The notes under the pieces are model-generated. The model did no database searches, was not told where the DNA came from, and saw only the letters and a program-made list of their open reading frames with translations. The translations under genes were made by a program, and so were the position numbers. From assembly GCF_000315625.1 (NCBI RefSeq), contig NW_005434650.1:697303-761302 (forward strand): 64,000 nt of DNA, read 5' to 3'. Positions 1-64,000 of the stretch are shown here, in pieces. The stretch comes from Guillardia theta CCMP2712 (lineage: Eukaryota; Protista; Cryptophyta). Within the stretch, counting starts at the first letter, position 1, and the number at the start of each line of letters is the position of its first letter.

Positions 1-2560
1 TCATCGAAGGTCAGCGAGTCACCGTGTCGCCGTCTTTACTGCGCGCGACGATCCCTGCAGTCGAGAAGGGAGGGGACGGTAGCAACAGAGGGAGATGGGG
101 GGAGGCAGGACAGGGAAGCCAGAGAAGAGAGGAAGGAGACGGGGTAGGAAAAAAGGGTGAGGAAGGGAAGGAAGTGAGAGGGAGCAGAGGGAGGGAGACG
201 GAGGGAGAGGGAGCAGAGGGAGGGAAGTTACGCACGAGGTTCTCCTGCGATCTCTCGCACGAGTAAAGTTTCGTCTTGCTCTCCAAGTCCCACACGATCG
301 CAGCTGATGACAGAAGTCTCACCTCCTCTGTACAGCTGATCCTCCTCTCTCCTCTTCCTTCCACCTCTTCCCTACACCCACCCTCCTCGAGAACTCTCTC
401 TCCTCCTCTCCTTCCGTCGCATCCTCCCCCTCTCCTCGCTCGCCTCTCCTCACCTCCCCTTTCGTCGGTGCTGATCAGGATCTGAGCGTCTCTGCAGAGC
501 TCTAGGCTGAGGATGCGACCCTCGTGCGCCCTGAATGTATGCATGGCGTTCACCGTCCCCTCGCTGCCAGCCTGTGGAGTCTTCAGGGCGAGAGGGAGGA
601 GGAGGAGAGGAGCAAGAATTGGGGGGGCGGGGTGTGTGCAAGATGAAGATACGAGGGACGGAGTGATGGAGCAGGAGGAGCAGGAGAAGGCATTACAGAA
701 AAAGGGGAGTGAATGTAGAAGAGAGATGAAGGAATTCCGAGGGAGAGGAGGAGGAAGTGTGAAGGGAAAAGAAGGAAGGGAGGGAGAGGGGAGGAGGGGA
801 GGGAAGCAAGTAAGAACGGAGGGGGAGGAGGAGTGGAGGGACCTTGTAAAGTCTGACGGTCTTGTCTGAATGCCCAGTGACGATCAGGGACTTGGAGAAG
901 GAAACTTTCATCGCGCGGATGGGAGCGAAACAATTTATGCTCCTGGAAGAGGGGAGGAGAGAGAGAGGGGAGGGGAGGAGGAGTGACAGTGAGGTGGGCA
1001 CAAAGGTCAGAGAAAAGACGGAAAAGGAGGAAGGAGCAAGAAACGCAGGAAGAAGGAGGGGAAAGAGTTTAGAGGACAAACCCAAAGAGGGAGGAGGACT
1101 AGAAGTAGCGGAGAGAAACAATTGGAGGGTGCGAAGGGGGTTCTATGAGGGTGAGCGAGAAGGGGGGAGGGGGGTTCTAAGAGGGTGAGCGAGAAGGGGG
1201 GGAGGGGGGTTGGAAGCAGAAGCACCTCAACATCTTTCCTGACGCAGCATCCCATACGATGAGCATGCAGTCGTCGGACGCCTGTAGAGTTGTCAAAGTC
1301 TTTTTCCTCCTTAGTTTGACCTCTCACGCTGTAAAGCTCCTTGTCATCCCCGGCCACTGACCTCACGACACCTGTCAAACCCTTAGCTGCTGCCCTCTAG
1401 ACGCACAACCAGATTCCCTTTTCTCCTCCTCCTCCTCCTCCTCCTCCTCCTCCCTCCCTCCCTCCCTCCCTCCCTCCCTCCCTCCCTCCCTCCTTCCTCT
1501 TTCATCCCCTCTCTCCTCCGCTTTTTTCTCCTCCTTGTCATCTTCTTCTCACTCGTGTGGCCGCCCAGGGTCTTCAGCAGCGTCCCGCTGGCAAGTTCCC
1601 ACACCTTGAAGGCTCCATCGAATCCTGAGGCAGCAAAGATTTACCTTCACCTTTTCCTCTACCCCTCTCCTCACATTGCTTTCCCATACTTCTTCCTCCC
1701 ACTCTTCCCCTTCCCTCCTCTCTCCTCCCCTCATCCCTTGCCGCCTCCCAACTCGCCGACATACCTCCAGACAGCAGCTTGTCTTTGGTGACAAACACGC
1801 TAGACACAGCGTTTCTATGCGCTTCAATCGAAGTTTGCCTCAGGTACCCCTCCTTCCACCCCTTCCGGACCTGGTCCAATGCCCTCCTGCGCACCTCCGC
1901 AACTCTCTCCTCCTCCTCGTCTTCGGCCGACTTTCTCTTCTCCTCTTTCGCCTTGCTCGCTTCAACGACGTGTTTCACATCCTGCGAGCTTGTCTGCTCT
2001 GCCTCCTCCTCCCCCTTCGCCTCCTCCTGAGATTCTGTACGAAAATATCAGTAGGTTGACCCAAGAAAGGAAGTATTTCGCAAACCTTGCAAGAGCTGAC
2101 CCAACCTCTGAATCCTCGAGACTTCGATCCTGGCAGAGAAATGTTTCTTCATGGAGGGGACTTGCTTCCTTCCTCTTCCCTTCACTACCCATCCATCGTC
2201 ATCGTTCCCCTCCTGTTCCCCGGGATCAAAAGAGTCTGCGTTGAAAGCGTGTTCTTCCGCAGTATCAGCGTCCTCTTCCTGAGGAGCGTCTTCTGTCGGG
2301 AGCGAGACGCCAGCATCTTCATGGACTTCTCTGTGAGCTTGCGAGCTGTCTTCATCGGGAGACTCCCCATCCTCAGCATTGAGGATCGATTCAAGCTCGA
2401 ACAGGTTTCTTCGGAACTCTTCTTCAGACGCGATTTTGATCTCCTGCTCCTCTAGCAGCCTCTGCCCACTCTGCTTCATGACCTTCAATGTCTCTATCTG
2501 CCTCAGCTTCTTCCGCAGGGTGCGCGCCTTCTTCGACATGGCCAACATAGTCTCCACCAT
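1..2560 (-). CDS. WD40-repeat protein with N-terminal PYM/eIF2A-like coiled-coil (multi-exon; 3' end runs off the window)
   Basis: Exon fragments: KKARTLRKKLRQIETLK..GQRLLEEQEIKIASEEE (2048-2560); IEAHRNAVSSVFVTKDKLLSG; KVWELASGTLLKTLGGHT; VVRSVAGDDKELYS; LIVTGHSDKTVRLY; HTFRAHEGRILSLELCRDAQILIST; AIVWDLESKT. The fragments are separated by GT-AG introns filled with purine/pyrimidine microsatellites. Confidence 0.8.
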
Positions 2561-3439
2561 TTTTCGTCCTGAAGAAACCGAGGATCATAGTCAGGTATGT
2601 TCACCCAAAACTCCTCAACCCGGGAAAAAGCCTTCCGAAACTCTCTATCATCAGCAACGATTTCTCCATCACTATCACAAATTTTCATTGCTACATCACA
2701 ACAAATCCTCTCCTTGCTCAAATTCGAACCACATGTTTGTCATGGCCGCCGTGCCCCCCCCTTCTTCGTTCCCTCATGGGATCTTCGAGCCATGTTAACT
2801 ATCTACTCGATCCTCTTCCTTTCCTCACGGCTCTCCCTCCGATCCTCCCTCCCTCCCTCCCTCCCTCCTCCCTCCTTCCCTTCCCTCCCCCCCGGCCGTG
2901 TCATCCTGTGCATGCTCTTTCTCAACACCTCACCACCCCACCCTACGTCGCACAACTGAAGTACCTTGACATCATGACCAGGGGCGCATTGGGGCTGAAC
3001 GCAATCCGAAGATGACCCCCTTGAAAAAGTATCCACCCTACAATTTAACAAACAAAATTGCTCTTTATGAGTGGTACTTTTAAGGGTTTCATGTACCCCC
3101 CACCACCTATTTGAAAATACTACCGGTGATTGTGAGCGGGTACCCTCGCGTTTGAAAAAAGAATCTTGTAAAAGGAAGTGAGCATAACAGGAAGAGGACC
3201 GACTGACGGATCGATGGGGCTAGACATGCATGGAAAGAAGGAGAGGAGGAGAGAGGAGGAGAGAGGAGGAGAGAGGAGGAGAGAGGAGGAGTGAGGAGGA
3301 GAGAGGAGGAGAGGAGGATTGATACATCAACAGCATGGTGTGAAAATTTCATGCAGGAGGAATTGGTTCCCCTGCCCGCCTTGTAAAGGCGACGATCTTA
3401 TCAACAGCCTCGATGATTTAAAAGGCCAGAGCGCACAGG

Positions 3440-5061
3440 ATGGATGCCCCTAGCGGAACCTACGAGTGGGATATCTTTCTTAGCTTTCGAAGGTGTTGGT
3501 GAGATTTCCTGCTGCAAGTTATGAACTCCTGTCGCAGGACAGGATACAACAAAGAGGAGGAGATCGCAGAACGGATATATGAAGAGCTGACGGTAATGAG
3601 AGGAGGAGAGTTTCCTCTCTTGTTTGTTCTGATGCCAAAGAGCAGAGGAAGGGGCTCCGAGTGTTTCACGTGCCCCGATGCCTGGGGGAGCGGGAGGACA
3701 GGCATGGGAGAGACTGGGACAGGAAATATCTGAAAGCTCTTGCGAACTCACTCGTCGTCGTGCTGCTGATAACGCGAGAGACGTTCACAGGAAGAGAATT
3801 CGACATGAAGAAGTACGTCTGGAGCTCGAAGCAAGACGAGCTGCTAATGGAGTGGGAACTTGTGCTAGAGCTGTACGATCGGGGGAGGACGAGGGAGATT
3901 CTCCCGTGCCTCATTGGTGAGTTCTGTTGGGAGGGCTGCTGGGCATGATGGCTGTGCGTGCAGGCGACCTGACGACTCTGAAGAAGCAGAAGGCAATGAG
4001 CAGGATCGTCGACCGTCTCGGGCTGAAGAACTTGGACGAGAGGGCTATGATAGCCAGGATGCGGGAGCTGTTCAACTACGTGGATCGGGACGGGTCGGGT
4101 TTCATAGATGAGGAGGAGCTGCTGGAGGCTTTCACCAAGTTCGGGGTTGAGATCTCAAGGGAGGAGCTGTCGGAGAGGCTTCAGGAGGTGGACGATGGGA
4201 ACTGCAAGCTAGACGTGTTCGAGTTTGAGGACCTCCTCTTTGCTGTGCTTGAGGACAAGGCGGGAATATTCTTCGATGGGAGGAGGGAGAAGGGCGGCAG
4301 GAAGAAGCAGCAGCCTCCTGCTTCCTCCTCTTGCCCCGAGGAGGACGATGACGAAGAGATCTTCACTAACTTTGAGGAGTCCCGCTGCATGCCTCCGCTC
4401 CCCAACATCACCTCCCTCCAGTCCTCTCGGCGAGTCGTAAGCTGGCTGCACACCTTCCTCAAGTACAAGGAGGGGGTCGTCCTCTGGCGAGCTCCCCACT
4501 GCCGCCCCCTCCCCACGGTGGACAACGTGGAGGGAGGACGGACCATCAGGCAGACAGTGGATGCGATCGTTGGGTTCAAGAAGTACCTCGTGCAAGGCAG
4601 GAAGCAAGTCGCTTTGCAGTTCCTCGACAAGTATGTCTACGACGAGTTCGTCTCCTCTATCAACCTCTCAAGGGTGGAGGGGGAGGACGCCGCGTCCTCC
4701 CTTGCCGCCATGACGGGCAGGAGCAGGTGCGCAGTCACGGGACAGAGAGCCTCGTTGCGCGACCCCATCACGTCGCAGCTAGTGAGAGACATGAAGGTCC
4801 TGAAGATCATCAGGAAACAGTACTTCTTCAACAGTAAGAGCTGCTCCCCCTCAGTCCTCGTGGAGGAGGACGGGACCAGGATCACCTGCGCTGGGTCGGG
4901 GGGGGAGAGCGTCCTCCTCGACCCTCCCATCGCATCCTCAGGAGTCTCCTATGTGGACCTACAGCTCCAGAACATCGGTCAGGTCCCCTACATGTACGTC
5001 GGCATCTGCTCGCCGATTGTCAACAGCACGGGAGAATGGAGCGGTAAATGTTGCTTTCGTA

Positions 5062-5116
<55 letters not shown>

Positions 5117-5795
5117 TTCCCATCTCTCCTGCTCTCTCCTCTCGTCCCCTTCCTTATTCCTTCTCCTCACTTGCCACCCAATCGCCCTCCTGAAGCCTCC
5201 AACAGCTCTTCTCGACGAGAGCTCAAAACTTCTCGCGCTGCAGGACGGCAGCAAACTAGAGGGAGGAGAGAGGCAGGCGTTCCTGCATATCAAGGTGAAG
5301 GCCTATGATCGTGTGTCCGTCCTAGTGGACATGGACAAGGAGACATGCGAGATCTTCCTAAACGACAAGTTCCTCGGCGTCCTCTGCACGCGCATCGACC
5401 GGCCCTCCTACTTCGTTGTCACCCTCGGCTGGCCGCGGCAGAGGGTTGAGATCATGCGCAAGCAGTACGGATGTTGCTACGGTGTGTTGCAAGGGGGATG
5501 ATGATATTGTTCCAGGTACCTGCTCACTCTCGCAAAGCAAGTCAGGTCACCGTTCCTCGCCCTGTCTAAGGAGGAGGTACAGGAGAAGATCCGTTCTATC
5601 TTCCTTAGAGGAAGCGTCTCCTTACATCACAGCATGACGTACGAGGCCCTGAGAGAGCTGCTCAGCCTGCAGTTCGGCGTTCAGCTGAGCAACCTCGAGC
5701 TGCGAGATGTGATCTCGGAAGTCGATAGCGACAGAGATGGGAATATCAGCCTCGACGAGTTCGAAGCTTTCATACTTTACCTCTCATCACTGTAG
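3440..5795 (+). CDS. TIR-domain protein with EF-hands, YL1-C-like motif and SPRY/B30.2 domain
   Basis: Manual splicing (introns ~3493-3537, 3593-3645, 3917-3963, ~5044-5206, ~5466-5516) gives MDAPSGTYEWDIFLSFRRTGYNKEEEIAERIYEELTRKGLRVFHVPRCL..DWDRKYLKALANSLVVVLLITRETF..QDELLMEWELVLELYDRGRTREILPCLIGD (TIR). It continues with EF loop DRDGSGFIDEEE, CAVTGQRASLRDPITSQLVRDMKVLKIIR (YL1-C), YMYVGIC..YDRVSVLVDMDKETCEIFLNDKFLG (SPRY) and a C-terminal EF loop DSDRDGNISLDE. Stop TAG at 5793-5795. Confidence 0.8.
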
Positions 5796-6239
5796 ATAGC
5801 CTCTTCTATGTATATTAGACTTCTTCAGCGTTTCTTTCTCCATGTGGCTCAAAGTTCAGTCGTCAATGTTGTTCTTCACTGTCCTCCTCCTCCGCATCTC
5901 CCGATAACGCTGAGTGACGTCGGCACTGAAGTCTCCGGGCCCCGGTGGGGGCCGGGGCAGGAGACCAGGCTCACCTCATTGGGGCAGTAGTTTTTAAGTA
6001 GTAGGATTGTATCCTTACGAAGAAGGCAGCAGGTCGAGGAGAAGAGACCAGTCGGGCAGACGGGAAGCGAGAATGGTTTCTTGTGATGATGAGGAGAGCA
6101 GGAGATATAGTTGACAAGAGCATGCAGGACAAGCATGTCCTTCCTTGATCCCTCCATGTGATCTTCTGCCGATTCCTCTCGTGTCCCCAAGAAACTGGTT
6201 TGACTTACAACTGCGATCGATACCTGAGTAGACAGAGTA

Positions 6240-9200
6240 ATGAACATTTTCGTCGTCGTCGCTGTTGCGCTGAACGCAGTCAGCATGGCTTCGGCTTCTA
6301 CTGTGAGGGTGGAGCTGTCACAAGAGTCTTCGTCGGCCACTATCAGCAACGGCTTCGTGAAATTTTCTGTGTCGACGGGACATCATGATTCTGACCATCA
6401 GAACTTCGGCCTACTGAGGTTGGGGCTCCTCCCTCTTCCTCCTCTTCCGCGCTGTTCATCGTCCCCCTCGTCCTCGTCCTCGTCTTTGTCGTCCTCTTCG
6501 TCTTGGTCCTCTTCCTTGTCCTTGTCCTCGTCGTCCTCTTCGTCTTGGTCCTCGTCCTCTCCTCGTCCTCCTCCCCATTCTCCTCGTCCCGTTATCCTCT
6601 TTTTGTTTTTGACTTTGGCGTCTTGCAGCATCTTTTCCGACTCCTCGGGTGAAGGGAATTTCGCGGGAAAGAGCAGCCTGCTAGCTCGTCCGCTGAGACC
6701 TCTGGTGTACTGGAGCAGGTCGATCATGATGGAGTACGTCAGGCCGCAGAAAAACTTGCAGATCAGTAGGGGGAACGATGGGAGCGAGGCTGTGACGATG
6801 ATGTTTCTTGCGTCGAATACTGTTGATGGCTACAACCTGACGATTTCTGTAATTATCACATGTCCCTTGTAGCTTGACCTTCTGTTCTCATGCTACGACA
6901 TAGATCCTCGTTTGCACTCTTACACTCCTCCCTCCTCCTCTTCCTCCCTCCTCCTCTTTCCTCCCTCCTCCTCTTGCTCCCTAGCTCCTTACTCCCTCCC
7001 TTCCTGGCTCTTCTTCCCTGACTTGACTTCGGGCAGATGTCCTGGAGGTTCTCCCTAGCTCCTCGCTCCCGTCACATCCAGTTCCAGTCTCGGGGAGACG
7101 CCGACGTGCGCGTGCGAGGGTTCTTGTTCGATGTCAAGCTCAGGCCCATCAGCATCACCGGGGTCTACTCAGGTGGGATCAGGGCAGATGCTAGGGTTGG
7201 TCACTGGGGCAGACAGGAGGGATCGAACAGATGATGCAGCAGAACGACTGGCAAGCGTATTTCCCGTCCAGTGATGACCTGTTGGAGGTGTTTGCGGCAG
7301 GTGAAGAGAGGCTGGGAAGGAAGCAGGATGGACTGGATAGATGAGAAAGGGAGTCAGAAGGGGAGGAGGGGGAGGAGGGGAGGAGACTTGAGAGGAGAGG
7401 AGAGGAGAGGAGAGGAGAGGAGAGGAGAGAAAGGAGAGGAGAGGAGAGGAGAGGAGAGGAGAGGAACAGGCTGGANNNNNNNNNNNNNNNNNNNNNNNNN
7501 NNNNNNNNNNNNNNNNNNNNNNNNNNNNNNNNNNNNNNNNNNNNNNNNNNNNNNNNNNNNNNNNNNNNNNNNNNNCAGAGCAGAGCAGAGCAGAGCAGAA
7601 CGCAGAGCAGAACGCAGAGCAGAGAAGAGAAGAGAAGAGAAGAGAAGAGAAGAGAAGAGAAGAGAAGAGAAGAGCAGAGCAGAGCAGAGCAGAGCAGAGC
7701 AGAGCAGAGGAGACTTACCGCGTGACGCCCAAATAAGACCTGAAAGAGAAAGTGAGAGGGGTAAAAGAGAAAGAAGAGGAGGAAGGGCAGAGAGCGAANN
7801 NNNNNNNNNNNNNNNNNNNNNNNNNNNNNNNNNNNNNNNNNNNNNNNNNNNNNNNNNNNNNNNNNNNNNNNNNNNNNNNNNNNNNNNNNNNNNNNNNNAG
7901 GAGAGGAGAGGAGAGGAGGGAGGAGGGGAGGAGACTTGAGAGGAGAGGAGAGGAGAGGAGAGGAGAGGAGAGGAGAGGAGAGGAGAGGAGAGGAGAGGAG
8001 AGGAGAGGAGAGGAACAGGCTGGAGAGGAGAGGAGATGAGGAGGGGAGAGGAGAGAGGAGGAGAGGAGAGGAACAGGCTGGAGAGGAGAGGAGAGGAACA
8101 AGCTGAGGAGGAGTGGGTTGGAGAGGAGAGAGAGGAGGTGTGTTCCAATCACACTCATCTGCTTCCCGCAGGACCGAAAGATTTCGGTTGCATCGAGATT
8201 ATCAGAGAATCATCTCTACGTGTGAGAGAAGGTCGGCATGTCAAGGTTTCACTTGTCCTCCTCATGGTCAAGGGCAGGAGACGCCTCCAACTTCTCCACC
8301 TGCCTGTTCTCCTCCACAGGAGCGACAGGACTGCAGGAGATTGTCGTCGGGCGGTTGAGGTAGCGGCGGGTTCCTCGAAGACTCGCTGGATGACGTCATA
8401 GCAGGTCTATGGATCGTTGGGGAAGTTGCGATGTTGTGGGAGAAGATTTTGTCTGCAGCCAACCTCCCTGCTCCACTGTCTTCTCTCATTCTTGGCTGGT
8501 CTATCCCAACGATCTCAGCTTTCCTGTCTCTCCTGTACTGGACCATCTGAGGAGGACGGAGGAAGTCCACGGCTTCGTGGAGTTTGAAGACAACGAGTTC
8601 TCCACACTTTCTTCTCGTGAACTCTCTACCGCTGCAATCAGCATCTACACAAACTTGATCGGGATTCTCAACACTCATCGAGGTTGTCGAAATGTTTGTA
8701 ATACTAGCATGACAAGGACTGACTGCCAGCAGGAACCATCGTTGATGGTGAGCAGATCGATCAGATTGCAACAGGGATCAAACACCCTGACCGGGGATAT
8801 CACGACATGTTCAACTTCTTCGACCCTGACAGCTACTTCTCCATCCAGGTTTGTGAGATGATGATGTCTGCGGTGAATGCACACATGGCAGGCCCTGCTG
8901 TTGTCAGGCAGTCGATACGTTCACGAACAAGTCCGCAGGGTGATTGAGAGAAGGAAAGAAAGCGTTTGCTAGACGTCAGAGAGTGAGTTAGTGCTTACAG
9001 CGGTTCTTGCATCTGCACGAATTCCACGCAAGAATGCTCGAAAGGACAAGTAAGATGTGGGAGAGAGGGAGAGAGAGAGGGAGAGGGGGGGGAAGAAAGG
9101 GAGAGAGGGATAGAGCAGAGCAAAGGAAGGGAGAGAGGGGGAGAAGGAGATGGAGAGAAGGAGGAAGAGGGAGGGAGACGTAGACGGAGATGGAGATGGA

Positions 9201-12194
9201 GACGGAGACGGAGACGGAGACGGAGAGGGAGGAAGGAGCGATTGAAGAGAGGGAGGGAGGAAGAATCAGCCTCATGGATTGATAGTTTGCTTTTCAGATC
9301 CCTCATCACTTTGTAAAGGACCAGCCATTCTTTCGAGCCATATCGGGAGAGGTTGGAATGTCACAAACCTGTCAGGGTACTCTGATTCTGCTCAACAGAG
9401 GCAAACTGGACCTAACGTCTTCTGGATCCTTACATGTACAACATCCTTGCCGAGGCAACATGTTCAAGATGATCTCTTGGTCCGCAGCCATCGAGTTTGC
9501 GAAAATCTCTGCAAACTACACGTGGATCTCGTCCCAACTCCCTCTCCTCCGAGACGCCCTCCAGTACCTCCTCGACGGCCTCGACCCTGTCTGCTCTCTT
9601 GACGTCCCACCAACATGGTGCTGACGTGGCAGGGGCAGGAGGAGAGTTTGATGTGGGCGGACGGCAGTCTGATGATCGACACGTTCAGACGTGCTGGTTT
9701 CACGTCTGATACGAATGCGATCTTTGTCTACCTGCTCAACGAGTTAGGTAGGAGCGAGAGAGTTGTTGTGGGTGATGATGAAGATCAGGACGTGGAAGAT
9801 GTTGGGTTTGTTATCGTTGGTGTTGAAGTTGTTTCCTGACAAGGATGTCGAGATTGTTTTGTTTGACATGATTGTTTCACACTGTCTTCTCTCTCTTGCA
9901 GTCACTCTGATGACCGTTAGCGCTCTTTCGAGTATCCTTGATGACTTGTGATTCCCAGCTGACGTCGAGCTCAAGTTCGGAGATAAAAGACTCTCGAGCC
10001 AGTTGAGAGCTCTCAGCCTGAACATGAAGAAGTCGTTCAACTTGAGGTTGTGGCGAGGTGAAATCTCCTCCTCCTCACCCCTCTTCTGCTTTCTATCATT
10101 CCCTTTCATCCCCTCGCTCCCTCCCTCCTCTTTCTCACTCTTCTATCCCTTCCTCGCTCCTCCCTCCTCGCTCCTCCCTCCTCCCTCCTCCCTCCTCCCT
10201 CCTCCCTCCTCCCTCCTCCCTCCTCCCTCCTCCCTCCTCGCCTCCTCGCCTCCTCCCTCCTCCCTCCTCCCTCCTCCCTCCTCCCTCCTCCCTCCTCCCT
10301 CCTCCTTCCTCTGTCTCACTTTCTCTTCTATCTGTCTCCAGACGATCACTTCGTGACGAGCGTCGACCGTCAAGGTATCGCGAAGGAGACGTCTATCACC
10401 TCGTGAAGCAGCGCAGGAAATTTCATCGACCTTGTTGACTATGACGCGAACTTGATGGCCGTCGCTCTCAACTCAACAGACTCCCAAGACAAGGACGAGA
10501 AAATCCTTGACAGGAACAGCTCGTGCTGCTGCTCGTGCTGCTGCTTCACCTCCTGCCCCTCCTGCACATCCTCCCCTTCCTCCTGCAACCGCTCCTCCCC
10601 GTGCTGCTGCTGCTGACTTTGCTGCATTTCTTGCTTTTGCTTCTGATCCAGTCCTGATCATAGTCCTCCACTTTATTCTCCTCCCCTCCACGCTCCTCCT
10701 TTTGCTGACCCTGCTGCTGCTTCAGGATCGACTCTAACCCTCTGGCTGCTCGGGTGCCAACATGGGTAAGTGAGACGATCTATGAGGGAGAGATGAGCAG
10801 GTAAGCGCTCCTCCTCCTCCTGCCTCCTCCTGCCTCCTCCTGCCTCCTCCTGCCTCCTCCCCTCCTTTCCTTCCTCCTCCTCGTCCCCATCTTCCCTTCC
10901 CAATGATCTCTGCGACTTCTCCACTGACCTCCTCGACTTCTCTCCTTCTCCTTCCCCCTTATGCTGCCCTCCATATGTGTTGCCAACGCTTGTCCCAGGC
11001 CAGAGGGAGGGACGGCAGATTCAGTCTGTGGGATGGCCAGGTACCAGCATGCTGCTCCTTCTCCCTTCCTCTCTCCTCACTGAGCTGTAGGATTGCCTGG
11101 TTCAACGCACTTGCAAGGAGGAAACTTGACGGCCCTCGCAATTTTCGCTTCTTCCTCCAGAACCTGCTCTTGAAGATCTCAGCAGACTTGATGTAATGAT
11201 ATCACTCTCCTTCTCTCCCTCTTTTCTTGTCCTTTGCCCTCCTATTCGTCCTCCACCTCCCCCCCCCTCCCGCCCCTCCCCCCTTCCTCCTCCTCCTCCC
11301 AATTCACCATCTCCTCCTCTTGTCCTCCTCATGACCTCTTCGTCTCCCCGACGCAACAACAGGGAGCACACTTGGCTGCCGGAGAGATACACTATCGACG
11401 GCTCCCCTCAGGTACTGCCAGCTCGCACTTTCTGTTCCTCACGTGGGGACAAGCTGGACAGAACAGGCTTCTACTTCGAGTATCCTGCCGTCCTCCTCCT
11501 ACTCCTCTACAAGATTCTTCTCGGCATTGAGTTTGGGTTCAGCTACGGTATGAAATGGCTCCAACATATCCTCCCTCCTTGCTCTCCCCTCACGTTCCCT
11601 TCTCCTCTCTGCTCCTTCCCTTCCCCTCCGCATCTTTTCAGTTCCTCATTGCTGCTGCTGCAGTCGCCGTCCGCCCATGGGCTGTGAGAAAGTTTCGGAT
11701 CGCACTCGGGGGCTTCAAGGTACATTTCCTTCGTTACCATCATGTCAAGATTACAACATACACGCACGGTGAGTCACCATGACTTCTAAAACTTCCTCTC
11801 ACACTCCTCCTCCTCCTCCTCCTCCTCCTCCTCCGCCAGGCGCGACTTCCTTCCTTTTCTCGCACATGGCAGACCCACACAAGCCTCTCAAGTTCGTCGT
11901 CTCTTCCTACTGCCCTGGACAATCGCCCAGCAAGATGCAGCAATGCACCGATGAGCAAGTGAGCCCTGCTCCTCCGCTGTGTTCTTGTGGGCTCCTTCCA
12001 TGCTCTTCATGACTCGCTGCTTCCTCCTTGGCTCCTCCTTCCTCCTTGACCTTGCATGGCAGGGAGATCTTCAGTTTGTTCTAGATGTCCCTCAGTGCCT
12101 GCCACCGAGAGTGCGAGGACGAGCCGTCTTCTCCGACGAGGATCATGACCTGGCGACCGTCGCCGCCCATGTCCTGCCTGGAGCTGTATGCTGA
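6240..12194 (+). CDS. Secreted six-hairpin (alpha/alpha)6 glycosidase-like protein, family unassigned (many exons; spans two assembly gaps)
   Basis: Signal peptide MNIFVVVAVALNAVSMASA. Conserved-looking exon blocks: GYHDMFNFFDPDSYFSIQ, IPHHFVKDQPFFRAISG, QTGPNVFWI, GSLMIDTFRRAGFTSDTNA, DDHFVT, VDYDANLMAVA, RIAWFNALARR, WLPERYTIDG, RTGFYFEYPA. The fold call comes from pattern recognition, not a search. Confidence 0.6.
7385..8135. repeat. Intronic (GAGAG)n/(AGAAG)n/(GCAGA)n pentanucleotide microsatellite complex with two 100-N gaps (7476-7575, 7799-7898)
   Basis: Directly visible tandem repeats flanking the N-runs. Confidence 0.95.
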
Positions 12195-12299
12195 AAGACA
12201 CGGGGAGAAGCTGAAGGAATAAGTGGAGGCAGCAGAAGAGGAGGAGGAGGCGGGCGGGGAAGGGGAGGGGGGGGGCAGGTGGGGATACGAGAGGTTTCA

Positions 12300-15200
12300 T
12301 CACTTAGAGTCCAGTGATCTGAACCCCCTCCATGTCTCCATGTCTATTCCCTCCCTCCTCGCTCCCTCGATGTAGCTCAGCAGCGTCTTCGACGGCCCAT
12401 CCTGCGGCCGAAGCTCCAGACAAGCTCGGAAACATTCCTCTGCCTTCTTCCAGTCTGCCCCTTCTCCCTCCACACCCCCTAGGTAGCTGAAGATGCCCCT
12501 GCTGAACCTGTCGCTGAATTCATGCTCATCGACGGGCCTGACGACATTGTAGAATTCTTCGTTGGAGAGCACAGAGAAATCGAGCTCCTCTACCCCCCCT
12601 CCCGCTGGTGCTGCTCGGGCACGTCGAACGTGTAGAGCTCGACAGGAGCGTTGCTTCCCTTCACCGTCACTCGGTCCACGAAGCGGCAGAGGACTTGGAC
12701 TCTCTTGGAGAGCAGGCCGAAGACGTCTCCTGAGATGAGGATAGGAACCCCGTACTGCTTGCTCGCCTGCTCCAGCCTTGCCGCCATGTTGACGTGCGGG
12801 CTGAGGTAGGACGCGTCCAGCTTGTGTCGAGACCCTATGGTGCACTCGATCGCCCAGCTGACGGAAGCGATCAGGATACAAGGAGGAGTGAGGAGGAGAC
12901 AGTTGGGGAGAACAGGGGGAAAACAAGAGGGAAGGAGAGCGCGGGGAGGAGAAGCAGGAGGGGAATCAGGAGGAGGAGGAGGTGGAGGTGGTGGTGGAGG
13001 AGGAAGAGGAGGAGGAGAGTCTCACCCGAAGTGCAAACCAAACCCCATGGTAGTCGAGTATCCCGGCATTCGCTCTTGAACTTCCTTGCGGCTGGTGTGG
13101 TAGAGCAGCCTCCGATCGCGAGAGATCTCAAGGATGGACTGGATGTAGGAGCGCAGGGCGCTGTCTGCTACCTCCTGTATCGCCACGTCTCCCTTGGGCT
13201 TCCAGACAAGCTGGGGAGGAGATAGTGAGTGACAGAGGAAGAGGCGAGGATGCGACGAGCGGAGGATGACGAAGAGGAAAGGAGAGGAGAGAGAGAGGAG
13301 TGACAGTAGGGGAGGAGGTGGTGGTGAAGATAACAGGATGAGAAGAGGGCGGGAGGATGAACGATGAGGAGGCGTGGGAGAGGAGGAAGGGAGGAACACT
13401 GACCAGGAAAGCATCTCCGATGTTCTTGTTGGGAGCTCCGTGGTTCCTAGTCACGTTGCCGTGGACGATTCGACCTACGTTGTTCACCACCTTTACCACG
13501 TCAGCTTGAAGCACTTCCGTCAGGTCCGTGAAGTTTCGAATGTCGCAGAAGCCGAAGAAAGCGTTGATGATCGTCCCAGTATTGTTCACGTCCACCCCGC
13601 ACATGCTCCCGCTCCTCAGACTGCGCGAGATCACTCTCGCTCCTGCCTCCCCGAACCCCAGCTGCAACAGCTGGGCAAGGCTGATCAGCCCGTGCTCGAT
13701 CTTGGCGATCTTGGGATGCTTGTGCCTGGCCGTGTGGAGCGGCTCCAACGGATCCTCGGCCATGGCCGCCACCTTGTTCGCCACGATGTCAAGCGGCTCG
13801 ACTAGCTGCTTGCGCACAGAGGAAGCGATGCTCCAGGAGGAGGAGAAGAGCACGACAAGGACGACGAGGATGGTGAGGAGCCGGAAGGAGGCTTCTGCGA
13901 GGCTGGGGCGGGTGAGGTCCAGGAGCATGCGGCAGGGAGCATCAGGAACATCGGAGGTGATGAGGATGGTTGGGAGACCACTGGTGGGATGCTGCGAGCT
14001 CACGAGGGCGACGTCGGAGCACTCCATGTGGAGGATGGGCTCCCCACGATCCTCGTACGCCTCCCTGAAGGAGCTGAGAACAGCCGAGAACGTCGAGCTC
14101 CTTCCCTTGTCCTCCTCCAGCGAGAACATGCGGCCGATCCTCACCAAGTCGCTCTGGTACGTCGGGATGCTGGACGACAAGTTGGACCGGAAGAAGAGCA
14201 GGAAGACGAGGATCAGGACGATGGCGAAGCAGCGCTGTACGATGCTCCTGTCAAGTTCGTTGTCAATCGCCTGGCTCTCTTCGTCCTCGAGATCAGCCGC
14301 CTCCCTCTGTTCGTCTTGCACTCCCATCGACCTCGTGCTGCGGGAGAGGAAGGCTCCAGCAAGAGCTGCCCGCCATGACCTTGCGATGCGAAACATGGAG
14401 AACCTTGAGAGGAGGAGCTGGTGGGAGGGGAAGAGGAAGGAGATGTCCGAGAAGAGAGCAAGGCAGGAGATTGCATCGAGGAGGAAGTACATGCTCGACA
14501 TGAAGTTGCTCTGGATGCAACAGCGGAGGAAGAGGTCCGTGAAGACAACAGCCCAACACGCCATGTCCAACGAGAGGAAGACAGGCTTGAGCAGAGGAGG
14601 CGGAGGGGACGTCTTGCAGAGCTCAGGGACGAGCAGGAGATACAAGGAAGAGACCCAGATCAGCATCACAGTGACAGGATGATTGACGAAGCACATGATG
14701 GAACATTCGAGCGCCTCCCGCCGATCATTGGATATAGCTTGCATGTGTAGATCCCTCATGTACGCAAGCTCGGAAGCGTCAAACTGGTCGACAGAGACGC
14801 TGGTAGAGCTTCTTTTCCTCATGCTCCCGTTCACTTTCGGGGCCAGCGAGCTGTAGATGTTCCCGGACATGGAGCTGCTTCTCTTTCTGGGGGCTCTGCC
14901 TCCCTCCTCAACGTTGCGATAGGAGCCGCTGAAACCTGCCGCTGCCGCACTGGAGGCAAAAATGTTGAGTTGGGAGCCGACCAGAGAGCTCTTCGACTCA
15001 GAAAAGTTGTCGATCCTCGCCCAAGAGCTGCGGGTTACTTCCCTCTTCGCTTGCGACTTGCGCTTCTTGACCTGTTGCAAGGCGTACCAGAACGCCTTGC
15101 GCCACCTTGACTTGACGAGCTCTTTCCTTGGGATGAAGTGGGCTCGATTATTGTGGGGCATCTGAAACGAATTCTTCTGCAGGACGTTCTCGCTGCTTCC

Positions 15201-15974
15201 TGCCCGACCAAACCTGCCCTTGCCGAAGCTTAAACGTCCTTTGATCTCCGTGAACAAGCTCAGCGGGCCTTGTCTGAGCATGCGGAAAGATCCAGATGTG
15301 TCAGAAGAGTGGAGACGAGACGGGACGTAAAAAGACTTCACGTTGCTGCTCTTCTTCTTTTGAACTGTGGAGCAGCTCTGGTATTTGATATCAAAGGAAC
15401 GGCTCGAGTTGGCATTCTTTGGTTTCCCCACGTCCTCCGTCGTCTCGTTCACAGGCTCACAGCAGCAGTTCACACTCTCACTAGGTCCCGGCATCTCTGC
15501 GTTCGGCACATTCGGCTCCTCTTGGAATTCTACGTCCAAAGGCTGCTCCGTCCAAAGCCGATTGAAGCAAGAATCATTGGTTATCTCTCGACGAATACCG
15601 AGTGACCTGCCATTCCTGCACTTCGGCATGACCCCATCATGGTCCGAGGAAGGTGCCATGCAGGAAGGGAGGTCAGATAAGATGTTGGGACAATGGTCCA
15701 CCCCGTTCTTTGTTGGACAGAACGACTGCAAGTGCGCAACCCTGGTCTTAGGGCGAACTGAAAGATTCTCCGAGAAATGAGAGATAAGCAAGCGTTCTGA
15801 GTGATCCGTGACCTTCATGCATGAATTTTGTATCTTGTTTCGACGCAAACTCTTGGTGGATTTTCGGCCACACCGCAAACAAGTTCTTCCCAATCGTTCG
15901 TGATGACAAACCTGTGAACTAAGGTGAGTTTTCGACAAATGTACAGCTCCTTCCTCCCCCCCATCCTCGATCAA
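12300..15974 (-). CDS. Class III adenylate cyclase with N-terminal ion-channel-like transmembrane/voltage-sensor region and C-terminal TPR-like helix (Paramecium/Plasmodium AC-alpha type); start uncertain
   Basis: Family motifs GFGEAGARVI, FFGFCDIRNFTDLTEVLQ, NKNIGDAFL(LVWK), GFGLHFG-WAIECTIGSRHKLDASYLSPHVNMAARLEQASKQYGV, DRVTVKGSNAPVELYTFD and W..AEECF..CLELRPQDGPSKTLL. About 6 hydrophobic segments lie upstream, including an Arg-spaced S4-like stretch. The Lys and Asp specifiers indicate ATP specificity. Confidence 0.9.
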
Positions 15975-16734
15975 ACATCTGAGCGATGCTTAGCAAATAG
16001 CAAGGTGAGTGCTATGAAGACATGAGGATGAATGAAAAATCCCTTCCCTACATGAGTAGGTGTATTTCACCTACACCCTTCCTGCTGCAACGCCACCAGT
16101 CACATTCTCACCGATCTCATACAACTCTCTATTGACATTTTCCTAAGATCGTGCTGCTCCCAACGAGAGGTGGAAGTTTGCTAGCCCCCGCATCATCTCA
16201 TTTCTCATACTTCAAGATGTGTCCTGTCGCGCATGTCCATTGCGCTCTCACTATATTCGGAAGGGGTCCATCGAGTTTGAAACATTACTCCAACATTTGA
16301 AATAAACACTAATCATTTGAGGAGATACCCGGATGTTGCCGAACAGCGGTTTGGGAGTCGCTATTTTACGAGAGGTATCTTGCTGACAATCCTCGAACAG
16401 GATTAGCAAATACTCGAAAAGAAGCTTTTTCGATTGTCTTGTGATATGGTTGTCACGGTACGAGGAGCCAATAAAAGATTTCAAGGACCCCTCCTTGTCT
16501 TTATCCTTGAAAAGTACCCGTAGTCTCGGCAACCAACTCCATCGCCACCTGCGCTTTCAGTCAGCATGACTTGAAACGTTTTCATCCCTCGTGACCAAAG
16601 AGACTCTATCCGCGTGACTTTTTACATATCAAAAACCACTAATAAACTTGTCGCCGGCCGGTGTGTCAAAGTTGTACCTTGTCCAAGTTACTCGATGACT
16701 TGGTTACACTAATACAGTAGAATCGGAGGTGGTG

Positions 16735-16960
16735 CTAGACTCGGAGGCTGAGACGGATCTCGCCGGGGTCGGGCCGGGCCGGGCGGCCCCGGACTCGCTG
16801 ACAGACTGAGAGTTGCAGCCCGTGACCTCTGACTGGCCGCCCTTTGCTCAAAGTCAAGTGCCGGCCGCCCAGTGAGTCTACGGTAAGCCAGCCAGACGCC
16901 AGGATCGCCCGGCCGGGCCGCATGGCTCAGCGGCTGGCATCAGTAGGGGCCCGGGGGTCG
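16735..16960. repeat. GC-rich CCGG/GGCC-rich intergenic element
   Basis: Runs such as gggccgggccgggcggccccgg and ccggccgggccg. Similar blocks occur at 38780-39190 and 56630-56720. Confidence 0.6.
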
Positions 16961-17014
16961 AACAGTTCAGTGATCATCGATCTTTAATGACCCAATGATT
17001 CTTGCTCGTCAGAC

Positions 17015-18410
17015 ATGAACACGGCATTCCTCTCGTCGGCGCTCGCCGCTTGCTTGCGTGCTGGCTGCTGAGGCCGTTCTTTGTCTCTCAAGGGGACTGC
17101 CATTGAGCATCATTCGCTAGCACGTCTTTGGGAAGACAGGGGAGTTACCGAGACCGGGGGGTTGACTGTGAGGAAGAAAGCTGCAGTAGGAGTCAAAGGG
17201 ATCCCCCTCCTGTGAGACTGTTTGCATCCAATGCTCCATCTACAGCATGATCAGAAACGAGCAGGTGAACCCTTAAAAGAAAGCAGCGGAGAGTTCAGAT
17301 GGGGGTTTGAAGGAGTAGACGTGCGCGATGTTACTATGAGCTCCATGAAGTGAATGCGGCATGGAGGATAACAACAAAGAGTACAAACTTGAGCAGAACT
17401 CAAGGGGGCATACCCTCTGTAATGCTCCGTCCGCATCGACCTCTGGAAGCGCCTGGGGGAAGGTAAGTGAGAACGCTGGCTGTAACAAGTGAGAGCGGGG
17501 CAGTACTTCGAAAATGTTCCGCAAAAACCCTCTATCACGGATGGCAGCCTGTCGATCTTGCCTGCAGCAAAAGACAAGTGCAGGACGCATTCAGGAAAAT
17601 GCCGAGGGCACAAAGGAGTTTCTCCTCCTTACCTTTTCCATGGCTCCAAGGCGTACGCTTTCATGCGGACACACTGATGGAGCAGGATGTGGTAGCTGTG
17701 GGAGATCTGATGTCTAGCATGACGCAACAGCTGGGCTGATCTCTTGGAAACGATTCTGAAGCTGAAGACACCAAAGTAGACAGAAAACCCAAAGATTGAG
17801 AAAGGAGCCCAAAGAAAAGAAGTCATGAGAGCAATAAAGAACACTATTGACCCCTGGCGATGAGCTAAGTTAGCATCAAGAGTAGAGGCAGGTGAAACTC
17901 ACAATGAACAGCAACACCGCTAACATGACCATCCTTCCTGAAGCAGAGGTCGGCAGCGAAGCTCGCGCTTTTGTGACCTGGAGGATAAGTCAGCAAGGGA
18001 TCTGCACGCCTCCGATTTGTATTACGAGGTCTGCGACATATGCCAAAGTCCTTGTGTAGGGATCGAGCGAAGAACCATTCATTGACGTTTGGTCCCAGGG
18101 CATCGATCTATGTTCGAAAAAGCAAAGATATTTCCAAACTCAGCCAAAACTCATGGCAGGGAACTACATTTATCTGTTCAACGTATCAAAGAGCTCTGTG
18201 ATCATGCAAGATTGATTGTGCGCAGACTTGTTATCTCGTTGTCCTCCTGCAAAGATAGATCCCGAACAATGATGTCAAAACCTGTGAGAAATTGTTTACT
18301 GCAAACGCACAGATCTCGAACTTCAAGGTCTTGCTTTAGTCTCTTCACTATATCATGTTATGTTGCATTCATCAACGACTTTTCTTCCACTCCAAGCTCA
18401 GTTTCCCTCT
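17015..18410 (+). CDS. Hypothetical multi-exon protein (structure unresolved)
   Basis: ATG at 17015 followed by several short GT...AG intron-like intervals (e.g. gtaagt at 17463, gtgaga at 17212) and open fragments such as VLRKCSAKTLYHGWQPVDLACSKRQVQDAFRKMP. No homology recognised. Confidence 0.35.
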
Positions 18411-18757
18411 GATTCATCATACTAAACTATTTGTGCTCCTCCTTTTCCTCCTTCTCCTCTCCCCCAACTCGCCCTCCTGTCCTCCCCCTTAATGATAGAG
18501 AATCACCACCCCCTCTCCGTTTGAATCGAAGTGGGACACCCAGAATAATTCGGTAAATTCAGTATCAGAAGTACCGGTCGTCCAATACCCCACCCCCTCG
18601 GCAGGCAGGTGCGAGTCGGGGGGAATCCAGAATGCGAAATGAAGAGGAAAGAATGATCAGCAGGGAGAGAGAGGAGTGAAAGAAGACAAGTGAGAAGTGA
18701 TCGAAGAAGGAAGAGCTGATCCAGCGAGGAGAGGATGTTTTGAAATGGAATCTTTTT

Positions 18758-21662
18758 CTAATCATCTTCAACTTTCTGAAGACGTGCAACAGCCCTCATA
18801 ATCTTGTTTCGTGCACCAATCTTCGATATTCCTGCATCAATGAGAGCTTGCTCGTTGATCATGTACAGTGTGTCATACGTCACTCCTGATGAATGCAAGA
18901 TCTTCGAACAAGTGAATCCATCCTGCAGGCCCTCGATCGTCAGCCATTCTGCAGTCAAGCGGAAAGAATCCTCGAAATCAAGAGACAAGGGTGCTCGTGT
19001 TTGAGAGGCGTTTCTCGGAGGACGCTGCTTGACGGATGTCGACTTCGCTTGCTTCTCATGCAGCACTTTGCTGAACTTGTCCTCCAAGAAGTCAGTGATC
19101 ATCTTTGGGACTCTCGTGTTTCCTATCTGACGAGCACGAGCTTTGACCTGCCCTGCAATGTCTAGTGCCGTCTTGCCGTGATAGTTCGTCCGCTCCACAC
19201 TCAGACCTCTCCTCTCCACGAGGTCATGAACGATATCGAAGCTCAGGCTGGAGTGAGCAGCTAGCTGCAAGAGGTCATTGCCGTTGGAGTCAACGAGAGA
19301 CAGAGGGTCATCCAGCTGAGCGATGAGCAACCGGTAGGACGGGAAGTGACCTTGCTGCACAGCGATCTGTAGAGCAGTCAAGTTCGAGTCGTCCCTGCGA
19401 TTGATGTCCGCTTTGAATTCAAGGAGCAGCTCAATCATCTCGGTGTATCCGTTTCTAGCGCACACGTGCAATCCTGTTCCCATCCCAGCCCTCTGAGTGT
19501 TGACGTCTATCCCATGCTCCAGGTACCGCCTCGCGTGCATCAAATCTCCGAGGGAGATGGTTTTGAGGAACGCGATATCGACCCCGAGAAAGTTGACGGC
19601 AGAGTAGCTTTCCCTGTCCGTACTTTGAGGCCTCCCGGAGGTTTGAAGGACAACAGATTCTGAGCTGGCATCCTCAAGTTCCATCTCAAACTCGTTTGCC
19701 AGCTCATTTTCATTGTCAATCTTGGCATCTGACAGGGTCTCATGCTTTATCAAGCCATACTCGCTGAGCACTTTGCTTTGTTTCTCTGACATAGTTTGGA
19801 GATCAGAAGATGCTTGAAAACGCTTGTCAACTGCTTGGCTCTTCCAAAACCTGTAGAACTGCTGACTGACAAACAGCATAGTGTTTTGTGTCGCTTCTTC
19901 TTGACTTGTTTCCTCATCTGGAGCAGCTATCATATGTTCAGGATCAATGTAGCTGTCAAAGCTGTGCTGCCAACCCTTCAAGGGATCGAAGAATACATGA
20001 CATGGAAGCGGTTTGGACGTGGCAAGGAGCTTTGTGAACCTTGAGATTATGCTGCTGGGAACAGTCTTGTCGCTTTGAAGGTTCTTGACGCGCTCGTTGG
20101 TAGCACATTCCGGGTCTCTCCAATCTGGTATCAGCTTCATGTAAACAAGACCATCGCCTTGGTACCCTGTGCCTGCTGACAGCACAGTGATGTCCCTCCC
20201 AACAAAACTCCCTCCCCCTCCCCCACCCCAGGCAAGTTTACCATTGCTAAGCCCCCCACCGCCTCCACCGGAATACCCTCCTCCTCCTCCTCCAGCGAAC
20301 TTTCCTCCTCCACCCCCACCAAACCCGCCACCGCGGCTCCCTTCGCCTCCTTTGAGGAAGCTTTTAGCCCCAGCTATCTTTCCATCGTTCTGGGCACTCC
20401 CCTTAAAACCACCGCCTCCGTACGCCCAGAAGTGTCCGTCATCAAACCTTGACCCCCCAGCGGCTCCATCCTTACCTCCAGCACACCCACCATCACCATC
20501 ACCATCCCAACCATCGGGCGACAGGTTCGCGTCCTTCCCCTTCCCGCACTGCCCTGCTCCTCCCCCTCCCCCGGCCACCACGACAGGGAACCAGTTTCGC
20601 TTGAAGATCACTTTCGTAGGGATCTTAGCTTTGTACTTGGCATTCGGCAGGATCTCACGGGGAATCGGGACGATGAAAGACGCTGTCCGAGTCCCCCACT
20701 TGGCGTCGGCAAGGAGCTTGTAAGTCGCGCCGTAAGGCCTCAAGTCCTCACCTGGCACGTCCACCGTGATGTATTTGGGGCGAGACTCCCTGCACATCGA
20801 GGTCAGACTGGGATGATGGCAAAGGAGGAAGGCAGCACTTGAGATCCCAGCCTGGTTTGTCGACGATACGGCTGGCCATGAATGATCCCCCTCCACCGCA
20901 TCCTTGTGACTTCCCGCGACTCCCGATGGCTATCTTCACGGTATGCTCCTCCGTCAGTACCACCACGACCTCGAACCGTGCTCCCCCTCCCCCTGCGAAA
21001 CTGTCCCATCCCTCTTCAGACGCATGTTTGCTGTCCAGCACCACTTTGGGCTGATCTCTCCCTTTCCCTGACGCTCCCTTGCAAATGATGAGGTACCTGG
21101 CAGCACGTTCCTCAACACCTCCTCCTCGATTCCTCTTCCTCAATTCCTCTTCTTCACAACTTCCATCTCACATCCTCCTCCCTCACAACAGTCAGGCGCT
21201 TACCTCCCCTGCCTCGGTATTCGGAACTCGCCGTAGCTTTGGTGGATGTAGATCCCTCTCCTAAGATCTTTCTCCAACTTCCGCCGCTGGTCCGCAGGCG
21301 GCATTTCCTCATCGAAGTCCATCATGTACTCCTCGATCGAGGATCCAGCCCCCATCGTGAGATCTCCGATGTTTTCGCACTTCACTTCCAAGTGTTCGTA
21401 CCAATAGAGCCCAACATAATGGTCAACCACTGCCAGGGATCAGGTAATGGAAACCATAGCTTTGATTTCTCCAGCAGCAAGACGTGTTTCCAGGGCGAAA
21501 TTCGGATGAGGAGGAACTGAGCACAGGTGGAAGCAGGGATCCCTACAGGAAGAGCTCTTGCCTCACTCTTCTCTTCTCCTCTGGCTACACCGGCATCGCC
21601 CTCGCACCATCACAGTCTGGCTACCGCAGTTCGCAGGCACGGCGGCAAGGATTGCATGCCAT
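18758..21662 (-). CDS. ALK/LTK-like glycine-rich (TNF-like/Gly-rich) domain + ankyrin repeats + SAM domain protein
   Basis: GEFRIPRQGR|[88 protein letters not shown] is the ALK/LTK-type pattern. Ankyrin motifs: TGLHVCARNGYTEMIELLLEFKADIN, TALQIAVQQGH, GKTALDIA. SAM: AEWLTIEGL..LIDAGISKIGARNKIMRAV. Confidence 0.8.
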
Positions 21663-21851
21663 GATCAACCGATAGGTCCTGAGACCTCATCTCCACTATG
21701 ACCCGGCTGAATTGATCGACGAGAACATGGGGTAGGGGGTGGGAATATGGCCAATACTACCCGTATAAAATTGCACAAAGAATTGATAAAATTGGGGGTG
21801 TACACCAACGACTGGGGGTCTGACACCTGTGGTGGAGGCGGCTCTTCGGCC

Positions 21852-23138
21852 ATGGCCGGGAGGAACTATGGCGCGATGGAGGGAGAGGGCGCGAGGAGAA
21901 CAACGACGAGAACATGCTCTCCGTCCCCTTCCTCCTACTCCTCCTCCTCCCTCTCTGCGTCCAGAAAGACGCTCTTTGTTGCTCCGATTGCTGTCTTGGC
22001 TGCCTCGCTCTCACTCCTTGCTTTCACTTTCTTGCCCACTCAGACCAATGAGAGGAGCGAGCTGGTGTCAGGAAGAAGGGGAGGAGCCTTGTTTCAGTCT
22101 CTTGCAGAGACTAGCGTCAGGACAGACAAGGCGCATCCCTACAACAGGATGATCAACTCTCCCGACCGTGTCAAGTTCATCAACACGGAATGGACTCCAG
22201 CGCAGACTGTAAATCCTCCTCCGGTTCATCCGTATCACGGAGGGTCGAGGCCTTCCAAGGTTCTTCACCGTGATTTCGAGCATGAGCCCTATGGCAATCA
22301 CCTTCCCTGGGAGAAGGGACCTGAGGGAGCCCAGGCTAAGTATGCTGAGAGTCTGGAAGACTCGAAGGCATACAGGTACATGGTTGACAAGAACGGGATT
22401 GTGAGGAAGTGGGAAACCGATCTGCCTCTTGATCGTTATAATCCCAATCATATCGTTGTCTCCTCTGCACTGCTGGACAAGCTCTCTCCTCTACCTCCTC
22501 CATCGATTAACGCAAGGGACGTAGCGGGAGCGCTGGAAAGACACCAGAAGAACGAGATTCAGAAGAGCTTTCGAAGCATCTTTCCCAAGGGCATGTTTCA
22601 TGACACCATCGTGGACTCTAGGACTGGAGCTGTTGCTCAGATCGCTGGCGTCTCACAAGAAGAATCCGTATGCCCCGGGGGGTTGTACAAGTGCAAGGAC
22701 GACTCGTGTGTCGCGCACATCTCCTACTGCCCGGGATGCGACGTGTACCCGGTGCCGGAGCATTGCTCGCTGATTCAGCCTCACAAGAGCGGTTGGAGGG
22801 TCTCAGCAGGTGACAGGAGGCTTCCTCGTGGCCCCGTTGCTGACTTGGTGGCAGTGGGGTGTGATTCGTCCAACATGCAAGAGTGCGGGATGGCGGACGG
22901 AAACACTTTGTTTCTTCCGGTGAGCTGCTCTCAGAGGCTGTTTGTGTGATGTATCAACTTATCATGTCACATTTCATCTCGTTCATTCTTGTTCACTCAT
23001 TCAGCTCTTCCTCACTCAGTCTCGTTCTCTTCTCCCCTCCTCGATCTCAGTCCCCAGTTTGTGTTGACGCCGCACTCACTTGTTCTTGTGCAGGGAGAGG
23101 CCGTTACTGGTGGGGTTTTTGATTCCGGCCTTGCTTGA
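21852..23138 (+). CDS. Hypothetical type II membrane protein with Cys-rich C-terminal domain
   Basis: MAGRNYGAM.., a single hydrophobic segment (LFVAPIAVLAASLSLLAFTFL) and CPGGLYKCKDDSCVAHISYCPGC. Two 3' introns; last exon GEAVTGGVFDSGLA*. Confidence 0.7.
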
Positions 23139-23214
23139 ACGATATTGATGCTTTCTAGCATGCGTGTGAAATAATGAAACCGACAACATGACCTGCAATG
23201 TACACCTGAACCCT

Positions 23215-25620
23215 TCACAAGACGCATTCTTTGGGTTGGCTCAATCTGTCTACCTCCTCCTCGATCCAGTTCAACTGCGAACAGATCAGAGCTGCACTGG
23301 TGGATCGAGAGATCCTGACAGTCTGAGAGAGCTGCTCGTGCTTGTCTCGCAGGAAGTCGGCTTTCCTCCTCTGCAAGGCAGTGAGAGACGGAGGGAGGGG
23401 CAAGTGACTTCACCTCTTGAGAAGCCTTCACGGTCATGGAGTCAAGCATCGGCTGAATGTCGGCGATCTGACAGAAGTTAGCGAACAAGAGAAGTTAGTG
23501 AACATGTGCTTGAAGATCATGGTGAGGTTGACCATGATGCGATGTTGGAAATGATGATGACAAGAATGAACTGCCAGAAATGCTGTCGGGATGTGGCGAT
23601 GTTGATGATGTGGAGATAATGTTGATGTTGATGTTGATGTTGATGTTGATCTTGTTCTTGATCTTGTTGTTGTTTTTGATGACGATGTTGTTAATGTTGT
23701 TATTGATGATGTTGGAGATGATGATGGAGGTGATGTTGGAGATAATGATGACAGAAAGTAGCATTAGCACAATGGTCACCTTGTCGTCGAACAATTCCTT
23801 GTTTCCCCTATTGCTGGCTGTGCAAGCATCCAACAGCATCTGCCGCGAGCTATCAGACGACGGCAGAGACAAGTCAAACTGTTCCTGATGGACTTCCTTG
23901 AACAACTCAGAAAGCTCATCGGCACCATCTGCACATGTTTCACTCCAACATCTCACGATGTCTCTGTCGCTCTTCTTGCCTCCCAGCTGCCTCGCACTCA
24001 GCTGCTCCTCCTGCCATGCCGCCACCTTGTTGAGTGCCGATGCTGCGAGCTCCGCGGTCAGTGGGCCCAGCTGCGTGACCTGAGGGAGGAAGAGCATACA
24101 GACTGCATGCTGCTTGTCCGACCAGCCGTCGGCGTACTCGCAGTCGTCTCCTGAGTTCTGGAGAATGCAGTCAGTCGGAGCAAGGGCGGGCAACAAGTCC
24201 TACGTATCCATCCCGCTTCTGATGCTTTCTCTCAATGTATGACTCCACGACCCGCGGCGATCCGGGTCCCTGCATGGCAATCAGCGCAGGAGAGGAGGGG
24301 AGCGACAGGATGGCGGTACCTGATGGCAGACCTTGCACAGAGCTTCCTGGCTGCCGAAGATCAACTTACGGATGTTGGCAAGGCTCTTGCTGCATCGGTA
24401 GTCAGGGATAGGGAGAAACTCCTTCGCTCGCTCGCTCCTCCCTCCCTGCCGGCCTCCCTGCCTCCCTGCCTCCCTGCCTCACTCCCTCCCTCTATCTCCC
24501 TCCCTCCCTCACTCACCCGTACAAGCCCTCGTCGTCTATAGATCGGATGCAGCTGCCGAGGAGAATTTTGCCTCGGGCTGCTGGGCTTTCAGGGATGATG
24601 CCGGTCACGATGTGCTGCTTCGAGCTGGGATCGATCTCGATGAACATGCCCAGGCAATGAAGCTAAGAAGCAACTCAGAGTCTCGTCGTCACGCTCTTCT
24701 CCTCTACACCTCCGGTGAGTTCAGAGGAATGGAAAAGTGGAACTGAGAAAGTTTCCCGTCCTTGTCGAAGACAGTCATGTCAAGCGAGGATGCTGCGTCC
24801 TTGTGTCAGCAGAGGTAAGAAAGAAGAGGTACAGGAGGCAGGAGGCAGGAGGCAGGAGGCAGGAGGCAGGAGGGAGGCAGGAGGCAGGAGGCAGGAGGCA
24901 GGAGGCAGGAGGTAGGAGCAGAGAGGAGGTCTGGTTACCAGTCTTATCCTGCAGCATGGCACATAGACTGTCGACGCTGGTGGGTCGCTCCCCGTTGATC
25001 TCGATCACTTTGTCATCCACTTCTATCCCGTAGGCCCAAAACCTGCGAGTTGCTCTGGAATCAAATAAAGCACAGGGAGTGAGCAAGGAGAGGAGGAGAG
25101 GGAAGGGGAGGAGGGGAGGGACAACAGGAAAGGAGAGGAGGAGAGGAGAGGGAAAGGGAGGGGAGGGAGAGCAAGAGAGGAGGGGGGAGGAGTGGAGAGG
25201 GGGAGCAGGAGAGGAGAGGGAGGAGAGTAGCAGCCCATGGAGCAGCAGGAGCAGCAAGGGAGCTACCATCCGTATGCTCGGACATCTGAGACGAGAAGAC
25301 ATTCGTCCCCGTCCAGCAGCTCCGCCCCCACCTGCTCCAGCAGCGTCTGAGCCATTGGCAGCCAGTCGTAGGTCCGGCAAGAAATCCACTGGAAGTAAAA
25401 TCTAGAGATTTGTGTACGGGATTTCAATATGAGGGTACGAGCCGGGGGGGGGGGGGGGGGGGAAGGGCAGAAGAGCAGGACAGGGGGGGAGGGCAGAAGA
25501 GCAGGACAGGAGACGAGGATACAGCCTTGACGTGAAAGAGACATGAAGGTTGGTGTGAATAAAACTCATCTGCTGTGAGAGGAATAATCATGTGAATTCA
25601 TTTACATCCCCATCAATGGT
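23215..25620 (-). CDS. PDZ-domain protein (probably two PDZ domains) with helical C-terminus; start approximate
   Basis: CLLVSDVRAYG|..AYGIEVDDKVIEINGE and LGMFIEIDPSSKQHIVTGIIPESPAARGKILLG..IRSIDD are PDZ signatures. Last exon ends ..LSQPKECVL* at 23215. Confidence 0.65.
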
Positions 25621-25740
25621 ATAACAAATCTTTCTGCTGGAATACTGTAGATTGAACTGTTAGGGATCGGGGAGTTGTCAGGACAGCTGGAACTGATCTG
25701 GTGAGAGGATATTTCTATTCTTTTGGCGGCATGCACAAAC

Positions 25741-25803
25741 TTAAGATCGTACACTATGAAGACGAGTCAAGTGCTCGATGAGAGGCTGTAGGGTCAACAC
25801 AGA

Positions 25804-25837
<34 letters not shown>

Positions 25838-27667
25838 GGAGGAGGAGGAGGAGGAGGAGGAGGAGGAGGAGGAGGAGGAGGAGTATCAGTCGGGAGAGAG
25901 GAAGAGGGAAAGAAGAAGTGGTCAGGCTACAGCAAGGGAAGTAAACAAGTTCACCATCTCCACGGGTGTTGCCGAATCTTCCGGACGCAGGATTGTCGTG
26001 CGGGAAAAGCCTTGGTACCCCTCGACGGACGTTTCTGATACTGTCGGGCCCTCGTCAAAGAAGAGGCAGAAGAAGAAGTTGCGGCAGTCAGCGGACCTGA
26101 CTGAGTTCTTGAAACAACATGAACCTTGAAGACACGTCTCAACCCCCATCGTTCACACAGGTTGCAACGGCAAGGCAAACCTCGTCGAATCTCTTCTTGA
26201 GAATGTTGGCCACCACACAATCGACCTTGTACTTCTCTATTGCCCCCGTCGCCTGTTCAGAACATCAACATGCTCTTCTGCCCTCTCTCCTTCTCCCTTC
26301 TACCTTCTTCATCAGAATCGATTCATCCGTCTCGAGCTTGAAACTGACCACAACAGCTCTAGGGCACCAGGTCTTCTGCTCCCCCCAGCCACGTCACTTG
26401 GATCCCTGGCAAGTAAGGTACACGACCTTGAGCAAAGACAGACACTTGGGTGTTGGCGTGAGGCAGATGTTCAAGTTGTCGGAGCCTGACTGTATCTTGT
26501 GTTCTTCCATCTGCTGAAGTTTCACAAGGAGATTAGAGGAGATTCTAGTCACAACAAGGTGGTCGGGGATGAAGTAGTCAGAGACAGCAGCCGCAAGGTA
26601 GATCATGGCTCTCTCTCCCGCCTGTGAATCTTTCAGACCGCAACGAAGAACAATCAACCAGGTCACCGGCTGCAGAGCTTGGCAGACATGTTTCAGCATG
26701 AACAAGTACTCGTGCACTGTGAAACCATAACCCAAACATACAGCGGCATACGAAAACACACCAGAAGTGAACCCCAGCTGCAACAATGTGCCCTCTTCGT
26801 CCGCCTTTCGGTAAAGATTGAACAATCTGCACAGATAACTGTTGAGCTGTTCACAACTCGATCAAGATTTGGCAGGACCTCTTAGCAACCGAGTGATCGG
26901 AGCCTGAAAGTTTCGCTTTCATCCCCCAGACCTGATGCTCTTCTGGGCAGCAAACCAAGTCAGAAGAAGAATCTTGACGGCAAAGACGACCATCGACTTC
27001 TACTTGTCGAGAAGAGAGAGCATCAGCAAACAAGAGGTCCTTCAGCCTCTTGAATGGCATGTGCGATCCCTGGAGCCAACATCATCCCATGCAAAGGACG
27101 AAGAAATTGGACTTGGGGAGTGGAGGAGTGGAGGAGCCAGGGAGGAGGGGGAGCAGGGGGAGCAGGAGGAAGGGACGGGGATAAGGCGAGGAGAGCATGC
27201 ATATGGGCAGTCTGACACCTCACGGTGCATGAATACAACAGCATATCCCTGCTCCAAGAAATACTCCGCGCTGATGCTGCCCCTGGATCCTGTGACAGCG
27301 ATGCTTGGTGAGATCAGGTCAGAGGAGGAGGAGGAAGGAGGAAGGAGGAGGAGGAAGGAGGAAGGAGGAGGACCTGTGCTGAAGTTGTCGAGGAAACGTA
27401 CAGTGTTCTTCTCCAGCGGGACTGTTGTTCCTCCGCTCGTTATCAAGACCAAGTTTCTCTGAGACAGGTTAGCAGCTGAAGGGGAAGGAGAAGAAACTCA
27501 CTCGCTCTGACCTCAAGTGCTTGTCCACAAAGCTCCTCGTGGCCTCACACGCACTCAGACAGGACGAGGGGGCCTGGAGGCAACAGCTGTCACCAACTGA
27601 TTTGCATGAGACGCTCTGCCGTCACCGGACGCGAGAAGAAGTCTGGTTCTGATGCCATCGCAGACAT
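25741..27667 (-). CDS. PPCS: Phosphopantothenate--cysteine ligase (CoA biosynthesis)
   Basis: [25 protein letters not shown]|[70 protein letters not shown]. Last exon [14 protein letters not shown]. Confidence 0.93.
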
Positions 27668-28197
27668 GCACCAGAGGACTACCAATGCTGTTGACCACCT
27701 TCGCATTTGTACATTCAATCTTTGTTTTCCTTGCCTCCCACTCAATCCCAAGTCATTCCAAAACAAGTTGAAACAAGAGCAGAAAAGTTTGTCTTTGACA
27801 TGCAGTTTGCAACTTCAAGGCTCCTTCTCCGTTTCGCTCAGTCCTCGTAGCAGACAACATGTTCTGATAAACAATGATTCAAAGCATCTTCTGTCCTCTT
27901 GATCTCATCTTCTCTCTACTCCCATCTCGCTCTCTGTCTCTATCCTTCCATCATCATGCCCTCTATCGCTGCCTCCTGTCTCCTTGACTCGCCTGCATCG
28001 CCTGCACATTCTACATCGGAATCACATAAAAGTGCAAATTATGATCATTTTGAGTATAATTATATCAAATATGGGCAATTTCATTGTCGTGTTATATAAC
28101 AATATGTGCGTTTATATATAATCGACATGAGTTATGGAAATTTCCCATCCTCTCGGGAACAATTTCACCTCTCCTACTCACAACAACATCCGCCTCC

Positions 28198-28442
28198 CTC
28201 CCTCCCCTCCCTCCTCCTCCTCCTCCTCCTCCTCCTCCTCCTCCTCCTCCTCCTCCTCCTCATTCTCCCTATCCCTACCCTGGCTCTCTTCCTTCTTGCT
28301 GTCCTCCCCCTCGTCATCGTCCTCATGGTTCACTTGGTTCTCAGCCTCCTAGTCCGCCCCCTCCATCCCACAATGTTTTGCTCCTCTTTATCTTCCTCCT
28401 CTGTATTCTTCTCTCTTCACACACACACACACACACACACAC
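28198..28442. repeat. (CCT)n and (CA)n microsatellites in the divergent intergenic region
   Basis: Directly visible. Confidence 0.9.
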
Positions 28443-28769
28443 CTCAGATTCCACATCTTCATCCTCATCATTCCTCCCTATATGTTTCACTTTTCGTGCC
28501 AGTCCCTCCAACTTCTCGCACCTCCCAGCTCGATTTCCATGTCCTGCCTCCATTTCTCCTCACCCATTTCAACAACGATCTCCTTACCCTCCTTCCTCCT
28601 ATCCATAATCCATCCCCTCGCTTCCTATTACTTCATTCCCTTCCACCGTTATCACTTTCCGTTTTCCTGCATTCTGCGAACTTGAGCGTGCATCGAGTGG
28701 TTCGTCGCCTGATTTCTTCTCAAGGTCCTTCACATTGGATGAGAATCAAGTGAGCGATCCGTCAGCGGC

Positions 28770-31700
28770 ATGGTGAGCGATGGTCAGAAGAGTGATGGGC
28801 AAACGGTGAAGCCGGAGGATGCGCTGAGGAACAAGTATGCGCAGGTGACATTTGTTTTGACTCCATGAACGAGTCTCTCCTGACAGCTTGCGAAGCTGAA
28901 AGCGAAGAAGCTAGCTGCCCAACAGAAGAGCGGAGCTGCAGGGGCAGCGGGTGCTGGCTCTGCCCTTGCTTCACCGTCGAGCTCAGCAGGAGGCGGCTCC
29001 TCCTCGTCCGCGTCTTTCACTTCTCCATCCTCAAGCTTGAAGGAGAAGTCATATGACGCCCTGGACAGCAAGAAACGGAAGTTGGAGAGCGAGCCGGAGA
29101 CAGTGAAGGCCTCGTCTCTCACAAGGGAGGTCATCCAAGCTGTCCAGTCCTCCACCAAGAAGGCTGCCGTCAGCGATGCAGCGATCAACCCTGAAGTGAA
29201 GAAAGCCAAGGCAAAGCAGCCCCGCCCCTTCTGCGTCTTACACGCATGCTCTTGCTAGGTGATGAACATGAACATCCCGAGGCGGGCAACCCCGATATCC
29301 TCGAAGCCAGCAGATCGAGAAGGAAACGCTCCTGGGTCAGACCCGGCTGGCGGAAGCGTCTGGAACAAGCCGAGGGTGAGTGTGTGCGGGGATGCGGGGA
29401 GGAAGTCGACCCTGAGCCTGACGGTGGGCGTGTCAAAGGCCGCAGGTGGAAACTCAGGAGTCACTAAGGGAATTCCGCACGAGTACCAGGGGAAGCTCCA
29501 AACTCTAGTGGAGCAGCAGATGTTGACGGTGAGGATGTTAACATCAAACAGTCGAGTGAGTGAAGCATTGACATACAGGCTGATGATGTGGAGGGCATCA
29601 AGCAATGTATCCGGTCAGAGCAGGAGGACAACGTGGCGAGAGCTCTGGATCAGGTCAGGAGCCTGCTGCCTCCTTCCTCTTCTCTTGTACATGTTGTGAC
29701 AGCCTGACAGTTCCTGAAATCAAATCTGGACGGCATCAAGAACAAAGTTGGGTATTTCAACTGTAAGGGCACCAGCTAGCATTCTTGATTGTGCTGACCT
29801 TAACACACAGCTATCCTAAGGAAAGCCAAGGACGGGAGGTCAAGAATGCCTTACAAGTCTCCTTCTTGATTTCATGTCCATGGTGGAACTGAAGATTTCA
29901 GCAGTAGCAATGAAGACGAGAAGCCAGGCTCTTCGAAGCTCATCTGGCCGCAAGAGGTGTGCCTATGCTGTTGACGGGAGGAGGATGAGACTGGAGACGC
30001 CAGGAGAGAATCTTCTCCGACATGAACCTCAATGAGGTGAGCTGGTGCTGTGGGTCAGGAGGGCAAGTGAGATCATGAGCAGGGGAGATTGATTGAGAAA
30101 GAGATTCGCCTGGACAACATCTCTTGTGACTGCCTCGCTTGTTCGGACGAGCTCGTCTGAGTTTGATGGGGCCGCAGGCAGCCTTCCTCCGCCTGAATCT
30201 CTCTTCTGTGAGGAGGGGAGCACAGACTCGTGAGCAGACTTGCTGGAGGAGGAAGAGCATGACCACTGAATGAAACAGAGAGATGGCCGGGGTCAAATCC
30301 AACCTCACGAGCGTCCTGGACAAGCTCAAGGTCAGCCTGCGCCTCCTCTGCCCTCGTTCACTTGCTGCCTACAGGGAAATGACCCCTCGAGCCGGAGCAA
30401 GCAGTTCGCAAACCTGACTCTGACGGGTAGGCTGCTCAACGTCCTGAAGCAGAGGCAAGCGGAGGATCACACGGGAGACACGGCAAGCTGACTGCTTTCC
30501 CTTCCTGCTCCAGCGCCAAGCCGGAGCTGTGTTCGATCTACTGGGCCCAGTACTTCGAGATCTTCAACTCTTACTCGGTGATCCCCAACAACTGCCAGGT
30601 GGGTGTCGAGGCCTTCCTGACGATGTGGAGATGAAAGTTGGTTGCAGACCGAGAACAAGATCAAATCTCTTCATCTCTTCGAGTCGCCGCTGGTGGGAAG
30701 AGGATTCGCAGCCAGCATCTCCGCCCTGAACCACTTCCTCAAGCTCAAGTGAGGAGGAGGGAAAGGACGACAGGCTCCTCTGACCGCATGGCAGATGCAC
30801 GTCCTGGTCGTTAGAGTGGACGGGACACACAGGGTACGGATCGTGGTTGCTGGTCGTCGGGTGATGACGCCGAGGGCAGGCTGGAGTGGGAGATGCGCTG
30901 CAAGATAGGGACGAGCGAGAACGTGAGGAGCGAAGATGAAAGATTCCTCAGGTGAGAGGCGGGAGGCAAGGTCAGGAGAAGGAGGAGGAGGAGGAGGAAG
31001 AGGGATCTGGTAGGAAGGGATGAGCACAACAAGGAAGGGTTGTGTCATTACCGGGAGCACGAGGAGAAGGGTCAGCGGGAGCAGCAGCAAGAGAGGTTCG
31101 CTGGCAATCGTCTGACCAAACACTCAGGAGCACTCTCGATCACTGGGTGTTCAACAGTGAGGGGCAAGACTTTACCATCAATCAGAGCACCATCGACGCT
31201 CTCTGGAAGAAAACACAGGCAGGACTCGAGCTTGTGATGTGGAGAAGTAAAGGGACAAACAGGGAAGGGGCTCATGCCATATTGTCATTGCCGACAGCTC
31301 GACCAAGAAAACTGATGAGCTTGTGAGTGTTTGTTCGTATAATGCGCAAGTTCGAGCTAGTTCAATCTTATCCCCTTGTAGTTCGACCTTCCATTGTCAT
31401 CCTCCAGAAACCTCTTCCTCTCTCAGGTGATCTTCTTCCTCTGCCTCTGCTCCATACAGCTGAGCTTTACTCGCGTCTCCTTGCTCGCCTGCTCCCCCTC
31501 ATTCCTCTGAACCTGTCAAATCTCCTCTTCGTCCACTTGATCCTCCTATCACTATCCCCTCCTGTATCCTTCCCCCTTTGCTCGTTCCTCCTGTATCCTT
31601 CCCCCTTTGCTCGTTCCTCCTGTATCCTTCCCCCTTTGCTCGTTCCTCCTGCATCCTTTCCCTTCTCTTCTTCTTGCTCTCTGAGTGTTAGTCTCTGACA

Positions 31701-32827
31701 CCAGCAACAGACCATCGCAGCTCTGTCTTCGCTAATGCAGGGCGGCACGCTTGTAAGCTCGTCGGGTCGCGTGTTGGCCTCTGACGTGGATCAAGATCAT
31801 GCGCATGTGGCAGCTCTACGAGAGCGAGAACGCAGCTCTCATCTTCCTCCTCAACAGCATCTTCTCCGAGGTTCCTCCCTCTTCAAGGTCGCTGAAAACC
31901 TCCTGACATGCTCCCCAGACGGTTGTCTGCCGCCCGTCGACTGTCCAAAGCCCATGGTGCGAGCTAGTCAAAGTCTCCAGTCCTGCCGTCTCCTCCGCTT
32001 GCTGCTCCTCTTGCGCCTCGCTCTGTTTCCGCTCCTGTGTCGCTGACATGCGAGCAGCGGGCACGTCTTCCTTGTCTGTCTTGGCTTCAAGGGAATTTCT
32101 CAGCTCCATCTGGATGCTCTTTCGAAGGCGATTGGGGAGGATACAGAGGCAGACGAAGGACCTCGGATGACGATGGTGAGGGAGTAGGCTGTTAACAGCA
32201 GGCCCGTTGACGAGCTGACAGATTCCAAGAAGCTTTCTTCCTTCATCGTGGGTTCAGGTTTTCCTTGATCACACTGTTTCTCAGTCTTAGCATCTCTTGT
32301 CAGCAAATCAGGACGTGTGTCGAGTTCTTTGCGAACTTGCAGGTTGACTGAGCAACTGAACATGATGTGGTGTTGATATGTTTTTGTGATCAGATCGCAA
32401 TCATCAACCGCGATCTTGACGTCAACAACAACTTACAGCAGCATCTGAGGGAGATCTATAGCGTAAGCTGATCCTCCCTTACGTCTCCCCTCTCATCGCC
32501 TGCCTTACAAGACTCGGGATCGCGCTGCTCAACAATGGCGCGTACGCTACAACTGTCGCACGCTGAGCTCGGTTGTCACTTGCACTTCTGACTCGCATGA
32601 CGCTGTCTCGCTAGATTCAAGATCGTCTGACTAAGGACGCTGGCATCATGAACCTCAACATATCCTCAGCAGGCACGTTGACCCTCCTGCTCTTGCTCCT
32701 CTCACATCGCTCAAGGCGGCAAGCAATGGTTCGCCATACGAGGACGCTTCTCGCACAACTTCTCGGTGAGAGGAGGAGCAGGAGCGGGAGGGGACCTGAC
32801 GATTCGTTTCAGTCTATCAAGGCTTGA
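28770..32827 (+). CDS. CMTR2/FtsJ-like cap 2'-O-methyltransferase homologue with degenerate active site, N-terminal hnRNP-Q acidic-like domain (~20 exons; 3' end approximate)
   Basis: Spliced blocks collinear with CMTR2: GVKSNLTSVLDKLK; GRLLNVLKQSAKPELCSIYWAQYFEIFNSYSVIP; KIKSLHLFESP..ASISALNHFLK; DERFLRSTLDHWVF; LFLSQTIAALSSLMQGGTLIMRMWQLYESENAALIFLLNSIFSETVVCRPSTVQSPCGHVFLVCLGFKG; IRTCVEFFANLQIAIINRDL. Confidence 0.75.
31561..31647. repeat. Intronic minisatellite, 3 x 29 bp (CCTGTATCCTTCCCCCTTTGCTCGTTCCT)
   Basis: Three exact tandem copies. Confidence 0.9.
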
Positions 32828-32947
32828 ACAAGTTCACAAGGTCTGGAGATCGAAGGAGGAGAGAGGTCAGTTTGAGAGCAATCGAAGCTTCTGTAACAGG
32901 CGGCTGCTTCAGTCTGATTGTCTGTGCATTGCTCTTGTATTCTTGTA

Positions 32948-33221
32948 CTAAAAAGAGATACCAAACAACTTGGAGAAGCTGGGTACAAGTCCTAACTGCA
33001 TCACATATACGTAGACGACGATGAAGAGGATAAGTAGAATACAACAACAGATGCAGCAGCAGCATGGTTTCTCGATTGATCGCCTCCTTGCCTGCGTCGA
33101 CGTCAAGGAAAGCTACAACGACTGCGAAACTTACAAACATAGATGATGTACGCCTTGCAACCCTCGGGGTCCAGGATAGGATTGGTGGGCTGTGGCGGTC
33201 GATTGCTGCCGTCCAGTCTAT

Positions 33222-33301
<80 letters not shown>

Positions 33302-36300
33302 TTGAGACTTACGGGTCCTGGAGTTTGGCTGGCCCTGCCTTGAAGCCGAGAGACGCAGGGATGGCTCGGGCCTTGGCTCGCGGCATGATCTGCACGAATG
33401 TCAGGCAAATGTCACATTGGCGGCGACGACTTTCCTGGATGGTGAGCTGAATTTCGCACTGGTAGTTGCGTTTGAAGTCGTATCCTGGTGCTCTAAAGTC
33501 CTTGTTCGTCTTGCAACCTGGTCCACCAGGGTGGCAGAGTCTGAACCACCTGCAGCGAGGGATGAGCGTCAAGGAGAGGAGAGATTCGACAACACCTGAA
33601 AGGATATTTTGTTCCTTCCTCATCAACCCCCATGTGCCTGCTGCCTGAAAAAGCAAATTGAGCGAGCAGGAGGGAAAGGACTGCACACTACTTTCAGGCT
33701 GAAGAGAAACTATCTCCATGTCATCTGCTGACGTCTTTCCAAGGTTTCGCTGCATGCAGTCCAAGAAGAGGGGCTGAAGTGAAAGTCAGCAAGCCCACCT
33801 CTGGATCAGTGAGCACCTGTAAAGGCAGAAGACCCTCCGCGATGGCATGCTGGCCGCCAAGGAGGGAGTCGTGCCAGACAGTCAACTTTAGGATGAAATC
33901 TTTCGCTGGCACCGTCGGATCAGGACAAGGGAATTTGAGGCCCTTGAACTTGATCCGATAGTTGAACATGGCGTTCCTCGACACTTTGACACCGTAGTCG
34001 GTGTCCGTCTCCTTCACCCTACCCCACCCCATCATCTCAGCTCGAATGATCACGTCGCTCGTGTATCCATTCTTCGGGGCGCAGCTCTTGAGGTTCCATA
34101 CGATCATCCGCATCTCAAGAGGCATCTGCCTGCCAGCGATGTTGATGTCCTTCTCCGGGTAGTCATCGACATCCACTCGCAGAACAGCATCCACGATCAC
34201 CAACATCTTCCCCACTGTGATGCCTGGCCTGTTCTGATTGTAGAGGTCCCGCGTCTCCCTGGGCTTGTTCACCGTCTTCTTGGCCCATTCTTCACAGAAC
34301 CATCTGTCTTCAAGGTCCACGATGGTCTCCCCTATCACCCTGTCTCCCCCAACTAGATTCCCCAGCACTGGTTGCAGCAAGCCCAAGTTTGCTTCTTCCA
34401 TCAGCCGTATGTGCAGTAGCGAGGGTCCCGGCAGCTTGCCTGGTATCTTGGCACACCTGAAGAACTGGGGGTTGAGAGCTGTGATCGGATCATAAAAGTC
34501 GCGCCATTTCCATTTCTCATCGCCCAAGGTGACTTCAATGAAATTGTCAGACTTTGCAACTCCGTCGACGACGGTTGATGGACTGACTTGAAACGCCTTG
34601 AGCAGGTAGACTCTTATTTCAAGGTCTGTGGCAGGATAGTTCTCGTTCACATCGGGCACCTCGTACGGAACCTCTCTTCCGTTCTTGAGCTCCACCATGT
34701 CAAGGTATCTTGGTTCTTCGCCGCGGGCCTCAGCTTGCGCCTGATCTTCCAGTTTGAAAAGCTTCACCTTACACTTGAGGAAACCGACAATCTCATACTT
34801 GGCTAATTTCACATTCTTGATCGGACCTCGATACAAGGGGAGCTCATCGAAGATTTCCGTCAGGCGATTCTTCCAGGCCCCCTTCTTTCCATACTTTTCA
34901 ACCGTCGCATCTTCGATGGGGCAATCATAGAGGGGATGCATTCTGAAGAGCATCCACTCTGCGTTTGGCTTTCCATCGGGAGTGTCGACCTTCTCTTGTC
35001 TATCTGGGAGCTCGTCATCCTCTCCTTCGATGCCTTCGCCTTCTTGAACTGGTTCAGGCTCATCCATCTCCTCCATGTTCGGGTCTCCCATTTCATCGTC
35101 CGCATCATCAGGAGCGTCGGCTAGTTCCAGCGGCATTGCACCCTGAGGTGGCTCCTCGGATACATCCTTGACTTCATCCTCCAAGGCCGGCTTTCCTTCC
35201 TGGTCCCCCTCTTCCTCCACCTTCTCCTCACTCTCAGTCACTTTTTGTTTGGAGGCAGCAGCCTCAGGCTTTGGTTTACTCTGTTTGACTTTGTTGCCTG
35301 CATCAAGAAACGAAGTCACTCTTTCCACAAACTTGTCTTCATCCCGAGCGTCGATGTATTGATCGAATGCTCGGACAACTGCTTCATCTCTCTTTGCAAA
35401 CAGAGCTTCCAAATTTTTGCTTTGTTTCGCTGAGATGACTCCCTCCTTTTTCAAAGATTGTAGCATTTCAAAGAATTTCTTTCTTCTTTCCTTTTGTCTC
35501 TTTTTCTCCTTTGCCTCCTCGTCTTCATCTTCATCGTCGTCGTCGTCAGACACCTCTTCACCCTCATCGGATGGATAGAAGTCTTCGGTCGGAATACTGC
35601 CGTAAGCGACAATTGGTGGCTTTTCATTCCATGGGATCTGAAAAGGAAGCCCAAGAGTGGAGTGATCATAGATGTAAAAGTCGAGGTAGGGGGCATAACG
35701 CTTCTCCTCGGGCAGGCCAACATTGATTTCAACACATTCCATGAAGTTCGCGTTGGTACCACTCGGACGTGAAGTAGATTTGGTGGTCTGTGCAGTTGAA
35801 GGATCATCACAGCAAATTTCAACCTGAGGCGCAAATATAGGATGGAAGGGGTAGGGAGAAGTAAGGTCTCTTAACCCGAGGACTTGAATCTGGATCTTGC
35901 AATCAATCATTGGAACAGGTCGAACTGGCGCCTTGCTGGTCCATGTTTCTGCATCTTCTGGATCAACCGGCGACTTGTCGGGCACCAGAGGACGAGGAGG
36001 CTCTTTCATCAGCATTTCATTCACCTCGATGATTTGAAACGAAGTCAGGATGTGACCCTCGACGACATCTGGATTTCCGCGAGAGAGAGGGATGTAGACA
36101 GGATTTGACTTCCTTCCGAAGAGGTCTGATGGAGATATAAAGACTCTTCCAAGCAAACTGGCTTGTTCCCCATTTTCCTCAAGCACACTCAGTTCAATCT
36201 TGGGAGACAGCTTGAGCATCGCCTTATTCTTTTCAACTTCCACGTAGTCTTCCGGATCAACACAGTATTCTTCTGCTCCCCAATCAACATTCTGAGGGAG

Positions 36301-38665
36301 TACAAACAACCTCAAATCATCCAAAAGAAGTGTAGTGTCAAAAGTAGGATTGTTCGTCAAATATGCAGTGTGGGTTTTTTTCGGCGGATTCAAAAGATAC
36401 TTGACTTCGACAAAGGAATTTGCAATACCGATGTCATTCTTTGCCACGAGCTCCTTCGCTTGGTAGATATGAGCTTTCACATTGAAGTGTCTATACCAAT
36501 TCAAATATTCGGACCACGGAGCTGGGATTGGGTGAATGTTCCAGCTGGCCCAGGGGCTGAGAATTGGAGGTCCTTTGGGGGGTCCATTAGCACATTTCTC
36601 TCGAGATGCAAACCATAGCTTGACGCTGAAACCCAAGAAGCCAGCGGGATCATCTGGAGATAGCGCGCAGATAGCATCACGTTTCAGTCCGACATACTGA
36701 TAGCCTGTGTATGGATTGAGAATGTTCTGAGTTTTGGGGTCATCTTCCTTTCCCCATGGAGCACGCTTTGAAGGTTCTGGAGCAGGGAACTCTGGGGGTA
36801 GAATGATTGATGCCAGACCTTCGTACTTTCCACCTGTGCCGTTGTCTTCTCTGTCCATGCCGATGTATACGTTCTCTTTGAAATACTCTGAGTCGCCACC
36901 TCCAAGTGCAGTCTTAATACTGCCCTTCCACATGCCTATCAATGCTTTGTCGAACTGTAAGAAGCTCATGCGGTAGACTTTGATCCACAGATCTGGTAGT
37001 CTTTCAACAAAGAGCTCTGGGTCCCAAACTTTTCCAGATGGATCTGAAGGATTATCTCTGGCATTGTCGAAAGGCAAATCATATTCAAGCTCCACAGCTT
37101 CAAAAAATTCAAAGAGGCCATTGTCTGAGAGCGGTTTAGGTTTGATGAAAACGCTTTTTCTCCCTACTTGAAACTCAACAACAATCTCGCTCTGCATTCC
37201 GGAAGTCACGAAAGCTTGACCGAAAAAGCAATGGAATCGAAAGAACATCTTTTGCATAGCATCCGACCACATGATTGCACAATCCTTGGGCTTGAGAGCG
37301 ATGACGCCTGGAGAGGGCTCCTTCTTTTCACTTCTCTCTTCGATTTCTGCTGCCAGTAGAACTCTACCGCAATAAACAGATTGTTCTTCAAAATCTCCAG
37401 GAAGTCTGGGCACGCCCGCACTTTCCATCATATTGTCAATGCTTTGCCCGCCGAAGAGACCAATTCCTGTACGGAAAGGATCATTCCTTCTCTCGTACAT
37501 GTCGATCCATCTTGGCTCTTTATAGTACTCCTGGCGGATGACAATGTCTTTCCAGCTGAAGACAATATGTGACAGTCTGGACACATTGGCATCCCACACT
37601 TCACAAATGATCAGGTCGCAATACGAGGGTTCATAGAAAGGTAACTGCAGCATCGTATTCCATTTCGGTCGGAGCGAATTCGGGAAAGGGTCTGATGAGA
37701 TTGCACCGCAGCCACTGATGACTCTAAAGACTGGATCTGCTGTCCGTTCTGATCCGGTCCCGAGATCAAACCCCTGGTAGACAAGGAGCTTGAAGTTGTA
37801 TTGGTGGGAAGCACACTTTCTCAGATTCAACCGAGGAATTTGCAGAATGTCATGAAAATTAAGTTCCCAGTCTGCAACGTCATCTGGAGCTCGACTTTGA
37901 ACTTGCCCTGGCTCATCAATGTTGTTGATGATGCAATTCAGCTTCAGAAAACCCATTGGCTCGGCCGGGAGATCGGAGTTAGGATCAACTAGAGGAAACC
38001 ATTGCATTGGAAGCATGTGACCTTCACTGAGAAAAATGTCCAAGATTCCTAACCGAACTTCTCCGATGAATTTTGGTCCGAGCAAAGTGGTATGATAGAC
38101 CGATATCATCAGGCAGGAAGCAAAGAAATCTTCTGGCTGTCCAGTATACTCCCTCTTGAAGGTTCTGTTTGGAATTTCATTTATACACTTTTCCATGACT
38201 TTGGAATCCTCTCGAATGCCGAGATGGCTTACTTGGATCAACATATTGTTCGTTCCATTCCCAGCAATGGCTTTGATGCCGCGAGCATCCCATACTGTGG
38301 TGATGACATTCCAACTACAGTCACGAGAATTGTGCTTTTCCTTATACTCTCTGCATAGCATAGAGTATGCAGGAACTGGGTGCCATGTCGGCATCTTGCT
38401 ATCGGATCTTGAAAGAGGATCAGGGATTGATTGGACCCGCCATTCGAAGAGCGAAAAACTTTACTGTCAAAGAAAAGATGTCAAGCAAGTTCAAAGGGAC
38501 ATCAAGAGAGAAAGATGTCATGACGACAAGCTTCTGCAATCAATTTGATCACCTGCAGTTTCTCCAGCTGCTCCCACCTAGCCTGCTGTCCTGTCCCTTC
38601 ACCTTCGCATCCCTTGCATTCCACAGGTCGCGCAACCTGGCTCCGAATAAATTACAGTCCATCAT
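32948..38665 (-). CDS. Ferlin-family multi-C2-domain tail-anchored protein; 5' end approximate
   Basis: 1557-aa ORF with ferlin blocks GFLKLNC, YCGRVLLA, VKAHIYQAKEL, IQIQVLGLRDL, VGFLKCKVK, RVYLLKA, LNPQFFR, IGETIVDLEDRWF, PRETRDLY and LEMRMIVWN..SDV..ETDTDY..FNYRIKF. Last exon RRSIEKPCCCCICCCILLILFIVVYVYVMQLG..GISF* is the C-terminal TM anchor; stop at 32948-32950. Confidence 0.9.
33223..33301. repeat. (GGCA)n microsatellite in a ferlin intron
   Basis: About 19 tandem copies visible. Confidence 0.95.
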
Positions 38666-38779
38666 TTCATTATAATAACCCAAATAATTTGAATATTTGC
38701 AAACTTACTCTTTAAATATGAAATTAGAATAGGACTATTTCAATCATTGAGAAGGAAGTACCACCGCTTGGTTCTTAAT

Positions 38780-39190
38780 CGGCCCGGTAGGATCTGAACA
38801 GCCGCGCTGCCAAGTGAGAGTTTCATAACCGTTGAACGGTAGTAACGGCATGCCATGGTCGGCCGGGCCGGGCCGCTGGGCCGCAGGCCCGCACTACGGC
38901 CAGGCGCCGCCGCTACTAATCACCGGGTGGCTGCCCCGCCGCACTCAACTTGGCAACGGCCGCACACTGAGGCTCCGAGGCTCTGCCTGTCTGCTAACTG
39001 TCAGTGCGCGGCCCACAGTTAGCGGCCCCGGGCCTGGCACCGACGGTGCCGGACCCCGATTCCAGCCCTCTCAGGCTGTGACCGTGAGTTGTATGCGACT
39101 ACGGTACCTGGGCAGCCTGCTGAGCTGGCGGCCGGGTCACCGGGTACTACGGTAGCGGGCCCGGCCTTCCTGCGCGGTTCTGAGGCGGGT
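38780..39190. repeat. GC-rich CCGG/GGCC-rich intergenic element between divergent genes
   Basis: ggccgggccgggccgctgggccgcaggccc, ggccccgggcc, ccgggtcaccggg. Flanked on the left by an AT-rich stretch (38670-38750). Confidence 0.6.
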
Positions 39191-39346
39191 CATTTGAAGT
39201 TTCATTTCAGGGGCCGCATTCTTGCAGGCGGGGGAGAAGAGGAGGAAGAAGAGACGGGCTGAAGGAAGACACAAGCAGCCCTTCCTTGCTGAAACCTCTC
39301 GAATCTTGTGTGTTGGTTTCTGCAGGAGAGGACCAGTGAGACAGAA

Positions 39347-40339
39347 ATGAAACTCATGGTGATTCGTGTTGCGATGTTTGTTTGCCTCGCAGACAGTTTA
39401 ATGGCATTCAATGTGTGGTTTCCATGCTTCAGCGGAAATGCTATTTCGAAACCTTTATTCCTTCGTCATCATGAAGAAGTTGAAAGAGGCAGGCACATCA
39501 GTATGCACGCGATAAAACGCGAATCAAAACAGAAATGGTATGAAGGAATCGACAGGAACAGCGAAGAGTACAAGAAAACGCTTGAGCGTCAGCGTCAGCT
39601 TACAGATTCCATGTCGGTGCTCGAAAAATGGGACGAGTCAATGAGGGAATTTTATCAGAAACATGCAGACGCCACAGCTCCTCTCGGAGATGTGGAGGGC
39701 CTAGTCAAAGTGGCTGGAGCGCAGGAGCGACGAGCGCTGCGGGAGGCATGCAAGATTCTGTCCTCGGAAGCTTACTATGTCCTCCTTGGGATGAATGCAG
39801 GGACAGAGGAGGAAGTCCGCAGGTGCTTCCAGCAGTGGATTGAAGGGCTCCAGCTCCCGATGCCTGAGCAGGTGCCGTACATGGACGACAACTTCGGCAC
39901 AGAATTTCTCGATCGCGCAAGCATGAGCCAGGAGCTGCAGACGAGGTTTGATGGTCCAGTCCATCTTGCATACAACTCAAAGGCAGGAGAAGCGGCGGAT
40001 GCTCCTCCTCGAGTGCACATCATGCCTTATCCTGCTATGGATCGCGGAACGGTCTTCACTCCAATCCTGGAGGGATTTTTCACTCAGTACGGTGAAATTC
40101 CTCTGAATCTCTTCGATGTTGCCTTGGATGAGAAAATTCCGGAGGGGTATGAGTCAGTAGATGAGAGCGTGCGCTCCAAGGACGTCGCCGCCCGCCAGCA
40201 TGCAGCCCTGGGCAATGCATATGCGAACCCGAGTGCTATGAAGGATGTGAAAGTTGCCAAACCTTCAGAATCAGAATCTTCATGTGAGCAAGCGCAAAAC
40301 CTTCTCGACCAAACTTCATCCAGCGAATTTCTCAACTAG
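39347..40339 (+). CDS. Plastid-targeted DUF1824-family protein (cyanobacterial-type), single exon
   Basis: Bipartite presequence MKLMVIRVAMFVCLADSLMA-F. Core ALREACKILSSEAYYVLLGMNA..FDGPVHLAYNSKAG..PYPAMDRGTVF..YGEIPLNLF matches the DUF1824 pattern (GPVYLKFN..RGVL..YGHLPLDLF). Confidence 0.72.
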   Translation: MKLMVIRVAMFVCLADSLMAFNVWFPCFSGNAISKPLFLRHHEEVERGRHISMHAIKRESKQKWYEGIDRNSEEYKKTLERQRQLTDSMSVLEKWDESMREFYQKHADATAPLGDVEGLVKVAGAQERRALREACKILSSEAYYVLLGMNAGTEEEVRRCFQQWIEGLQLPMPEQVPYMDDNFGTEFLDRASMSQELQTRFDGPVHLAYNSKAGEAADAPPRVHIMPYPAMDRGTVFTPILEGFFTQYGEIPLNLFDVALDEKIPEGYESVDESVRSKDVAARQHAALGNAYANPSAMKDVKVAKPSESESSCEQAQNLLDQTSSSEFLN

Positions 40340-40972
40340 ACCCATCTGGATTTCTCAGTAAACTCGTGCGATGTCGAAGCAACATTCCGTGTAACAATAG
40401 CTCGGCCTAGCTTGTTTTGATAATGAACCGACCTAGTTCCTCCTGCTCCTCAGCTCCCTCCCTGCCCTCCCCCTTCCCTGTCTCCCTCCCTTCCCTTCCC
40501 CTTCCCTGTCTCTCTCTCTCCCTCTCTCCCTCCCTACCTACCTTTCCTTCCTCCCCTTCTAAAAACCCTGCGACCTTGCAATCGTACCCCTACTTCTTCC
40601 CATGAAAAGTACCCCCACAGTGTGTAAACTTCACTTTCCTTCTCGCTCCCTCCTCCCTCCTCCTCCCCCAACGCCATGTTGGTTCATCCTCGGTGAACGA
40701 TCGACATGTCACTCCTGATCCTTCTCTCAACCTGCAACCTGGATACATCCGTTCTCCTCCCTCCTTTGCTGTCCATCAACCTCTCAGGATCTCACTTGTC
40801 CCATTCGCCTCCGTGAATCAGTTGTTTTCGCCCATTTCCCTTGCTCACATTGATTCCCCCTTCTTCCTCGGTCTGCACAGACACAGACACAGACACACAT
40901 ACACACTTCTTGCTACTTTATCCCTGCTCATGCCACATGTAACAAGGGAATAGCGTCACTCCAAAATCCCAC

Positions 40973-43900
40973 ATGATGGATCGATCTTCATTCTACTCCC
41001 TGGTGCTCGTGTACCTCCTGTCTCTCTGTACCGTCGCCGTTGGCATGGCACTTTTCTTCAGCTCCTTCTTTCCTCCTAGAAATCTACCTTCGACCTCAAT
41101 GGCATTCCACCATAAGCGAGGGGCAGAGCCACGACACGGGATGGAGCGACGGAGGAGGGATCGAGTTGTGCTCATGATCATTGACGCGATGCGATCGGAG
41201 TTCATCTATTCCAACACCTCCAACTTTAAGTTCCTCAGAGAGCAGATCAGACACGGCGCCGCTATCGCGTACTCCACGAAAGCACACCCGCCGACTGTCA
41301 CCTTGCCTAGGATCAAGTCAATCATTACAGGTGCAATCCCGAGCTTCCTGGACGTAGCAGCGAATCTCAACTCTCCCGAGCTGAGTGAAGATAACGTCAT
41401 CACTCGGGCATCGAGATCAGGATCGCAGATCCTCATGTTCGGTGACGAGACTTGGCTCAGGTTGTTCCCTTCCACCTTCCTCCGCAGTGACGGAACTACC
41501 GCCTTCTTCGTGCTCGACACCAAGATAGTTGATGATAACGTGACAAGGCACGTCATGCCTGAATTGGACAACAATGATTGGGACCTCATGATTTTGCACT
41601 ATCTCGGGCTAGACCATGCCGGGCATTTGGGTGGGACAGACAGTGAAACGATGCGATCAAAGCAGCTGGAGATGGATGAGCTGGTGAAGGACATGTGGGA
41701 GAAGATAGACCTCAGCAACAGAAACTCTCAGCCTGGTTCAAAGCCTACCATCCTGGTTGTTTGCAGCGACCATGGAATGAACAGTGGCGGAAATCATGGA
41801 GGGGCAAGTGATCCAGAAACAGACGCTACCGCCATTTTCTTCACGTCGAGGCATGATCAGCATGATGGTCGACAAGAAGCTTCTGGAGACGATGCTGAAG
41901 CCCTTCAATTTCCCGTGGTTTGGCAAGTCGACATGGCTCCGACGCTTGCTTCCCTTCTGAACGTGGAAGTTCCAATGAACAACATTGGAAAGATCATCCC
42001 CACAGTGTTGGATCACATGAATGTTCCTGATTATCTTTCGTCTTTGGAGAGGAATGCTGAGCAATTGTTTAGATTAAGTGGAGGGAATCGTTCGCAGACA
42101 AAGAGTCTCACGGACCTATACAACCAGGCACGCTCTTTGAAAGATGACTGCTTAAATGCAATGAAGCAGGCTAGCAAGGAGACAATGAAGGTCTCTCAGC
42201 TTCGCACAGCATTCATTCAAGATGGTGAACCAGCACATGTAGAAGAGAAAGATCCAACAGAAGCTTGTCTGATTAAGACAGAGCAAGTTTACTTTGATTA
42301 TCTTCAAAAAGTATGTGAAAGGCTTGAGCAAGAACAGGGTGGAAAGTATGACATGGCAGGCATCACGCTTGCCCTCTTTGTGTTGTTGGCTGCTTCTATC
42401 AACTCTTTGAATGTCTTCATACATGTGCATATCAGTGAGGATTTTCAATCGCACCAGTCAGCGAAAGAGATCCATGGACCTCAGAACATCATCTGGGGAA
42501 CGATCAGTCGACATGTGATCATCGGGGCTATCTCTTCCATTGCAGGCTTGCTCCTTCATCCATCCTTCTGCTCTCTCTTTTACAACGACAGATCAAAACC
42601 TTCAGGGGTATGCGCTGCAACCCTAGAGAAGAAGATTATCGTCGGAGTCTCGTATTTTATGATGACAGTCTGTGCTTCTGTTTTCTACTCCTCTTTCCGA
42701 ACCTTTTCTAGTCATTTGTTGCGAGGGGTGCGGATTCTCTGGTACAAGAGCACCTTGACAAGCTCCAAGAATTTTCCAAACGCCGTCGGGCCGCTTGATG
42801 AGACGCTGGGGCTCGAAACTGTAGTCGCAGTCTTTGGGTCTGCTCTGCATTTGTTCACTTTATTCTCGAGTTCCATGATTGAGGAGGAGCATGTGACATT
42901 CTATTTCTTGTAAGACAATGAAGCTCCATTGCTAGATGCTCTAACCGCTTTGATCTGCAGGACAAGCACACTCTTCCTGTCAATGGCGAGAAGAACAATG
43001 AAAGTGAATGCGCGCATGAAGCAAGGGTTTGATCAGATGAGGTCGCTTGTTGGGGTGAGTATGTAAGTGAAGTAGTGTTTCGTCTGAACAAGAATTACCA
43101 TCAGGCTGTGGTGCTGCTGGTTGTGCTCAGGATCGCAGGCTCATGGAATCAGGTGATGTAAAAAGTTTCGTTCGATTGTCACGGATGATGAAAGAAACTG
43201 AAATGATTGTTATATTTGCAGACTGGTGTGAAGAATTATGGGAAAGCGGATCTGGCCAAGTGGCTACTGAAGCCGGATCAAAAGATGCTGCTCGTCGTAC
43301 TGGGAGGCTTGTCTCTTGTGTTTGTTGTATCCTGCCACGTTCATGCCGTCAGAAGTAGTCGGCAGCAGAGCACGGGATTGATTTCTATGGTCCAACTTAT
43401 CGCCACTCCGACATTCATCTTTGCATGGTTTCTTTCTTCCTACTTCTCTACCCAAGAGATTCTCACTGCTCGAGCGATCTTTCTCGCAAGCTTGCTCGCT
43501 TGCATGAGCGCGACGTACGAGCTGTATCGCAATTCTGGGAGGAAAGAGGGCGTTGCGCACAGCCCGCTCTTGAGATGGTCCACCAAGATGCTTTTCGGGC
43601 TTGCGATCTTCGTCGTCCCGCTGTACTGTCCCACATCACAACTGATGGTGCTGGAACTGACGTCTCTTCCTCCAGGCACCACTTGCAGAATTATCCGCTT
43701 CTGGCTGCGATCTGTCTGCAATTTTATGCAGCCAGCAATGTCTGTAGGATGTACATGCGTCAAGAGGAGCAGGCGACGCCTGTGCCTGCACCCATCGCCT
43801 TGCTGGTGATGTTGGAGTGGATGGGGAGATGCGGCTACTTCGCACTTGGGAACAGCAACAGCATCGCAACCATCGACGTGAGCAAGGCGTTCACCGGGCT

Positions 43901-44326
43901 CTCGGAGTACAATCAGACTGTGAGTGGTCAAGTTCCTTCTCCTCCTCCTCACGAGAGTTTGCAGATCTGCGGTATCTTCACAGCGATGATCACCTTCACT
44001 GGGCCCCTCCTCATGTGGTTCGCGACGCTGGCCATCGTAGCCCAGCTGTTCGGCTCGAGGAGGAGGATGTCTTGTGCTGTCCTGCTAGCAGCTTCTCTCC
44101 ACTCATCGATGAGGTAATTTGAGTCTGGTGCCTCCTTCACTGACTGGTGAAAAGGATTCTCTGCCTGTCCTGCGTCTGCCTCGTTTCAACGATGTTCAGG
44201 AATCACTTGTTCGTCTGGAGCGTCTTCTCCCCGAAGCTCTTGTATGAGCTCGTCATGTCCATAACCATGTTGTCTGTACATTCCGTATGCGTGATATTTA
44301 CTTGTTCAATCGATATCTTCACATAA
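40973..44326 (+). CDS. PIGG: GPI ethanolamine phosphate transferase 2 (PIG-G/GPI7)
   Basis: IIDAMR, PPTVTLPRIKSIITGAIPSFLD, FGDETWLRLFP, DGTTAFFV.DT..VDDNVTRH, ILHYLGLDHAGHLGG, SDHGMNSGGNHGG, QVDMAPTL, SSMIEEEHVTFYF, GNSNSIATIDVSKAFTGL, RNHLFVWSVFSPKLLYE. Confidence 0.92.
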
Positions 44327-44464
44327 ATCTAAGGTCGATCTTTTCTTCCCTCCTCTTCCTCCTCCAATCCCTCCCTCCCTCCCTCCCTCCTCTTTTTCTT
44401 TCTCTTCCTACATTCCTCGAGCAAGCTTTCCAAGCCCTCTCTTGCCCTCGCTCCTTCATGTCGT

Positions 44465-45190
44465 TCAATTCTTCTTGCTCTGATGATGGCGGAGCAACAG
44501 GGCTCCTGCGAAAAGTCCCCAGATGGAGTAGGCGAACTTTGCCAGGACAAACTCGTGGGTGAGGGAGGGGAGAAAGCTGGTGATGAGGTAGGTCAGTCCT
44601 ACCAAGACGGCGATCAGTCCCATCCACATGGGAAAGACAGAGCCGAGCTCGCTTGCTATTTGATCCTCCGCCGCTCGTCGCCGCAGCTCGAACATAATCG
44701 AAAGTCCCATGAAGATGACGGCAAGACCCTCGGGGATAGGAAAGCCGTGGAGAAGGATGTGGTCGCGCCAGACCATGAGCTGACGCCTCAGTCTTGGTTC
44801 CCGTCCTAGCTCAAGCAATGCGATCATCTCAACAAACCCGCCGATGATGAGGACGAGGCAAGTTCCCAGCCACAACCATGAGGAGAAGTTCAGGAGGGGA
44901 AGGTCTCTGGACAGAAAGTGCACACCAATCACGATGACAAAAGTGGCAGCAGCAGCTCCAACTATGCTGGCAAGGTGCAAGATAGCAATAGGAAAGGAGA
45001 AATTGAAGTAGTTGTCATCAGCGTTCTTGGCATCCAAAGGGTCCGGAACGATATGGCGAACCAAAAATGTTGGCAAAATGAGACAAAATCCCACACCAGC
45101 GTGGGCAATGGCTGTTCTGACATTCCTTTCATGCATGGCTGCAAGGCTGGACTCTCCCAGAAGGGGAATATTTGAGTTGTCCCTCAACAT
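44465..45190 (-). CDS. Hypothetical multipass (~6 TM) membrane protein; may have extra 5' exons
   Basis: 241-aa ORF with six long hydrophobic segments. No family recognised. Confidence 0.65.
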   Translation of the reverse strand: MLRDNSNIPLLGESSLAAMHERNVRTAIAHAGVGFCLILPTFLVRHIVPDPLDAKNADDNYFNFSFPIAILHLASIVGAAAATFVIVIGVHFLSRDLPLLNFSSWLWLGTCLVLIIGGFVEMIALLELGREPRLRRQLMVWRDHILLHGFPIPEGLAVIFMGLSIMFELRRRAAEDQIASELGSVFPMWMGLIAVLVGLTYLITSFLPSLTHEFVLAKFAYSIWGLFAGALLLRHHQSKKN

Positions 45191-45608
45191 CTTCTCTATG
45201 ATGACGTCTCTTCGTTACTAAGCTGGTGGCGGCTGAAAACAAATATTCGACTAGATCAAAACAAGTGTGCAACAAGACTCGAATAAGGCGAGAATCTGTA
45301 AGAGAAGTAAGGAATCGAACAACAGTCACTGATTGCTGTGCGAAGCCTTCACTGGCGTTTCACTTCCCTGCTTCTACCCGTACCCGCACTCTCTTCCTCT
45401 ACACTTCAGCATCGCCTCTTTCGTCTTCTCTTCCTCCTTGTCAGCCTTGTTCGTCCTCTCCCCCCTCCCACTCCATGCTCGCACCTATCAACTTGCTGCT
45501 CGCCGCATGGCCACGTAGAAGAGTTGCTGGTCAGAGGGGGGAAGAGGGATAGCTACTGAATGAACGCGTAATCCGCAGATGATGGTTAACCACAAACTCA
45601 CTCAACCG

Positions 45609-45642
45609 GATCTGCGACCTGATCTGCGACCTGATCTGCGAC
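45609..45642. repeat. Short tandem repeat GATCTGCGACCT x ~3 just upstream of the hydrolase ATG
   Basis: Directly visible. Confidence 0.85.
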
Positions 45643-45661
45643 AGCGATCTCGTCTCAGGGA

Positions 45662-48600
45662 TGGCCATGGCGCAGGGAGTGCTGATGGCGCTCCTGATGG
45701 CGAGCTTGGTGGGAGCTTCATGGGCGTCGAAGGAGGCAGAAGGGACGAGTACGTCTCGTGAGAGCTTCGTTCATGCCAGTGAGTCCTCAGCAGTCTGACG
45801 GGAGGACAGGACAATGGGACTGGCTCGGTCCTTTCCCCATGGGCGAGCACGAGCAGGCGGTGGATGTCTTCTGCCCAGCACTGTGGGGTGATGGCGCAAG
45901 TGACAGGTAGGAGATGACTTCCTCCTCTTGCTCGCCAGTGATGATGATCAGGCTCCCATCGCGCAACAAGAGCAAGTACATCAGCGAGTATGTTCCTGGA
46001 GGGTATGTGTCGTGGCAGCAGGTAGGCGAGGCGTAAGCATGGTCTGAGTCTGAATAATGATATCACCATGCAGCATATGGCAGACTCTAGTGGCGTCTTG
46101 AACATCCAGTATCAGGGTAAGCTTCTCTCCTTGTGCTACCGCCCGCTTGCACCCTCATACATGGCAGGGCTAGGAAGAAATCCCTTCTTCGGCTGGGCCA
46201 TCGGCGAGATGAATGTGCAGCACGATACATGCTTGATACTGCAGGTGGTTGGGACAGTGTGGAGTGCTTATGTCGATGGAGCATCGCTGGTAAAGTTTGC
46301 GCGCGTTCATGTTCATTGCCTGATGTCGAGCTTGTGCTGGGCAGAGTGCTGCAGGGAAGGATGTAGGGTTGCGAAAGATCTCCGATCTACCTCATGGAGC
46401 TCTTGTGTGTTGTGGTCTGATCAATACATCTCTCTCACTCTCATCGCAGCTCTACTTGTCCAAAGGATCGCACAAGTTGTTCGTGAAAGTGAAGTCCACA
46501 ACAGCCTCTGCTTCGTTCCAGTTCCGATCCTCTCCCTGTGGTGAGCCTCATGGGAAGCTTGAAGTGATCAAACTTCTGCCTGGAGACTGGCGGGTGAAGA
46601 GAGGAGGAGGAGGAGGAGGAGGAGGAGGAGGAGGAGGAGGAGGAGGAGGAGGAGGAGCGAGGAGGAGGAGGAGGAGGAGGAGGAGCGAGGAGGAGCGAGG
46701 AGCGAGGAAGAGTAGCGAAGGAGGAGGAGCAAGGAGCAAGGAGGATGAGTAGAGCGATGAGAGAAAGCAGGTCATGATCATTTCTGTCAGGTTGGCCATG
46801 GGAAATGGTCTCAAGGGCCCCCAGCTTACGACCTTCCTGGTGCGAGACTAATCGTCCTCGTCTTCGGTCCTCCTTGTCTCATGGAGCCTACATGCTTCCT
46901 CTGCTGTTCTTGCCCTCGTAGTCTCTGCTGCCTTGCTGTTCCATCTCCGTCCAGCCCTTGACCTGGTTGCTACCTGTTCGCAGATGTGGTGGGCAACGCT
47001 CTGTTCACCGATATGGTTCACGTGCGTGTTGCCAACGTGGGTCAAGGATGGTTGAGGGATGTAAGGATGCGCGTGCTTGCTACAGGTAGGAGATTCCTGG
47101 TAGGAGGGAGGAGAATGTTTGATAGCCTGCAGATTTGATCGCTGCCTCTCAATCGGAGCAGACAGTCTCCCTTGCTCCCAATCAGCGATCCGTCTTGTTT
47201 GCTCCCTTGGCCCTGCATCCCACCAACGTCTCCTCCGTCCCACAGGCAGCTTGTCCTCTCCAGGTTAATCTCCGCATCGAGCACTCGGGGGGGCGGGAGG
47301 GATGGACGGATACCTCCTTGCGCCTACGATGTCGGGCTCGCGATGAGAGTTTTATCTTCACCTTCATCGACTTTGATGGTTCACCCCAGCAAGCGGCAGC
47401 AAGTACACTCGTCTGCTCTCATCCTCTCCTACCTAACTTTCTCCTAGCCCTCCTCTCTGACCGATCCTCTCTACCCACGTATCCTTGCTGACCTAACTTT
47501 CTCTTGCCACCCTTTCTACCTTCCTATCCTTCGCTGTCTATCCTGATTCCCTTTCATCATTAATTTGATTCTTTCGAAGGGTTTCCGAAATCTCCATGTG
47601 TCGCCTCCACAAAGAAGGATGACACGGAAGTAAGCGAGGATGACGGCTGCCCTGTCCTCCTCTCCATGCACGGCATGGACGTCACAGCTCAGCGGCAAGC
47701 AGACGCGTACAGGTGAGCTGACTGCGAGAGGAGGCAAGGGAGATGAAGGCGAGCAAGGTCGAAGGAGTCCTTGTGGGTGCTGGCTCCTCATGGGAGGAGC
47801 ACCCACTCGTTCTTCTGGCAAGGACCAGGTCCAAACTCTCTCCCCTTCCTCCTGCGTCCTTGATCCCCTGCGCCATAATGCTACTTCCTTACTCTCACAT
47901 CTCTTCCTCCTCTCCCGTTCTTCACCCTCATTTGTTTTCTCTCCGTCAACGGAATGGGAGCAGGACACTGGAACGCGGAAGGAGCTTTACGAGCCCTCGT
48001 GATCTACAGCTCAATGTCGAACAAAACTTTCAAAGCATCGTCCTCCCGTGTGGTAATGGGGCTGCCGTCCTCTATGCTCTTTCCCCCTCCTGAAAACTTG
48101 TCTCCTCTTCCTCCTTCCTATTCTTCCTCTTCTCTTCTGATCGAGCGTCTCAGATCTTCACGGGTCACTCCAACGGGGGTTATGGAGCTCTCATGCTTGC
48201 GGCTCAAAACCCCTCGAGGGCCATCGGCCTGGTACGCGTCCTCCTTCCCTTCCTTTCCCATCCCCTTCTCCACTTCCTCATTGCCTTCTTTCCTTCCTCC
48301 TCCTCCTCCTCCTCCTCCTCCTCCTCTTGTTCTTCTTCTTCTTCCTCCTCCTCCTCCTCCTCCTCGTCATCCTCCTCCTCCTCCTCCTCTTGTTCTTCTT
48401 CTTCTTCCTCCTCCTCCTCCTCCTCGTCATCCTCCTCCTCCTCCTCCTCTTGTTCTTCTTCTTCCTCCTCCTCCTCCTCCTCCTCGTCATCCTCCTCCTC
48501 GTCATCCTCCTCCTCGTCATCCTCCTCCTCCCTCCTCTCATTCGTACAACCCTGAAGGCGCCATTGGCGGGAATGCCTTCCCTCGGCTCCAGCGGGAGAG

Positions 48601-51001
48601 AGGGGACCTTCGCTTCCTTCCCCATCGCAGACCCGAACTTAGATCGCATCCTCTCCCTCTCGTCAGCTCAGTATCAGGTCGAGCTTCTTGCCGGTTCGCC
48701 TCCTCTCGGAGGGGACTAGAGGATGAACTCGCAGCAGGGAACGTTGCTGGGATCCCCTTCTTGGCACGAGCAGGAGGGAGCGATGAGGTTATCTCCCCCC
48801 ATCTCACACGCCGAGTAGCTCGAATCGTCTGTGGATACAGAGCCAAGTACAAGAGGAGGAGGAGAGGGAGAAGAGGAAGGAGGAGGAGGAGGGAGCGAGA
48901 GAGGGGAAGAATCTGACAGAGTTGTCAGAAAGTCAAAGTCGAAAGAGTCTTTTTGCAAGCTTCGTGAACTACCTGGCAAGCCTCACTGGTGGTGGGACAC
49001 AAAGTCTGAGGTGAGGGGAGCAGGAGGAGAAGGGAAGGAAGAGGAGAGGAGAGAATGGAAGAGAAAAGAAGGGGAGGGGCTATGAGATTATTGTGGCCGG
49101 GGTGTGGGAGAGAAGCTGGAATGAGAAGGGAGTGATAGAGAGCATAGGAACTGATGTTCTTGCAGATGGATGGAGGAGTCCTCGACGACTCTGAGATGTG
49201 ATGGGAAGAGAATGACATGCTCTGTCAAGCTCACTGATTGCAGGAGGGACTTCTGGAGCTTATGTGTAAGAAAGGTCAGTCACCCTTGATGTGTGAAAAC
49301 TTTTGACGTTTCCGAGACAGGGAAAAGACAACCAGACAACGGAAGGACAAAGTGTACTCAAGTGCTTCTCATGACGTCTTTCTTTCCTGACAGACGGAGA
49401 GAATGACTTGCTACGACCTGTCAACCTGCCGCTCAATCTCTGGAGTTTTCCCCCTGCAAGCTCTGACGATCGGTGATGACTTGGCACTCTGCTGAGCTCT
49501 GGATGGTGAGGAAAACTCCCAGGTCAAGCAATCTCCATCACCGTCACTAAGACAGCAGAGACGATTGACATCACCACCAACAACCTTCGCCGGTTGAAAG
49601 GTTCTTCCCTTGCATGCTGCAGGTTCTTTCCTCAAGTCGTTTCAAGTTGATCCCATCGGCTCACGGACGAGGATCAACATTGATGGTACAGTTTTCAGCA
49701 CACAAGGTGGCGAGCGAGAGGAAAGGAATGCCTCGTCTAACTCTTGCTGTAGCTGCTGCCCTCTCCTACTGCAGAGATTCCTCAGCTGATCGCTCCAACC
49801 CTTCGCGATGGTTTGCATGCTATTCAGGTAATTCAACTTGCTTCCTTCTTACCTGTCTCGGAACTCGCAACCCCCAACACCTCCTGCCTTGTCGGCGTTC
49901 GCTCAACATGTTTAGCAGCTCAAGAGCAAGGCGATAGTTGCTCATGCTGCTCAGAGCGAGGGCAGAGGCCTCGAGAGAGCCTCGGGCCGATGAGGAACAT
50001 CTTCAAGCGTCCTCTCGCTTGCATCTTCTCTGGTGGCGCGTCAGCAAGTGAGAGGGACGTGCAGGTCAACCGGAGGAGACAAAATTTGTTCTCCTCTGAT
50101 GCAGGGATGCAGTTCGAGGTTTGCCAGATGCTCTCACAGAACTGGTTTGAGTCGGGAGCTGGGATGTGAGGATCGAATCGTTTCTAGCGCGTCTCACCCT
50201 GTCTTGGGTGCTTCCACCAGCATGCAGATGATGAGCGACATCGAATTTCAACAGCTTCGGACTCATCCTTCGGCAAAGGACTTCAACCTCATCGTCCTCG
50301 GCAGCCCAGGTCAGTCCCTTCCCTCCCTCCTGTCACGTGCAGTGAGCAGGAGTGCACCAGGTCAGAACCTGTTGAGCAGGGAACTTGAAGCGCTTGTGCC
50401 GGTGAACATCTCCAAGTCTTCCGGCTCTTTGGCCTTCCAGGTGCTGCGTCCGCGCTCAACCGTCTGCTCTCTCACCTCCCCTCAGCTGGGCTCCTGCAAC
50501 TTCTCAGGAGGAGGCCATGGCTTGACGACGCTCGGACCATGGGGTTCAGCATGCAGTCAGCCTCCTTGTCGCTGAAACAACTGGAGCAGGCGAAGGCTTG
50601 TTCGTGCTCGTGATGGGACAAGATCTCCCTTCCTTCCACAGAGCCGCCCAGTGAATTTCTCTCCTCTCCTCTTCCTCCTCCTCTCCTCCTCTCCGCTTCT
50701 CCGCTCAGTCAAGCTTCTTGCAGTGTTCTCACCGATAGCCTCTTCGAGACCAACCACTGGAACGCCCACAGGTCACCCGACCCTCTCTGACGGTTCAGTG
50801 CAGGCAGCACCGTCATGGCGATTATGCCATCGTGGGGCCACGATTCGGGAGGTGAGAGAGGAGGGGAGGAGGAGAGGCTCTGAACTTGTTTGCAGCCATG
50901 GCGTGCAAGGGATCGTTGCGGCGGGGTTCTACGGGAATCAGTATCGGCAAGTGAGCAAGTGCTGTTGGTTGATATGGATGCAGGTGGGAGTTTCTGCCTG
51001 A
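45662..51001 (+). CDS. Large secreted alpha/beta-hydrolase (S9 peptidase/esterase-like) with N- and C-terminal accessory domains (>20 exons)
   Basis: Signal peptide MAMAQGVLMALLMASLVGASWA. FTFIDFDGSPQQAAA, PVLLSMHGMDV, WVLAPHGR, nucleophile elbow IFTGHSNGGYGA, acid GGSDEVI, His GKPHWWWDT. C-terminal GPMRNIF, NLIVLGSP, GIVAAGFYGN. Confidence 0.75.
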
Positions 51002-51133
51002 GGCCTCGTACTTGAGTTGTTGAGACGTGTGATGGAAGCCGAAGCTCGATATGTTGTAATATGCAAACCAAAACTCTTCCACTGCCTGACCCTCCGAGAC
51101 CTCCACACGTGGAAACGACCACTACAAATCTTC

Positions 51134-52288
51134 TTAGGCGTCGATGCCCGGGCGTCCTGGACTTCCAGAGTCTCCCTGGAGCAGACGAGTCAGTCAACCG
51201 GCAAGCAGTCGCCTGTCTCAGTACCTGAGCTCCCTGCCGGCCGGGCTTTCCCTGGTCTCCCTGCCAGGTGGTCACTGACATGTAACCCCCCTCCCCCCCT
51301 CTTGCTCCTACCGGTGGTCCTGCGACTCCCGCGTCTCCCTGCGGACCAGGCTTGCCCTGCAGCCCTTGGGGCCCTTGTGGGCCTTTGGGTCCTGTAGCGC
51401 CTGCAAAGCCTGGGGGACCGTTGGCTCCGTTGGCTCCGTTCGTTCCGGGGGCACCAGGGGCACCAGGGGGTCCGCGACCACTGAGACAAACATGAGGAGC
51501 AGAAGGGGAGTAAGACAGCTGCTTACCCCGGCAGCCCCTTGTCTCCTGCAGGTCCCTGAGGTCCAGGGGGTCCTGGGGGTCCCTCCTGCGGAGAAAGTCA
51601 AGAAACCGGGAGAAAGGTTGACTCAGCGTCGAAGCATCTCTGTACCAATCCTGCGATTCCAACTTCTCCTTCAGGTCCCTTCGCTCCCTTCCTTCCTCGC
51701 GGTCCTTGAGGCCCGATGTCTCCCGGCAATCCTCTTGGTCCAGGTTCGCCTGCACATTGACAGTAAAACCATTGAAGTTTGCATTCTTGAAATGGATTCT
51801 TCACCTGGAAGGCCAACGGGACCCGTGGGTCCTTGGAAGCCGATTTCTCCCTGAGGACCAGGAGGACCTTGGTCTCCTCTAGGGCTCAAGGAGATCTTGA
51901 TCTTTCTATGCTCATGAGTAGCAAGGTCAGCCTCCTCGTTCTCCAGGTCACGTTGAAGCGTCTTGACTTTCTTGGACATGTTCTCAACTACGCATACGAG
52001 CGTCAGCATGTCTTTCACAGCGACTCTTGCATTGTCTGACCTATTGTCTCAAGATTCTCTCCGCTCAGAAGCGAGACGCGTCTCCGTCTTCCCAGCCCCG
52101 CAGCGATCTGGTACAATCATGTCAAGTGAAAGAGGACAACGGACCTTTTCCTGTACCTCAGAATCTCCGGATGCAAGCAGAGTAAGACAGAGCACGCAAG
52201 CAAGAGCGAGGAAGATGGCAGCAGCTGCCATCAAGGCGGCTCTCCTTCCCTCCTCCTTCCGCCGCTCACTGATCACCAGCGGCGCCAT
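51134..52288 (-). CDS. Type II membrane-anchored collagen-like protein (TM - coiled coil - ~50 Gly-X-Y)
   Basis: MAPLVISERRKEEGRR-AALMAAAAIFLALACVLCLTLLA (TM), then IVENMSKKVKTLQRDLENEE (coiled coil), then GDQGPPGPQGEIGFQ.. Gly-X-Y exons ending GDSGSPGRPGIDA*. Confidence 0.85.
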
Positions 52289-52637
52289 GGGACGTCTCTT
52301 CACGTTTGATATCCGTTGCAATGTAACGAATATCCTACAACCATTTCCTAGGAGTTTGCTACCACCTGATTGATAGGAAAAGCCTAGGTTGTTGGTCTAG
52401 GTGTTGCTAGGACACTTGCTAGGGACATAAGTTTGTTACAATAAAAGAGTCATGGCGGCGGCATTGGAATGGTGGAAGAATGGCGACGGGAAGTAGAACG
52501 ACGACGATGAGGAGGAGAAGGAGGGAGAGAAAATGGAGTCAAGGGTAGAGGAGAGGAGCCACTGATGAGAAGGATGTGTTTGAGCGGATGAAGAACTTCG
52601 ATAGCAATCGAATCATCGACCAAAATTTGAAAATTCA

Positions 52638-54911
52638 ATGAAGGTTTCCTGCACGCCCATCCCGGTGCTTGAAAGGAGCGCCGCCCACAAGCCATGCGCA
52701 CGATCCTCTCATGCAGCCTGCGCAGTGGATGACCGTTGGGTGATTGTACATGGAGGATGGACCGGCTTGAAACCGCTGAGCTGCTGCTGGGCTTTGAACA
52801 TGGAGACTTTCTCTTGGAACCAGATTAAAGCTGCCGGTGAGCAGCCCTCTGCACGACAAGGACACTCGATCAGCTTCTTTCCCAAGACAAGGAAGCTACT
52901 CCTCTTTGGAGGGCTGGATGCGAGTGGAGCAGTTGTCAAGGACAAGGCATACTTCCTTACTGTCCCTAACGACATCACCGATCGATGGCACTGGCAGGTG
53001 GGTGAAGTTGAAACCTCTCACGAGTTCGTGCTGAATTGTTCTCCTTCAGCCTGTTCGCTTTGCTGGTCTATCCCGCACAATAGGAGGGATCATGGTTGAT
53101 AGAGCCTTTCACTCCACTTCAGACATCGGCAATGAGAAGGTGGTGGTCTTCGGGGGGATCTGCGACGAGATCACTAGCAAGCATCATTCCTCGATGCTGT
53201 TTCAGTGCGACACAACATCCTTCAGCTGCCATGAGCCGAAGGTCTACGGAGAGGTAACTAACTTCGCCTCTCAATCTTCCTTCATGGGTTTGTTCTTCAC
53301 ACAGCTGTTCTAGGGTCCCTGCTCCAGATATGCCCACTCGAGCTGTAGCCTAGAAAGTGGAGCCAACGGGAGAGAAGTGATTATCATCGGCGGGATGAAG
53401 TCTGATACTCGGTCTGATCTCCTCTCATCATATTTCTCGACTTATCTTTGATCCCCAGGGAGATTTTATCCGATGGCTATGTCTTGGAAGTTCACCCGAC
53501 AGCAGTGCGATGGAGCAAGATTTCCTTTCATGGTGACCTTCTTGCCAATTTCTCGGTTGCCTTCCATAGCATAAGTCCAGTGACGGCTGGTCTAATGGTA
53601 GTGCCTTGCATGGAGAATCTGATGAGTGACTTGCTGGAAGGCTCAAGGCAACATCTTGTTGTTTGGCGGAAAATCAGAAAAGAACAAGAAATGTTCTTCG
53701 TTGTTGAGTCTCTTCCCATCTACTCACAATTACTCTGCTGTGTCGAGCCCGACTCTTCTTGCGAGAGTTCGAACAGCAAAGGATGTCAACGGCAACAAGT
53801 TCAGCACCAGACAGGTGAGAAATTGTAGACATTCTGATTCCGCCGGTAACTGCTGATATCGTTCAGGACTTCCTCAGGCAGCGGCAGGACAGAGAAAAGA
53901 TGGCGAAAGGTTAGAAGGATTCTCTTTCTTGCGGCTTTCTTGCCTTGTTCGCTGCTGAATTTGTTGTCCACTTTCTTTTCAGCTATCTCTAGTCTGCCCT
54001 CCTATTCAGAAAGGAACTGGATTTCGAAATCTCCAGCTCAGTGGCAAGATTTCTCCCCTGTTTACTTGAATACCAGCAGTCTGACTCTTTTAAAGGAACT
54101 TGGGAGAAGTTACAAGTGAAGGATACTTACCGAGAAATCGCGCGGGACACTCGGCTGTCATGCTCGCACGGAGATATCTTGTCGTGTGCTTCGGGGTGGA
54201 TGCCAAGAATCGAGCCAGCAGCGACGCCTTCCTGATCGACTGCAAAGCTGACGAGAAGATCGAATCGAAAGTTCGGGAGGCACAAGTCTACCTTCCTCCT
54301 CCTCTCGGCGTCCCCGCGGTAAGACCCGAGGTTGAAGCTTCAGACGTCAAGGTCGCAGAGCCTTCGAGTCCGCCCGAGGCTGCGGGGTTGGAGGAGGCAG
54401 ACTCAAGTAAGACATGAAGTGCGTCAGACTGATGGCTGACTCGTGCCCGCACAGCTCGAGACCGCCCGATGCTCGTCGAAGACATCTCAGACTCCGTGGT
54501 GCTGAAAACGTCAGGGACCTCCCAGGCTGAACATTTCAAGAGCGTCCTGAGGACTATCTGTTCAGAGATGCAGAAGGGAGGGAACTTCTTCGACCTCGTC
54601 AACATGATGGGGGAAGCTGGAATACTGACGGCCTCGCAAGGAAGAAAACTTCTCTTCCTTGCCAATCAGTGCGATGCCAGGGTGCTTCAAGCCTTCACTG
54701 CACTGGAGAACACGTCAGGAGAGGAGCGGACGGTCGACATGATCAAGGCAGGCTGACCCTCCCTCAGCTCCCTCTCCTTCCTCTTCACCCTCCCACATCC
54801 TGCTGATCTCACTGACCTCCCGTGCAGGAGCAAATCACGGAGATCTGTTGTATTGCTAAGGAGCTCAACGACAGATCGAATCGTCTGCTCAACGATGAGG
54901 AGAATTTTTGA
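52638..54911 (+). CDS. Kelch-repeat beta-propeller protein with small C-terminal helical domain
   Basis: PCARSSHAAC..IVHGGW, PSARQGHSI..LLLFGGL, RAFHST..VVFGGI, PRYAHSSC..IIIGG, NILLFGG, PRNRAGHSAV..CFG. Last exon EQITEICCIAKELNDRSNRLLNDEENF*. Confidence 0.85.
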
Positions 54912-54915
54912 CGTC

Positions 54916-54981
54916 TGAACATTTAAGTGAACCAAAATGAACATTTAAGTGAACCAAAATGAACATTTAAGTGAACCAAAA
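54916..54981. repeat. 3 x 22 bp tandem repeat (TGAACATTTAAGTGAACCAAAA) between convergent gene ends
   Basis: Three exact head-to-tail copies with no spacers. Confidence 0.95.
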
Positions 54982-56235
54982 GTTCAATGGAACGACATTA
55001 TTCCTGCCTCCTCTCTTCTCTACAAGATCTGTTCGTTCTTTCGGGTTGCGTTTCGACTCCTGTTGACCTTGGGAAAGATCTCTGAGAGCTGGGGGTACCT
55101 GTAAGGACGGTCAACTACTTGAGAGAGAAGGAAAGAGCATGCAAGACAGAAGCTCTCACATCTCAACGTACGAAGTCCACAAGTACTCCGTGAGCTCCGG
55201 ACTGTGACATTTCACCCTGCCTGCTCTGTCCAGCACAAAGATTTTCTCCTTGCAGATCCCTGCGTTCTCATACGCCACCGCATCCTCTACCTTCTCACAG
55301 AATCCCCCGACAAACGTGCTAGTCGCCTCCTCTCCCTCCGAAGAGCCCTGGAAGACTTGTGCAAGCTCAGCGAGCGACATGGTCTTGAACGAGCTCTGAT
55401 GATTCCCTCCAGCGTCCTTCCCCAAGGACATGAAAGGGGCAAACGTCCTGTCCGAGAGCTTCTGAAGGAGCACCGTTCCCATCCTCTCCTGGGTCGTTAT
55501 GATGGGAGACGCTGGCAAGTGAGCCCCCCTCCCCCACTGCTCCACCTCCGCCTCCCTGATCCAGTTGATGGTCTCTCGGACCCGATCAGCGCGGGTGATG
55601 GGAGCCGCTGTGAGGAAGAGGACGCGGTATCCCGCGCGGTCGAGGTAGGAGAGGAGTGGACCCACACCGTCTCGCACCGTCTCAAGGCCTCCTGCTCCTC
55701 TCGTATGCTTGTTGGTCGTTAGCAAGACCAAGTCAGCGCTCTTGGTCCATATGTCCCCCTTGATCACCGTTCCCTCCACATCCGCTATGACGATCTTGTC
55801 CTCACGGTCCCAGAGGAAGATCCCGAGGGGGACGCTGGCGACCTCTTTCCAGTCTCCCGTGCCCTTATCCCTCTGGAGCACCACCAGCTCCGATAGGTTG
55901 CATCCCTGCTTCAGTGGTAGTGCTTGCAGCTGGTCAGCTGGCGGGTGGAAAACTTCTGCATGATCTTCGAAGTAGCACTTGCAGTCGTCTCCAACCTTCA
56001 TGATCACATCTGTGAAGATGTTTCCAACCTTGAGCTGAACTTTCGTTTCGATGCCACTTCCCACTAGCCCGTTAGCTACTTTGCAGTGCCATGACGTAGA
56101 GACGAGCTTGTCTTGATGCCGTACAATAATCACATCACAGGCTCCGCTGTGAAAACGAAACGCATTCACTCCCAACTGCATCACCTTCTCTGCTCCTGAC
56201 GATAGATTTCGCGTCCATGCCACCAGACCGTCCAT
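54967..56235 (-). CDS. Compact lipin/Pah (LNS2 HAD) family protein with altered catalytic motifs
   Basis: N-Lip SGACDVIIVRHQ; LPLKQGCN; IFLWDREDKIVIADVEGTVIKGD; GYRVLFLTA; FK; GGFCEKVEDAVAYENAGICKEKIFVL; SYVEM|YPQLSEIFP. Confidence 0.85.
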
Positions 56236-56319
56236 GACTCTTATCCTCTTCGCCAACACCCTTGATTCTCTGGCGGGTCCCTCGTGTCTCGATGTTGAAA
56301 CGGCTGCTTCACACCTAGT

Positions 56320-56552
56320 CCCTCCCTCTCCTCCTCTCCTCCTCTCCTCCTCTCTCCTCTCCTCCTCTCTCCTCTCCTCCTCTCTCCTCTCCTCCTCTCT
56401 CCTATACTTCTCTCTCCTCTCCTCTCCTTCTCTTCTCTTCTCTTCTCTTCTCTTCTCTTCTCTTCTCTTCTCTTCTCTTCTCTTCTCTTCTCTTCTCTTC
56501 TCTTCTCTTCTCTTCTCTTCTCTTCTCTTCTCTTCTCTTCTCTTCTCTTCTC
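56320..56552. repeat. (CTCTC/CTCTT)n microsatellite
   Basis: Directly visible. Confidence 0.95.
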
Positions 56553-56629
56553 CCCTTGCTTGCCTTCACATTCAATTTCGCTACAGTCGCTTGACCGATA
56601 AGTCGCGAAAGCCGGCAGACACATCTCAG

Positions 56630-56720
56630 TGAGTCTTCCCCGGCAGCTTTCCCCGGGCCGGGCGGCCGGGCGGCCGGGCGGCCGGGCCCGGGCAATCACG
56701 GGCCAAGAGTACTTGCACCG
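56630..56720. repeat. GC-rich (GGCCGGGC)n element upstream of the lipin-like gene
   Basis: ccccgggccgggcggccgggcggccgggcggccgggcccggg. Confidence 0.7.
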
Positions 56721-56816
56721 TCAGGCTGCCGCATCGAAGCGAAGTCAATTGCAGTGACTTTCTGAGATTGCAAGGAGAATTTCTTTATTGAAAGACTGAT
56801 ATCATCTCACGACAGT

Positions 56817-59800
56817 TCAAGGGTTCAAGTTCATTCTTGTTCCAACGTTGCGACGAGATTTCATACCCTCCTTGTACACCGTCAGCTCCTCGGTCTCAAG
56901 GATATCCTTGAGGTCCACGCTGGAAGACAAAGTTAGAGGAGGGGAGAGCGGAGATAAGGATGGATGGATGAAGAGGAGGAGGCAAAGCAGGGAAGGAGAG
57001 GTGTGAGGAGGGGATGATAAAGCAGAGAAAGAAGGAGAGCTGACTTGTGAACGAAGTCTGCCCGCATGTCGACCAGTCGAACCTGCGCGAGTTTGATAGG
57101 AAAGGATTGATCCTTCTTCACCGCCTATCATCCCATGAGCTCAGTCGCAGAAGGGTCGAGAGAGTCGATCAGGAGCTTCACCTTTTTGAGCTTCACACTG
57201 CACAGGATCGCGAGGTCTTCTATCAGCCCGACGGCAATCTTGGGTGCCGCAGGCTTCTGTTGTCGCTGGCTTAGGCAGATGGCTTCTCCTGTCCACTCTG
57301 CCTCCTGCTTGAGCCACAACAAGGTGTAAAACTGCCTCGAGAATCGCTCGGCCTTCTTCATGTTCATCGACCGATTCTCCGTCTCACTCACTCGCTGATG
57401 CAGCTGGGCAAGGAGATCAGGCTCTTCTCCTCCTCCCTCGTCTCGCCTACCTGTTCGATGGTGAAGAGCTTCTGCCCTGCAAGGTAGGCATGCAGCTGCT
57501 GGTGAAGCACAAGGTCCCCGTAACGTCTCAATGGCGATGTGATCTGACAGTAGAGGGGCATGCCGAGGCTGAAGTGATAGCCTGGCTCGCCGAGCTGGGA
57601 GTCGCGAGTAAGCACGACAAGAGGGAGTATGGGGGGGGGGGAGACCTTAGTCCTGAGAAGGCGTTTGCGAAGCTCGAACATATCCGAGAGCGTGGTCGGA
57701 GGCTTGAAAGCCTTGGGCTTTGTCAGCGTCATCTTCTTGTTCGGAGTGTTTGGTTCCGTTGGAGGCAGCTGGACAGCATCGTTTAAACACAGGAGAGGAG
57801 GAGGAGCAGGGAAACCTGCGATGAGAACAGGAACGGGATTTGATTATCAATAGCAAACTTTCCCACCGCCTCTCCAGCCATGAGCATGAACTCCATGACC
57901 TGAGACACAAGTCAGCACCTCCCGATCGTCGCCGTGCTACTGACCATGTCCTTACTCTCATAGTATTCTACCGGCTCGACAGAGATCTTGCCGTCTGAGA
58001 CCTTCACGTCTGCCTCAGGGAACTGGAAGGTGATGGCGCCTGACATGTCCCGTCACCTTCAGTCGTTGAACCTCAGAGCCTCACCGTTCTTGCGCCTCCT
58101 GTCGGCAAAGATCTGCGCAATGACGTCGAGCTTCCCCAAGTCAGTGCTTTCGTCTTGAATGTAATCGCACGCATCATCATAGGACACTCTCGTTACTGAA
58201 ACCTGAACCCAGGGGTCACCCCAACAACGCGGTCGCCTGCTCTCACCAAACTCTTGCAGATCTCCACATCCTCCACCTGCCCATCCTCGTCCACACGGAA
58301 GCCAACAGAGAAGGCGCAAGAAGTCTTCTCGTTGCCCAACGCTATGGTCTGAATCGCCGTCTCAGGGAGCATGTTCACAGTTTCTGACATGGCAGGTTCA
58401 GGCATAGCAAGGATCAAGATCAGTCTAACCTTGAGGGAGGTAGCAGCTTGACCCACGAGCCCTTGCGAATCGATCCAATTCGCTATCTTCATAGGACATT
58501 CAGAACAACACGGAACAAGAAACCGATATACAAGGAGGTCTACCTGCGCTCACAATACTTGCGACATCTGCAATGTGAACCCAAACTTTTCCATCCGCAT
58601 CCAGCCTGCTCGCATATCACCACAGCATCTGCAGTAGGAGCGATCGCGCACGAGAGAGCATCGTCGGGATCTTTGATGCCTTCGCTATCGATCGCATAAG
58701 CTTTCAGATGCGTCAGATCTCTCCGCTCGACATCTTCAAACTTGGGGTGGCTGGTGACTTGCGGAGTGTTCAGATTCACCTGGCACCCTCGTGAGAGCTT
58801 GTTCTGGTACACGAGGAGGAGGGGGAGGAGGAGGAGGAGGAGGNNNNNNNNNNNNNNNNNNNNNNNNNNNNNNNNNNNNNNNNNNNNNNNNNNNNNNNNN
58901 NNNNNNNNNNNNNNNNNNNNNNNNNNNNNNNNNNNNNNNNNNNGAGGAGGAGGAGGAGGAGGAGGAGGAGGAGGAGGAGGAGGCACCCCGAAGCGCTGGG
59001 GCCAGGGGTTGAAGTCTTCGGTCCAAATGCCCAGGTCTAGAAGAAGCTGATGCGCCACTTCACAAGTCTGAGAGACTTCAAGGCCCTGTAGGAGGGTGAC
59101 GAGGAGCGACGAGAGCGAGAGGGCAGCTGACCTTGAGGATCTTGCTGGAGTTGGTGGACATGAGCGCCAGGTCTTCGACATCCTTCAGTCTTTCAACGTC
59201 CCCCTTCTTCAGCTTTCTTGTCTGATGAAAGAATCAAAGGACCAAGGATGAGACAAGAATAGGAGAGACTTCGATTCTCTTGAGGAAAGCTTCCCACTCT
59301 TTCTTCGCTGCTTTCTCCATCTTCATCTTCTCTAGCTTCCCATCAACATGTTCTTTAGTATGAGCGCTGATATCCGATGGTTCGCCATGAAAGTACAAGT
59401 CCTCGCACACGATCTTCCATGTTGCCCATGATGTCACGTGGTCTACTTTCTGCGAAAGGAGTTCACGAGAGATCGGAGGGTTATGAAATCGACTCACATC
59501 GAAGAGCAGCTGAGCGAGCTCTGAGATGCTCTTCGATCCCGTCTCGAGAACGAGTTCATGCACGTCCTCCACTGAGTTCACAGGCTGGGGAGAAGCGCTG
59601 TTAAGCTCTTCGACCTCCCAGGACCTTACGGGCCCTTCATAGATCATTGCGACATCCTTCAGCTTCGCTTTCCTGGCCTTTGATCCGAGGAAGGTCAGAG
59701 TGACTTTTGCTAGTTCCTCGTTGACATCGTCGACGATCGCAGGCTCGTTCTTGTACACGACAAGTGAGTCTTTGACGGCCTGTGCTGGAGGAGAGGCATC

Positions 59801-60139
59801 TGCTTTCAATCTCCTGCAAACACCTCCAACAGTCAGAAAGAAACCAACCAAACGACTCCCTCCTGCTCAAAGTTCTCACAGGTTGCGAAAGATGGCAGAA
59901 AAGTGGCTGGTGGCTCTTCTTGCCCTCGATGGTGCGGCAAAAGGAAGATCTGCCCTCCGGTGGGTAACGCTGATCCTCGTGTTCAACCTTGGAGCGAGCA
60001 GGGGACTTGATGGCATCATGAAGGCGGGAGAGCCTCGTCTGCCCATCAACAAGTCTCCTCCTCCTCCTCCTCCCCCTCCCCCTGCAGCAGCAGCTGCCGC
60101 CACCATCATCCACACCAATGTCGCAGCCATCCCCACCAT
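56817..60139 (-). CDS. RNase II/R (RNB-domain) exoribonuclease, probably plastid-targeted; 100-N gap (58844-58943) in an intron
   Basis: RRDLTHLKAYAIDSEGIKDPDDALS, VHIADVA, ETVNMLP, RVSYDDA, VMEFMLMAG, HFSLGMPLYCQITSPLRRYGDLVLHQQL. N-terminal signal-like MVGMAATLVWMMVAAAAAA followed by SPAF and an Arg/Ser-rich transit-like stretch. Confidence 0.88.
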
Positions 60140-60149
60140 TCCTCCCAGT

Positions 60150-60745
60150 TCGCCACCACCCCTACCCACCGGATCAACAAAGTATGACCCTACCTTCGTT
60201 CTGTACCCCTGAAATCATACCCTGCATTGAGAAGTACCCACCACCCTTTCCCACCAACAAAGAAGGTACCCCCACCCCCAATTTTCCCTTCCTCCGTTTA
60301 ATCAGGACCCACCCAACAAACTTCCCTGCAGTGATTACCCTATGGTCTTGAACCCCACCCCCCAAAAAACTTCAACTACCCTACCTCCAGTGTCAAGCAT
60401 AAGTACCTCCACCCCACCCCATGACCTCTACCCCTATCAATTTCCCTGAGTGAATGGGGGCCGACCATAGAGGTTATACCCCCTCCCCCCACGATATCTA
60501 CAAAGGTATTTGGGTACTGACTAAGTACCCCACTTTGATCATCTAAATTGAGGGATTTGGTGGGGAGGGTGGTGGGTGAATTGGAAATAGTGGGGTAGTT
60601 GCAGGGAATCGAAGGGGTCCGTACCAAGAGGGGAAATGGGTAGGGTAGAAATCTTGGTAGTAATGGTGGGTAAATCACAGGAAACGAGAGGGTGGGGGTA
60701 GTTCACAAACACGATTCAGTGCCAGTGGGGTAGTGGGGTTTTGAA
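60150..60745. repeat. TACCC/GGGTA-rich low-complexity intergenic element with strand-polarity switch
   Basis: Left half is rich in ACCC/TACCC/CCCCACC and right half in GGGGTA/GGTGGG, switching near 60500-60550. Confidence 0.6.
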
Positions 60746-60760
60746 TTCGCGTGTAACGCC

Positions 60761-62010
60761 ATGGCGACAAGAACGAAACGAGCAGGTGAGGAGGAGGAGA
60801 GAGAGGAGAGGATAAGAGCAAGAAGAGTGAGAGGGAGAGTGAGAGGATAAGGGGAAGAAGAGTGAGAGGGAGAGGGAGAAGGGGGGGAGGAGAGGGAGAA
60901 GGGAGAGGGAGAGTATGAGGAGAGAGGAACGAGAGGAAGTATGTGTAAGAGAGAGAGAGGAGGACGAGAGAAGACAATGAAGTAGTGATCAGGAGACAGA
61001 CCAGAAGACAGTGAAGCCGAATCCAGACACACAGAGAGAAAAGAGGGAGAGACAAGATTCTGTATTGAAGATGGCTATAGAAGCTGCAGAATCAGGATGT
61101 TTGTCTGTAGATGGACACGTACCTCTCTCTGTGCTGCTTTCGCTTACAGGCGTTCTCTAGGGGGTGCGCCAGCTGCGAGCAAAACAACGAGCAAGAACAC
61201 GCTTTCTATGAGCACAGCTCCCGTCAAGTCTGTCAGGGCGCTCGGAAAGGAGAATGAAGACCTTCACCAGCAAGTAAAGGAGCTGACGGAGACTATCAAG
61301 ACGCTCACGGAGAGCAGGAATGCTCAGAAGCATTCAACAGATGTACTTGCATATGCTAAGACGTCATTTTGATGCTGACAGCGATGGCAGAGACTCGTCA
61401 AGGCGAAGGAGTCGGAGATCGAGACCTTGAAGTCTGACATGGAGACTTTGAGACTCGAAGAGCAGAAAAGGATCTTCGAGCTCGAGGAAGCGTTGAAGGC
61501 TGCACAGGAGGAAGCGAGCGAGAAGTCGCAGAAGAACGACGAGTTTCAAGCTCGGCTTGCTCAGATGCTGAAGTCGAATGCGGATTACAAGAACTGCCTC
61601 GAGCACTATGGCGTCAACGCTGTTACTTTGAAAGAATGGTCGCAGAGAGATAAGGAGAAGCGAAGAGACGTTGAGATGCTGGAAGATCAAATCATGAAGG
61701 CTCTGGAAGATCTCTCCCAGTCTAAGAACATCCTGCAACAAGATCTGCAGAGAGGAAAAGAAGTCTCCGAGCTGATTGCGCAAGTGAAAGAGGACATGAA
61801 GCAGGTCAAAGATTTCAAGACAGCAGGTGAAAACTTGAAGATTGTTTGCGGCGAGCCTTGATTCCTTGTGCCGTAGATGTTGACAGCAACAGTGATGAGG
61901 ACAAAGAAGATGTCGACGAGCAGCTCTACGAGGATCCAAGAAGGCACGAAGGAAGGGAGGAGGAGAATGAGAGTGGAGACTCGAGCGGACAGCTGAAGGA
62001 GACTGAGGAA

Positions 62011-62074
<64 letters not shown>

Positions 62075-62769
62075 AGACGAACAAGGAACCATCTGAACAG
62101 TGCCTGCAAGAACCAGAGGAGGAGCGTGAGGAGTTCGTGGTGAAGGAGGCGGGAGCGGGCAATGAGGAGGCAGTGCTTGACGCAGCCAAGCCCGAAGACC
62201 AAACTGATGTTGTTGAACCTCAGCCACAGCAGGATGAGGAGGACAACCAGGTTCTGCCAGGAGAGGAGCAAGATGCCGAGGACCAGGACAAGGAGATTCC
62301 TGTAGAGGAAGCGACAGAGCTCAAGACTCCCGAGATGGAAGTGGCTGCATTTGCAGAGGAGGATCTAAATGTCATCGATGCAGCGACTGACGAGGTTGGA
62401 GAGAAGGACGAGGCGACGGTAGAGGAAGAAGCAGGCGAGAGCTTGTCGGAGAAGACCTCATCGTCTTCAGTTGAGTCCTCTGCAGCTCCAGCAGAGGAGG
62501 TCGGCACGGAAGAGGCCGTGGAGGAGGCTCCCAAGGAGGAGGAAGACGTTTCCTGCGGTCAAAAGGATGTCCCTGACGAGTTGCAGGCTGAGGAGCATGC
62601 GGATGGTTTATCCATGGCTGCGCTCCTGAATCCAGAGGAGCCTGTGGATGAAGCAAGACTATCGCGGAGCAGCGACGACTTCATCGACTCGAGCCGATGG
62701 GTGCAGGAGGAGGAGGAGGAGGCGCTGGCGAACTCGAGGAGGGAGTCGTTTGACAGCGCCATCTGCTAG
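60761..62769 (+). CDS. Coiled-coil protein with long acidic low-complexity C-terminus
   Basis: MATRTKRA|.. followed by heptad-rich exons (LGKENEDLHQQVKELTETIKTL; RIFELEEALKAAQEE) and a 300-aa E/D-rich tail with (EQ)n. Confidence 0.75.
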
Positions 62770-62814
62770 AGGAGGAGAGAGCTTGTAACTAAACGCTTGT
62801 GATCTAACTTAAAA

Positions 62815-64000
62815 TTAGGCAGCTTTGCCTAGAGTATCTACACACGAGTGCGGTAAAATGCAGACTTGACGTCCTGACCAGAAGGCGAGAGGGTCCTTGT
62901 CGCCGAGCGGCTGCATGCTGATGAGAAGAAGACCAGGGCGGGGGGGGGGGGGAGGGGGGAAGCAAGAACACCTGACTCAAGGCAGAGATTGCTGCCTTCA
63001 AGTCGAAGTTCAGGAGCTCGATAGTCGCTGCGCCATGACAGTCATTGATGAAAGAGGATGAGGAAAGAACGTGAGAAAAGACAGGGACCCGAGGAGGAGG
63101 AGCAGGAGGAGAAAGGAGACCTCTTGTGGTGGCGAACTGGACGTTGAGGTATCGGATGTTGTCGGTGGACCTGACCGTGTAGAGATGGCCGACGCTGATC
63201 GACGTTCCCGGCTGCACAATTGTCACGAGGGAGCCTTGCAGGGGATCGACCAACGATAAGGAGGCTGTCGGGAGAGACCAGGTCCGGGTTGAGGGCCCAC
63301 ATCTAGACGATCATCAGGAGGAGAAGAGAGAAACGACAAGGAGAGGGGGGGAGGAGGAGAGGGCAGGATGAGAAATACCTGCACGAAGTTGCTGCCGAAG
63401 ATAGTGGCGATTTCTGCAAGGGTCTGTCCTTGGTTAACTGACCATGAGCATCTGTTGACGGCAACCTGGCATAGGAATAGTGATCAGCTTAAGAGCTCAA
63501 TAGGGAAATCGACTCACTTGAACGCATGCTTCCGAGGAGACGTCGCTGATAGAGTTCACGGCTCGGAAGCAAATCGCCTGAAAAGCATGTGCAAGCAGCG
63601 AGGGATGAGGAAGACGGAAGCAGGGCATGGAAGGAGAGGAGGAGATGAAGGAAAGAGGAGGGAGGGAGGAAAAGAAGAAAGAGATCGTAAGGAGAAACGA
63701 GAGGCCCACAATTGCTCTGCACCTGCGACCAGCCTCCATAGTAGCTGGCGGGTGTCCACTTGAACAAGTAGGTGTTCTGCCCACAATCTCACCCACCCTC
63801 CACTCTCCCCCTCCTCCCCTGCGCCGTCCCCCAACACCGTCACTCGCTCTAGCCTTACTTGAGAATCTCCTAGAATGGGGGCTAGCGAAGCTCCAATTGG
63901 GAGGACAACCTACAAATGGTTGAGCTCAACAGGGAGAAAGTCTCCTCCTCTTACTGGCGCCGTTATAATGACTGGGTCAAGCACGTTCTCATTTACAGCT
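62815..64000 (-). CDS. LysM-domain protein (C-terminal part; 5' portion outside window)
   Basis: CSWSVNQGQTLAEIATIFGSNFVQ|MWALNPDL and GHLYTVRSTDNIRYLNVQFATT|..IELLNFDL..GRQVCILPHSC are two LysM-type repeats. Upstream YLFKWTP..GW, ICFRAV beta-rich module. Confidence 0.75.

Follow-up and report, generated by a model that had tools for sequence, protein, structure and literature searches.

Enzymatically active TIR domains are known to be switched by kinases that act in trans or by domains that flank them (ARM/SAM, NB-ARC or nucleotide sensors), and the literature we searched describes no TIR whose own fold contains the sensor. A locus in the cryptophyte Guillardia theta raises the question of whether such an arrangement exists and, if so, whether it places a TIR enzyme under direct Ca2+ control. 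A preliminary description of a 64,000-nucleotide stretch of contig NW_005434650.1 (hereafter the window) proposed that a TIR domain split by small introns carries an inserted EF-hand pair and is followed by a SPRY domain and a second EF-hand lobe.

The gene, GUITHDRAFT_137268 (UniProt L1JHD9), occupies positions 3440-5795 (+) of the window in six exons that encode 665 residues, and its introns (45, 53, 47, 162 and 51 nt) are all GT-AG (Table 1). A database search with the long open frame returned a single protein, P0001, which derives from an MMETSP transcript and constitutes the transcript support for the gene. In an exon-by-exon comparison, the translations of all six exons equal the 665 residues of P0001 with zero mismatches, and the junction codons agree. 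GUITHDRAFT_137268 is a transcribed, intact gene, and the intron-split TIR motifs quoted in the preliminary description are all present in the exons of this one transcript protein. P0001 clusters with GUITHDRAFT_137268/L1JHD9, for which existing annotation offers only "hypothetical" or "EF-hand protein".

Two introns merit comment. Intron 1 has two donors, one at 3493 that is used in the transcript and one at 3499, 6 nt downstream, that is used in the public gene model and adds two residues in the AA loop. Intron 4 (5044-5205) includes a 6-nt repeat that reads as poly-Leu; because this intron is in frame and free of stops, the raw open reading frame 3927-5501 displays a false transmembrane stretch within the SPRY domain, and intron retention would insert 54 residues, mostly hydrophobic. 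On either side of the gene, a divergent, intron-rich gene on the minus strand (window 1-2560) starts ~880 nt upstream and contains fragments that look like WD40 by eye, with nothing convincing in Pfam searches of its single ORFs, and a plus-strand ORF downstream (6240-6872 onward) begins with a signal-peptide-like stretch and has zero Pfam matches.

Table 1. Predicted features of GUITHDRAFT_137268. Positions refer to the window and residue numbers to the 665-residue protein.
Feature	Residues (aa)	Position	Strand	Remarks
Whole gene		3440..5795	+	Split TIR with inserted EF lobe, YL1_C-like motif, SPRY, second EF lobe
Exon 1		3440-3492	+	Start codon; TIR betaA (aa 10-15); conserved Ser15 and Arg17; Phe16 versus Tyr of relatives
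Exon 2		3538-3592	+	TIR alphaA
Exon 3		3646-3916	+	TIR betaB to betaD; BB loop with Val45 for conserved Asp and 5-residue insertion; TIR_2 E 0.005
Exon 4		3964-5043	+	
Exon 5		5206-5464	+	
Exon 6		5516-5795	+	
Catalytic-position Glu of alphaC	105	3850..3852	+	GAG; invariant in orthologues and 97 uninterrupted relatives
Insertion in betaD-alphaD loop	128-256	3966..4352	+	Strand, helix 132-144, EF-hand lobe 152-226, disordered linker 227-256
EF loop 1	167-178	4083..4118	+	Canonical; ligand positions invariant across all orthologues
EF loop 2	203-213	4191..4223	+	11 residues, non-canonical; canonical 12-residue loop in Rhodomonas orthologue and P0035
C-terminal TIR part	257-359	4353..4661	+	alphaD helices, clade-specific conserved motif 299-313, betaE 334-336, alphaE 340-359
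YL1_C (Vps72/Ies6-type) motif	380-410	4722..4814	+	Profile and Pfam evidence
SPRY/B30.2	413-572	4821..5462	+	Split by intron 5044-5205
Second EF-hand lobe	590-663	5565..5786	+	First loop degenerate in G. theta; second loop canonical (5724-5759, aa 643-654)

Sequence comparison and structure prediction together confirm that the EF-hand lobe sits within the TIR domain, the fold being completed only after the lobe. Pairwise BLAST of P0001 against the stand-alone TIR P0049 aligned residues 2-129 with 17-147 (E 3e-14) and residues 252-353 with 150-251 (E 2e-12); these segments are collinear, and the gap on the P0049 side amounts to two residues. A profile of the N-terminal half of the TIR retrieved 1,507 relatives, with uninterrupted TIRs making up most of the best 150. 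When the 125 residues after betaD were taken from 97 uninterrupted TIRs, leaving out the orthologues of the G. theta protein, the resulting profile matched P0001 at 240-351 (E 2.6e-8), scoring 20 bits where 2000 shuffles gave 6.2 at most, and had no match at 129-165. The reciprocal profile search also matched P0049 across the full length, at 9 residues after betaD (E 8e-14).

An AlphaFold2 model of residues 1-362, built on a 97-row alignment (pLDDT 87.6, pTM 0.85), agrees with these comparisons. It predicts a five-stranded flavodoxin-like TIR fold from betaA to alphaE, in which betaE and alphaE lie beyond the EF lobe, and it superposes on the SARM1 TIR over 140 of 140 residues via model residues 9-356 (Z 13.5, rmsd 2.7). 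The alignment behind the model was steered by added C-terminal fragments because one MAFFT mode misplaces alphaD; the two profile tests and the BLAST comparison are independent of this steering, and every MAFFT mode places betaE and alphaE after the lobe. We rejected the placement of alphaD on residues 129-165 by that one mode, given that the post-betaD profile has no match there and that the P0049 alignment is collinear at 252-353. The pTM suggests a defined orientation of the lobe relative to the TIR. The preliminary description had guessed, from resemblance, that the segment after the EF-hands is the remainder of the TIR, and this guess is upheld by all five lines of evidence: two profiles, BLAST, the model and the SARM1 superposition. 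It was also right that a calmodulin-like lobe with a canonical loop follows betaD, although not directly, as ~24 residues (a strand and helix 132-144) intervene. Among other searches, a 4-row profile gave weak matches to a coronavirus polymerase and an integrin, which we took as chance, and ESM Atlas features for residues 1-350 yielded nothing.

Exon-wise Pfam searches of the G. theta gene detected a weak TIR_2 match and two EF-hand lobes, the second of them where the preliminary description had expected one. Pfam barely recognizes the TIR because the EF lobe splits it, and this weak signal suggests that further split TIRs are being overlooked. Two of the four EF loops in G. theta are canonical (167-178 and 643-654), EF2 having 11 residues and EF3 being degenerate; among the orthologues, loop 3 is near-canonical and loop 2 is canonical in two and non-canonical in Teleaulax. 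In the predicted model, the first lobe most resembles centrin and troponin C (Z 9-10). In Teleaulax the YL1_C motif exceeds the Pfam cut-off (E 6e-6), whereas in G. theta it reaches no better than E 0.14. A profile of the orthologues matches Vps72 over this region (E 0.003). The same profile bears out the SPRY assignment, with matches to TRIM9 (E 2.5e-8), TRIM67 (E 1.3e-6) and RanBP9/10; Atlas matches were all SPRY.

A search for the same architecture in other proteomes, as had been suggested, found it in Teleaulax amphioxeia (P0003), in the Rhodomonas-type P0183/P0036, a full-length transcript-like contig identical to Rhodomonas salina across the overlap, and in several aquatic metagenomic lineages. 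The named hosts are cryptophytes only, the remaining orthologues being metagenomic. A midpoint-rooted tree of the N-terminal half, whose bootstrap values are rough, groups the split proteins as one clade (100/100) on a long stem (0.85 substitutions per site), amid uninterrupted TIRs near P0049. By descent, the protein belongs to the TIR fold and to a protist Roco-type TIR subfamily, and the simplest reading of the tree would be one insertion event in the cryptophyte ancestor. The intron positions do not support an origin of the insert by exon shuffling: in G. theta an intron lies at its 5' edge and none at its 3' edge, and Teleaulax lacks the 5' intron. P0049 (loci L030-L032) and the split orthologue P0183 (L035) come from the same sequencing run (SRR15274662), probably from one Rhodomonas-type organism, and form a natural control pair of uninterrupted and split TIRs.

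The split-TIR gene is single copy in the G. theta genome, where at least 21 TIR_2 loci occur. Between orthologues, dN/dS is 0.05-0.16 for the EF lobe and both parts of the TIR; for SPRY it is 0.02-0.08. Judged by these ratios, the protein is a conserved signalling protein and not a diversifying receptor; neither the family expansion nor the fast-changing recognition domain of a diversifying immune receptor was found. The preliminary description had cast SPRY as a partner- or pathogen-recognition domain; the single copy and strong purifying selection argue against the pathogen role.

If the TIR domain is intact in fold, is it intact as an enzyme? The alphaC Glu that had been placed at codon 3850-3852 is indeed E105, in the catalytic position, and it is invariant together with D100, W106 and two motifs specific to the split clade (93-97 and 299-305). 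Its invariance is weak evidence of activity, however, because 24 of the 65 positions in 64-128 are invariant. In betaA, R17 is kept wherever the betaA of an orthologue is reliable, and S15 is replaced in a single orthologue. Other pocket positions have changed. The betaA Tyr (SARM1 Y568), present in 95 of 97 relatives, is Phe in G. theta and Teleaulax and Ser, Leu or Cys elsewhere. The betaB Asp (SARM1 D594), present in 96 of 97 relatives, is Val45 in G. theta and Ala, Pro, Gly or Glu in the orthologues, so that we do not class the protein as an established NADase. The BB-loop Gly (SARM1 G601, AbTir G174) persists as Gly57 in G. theta after a 5-residue insertion and is Ala, Asn, Val or Gln in the orthologues. 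Replacing this Gly in AbTir (G174A) leaves the enzyme nearly inactive. The SARM1 substitutions Y568A, D594A and G601P lower activity (PMC8266388). The aromatic residue of the WxxxE motif is absent, position 101 being Glu in G. theta and acidic in most orthologues. Over 19 columns that are at least 85% identical among the uninterrupted members, and whose consensus therefore rests on those members, three split proteins depart at 7, 7 and 10 (an end gap in the alignment accounts for one of these 10) and uninterrupted members at no more than 5; P0049 keeps all 19.

Uninterrupted members of the subfamily indicate which chemistry might be expected. According to Table S4 of a 154-TIR screen, G. theta L1IYH1 makes canonical cADPR and depletes NAD+ (bioRxiv 10.64898/2026.04.20.719644); its listed sequence is that of our locus L003, one of the two best in-genome matches to exon 3. 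Entries in that preprint also credit Salpingoeca rosetta F2UB80, of the same TIR subfamily, with canonical cADPR production and indicate that TIRs carrying the catalytic Glu can be inactive (bioRxiv 10.64898/2026.04.20.719644). Both active constructs, as given there, include the post-betaD segment, and a third member of the subfamily, truncated directly after betaD, showed no activity, an anecdotal observation (bioRxiv 10.64898/2026.04.20.719644). L1JHD9 itself was not found among the searchable supplement entries of the screen. Like the split protein, L1IYH1 and F2UB80 have a long alphaD region and the catalytic Glu and lack the WxxxE Trp (His in L1IYH1, Asn in F2UB80); unlike it, they carry an uninterrupted, C-terminal TIR that keeps the Tyr/Asp/Gly pocket residues, and L1IYH1 lies on a different branch of the N-half tree and is not sister to the split clade. 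Because two members without this Trp produce cADPR, its absence is not disqualifying, and we dropped the argument that it rules out cADPR. These two enzymes also make cADPR a plausible product class, as the preliminary description had proposed.

In SARM1 and AbTir, the EE surface supplies the adenine-binding half of a two-subunit TIR active site. This surface consists of betaD, betaE and alphaE and faces the BB loop of the neighboring subunit in active assemblies (PMC8635717). The insert departs from the end of betaD, which is part of this surface, beginning 2-3 residues past the position that corresponds, in our inferred register, to the adenine contact W227 of AbTir; both faces of the EE/BB-loop interface are remodelled in the split clade. 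The end of betaD thus appears to be a good place for a switch, and the effect of Ca2+ may go in either direction.

Our best reading, which we hold tentatively and place somewhat short of probable, is an ancient, single-copy cryptophyte enzyme acting on NAD+ or ADPR nucleotides, regulated by Ca2+ and equipped with a remodelled pocket. As sequence and model show, a TIR of the protist subfamily that occurs at the C-termini of Roco proteins gained an EF-hand lobe in its betaD-alphaD loop. On binding Ca2+ at its invariant EF1 loop, the lobe would move and so permit or block head-to-tail (BE) assembly, and assembly would in turn control Glu105-dependent chemistry on NAD+ or an ADP-ribose nucleotide. 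Given the remodelled pocket and BB loop, the protein may catalyze something other than the cADPR synthesis of its relatives, such as slow hydrolysis of NAD+ or the removal of cADPR. Drosophila Raw offers a precedent, as a TIR-fold cADPR hydrolase whose diverged pocket has two acidic residues and which acts on cADPR and not NAD+ (PMC13455253); it belongs to a separate two-TIR family, and we cite it as a lead only, claiming no homology. SPRY and the YL1_C-like motif most likely dock the protein on a fixed cellular partner. The invariant EF1 ligands and a lobe as conserved as the TIR in dN/dS favor this reading, and the lack of a SAM, NB-ARC or ROC oligomerizer in the protein counts against it. 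That the TIR is gated in cis, with the embedded lobe and Ca2+ switching production or removal of a cADPR-type messenger in one feedback loop, seems rather unlikely.

Two other readings concern what the TIR and its insert do. In one, which is quite possible though we doubt it, the TIR no longer turns over NAD+ and has become a pseudo-enzyme, serving with SPRY and YL1_C in a Ca2+ sensor-adaptor, as a Ca2+-regulated interaction surface or as a binder of ADPR or cADPR. The long, fully supported stem branch would fit such a change, as would the loss of the pocket Tyr, the betaB Asp and, mostly, the BB-loop Gly while the surface motifs 93-97 and 299-305 became invariant; the protein also has no oligomerization domain, and Glu-bearing TIRs can be inactive. 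It is harder to reconcile with the retention of the Glu, the Asp five residues before it and the betaA Ser and Arg in orthologues only ~50% identical, with Gly57 in the G. theta BB loop, or with Phe16, which is the plant-TIR residue. The other reading keeps an active TIR and treats the lobe as a tolerated passenger or structural module, Ca2+ control being exerted through the C-terminal lobe or absent. Inserts of 30-99 residues occur in the same loop in 10 of 89 uninterrupted relatives, so position alone proves no Ca2+ coupling, and EF2 is non-canonical in both G. theta and Teleaulax; the invariance of the EF1 ligands, a lobe conserved like the TIR and its defined orientation in the AlphaFold2 model make a passenger improbable.

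Taken to its full extent, the preliminary description goes further than our preferred reading of a Ca2+-regulated nucleotide enzyme: Ca2+ would activate a cADPR synthase, the two messengers would form a self-amplifying loop that serves immunity or cell death, and SPRY would recognize a pathogen. cADPR is a Ca2+-mobilizing messenger in animals, and members of the subfamily make its canonical form. The G. theta genome contains at least 11 IP3R/RyR-type channel loci and 3 TRPM-type SLOG loci (among them L055-L059 and L060-L062), candidate effectors for ADPR-type messengers. Set against this, the gene is single copy, its SPRY domain is under strong constraint, the pocket is remodelled, and a domain search of the genome, which gives a lower bound, detected no RyR repeat. 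We found no evidence of cADPR-triggered Ca2+ release in cryptophytes. A self-amplifying cADPR-Ca2+ loop is speculative, and the full immune version strikes us as very unlikely.

How does the protein compare with known TIR systems? SARM1 and Caenorhabditis elegans TIR-1 are its best structural match, with the betaA motif and catalytic Glu aligned, but SARM1, which lacks EF-hands, is regulated through its ARM (NMN/NAD+) and SAM domains, and the equivalents of Y568 and D594 are changed in the G. theta protein. By analogy, its mode of action would be that of a SARM1-type enzyme TIR whose sensor has been relocated to the interior of the fold. The plant TIRs RPP1, RUN1 and L7 share the multi-helix alphaD fold (Z 12.6-12.7) and the Phe of the betaA motif, whereas the split protein has neither NB-ARC/LRR nor the WxxxE Trp and bears its EF lobe before alphaD. 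P0049, which of the uninterrupted relatives comes closest when both halves are aligned pairwise, is an uncharacterized stand-alone protist TIR without insert or SPRY. Ca2+ control of TIR enzymes has been reported in trans, through phosphorylation of a conserved Ser by CPK or CAMK2D (bioRxiv 10.1101/2025.04.09.647920), and we found no other form described in the literature searched. Nor did that search, which covered few subscription journals, find a paper linking TIR and EF-hands with cryptophytes, SPRY or algae; the split-TIR/EF architecture is confirmed and, apparently, previously undescribed.

This architecture places an EF lobe beside the surface that completes a composite active site, in a subfamily with members that make cADPR. 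Direct Ca2+ control of a TIR can be tested on a fragment of 362 residues by established E. coli expression and LC-MS assays, with P0049 as a natural uninterrupted control, and if inactive the protein would still define a TIR pseudo-enzyme Ca2+ sensor.

Elsewhere in the G. theta genome, at least ten near-identical TIR_2 domains of a different TIR subfamily end open frames of ~1200-1370 aa (L004-L011, L013, L014). In L1IYH1 and a paralog (L039:524-4675, G000:C63; L002, G000:C33), both Roco proteins, a pair of EF-hands lies between ROC and COR, so that EF-hands are coupled to the subfamily of the split TIR a second time within the same genome.
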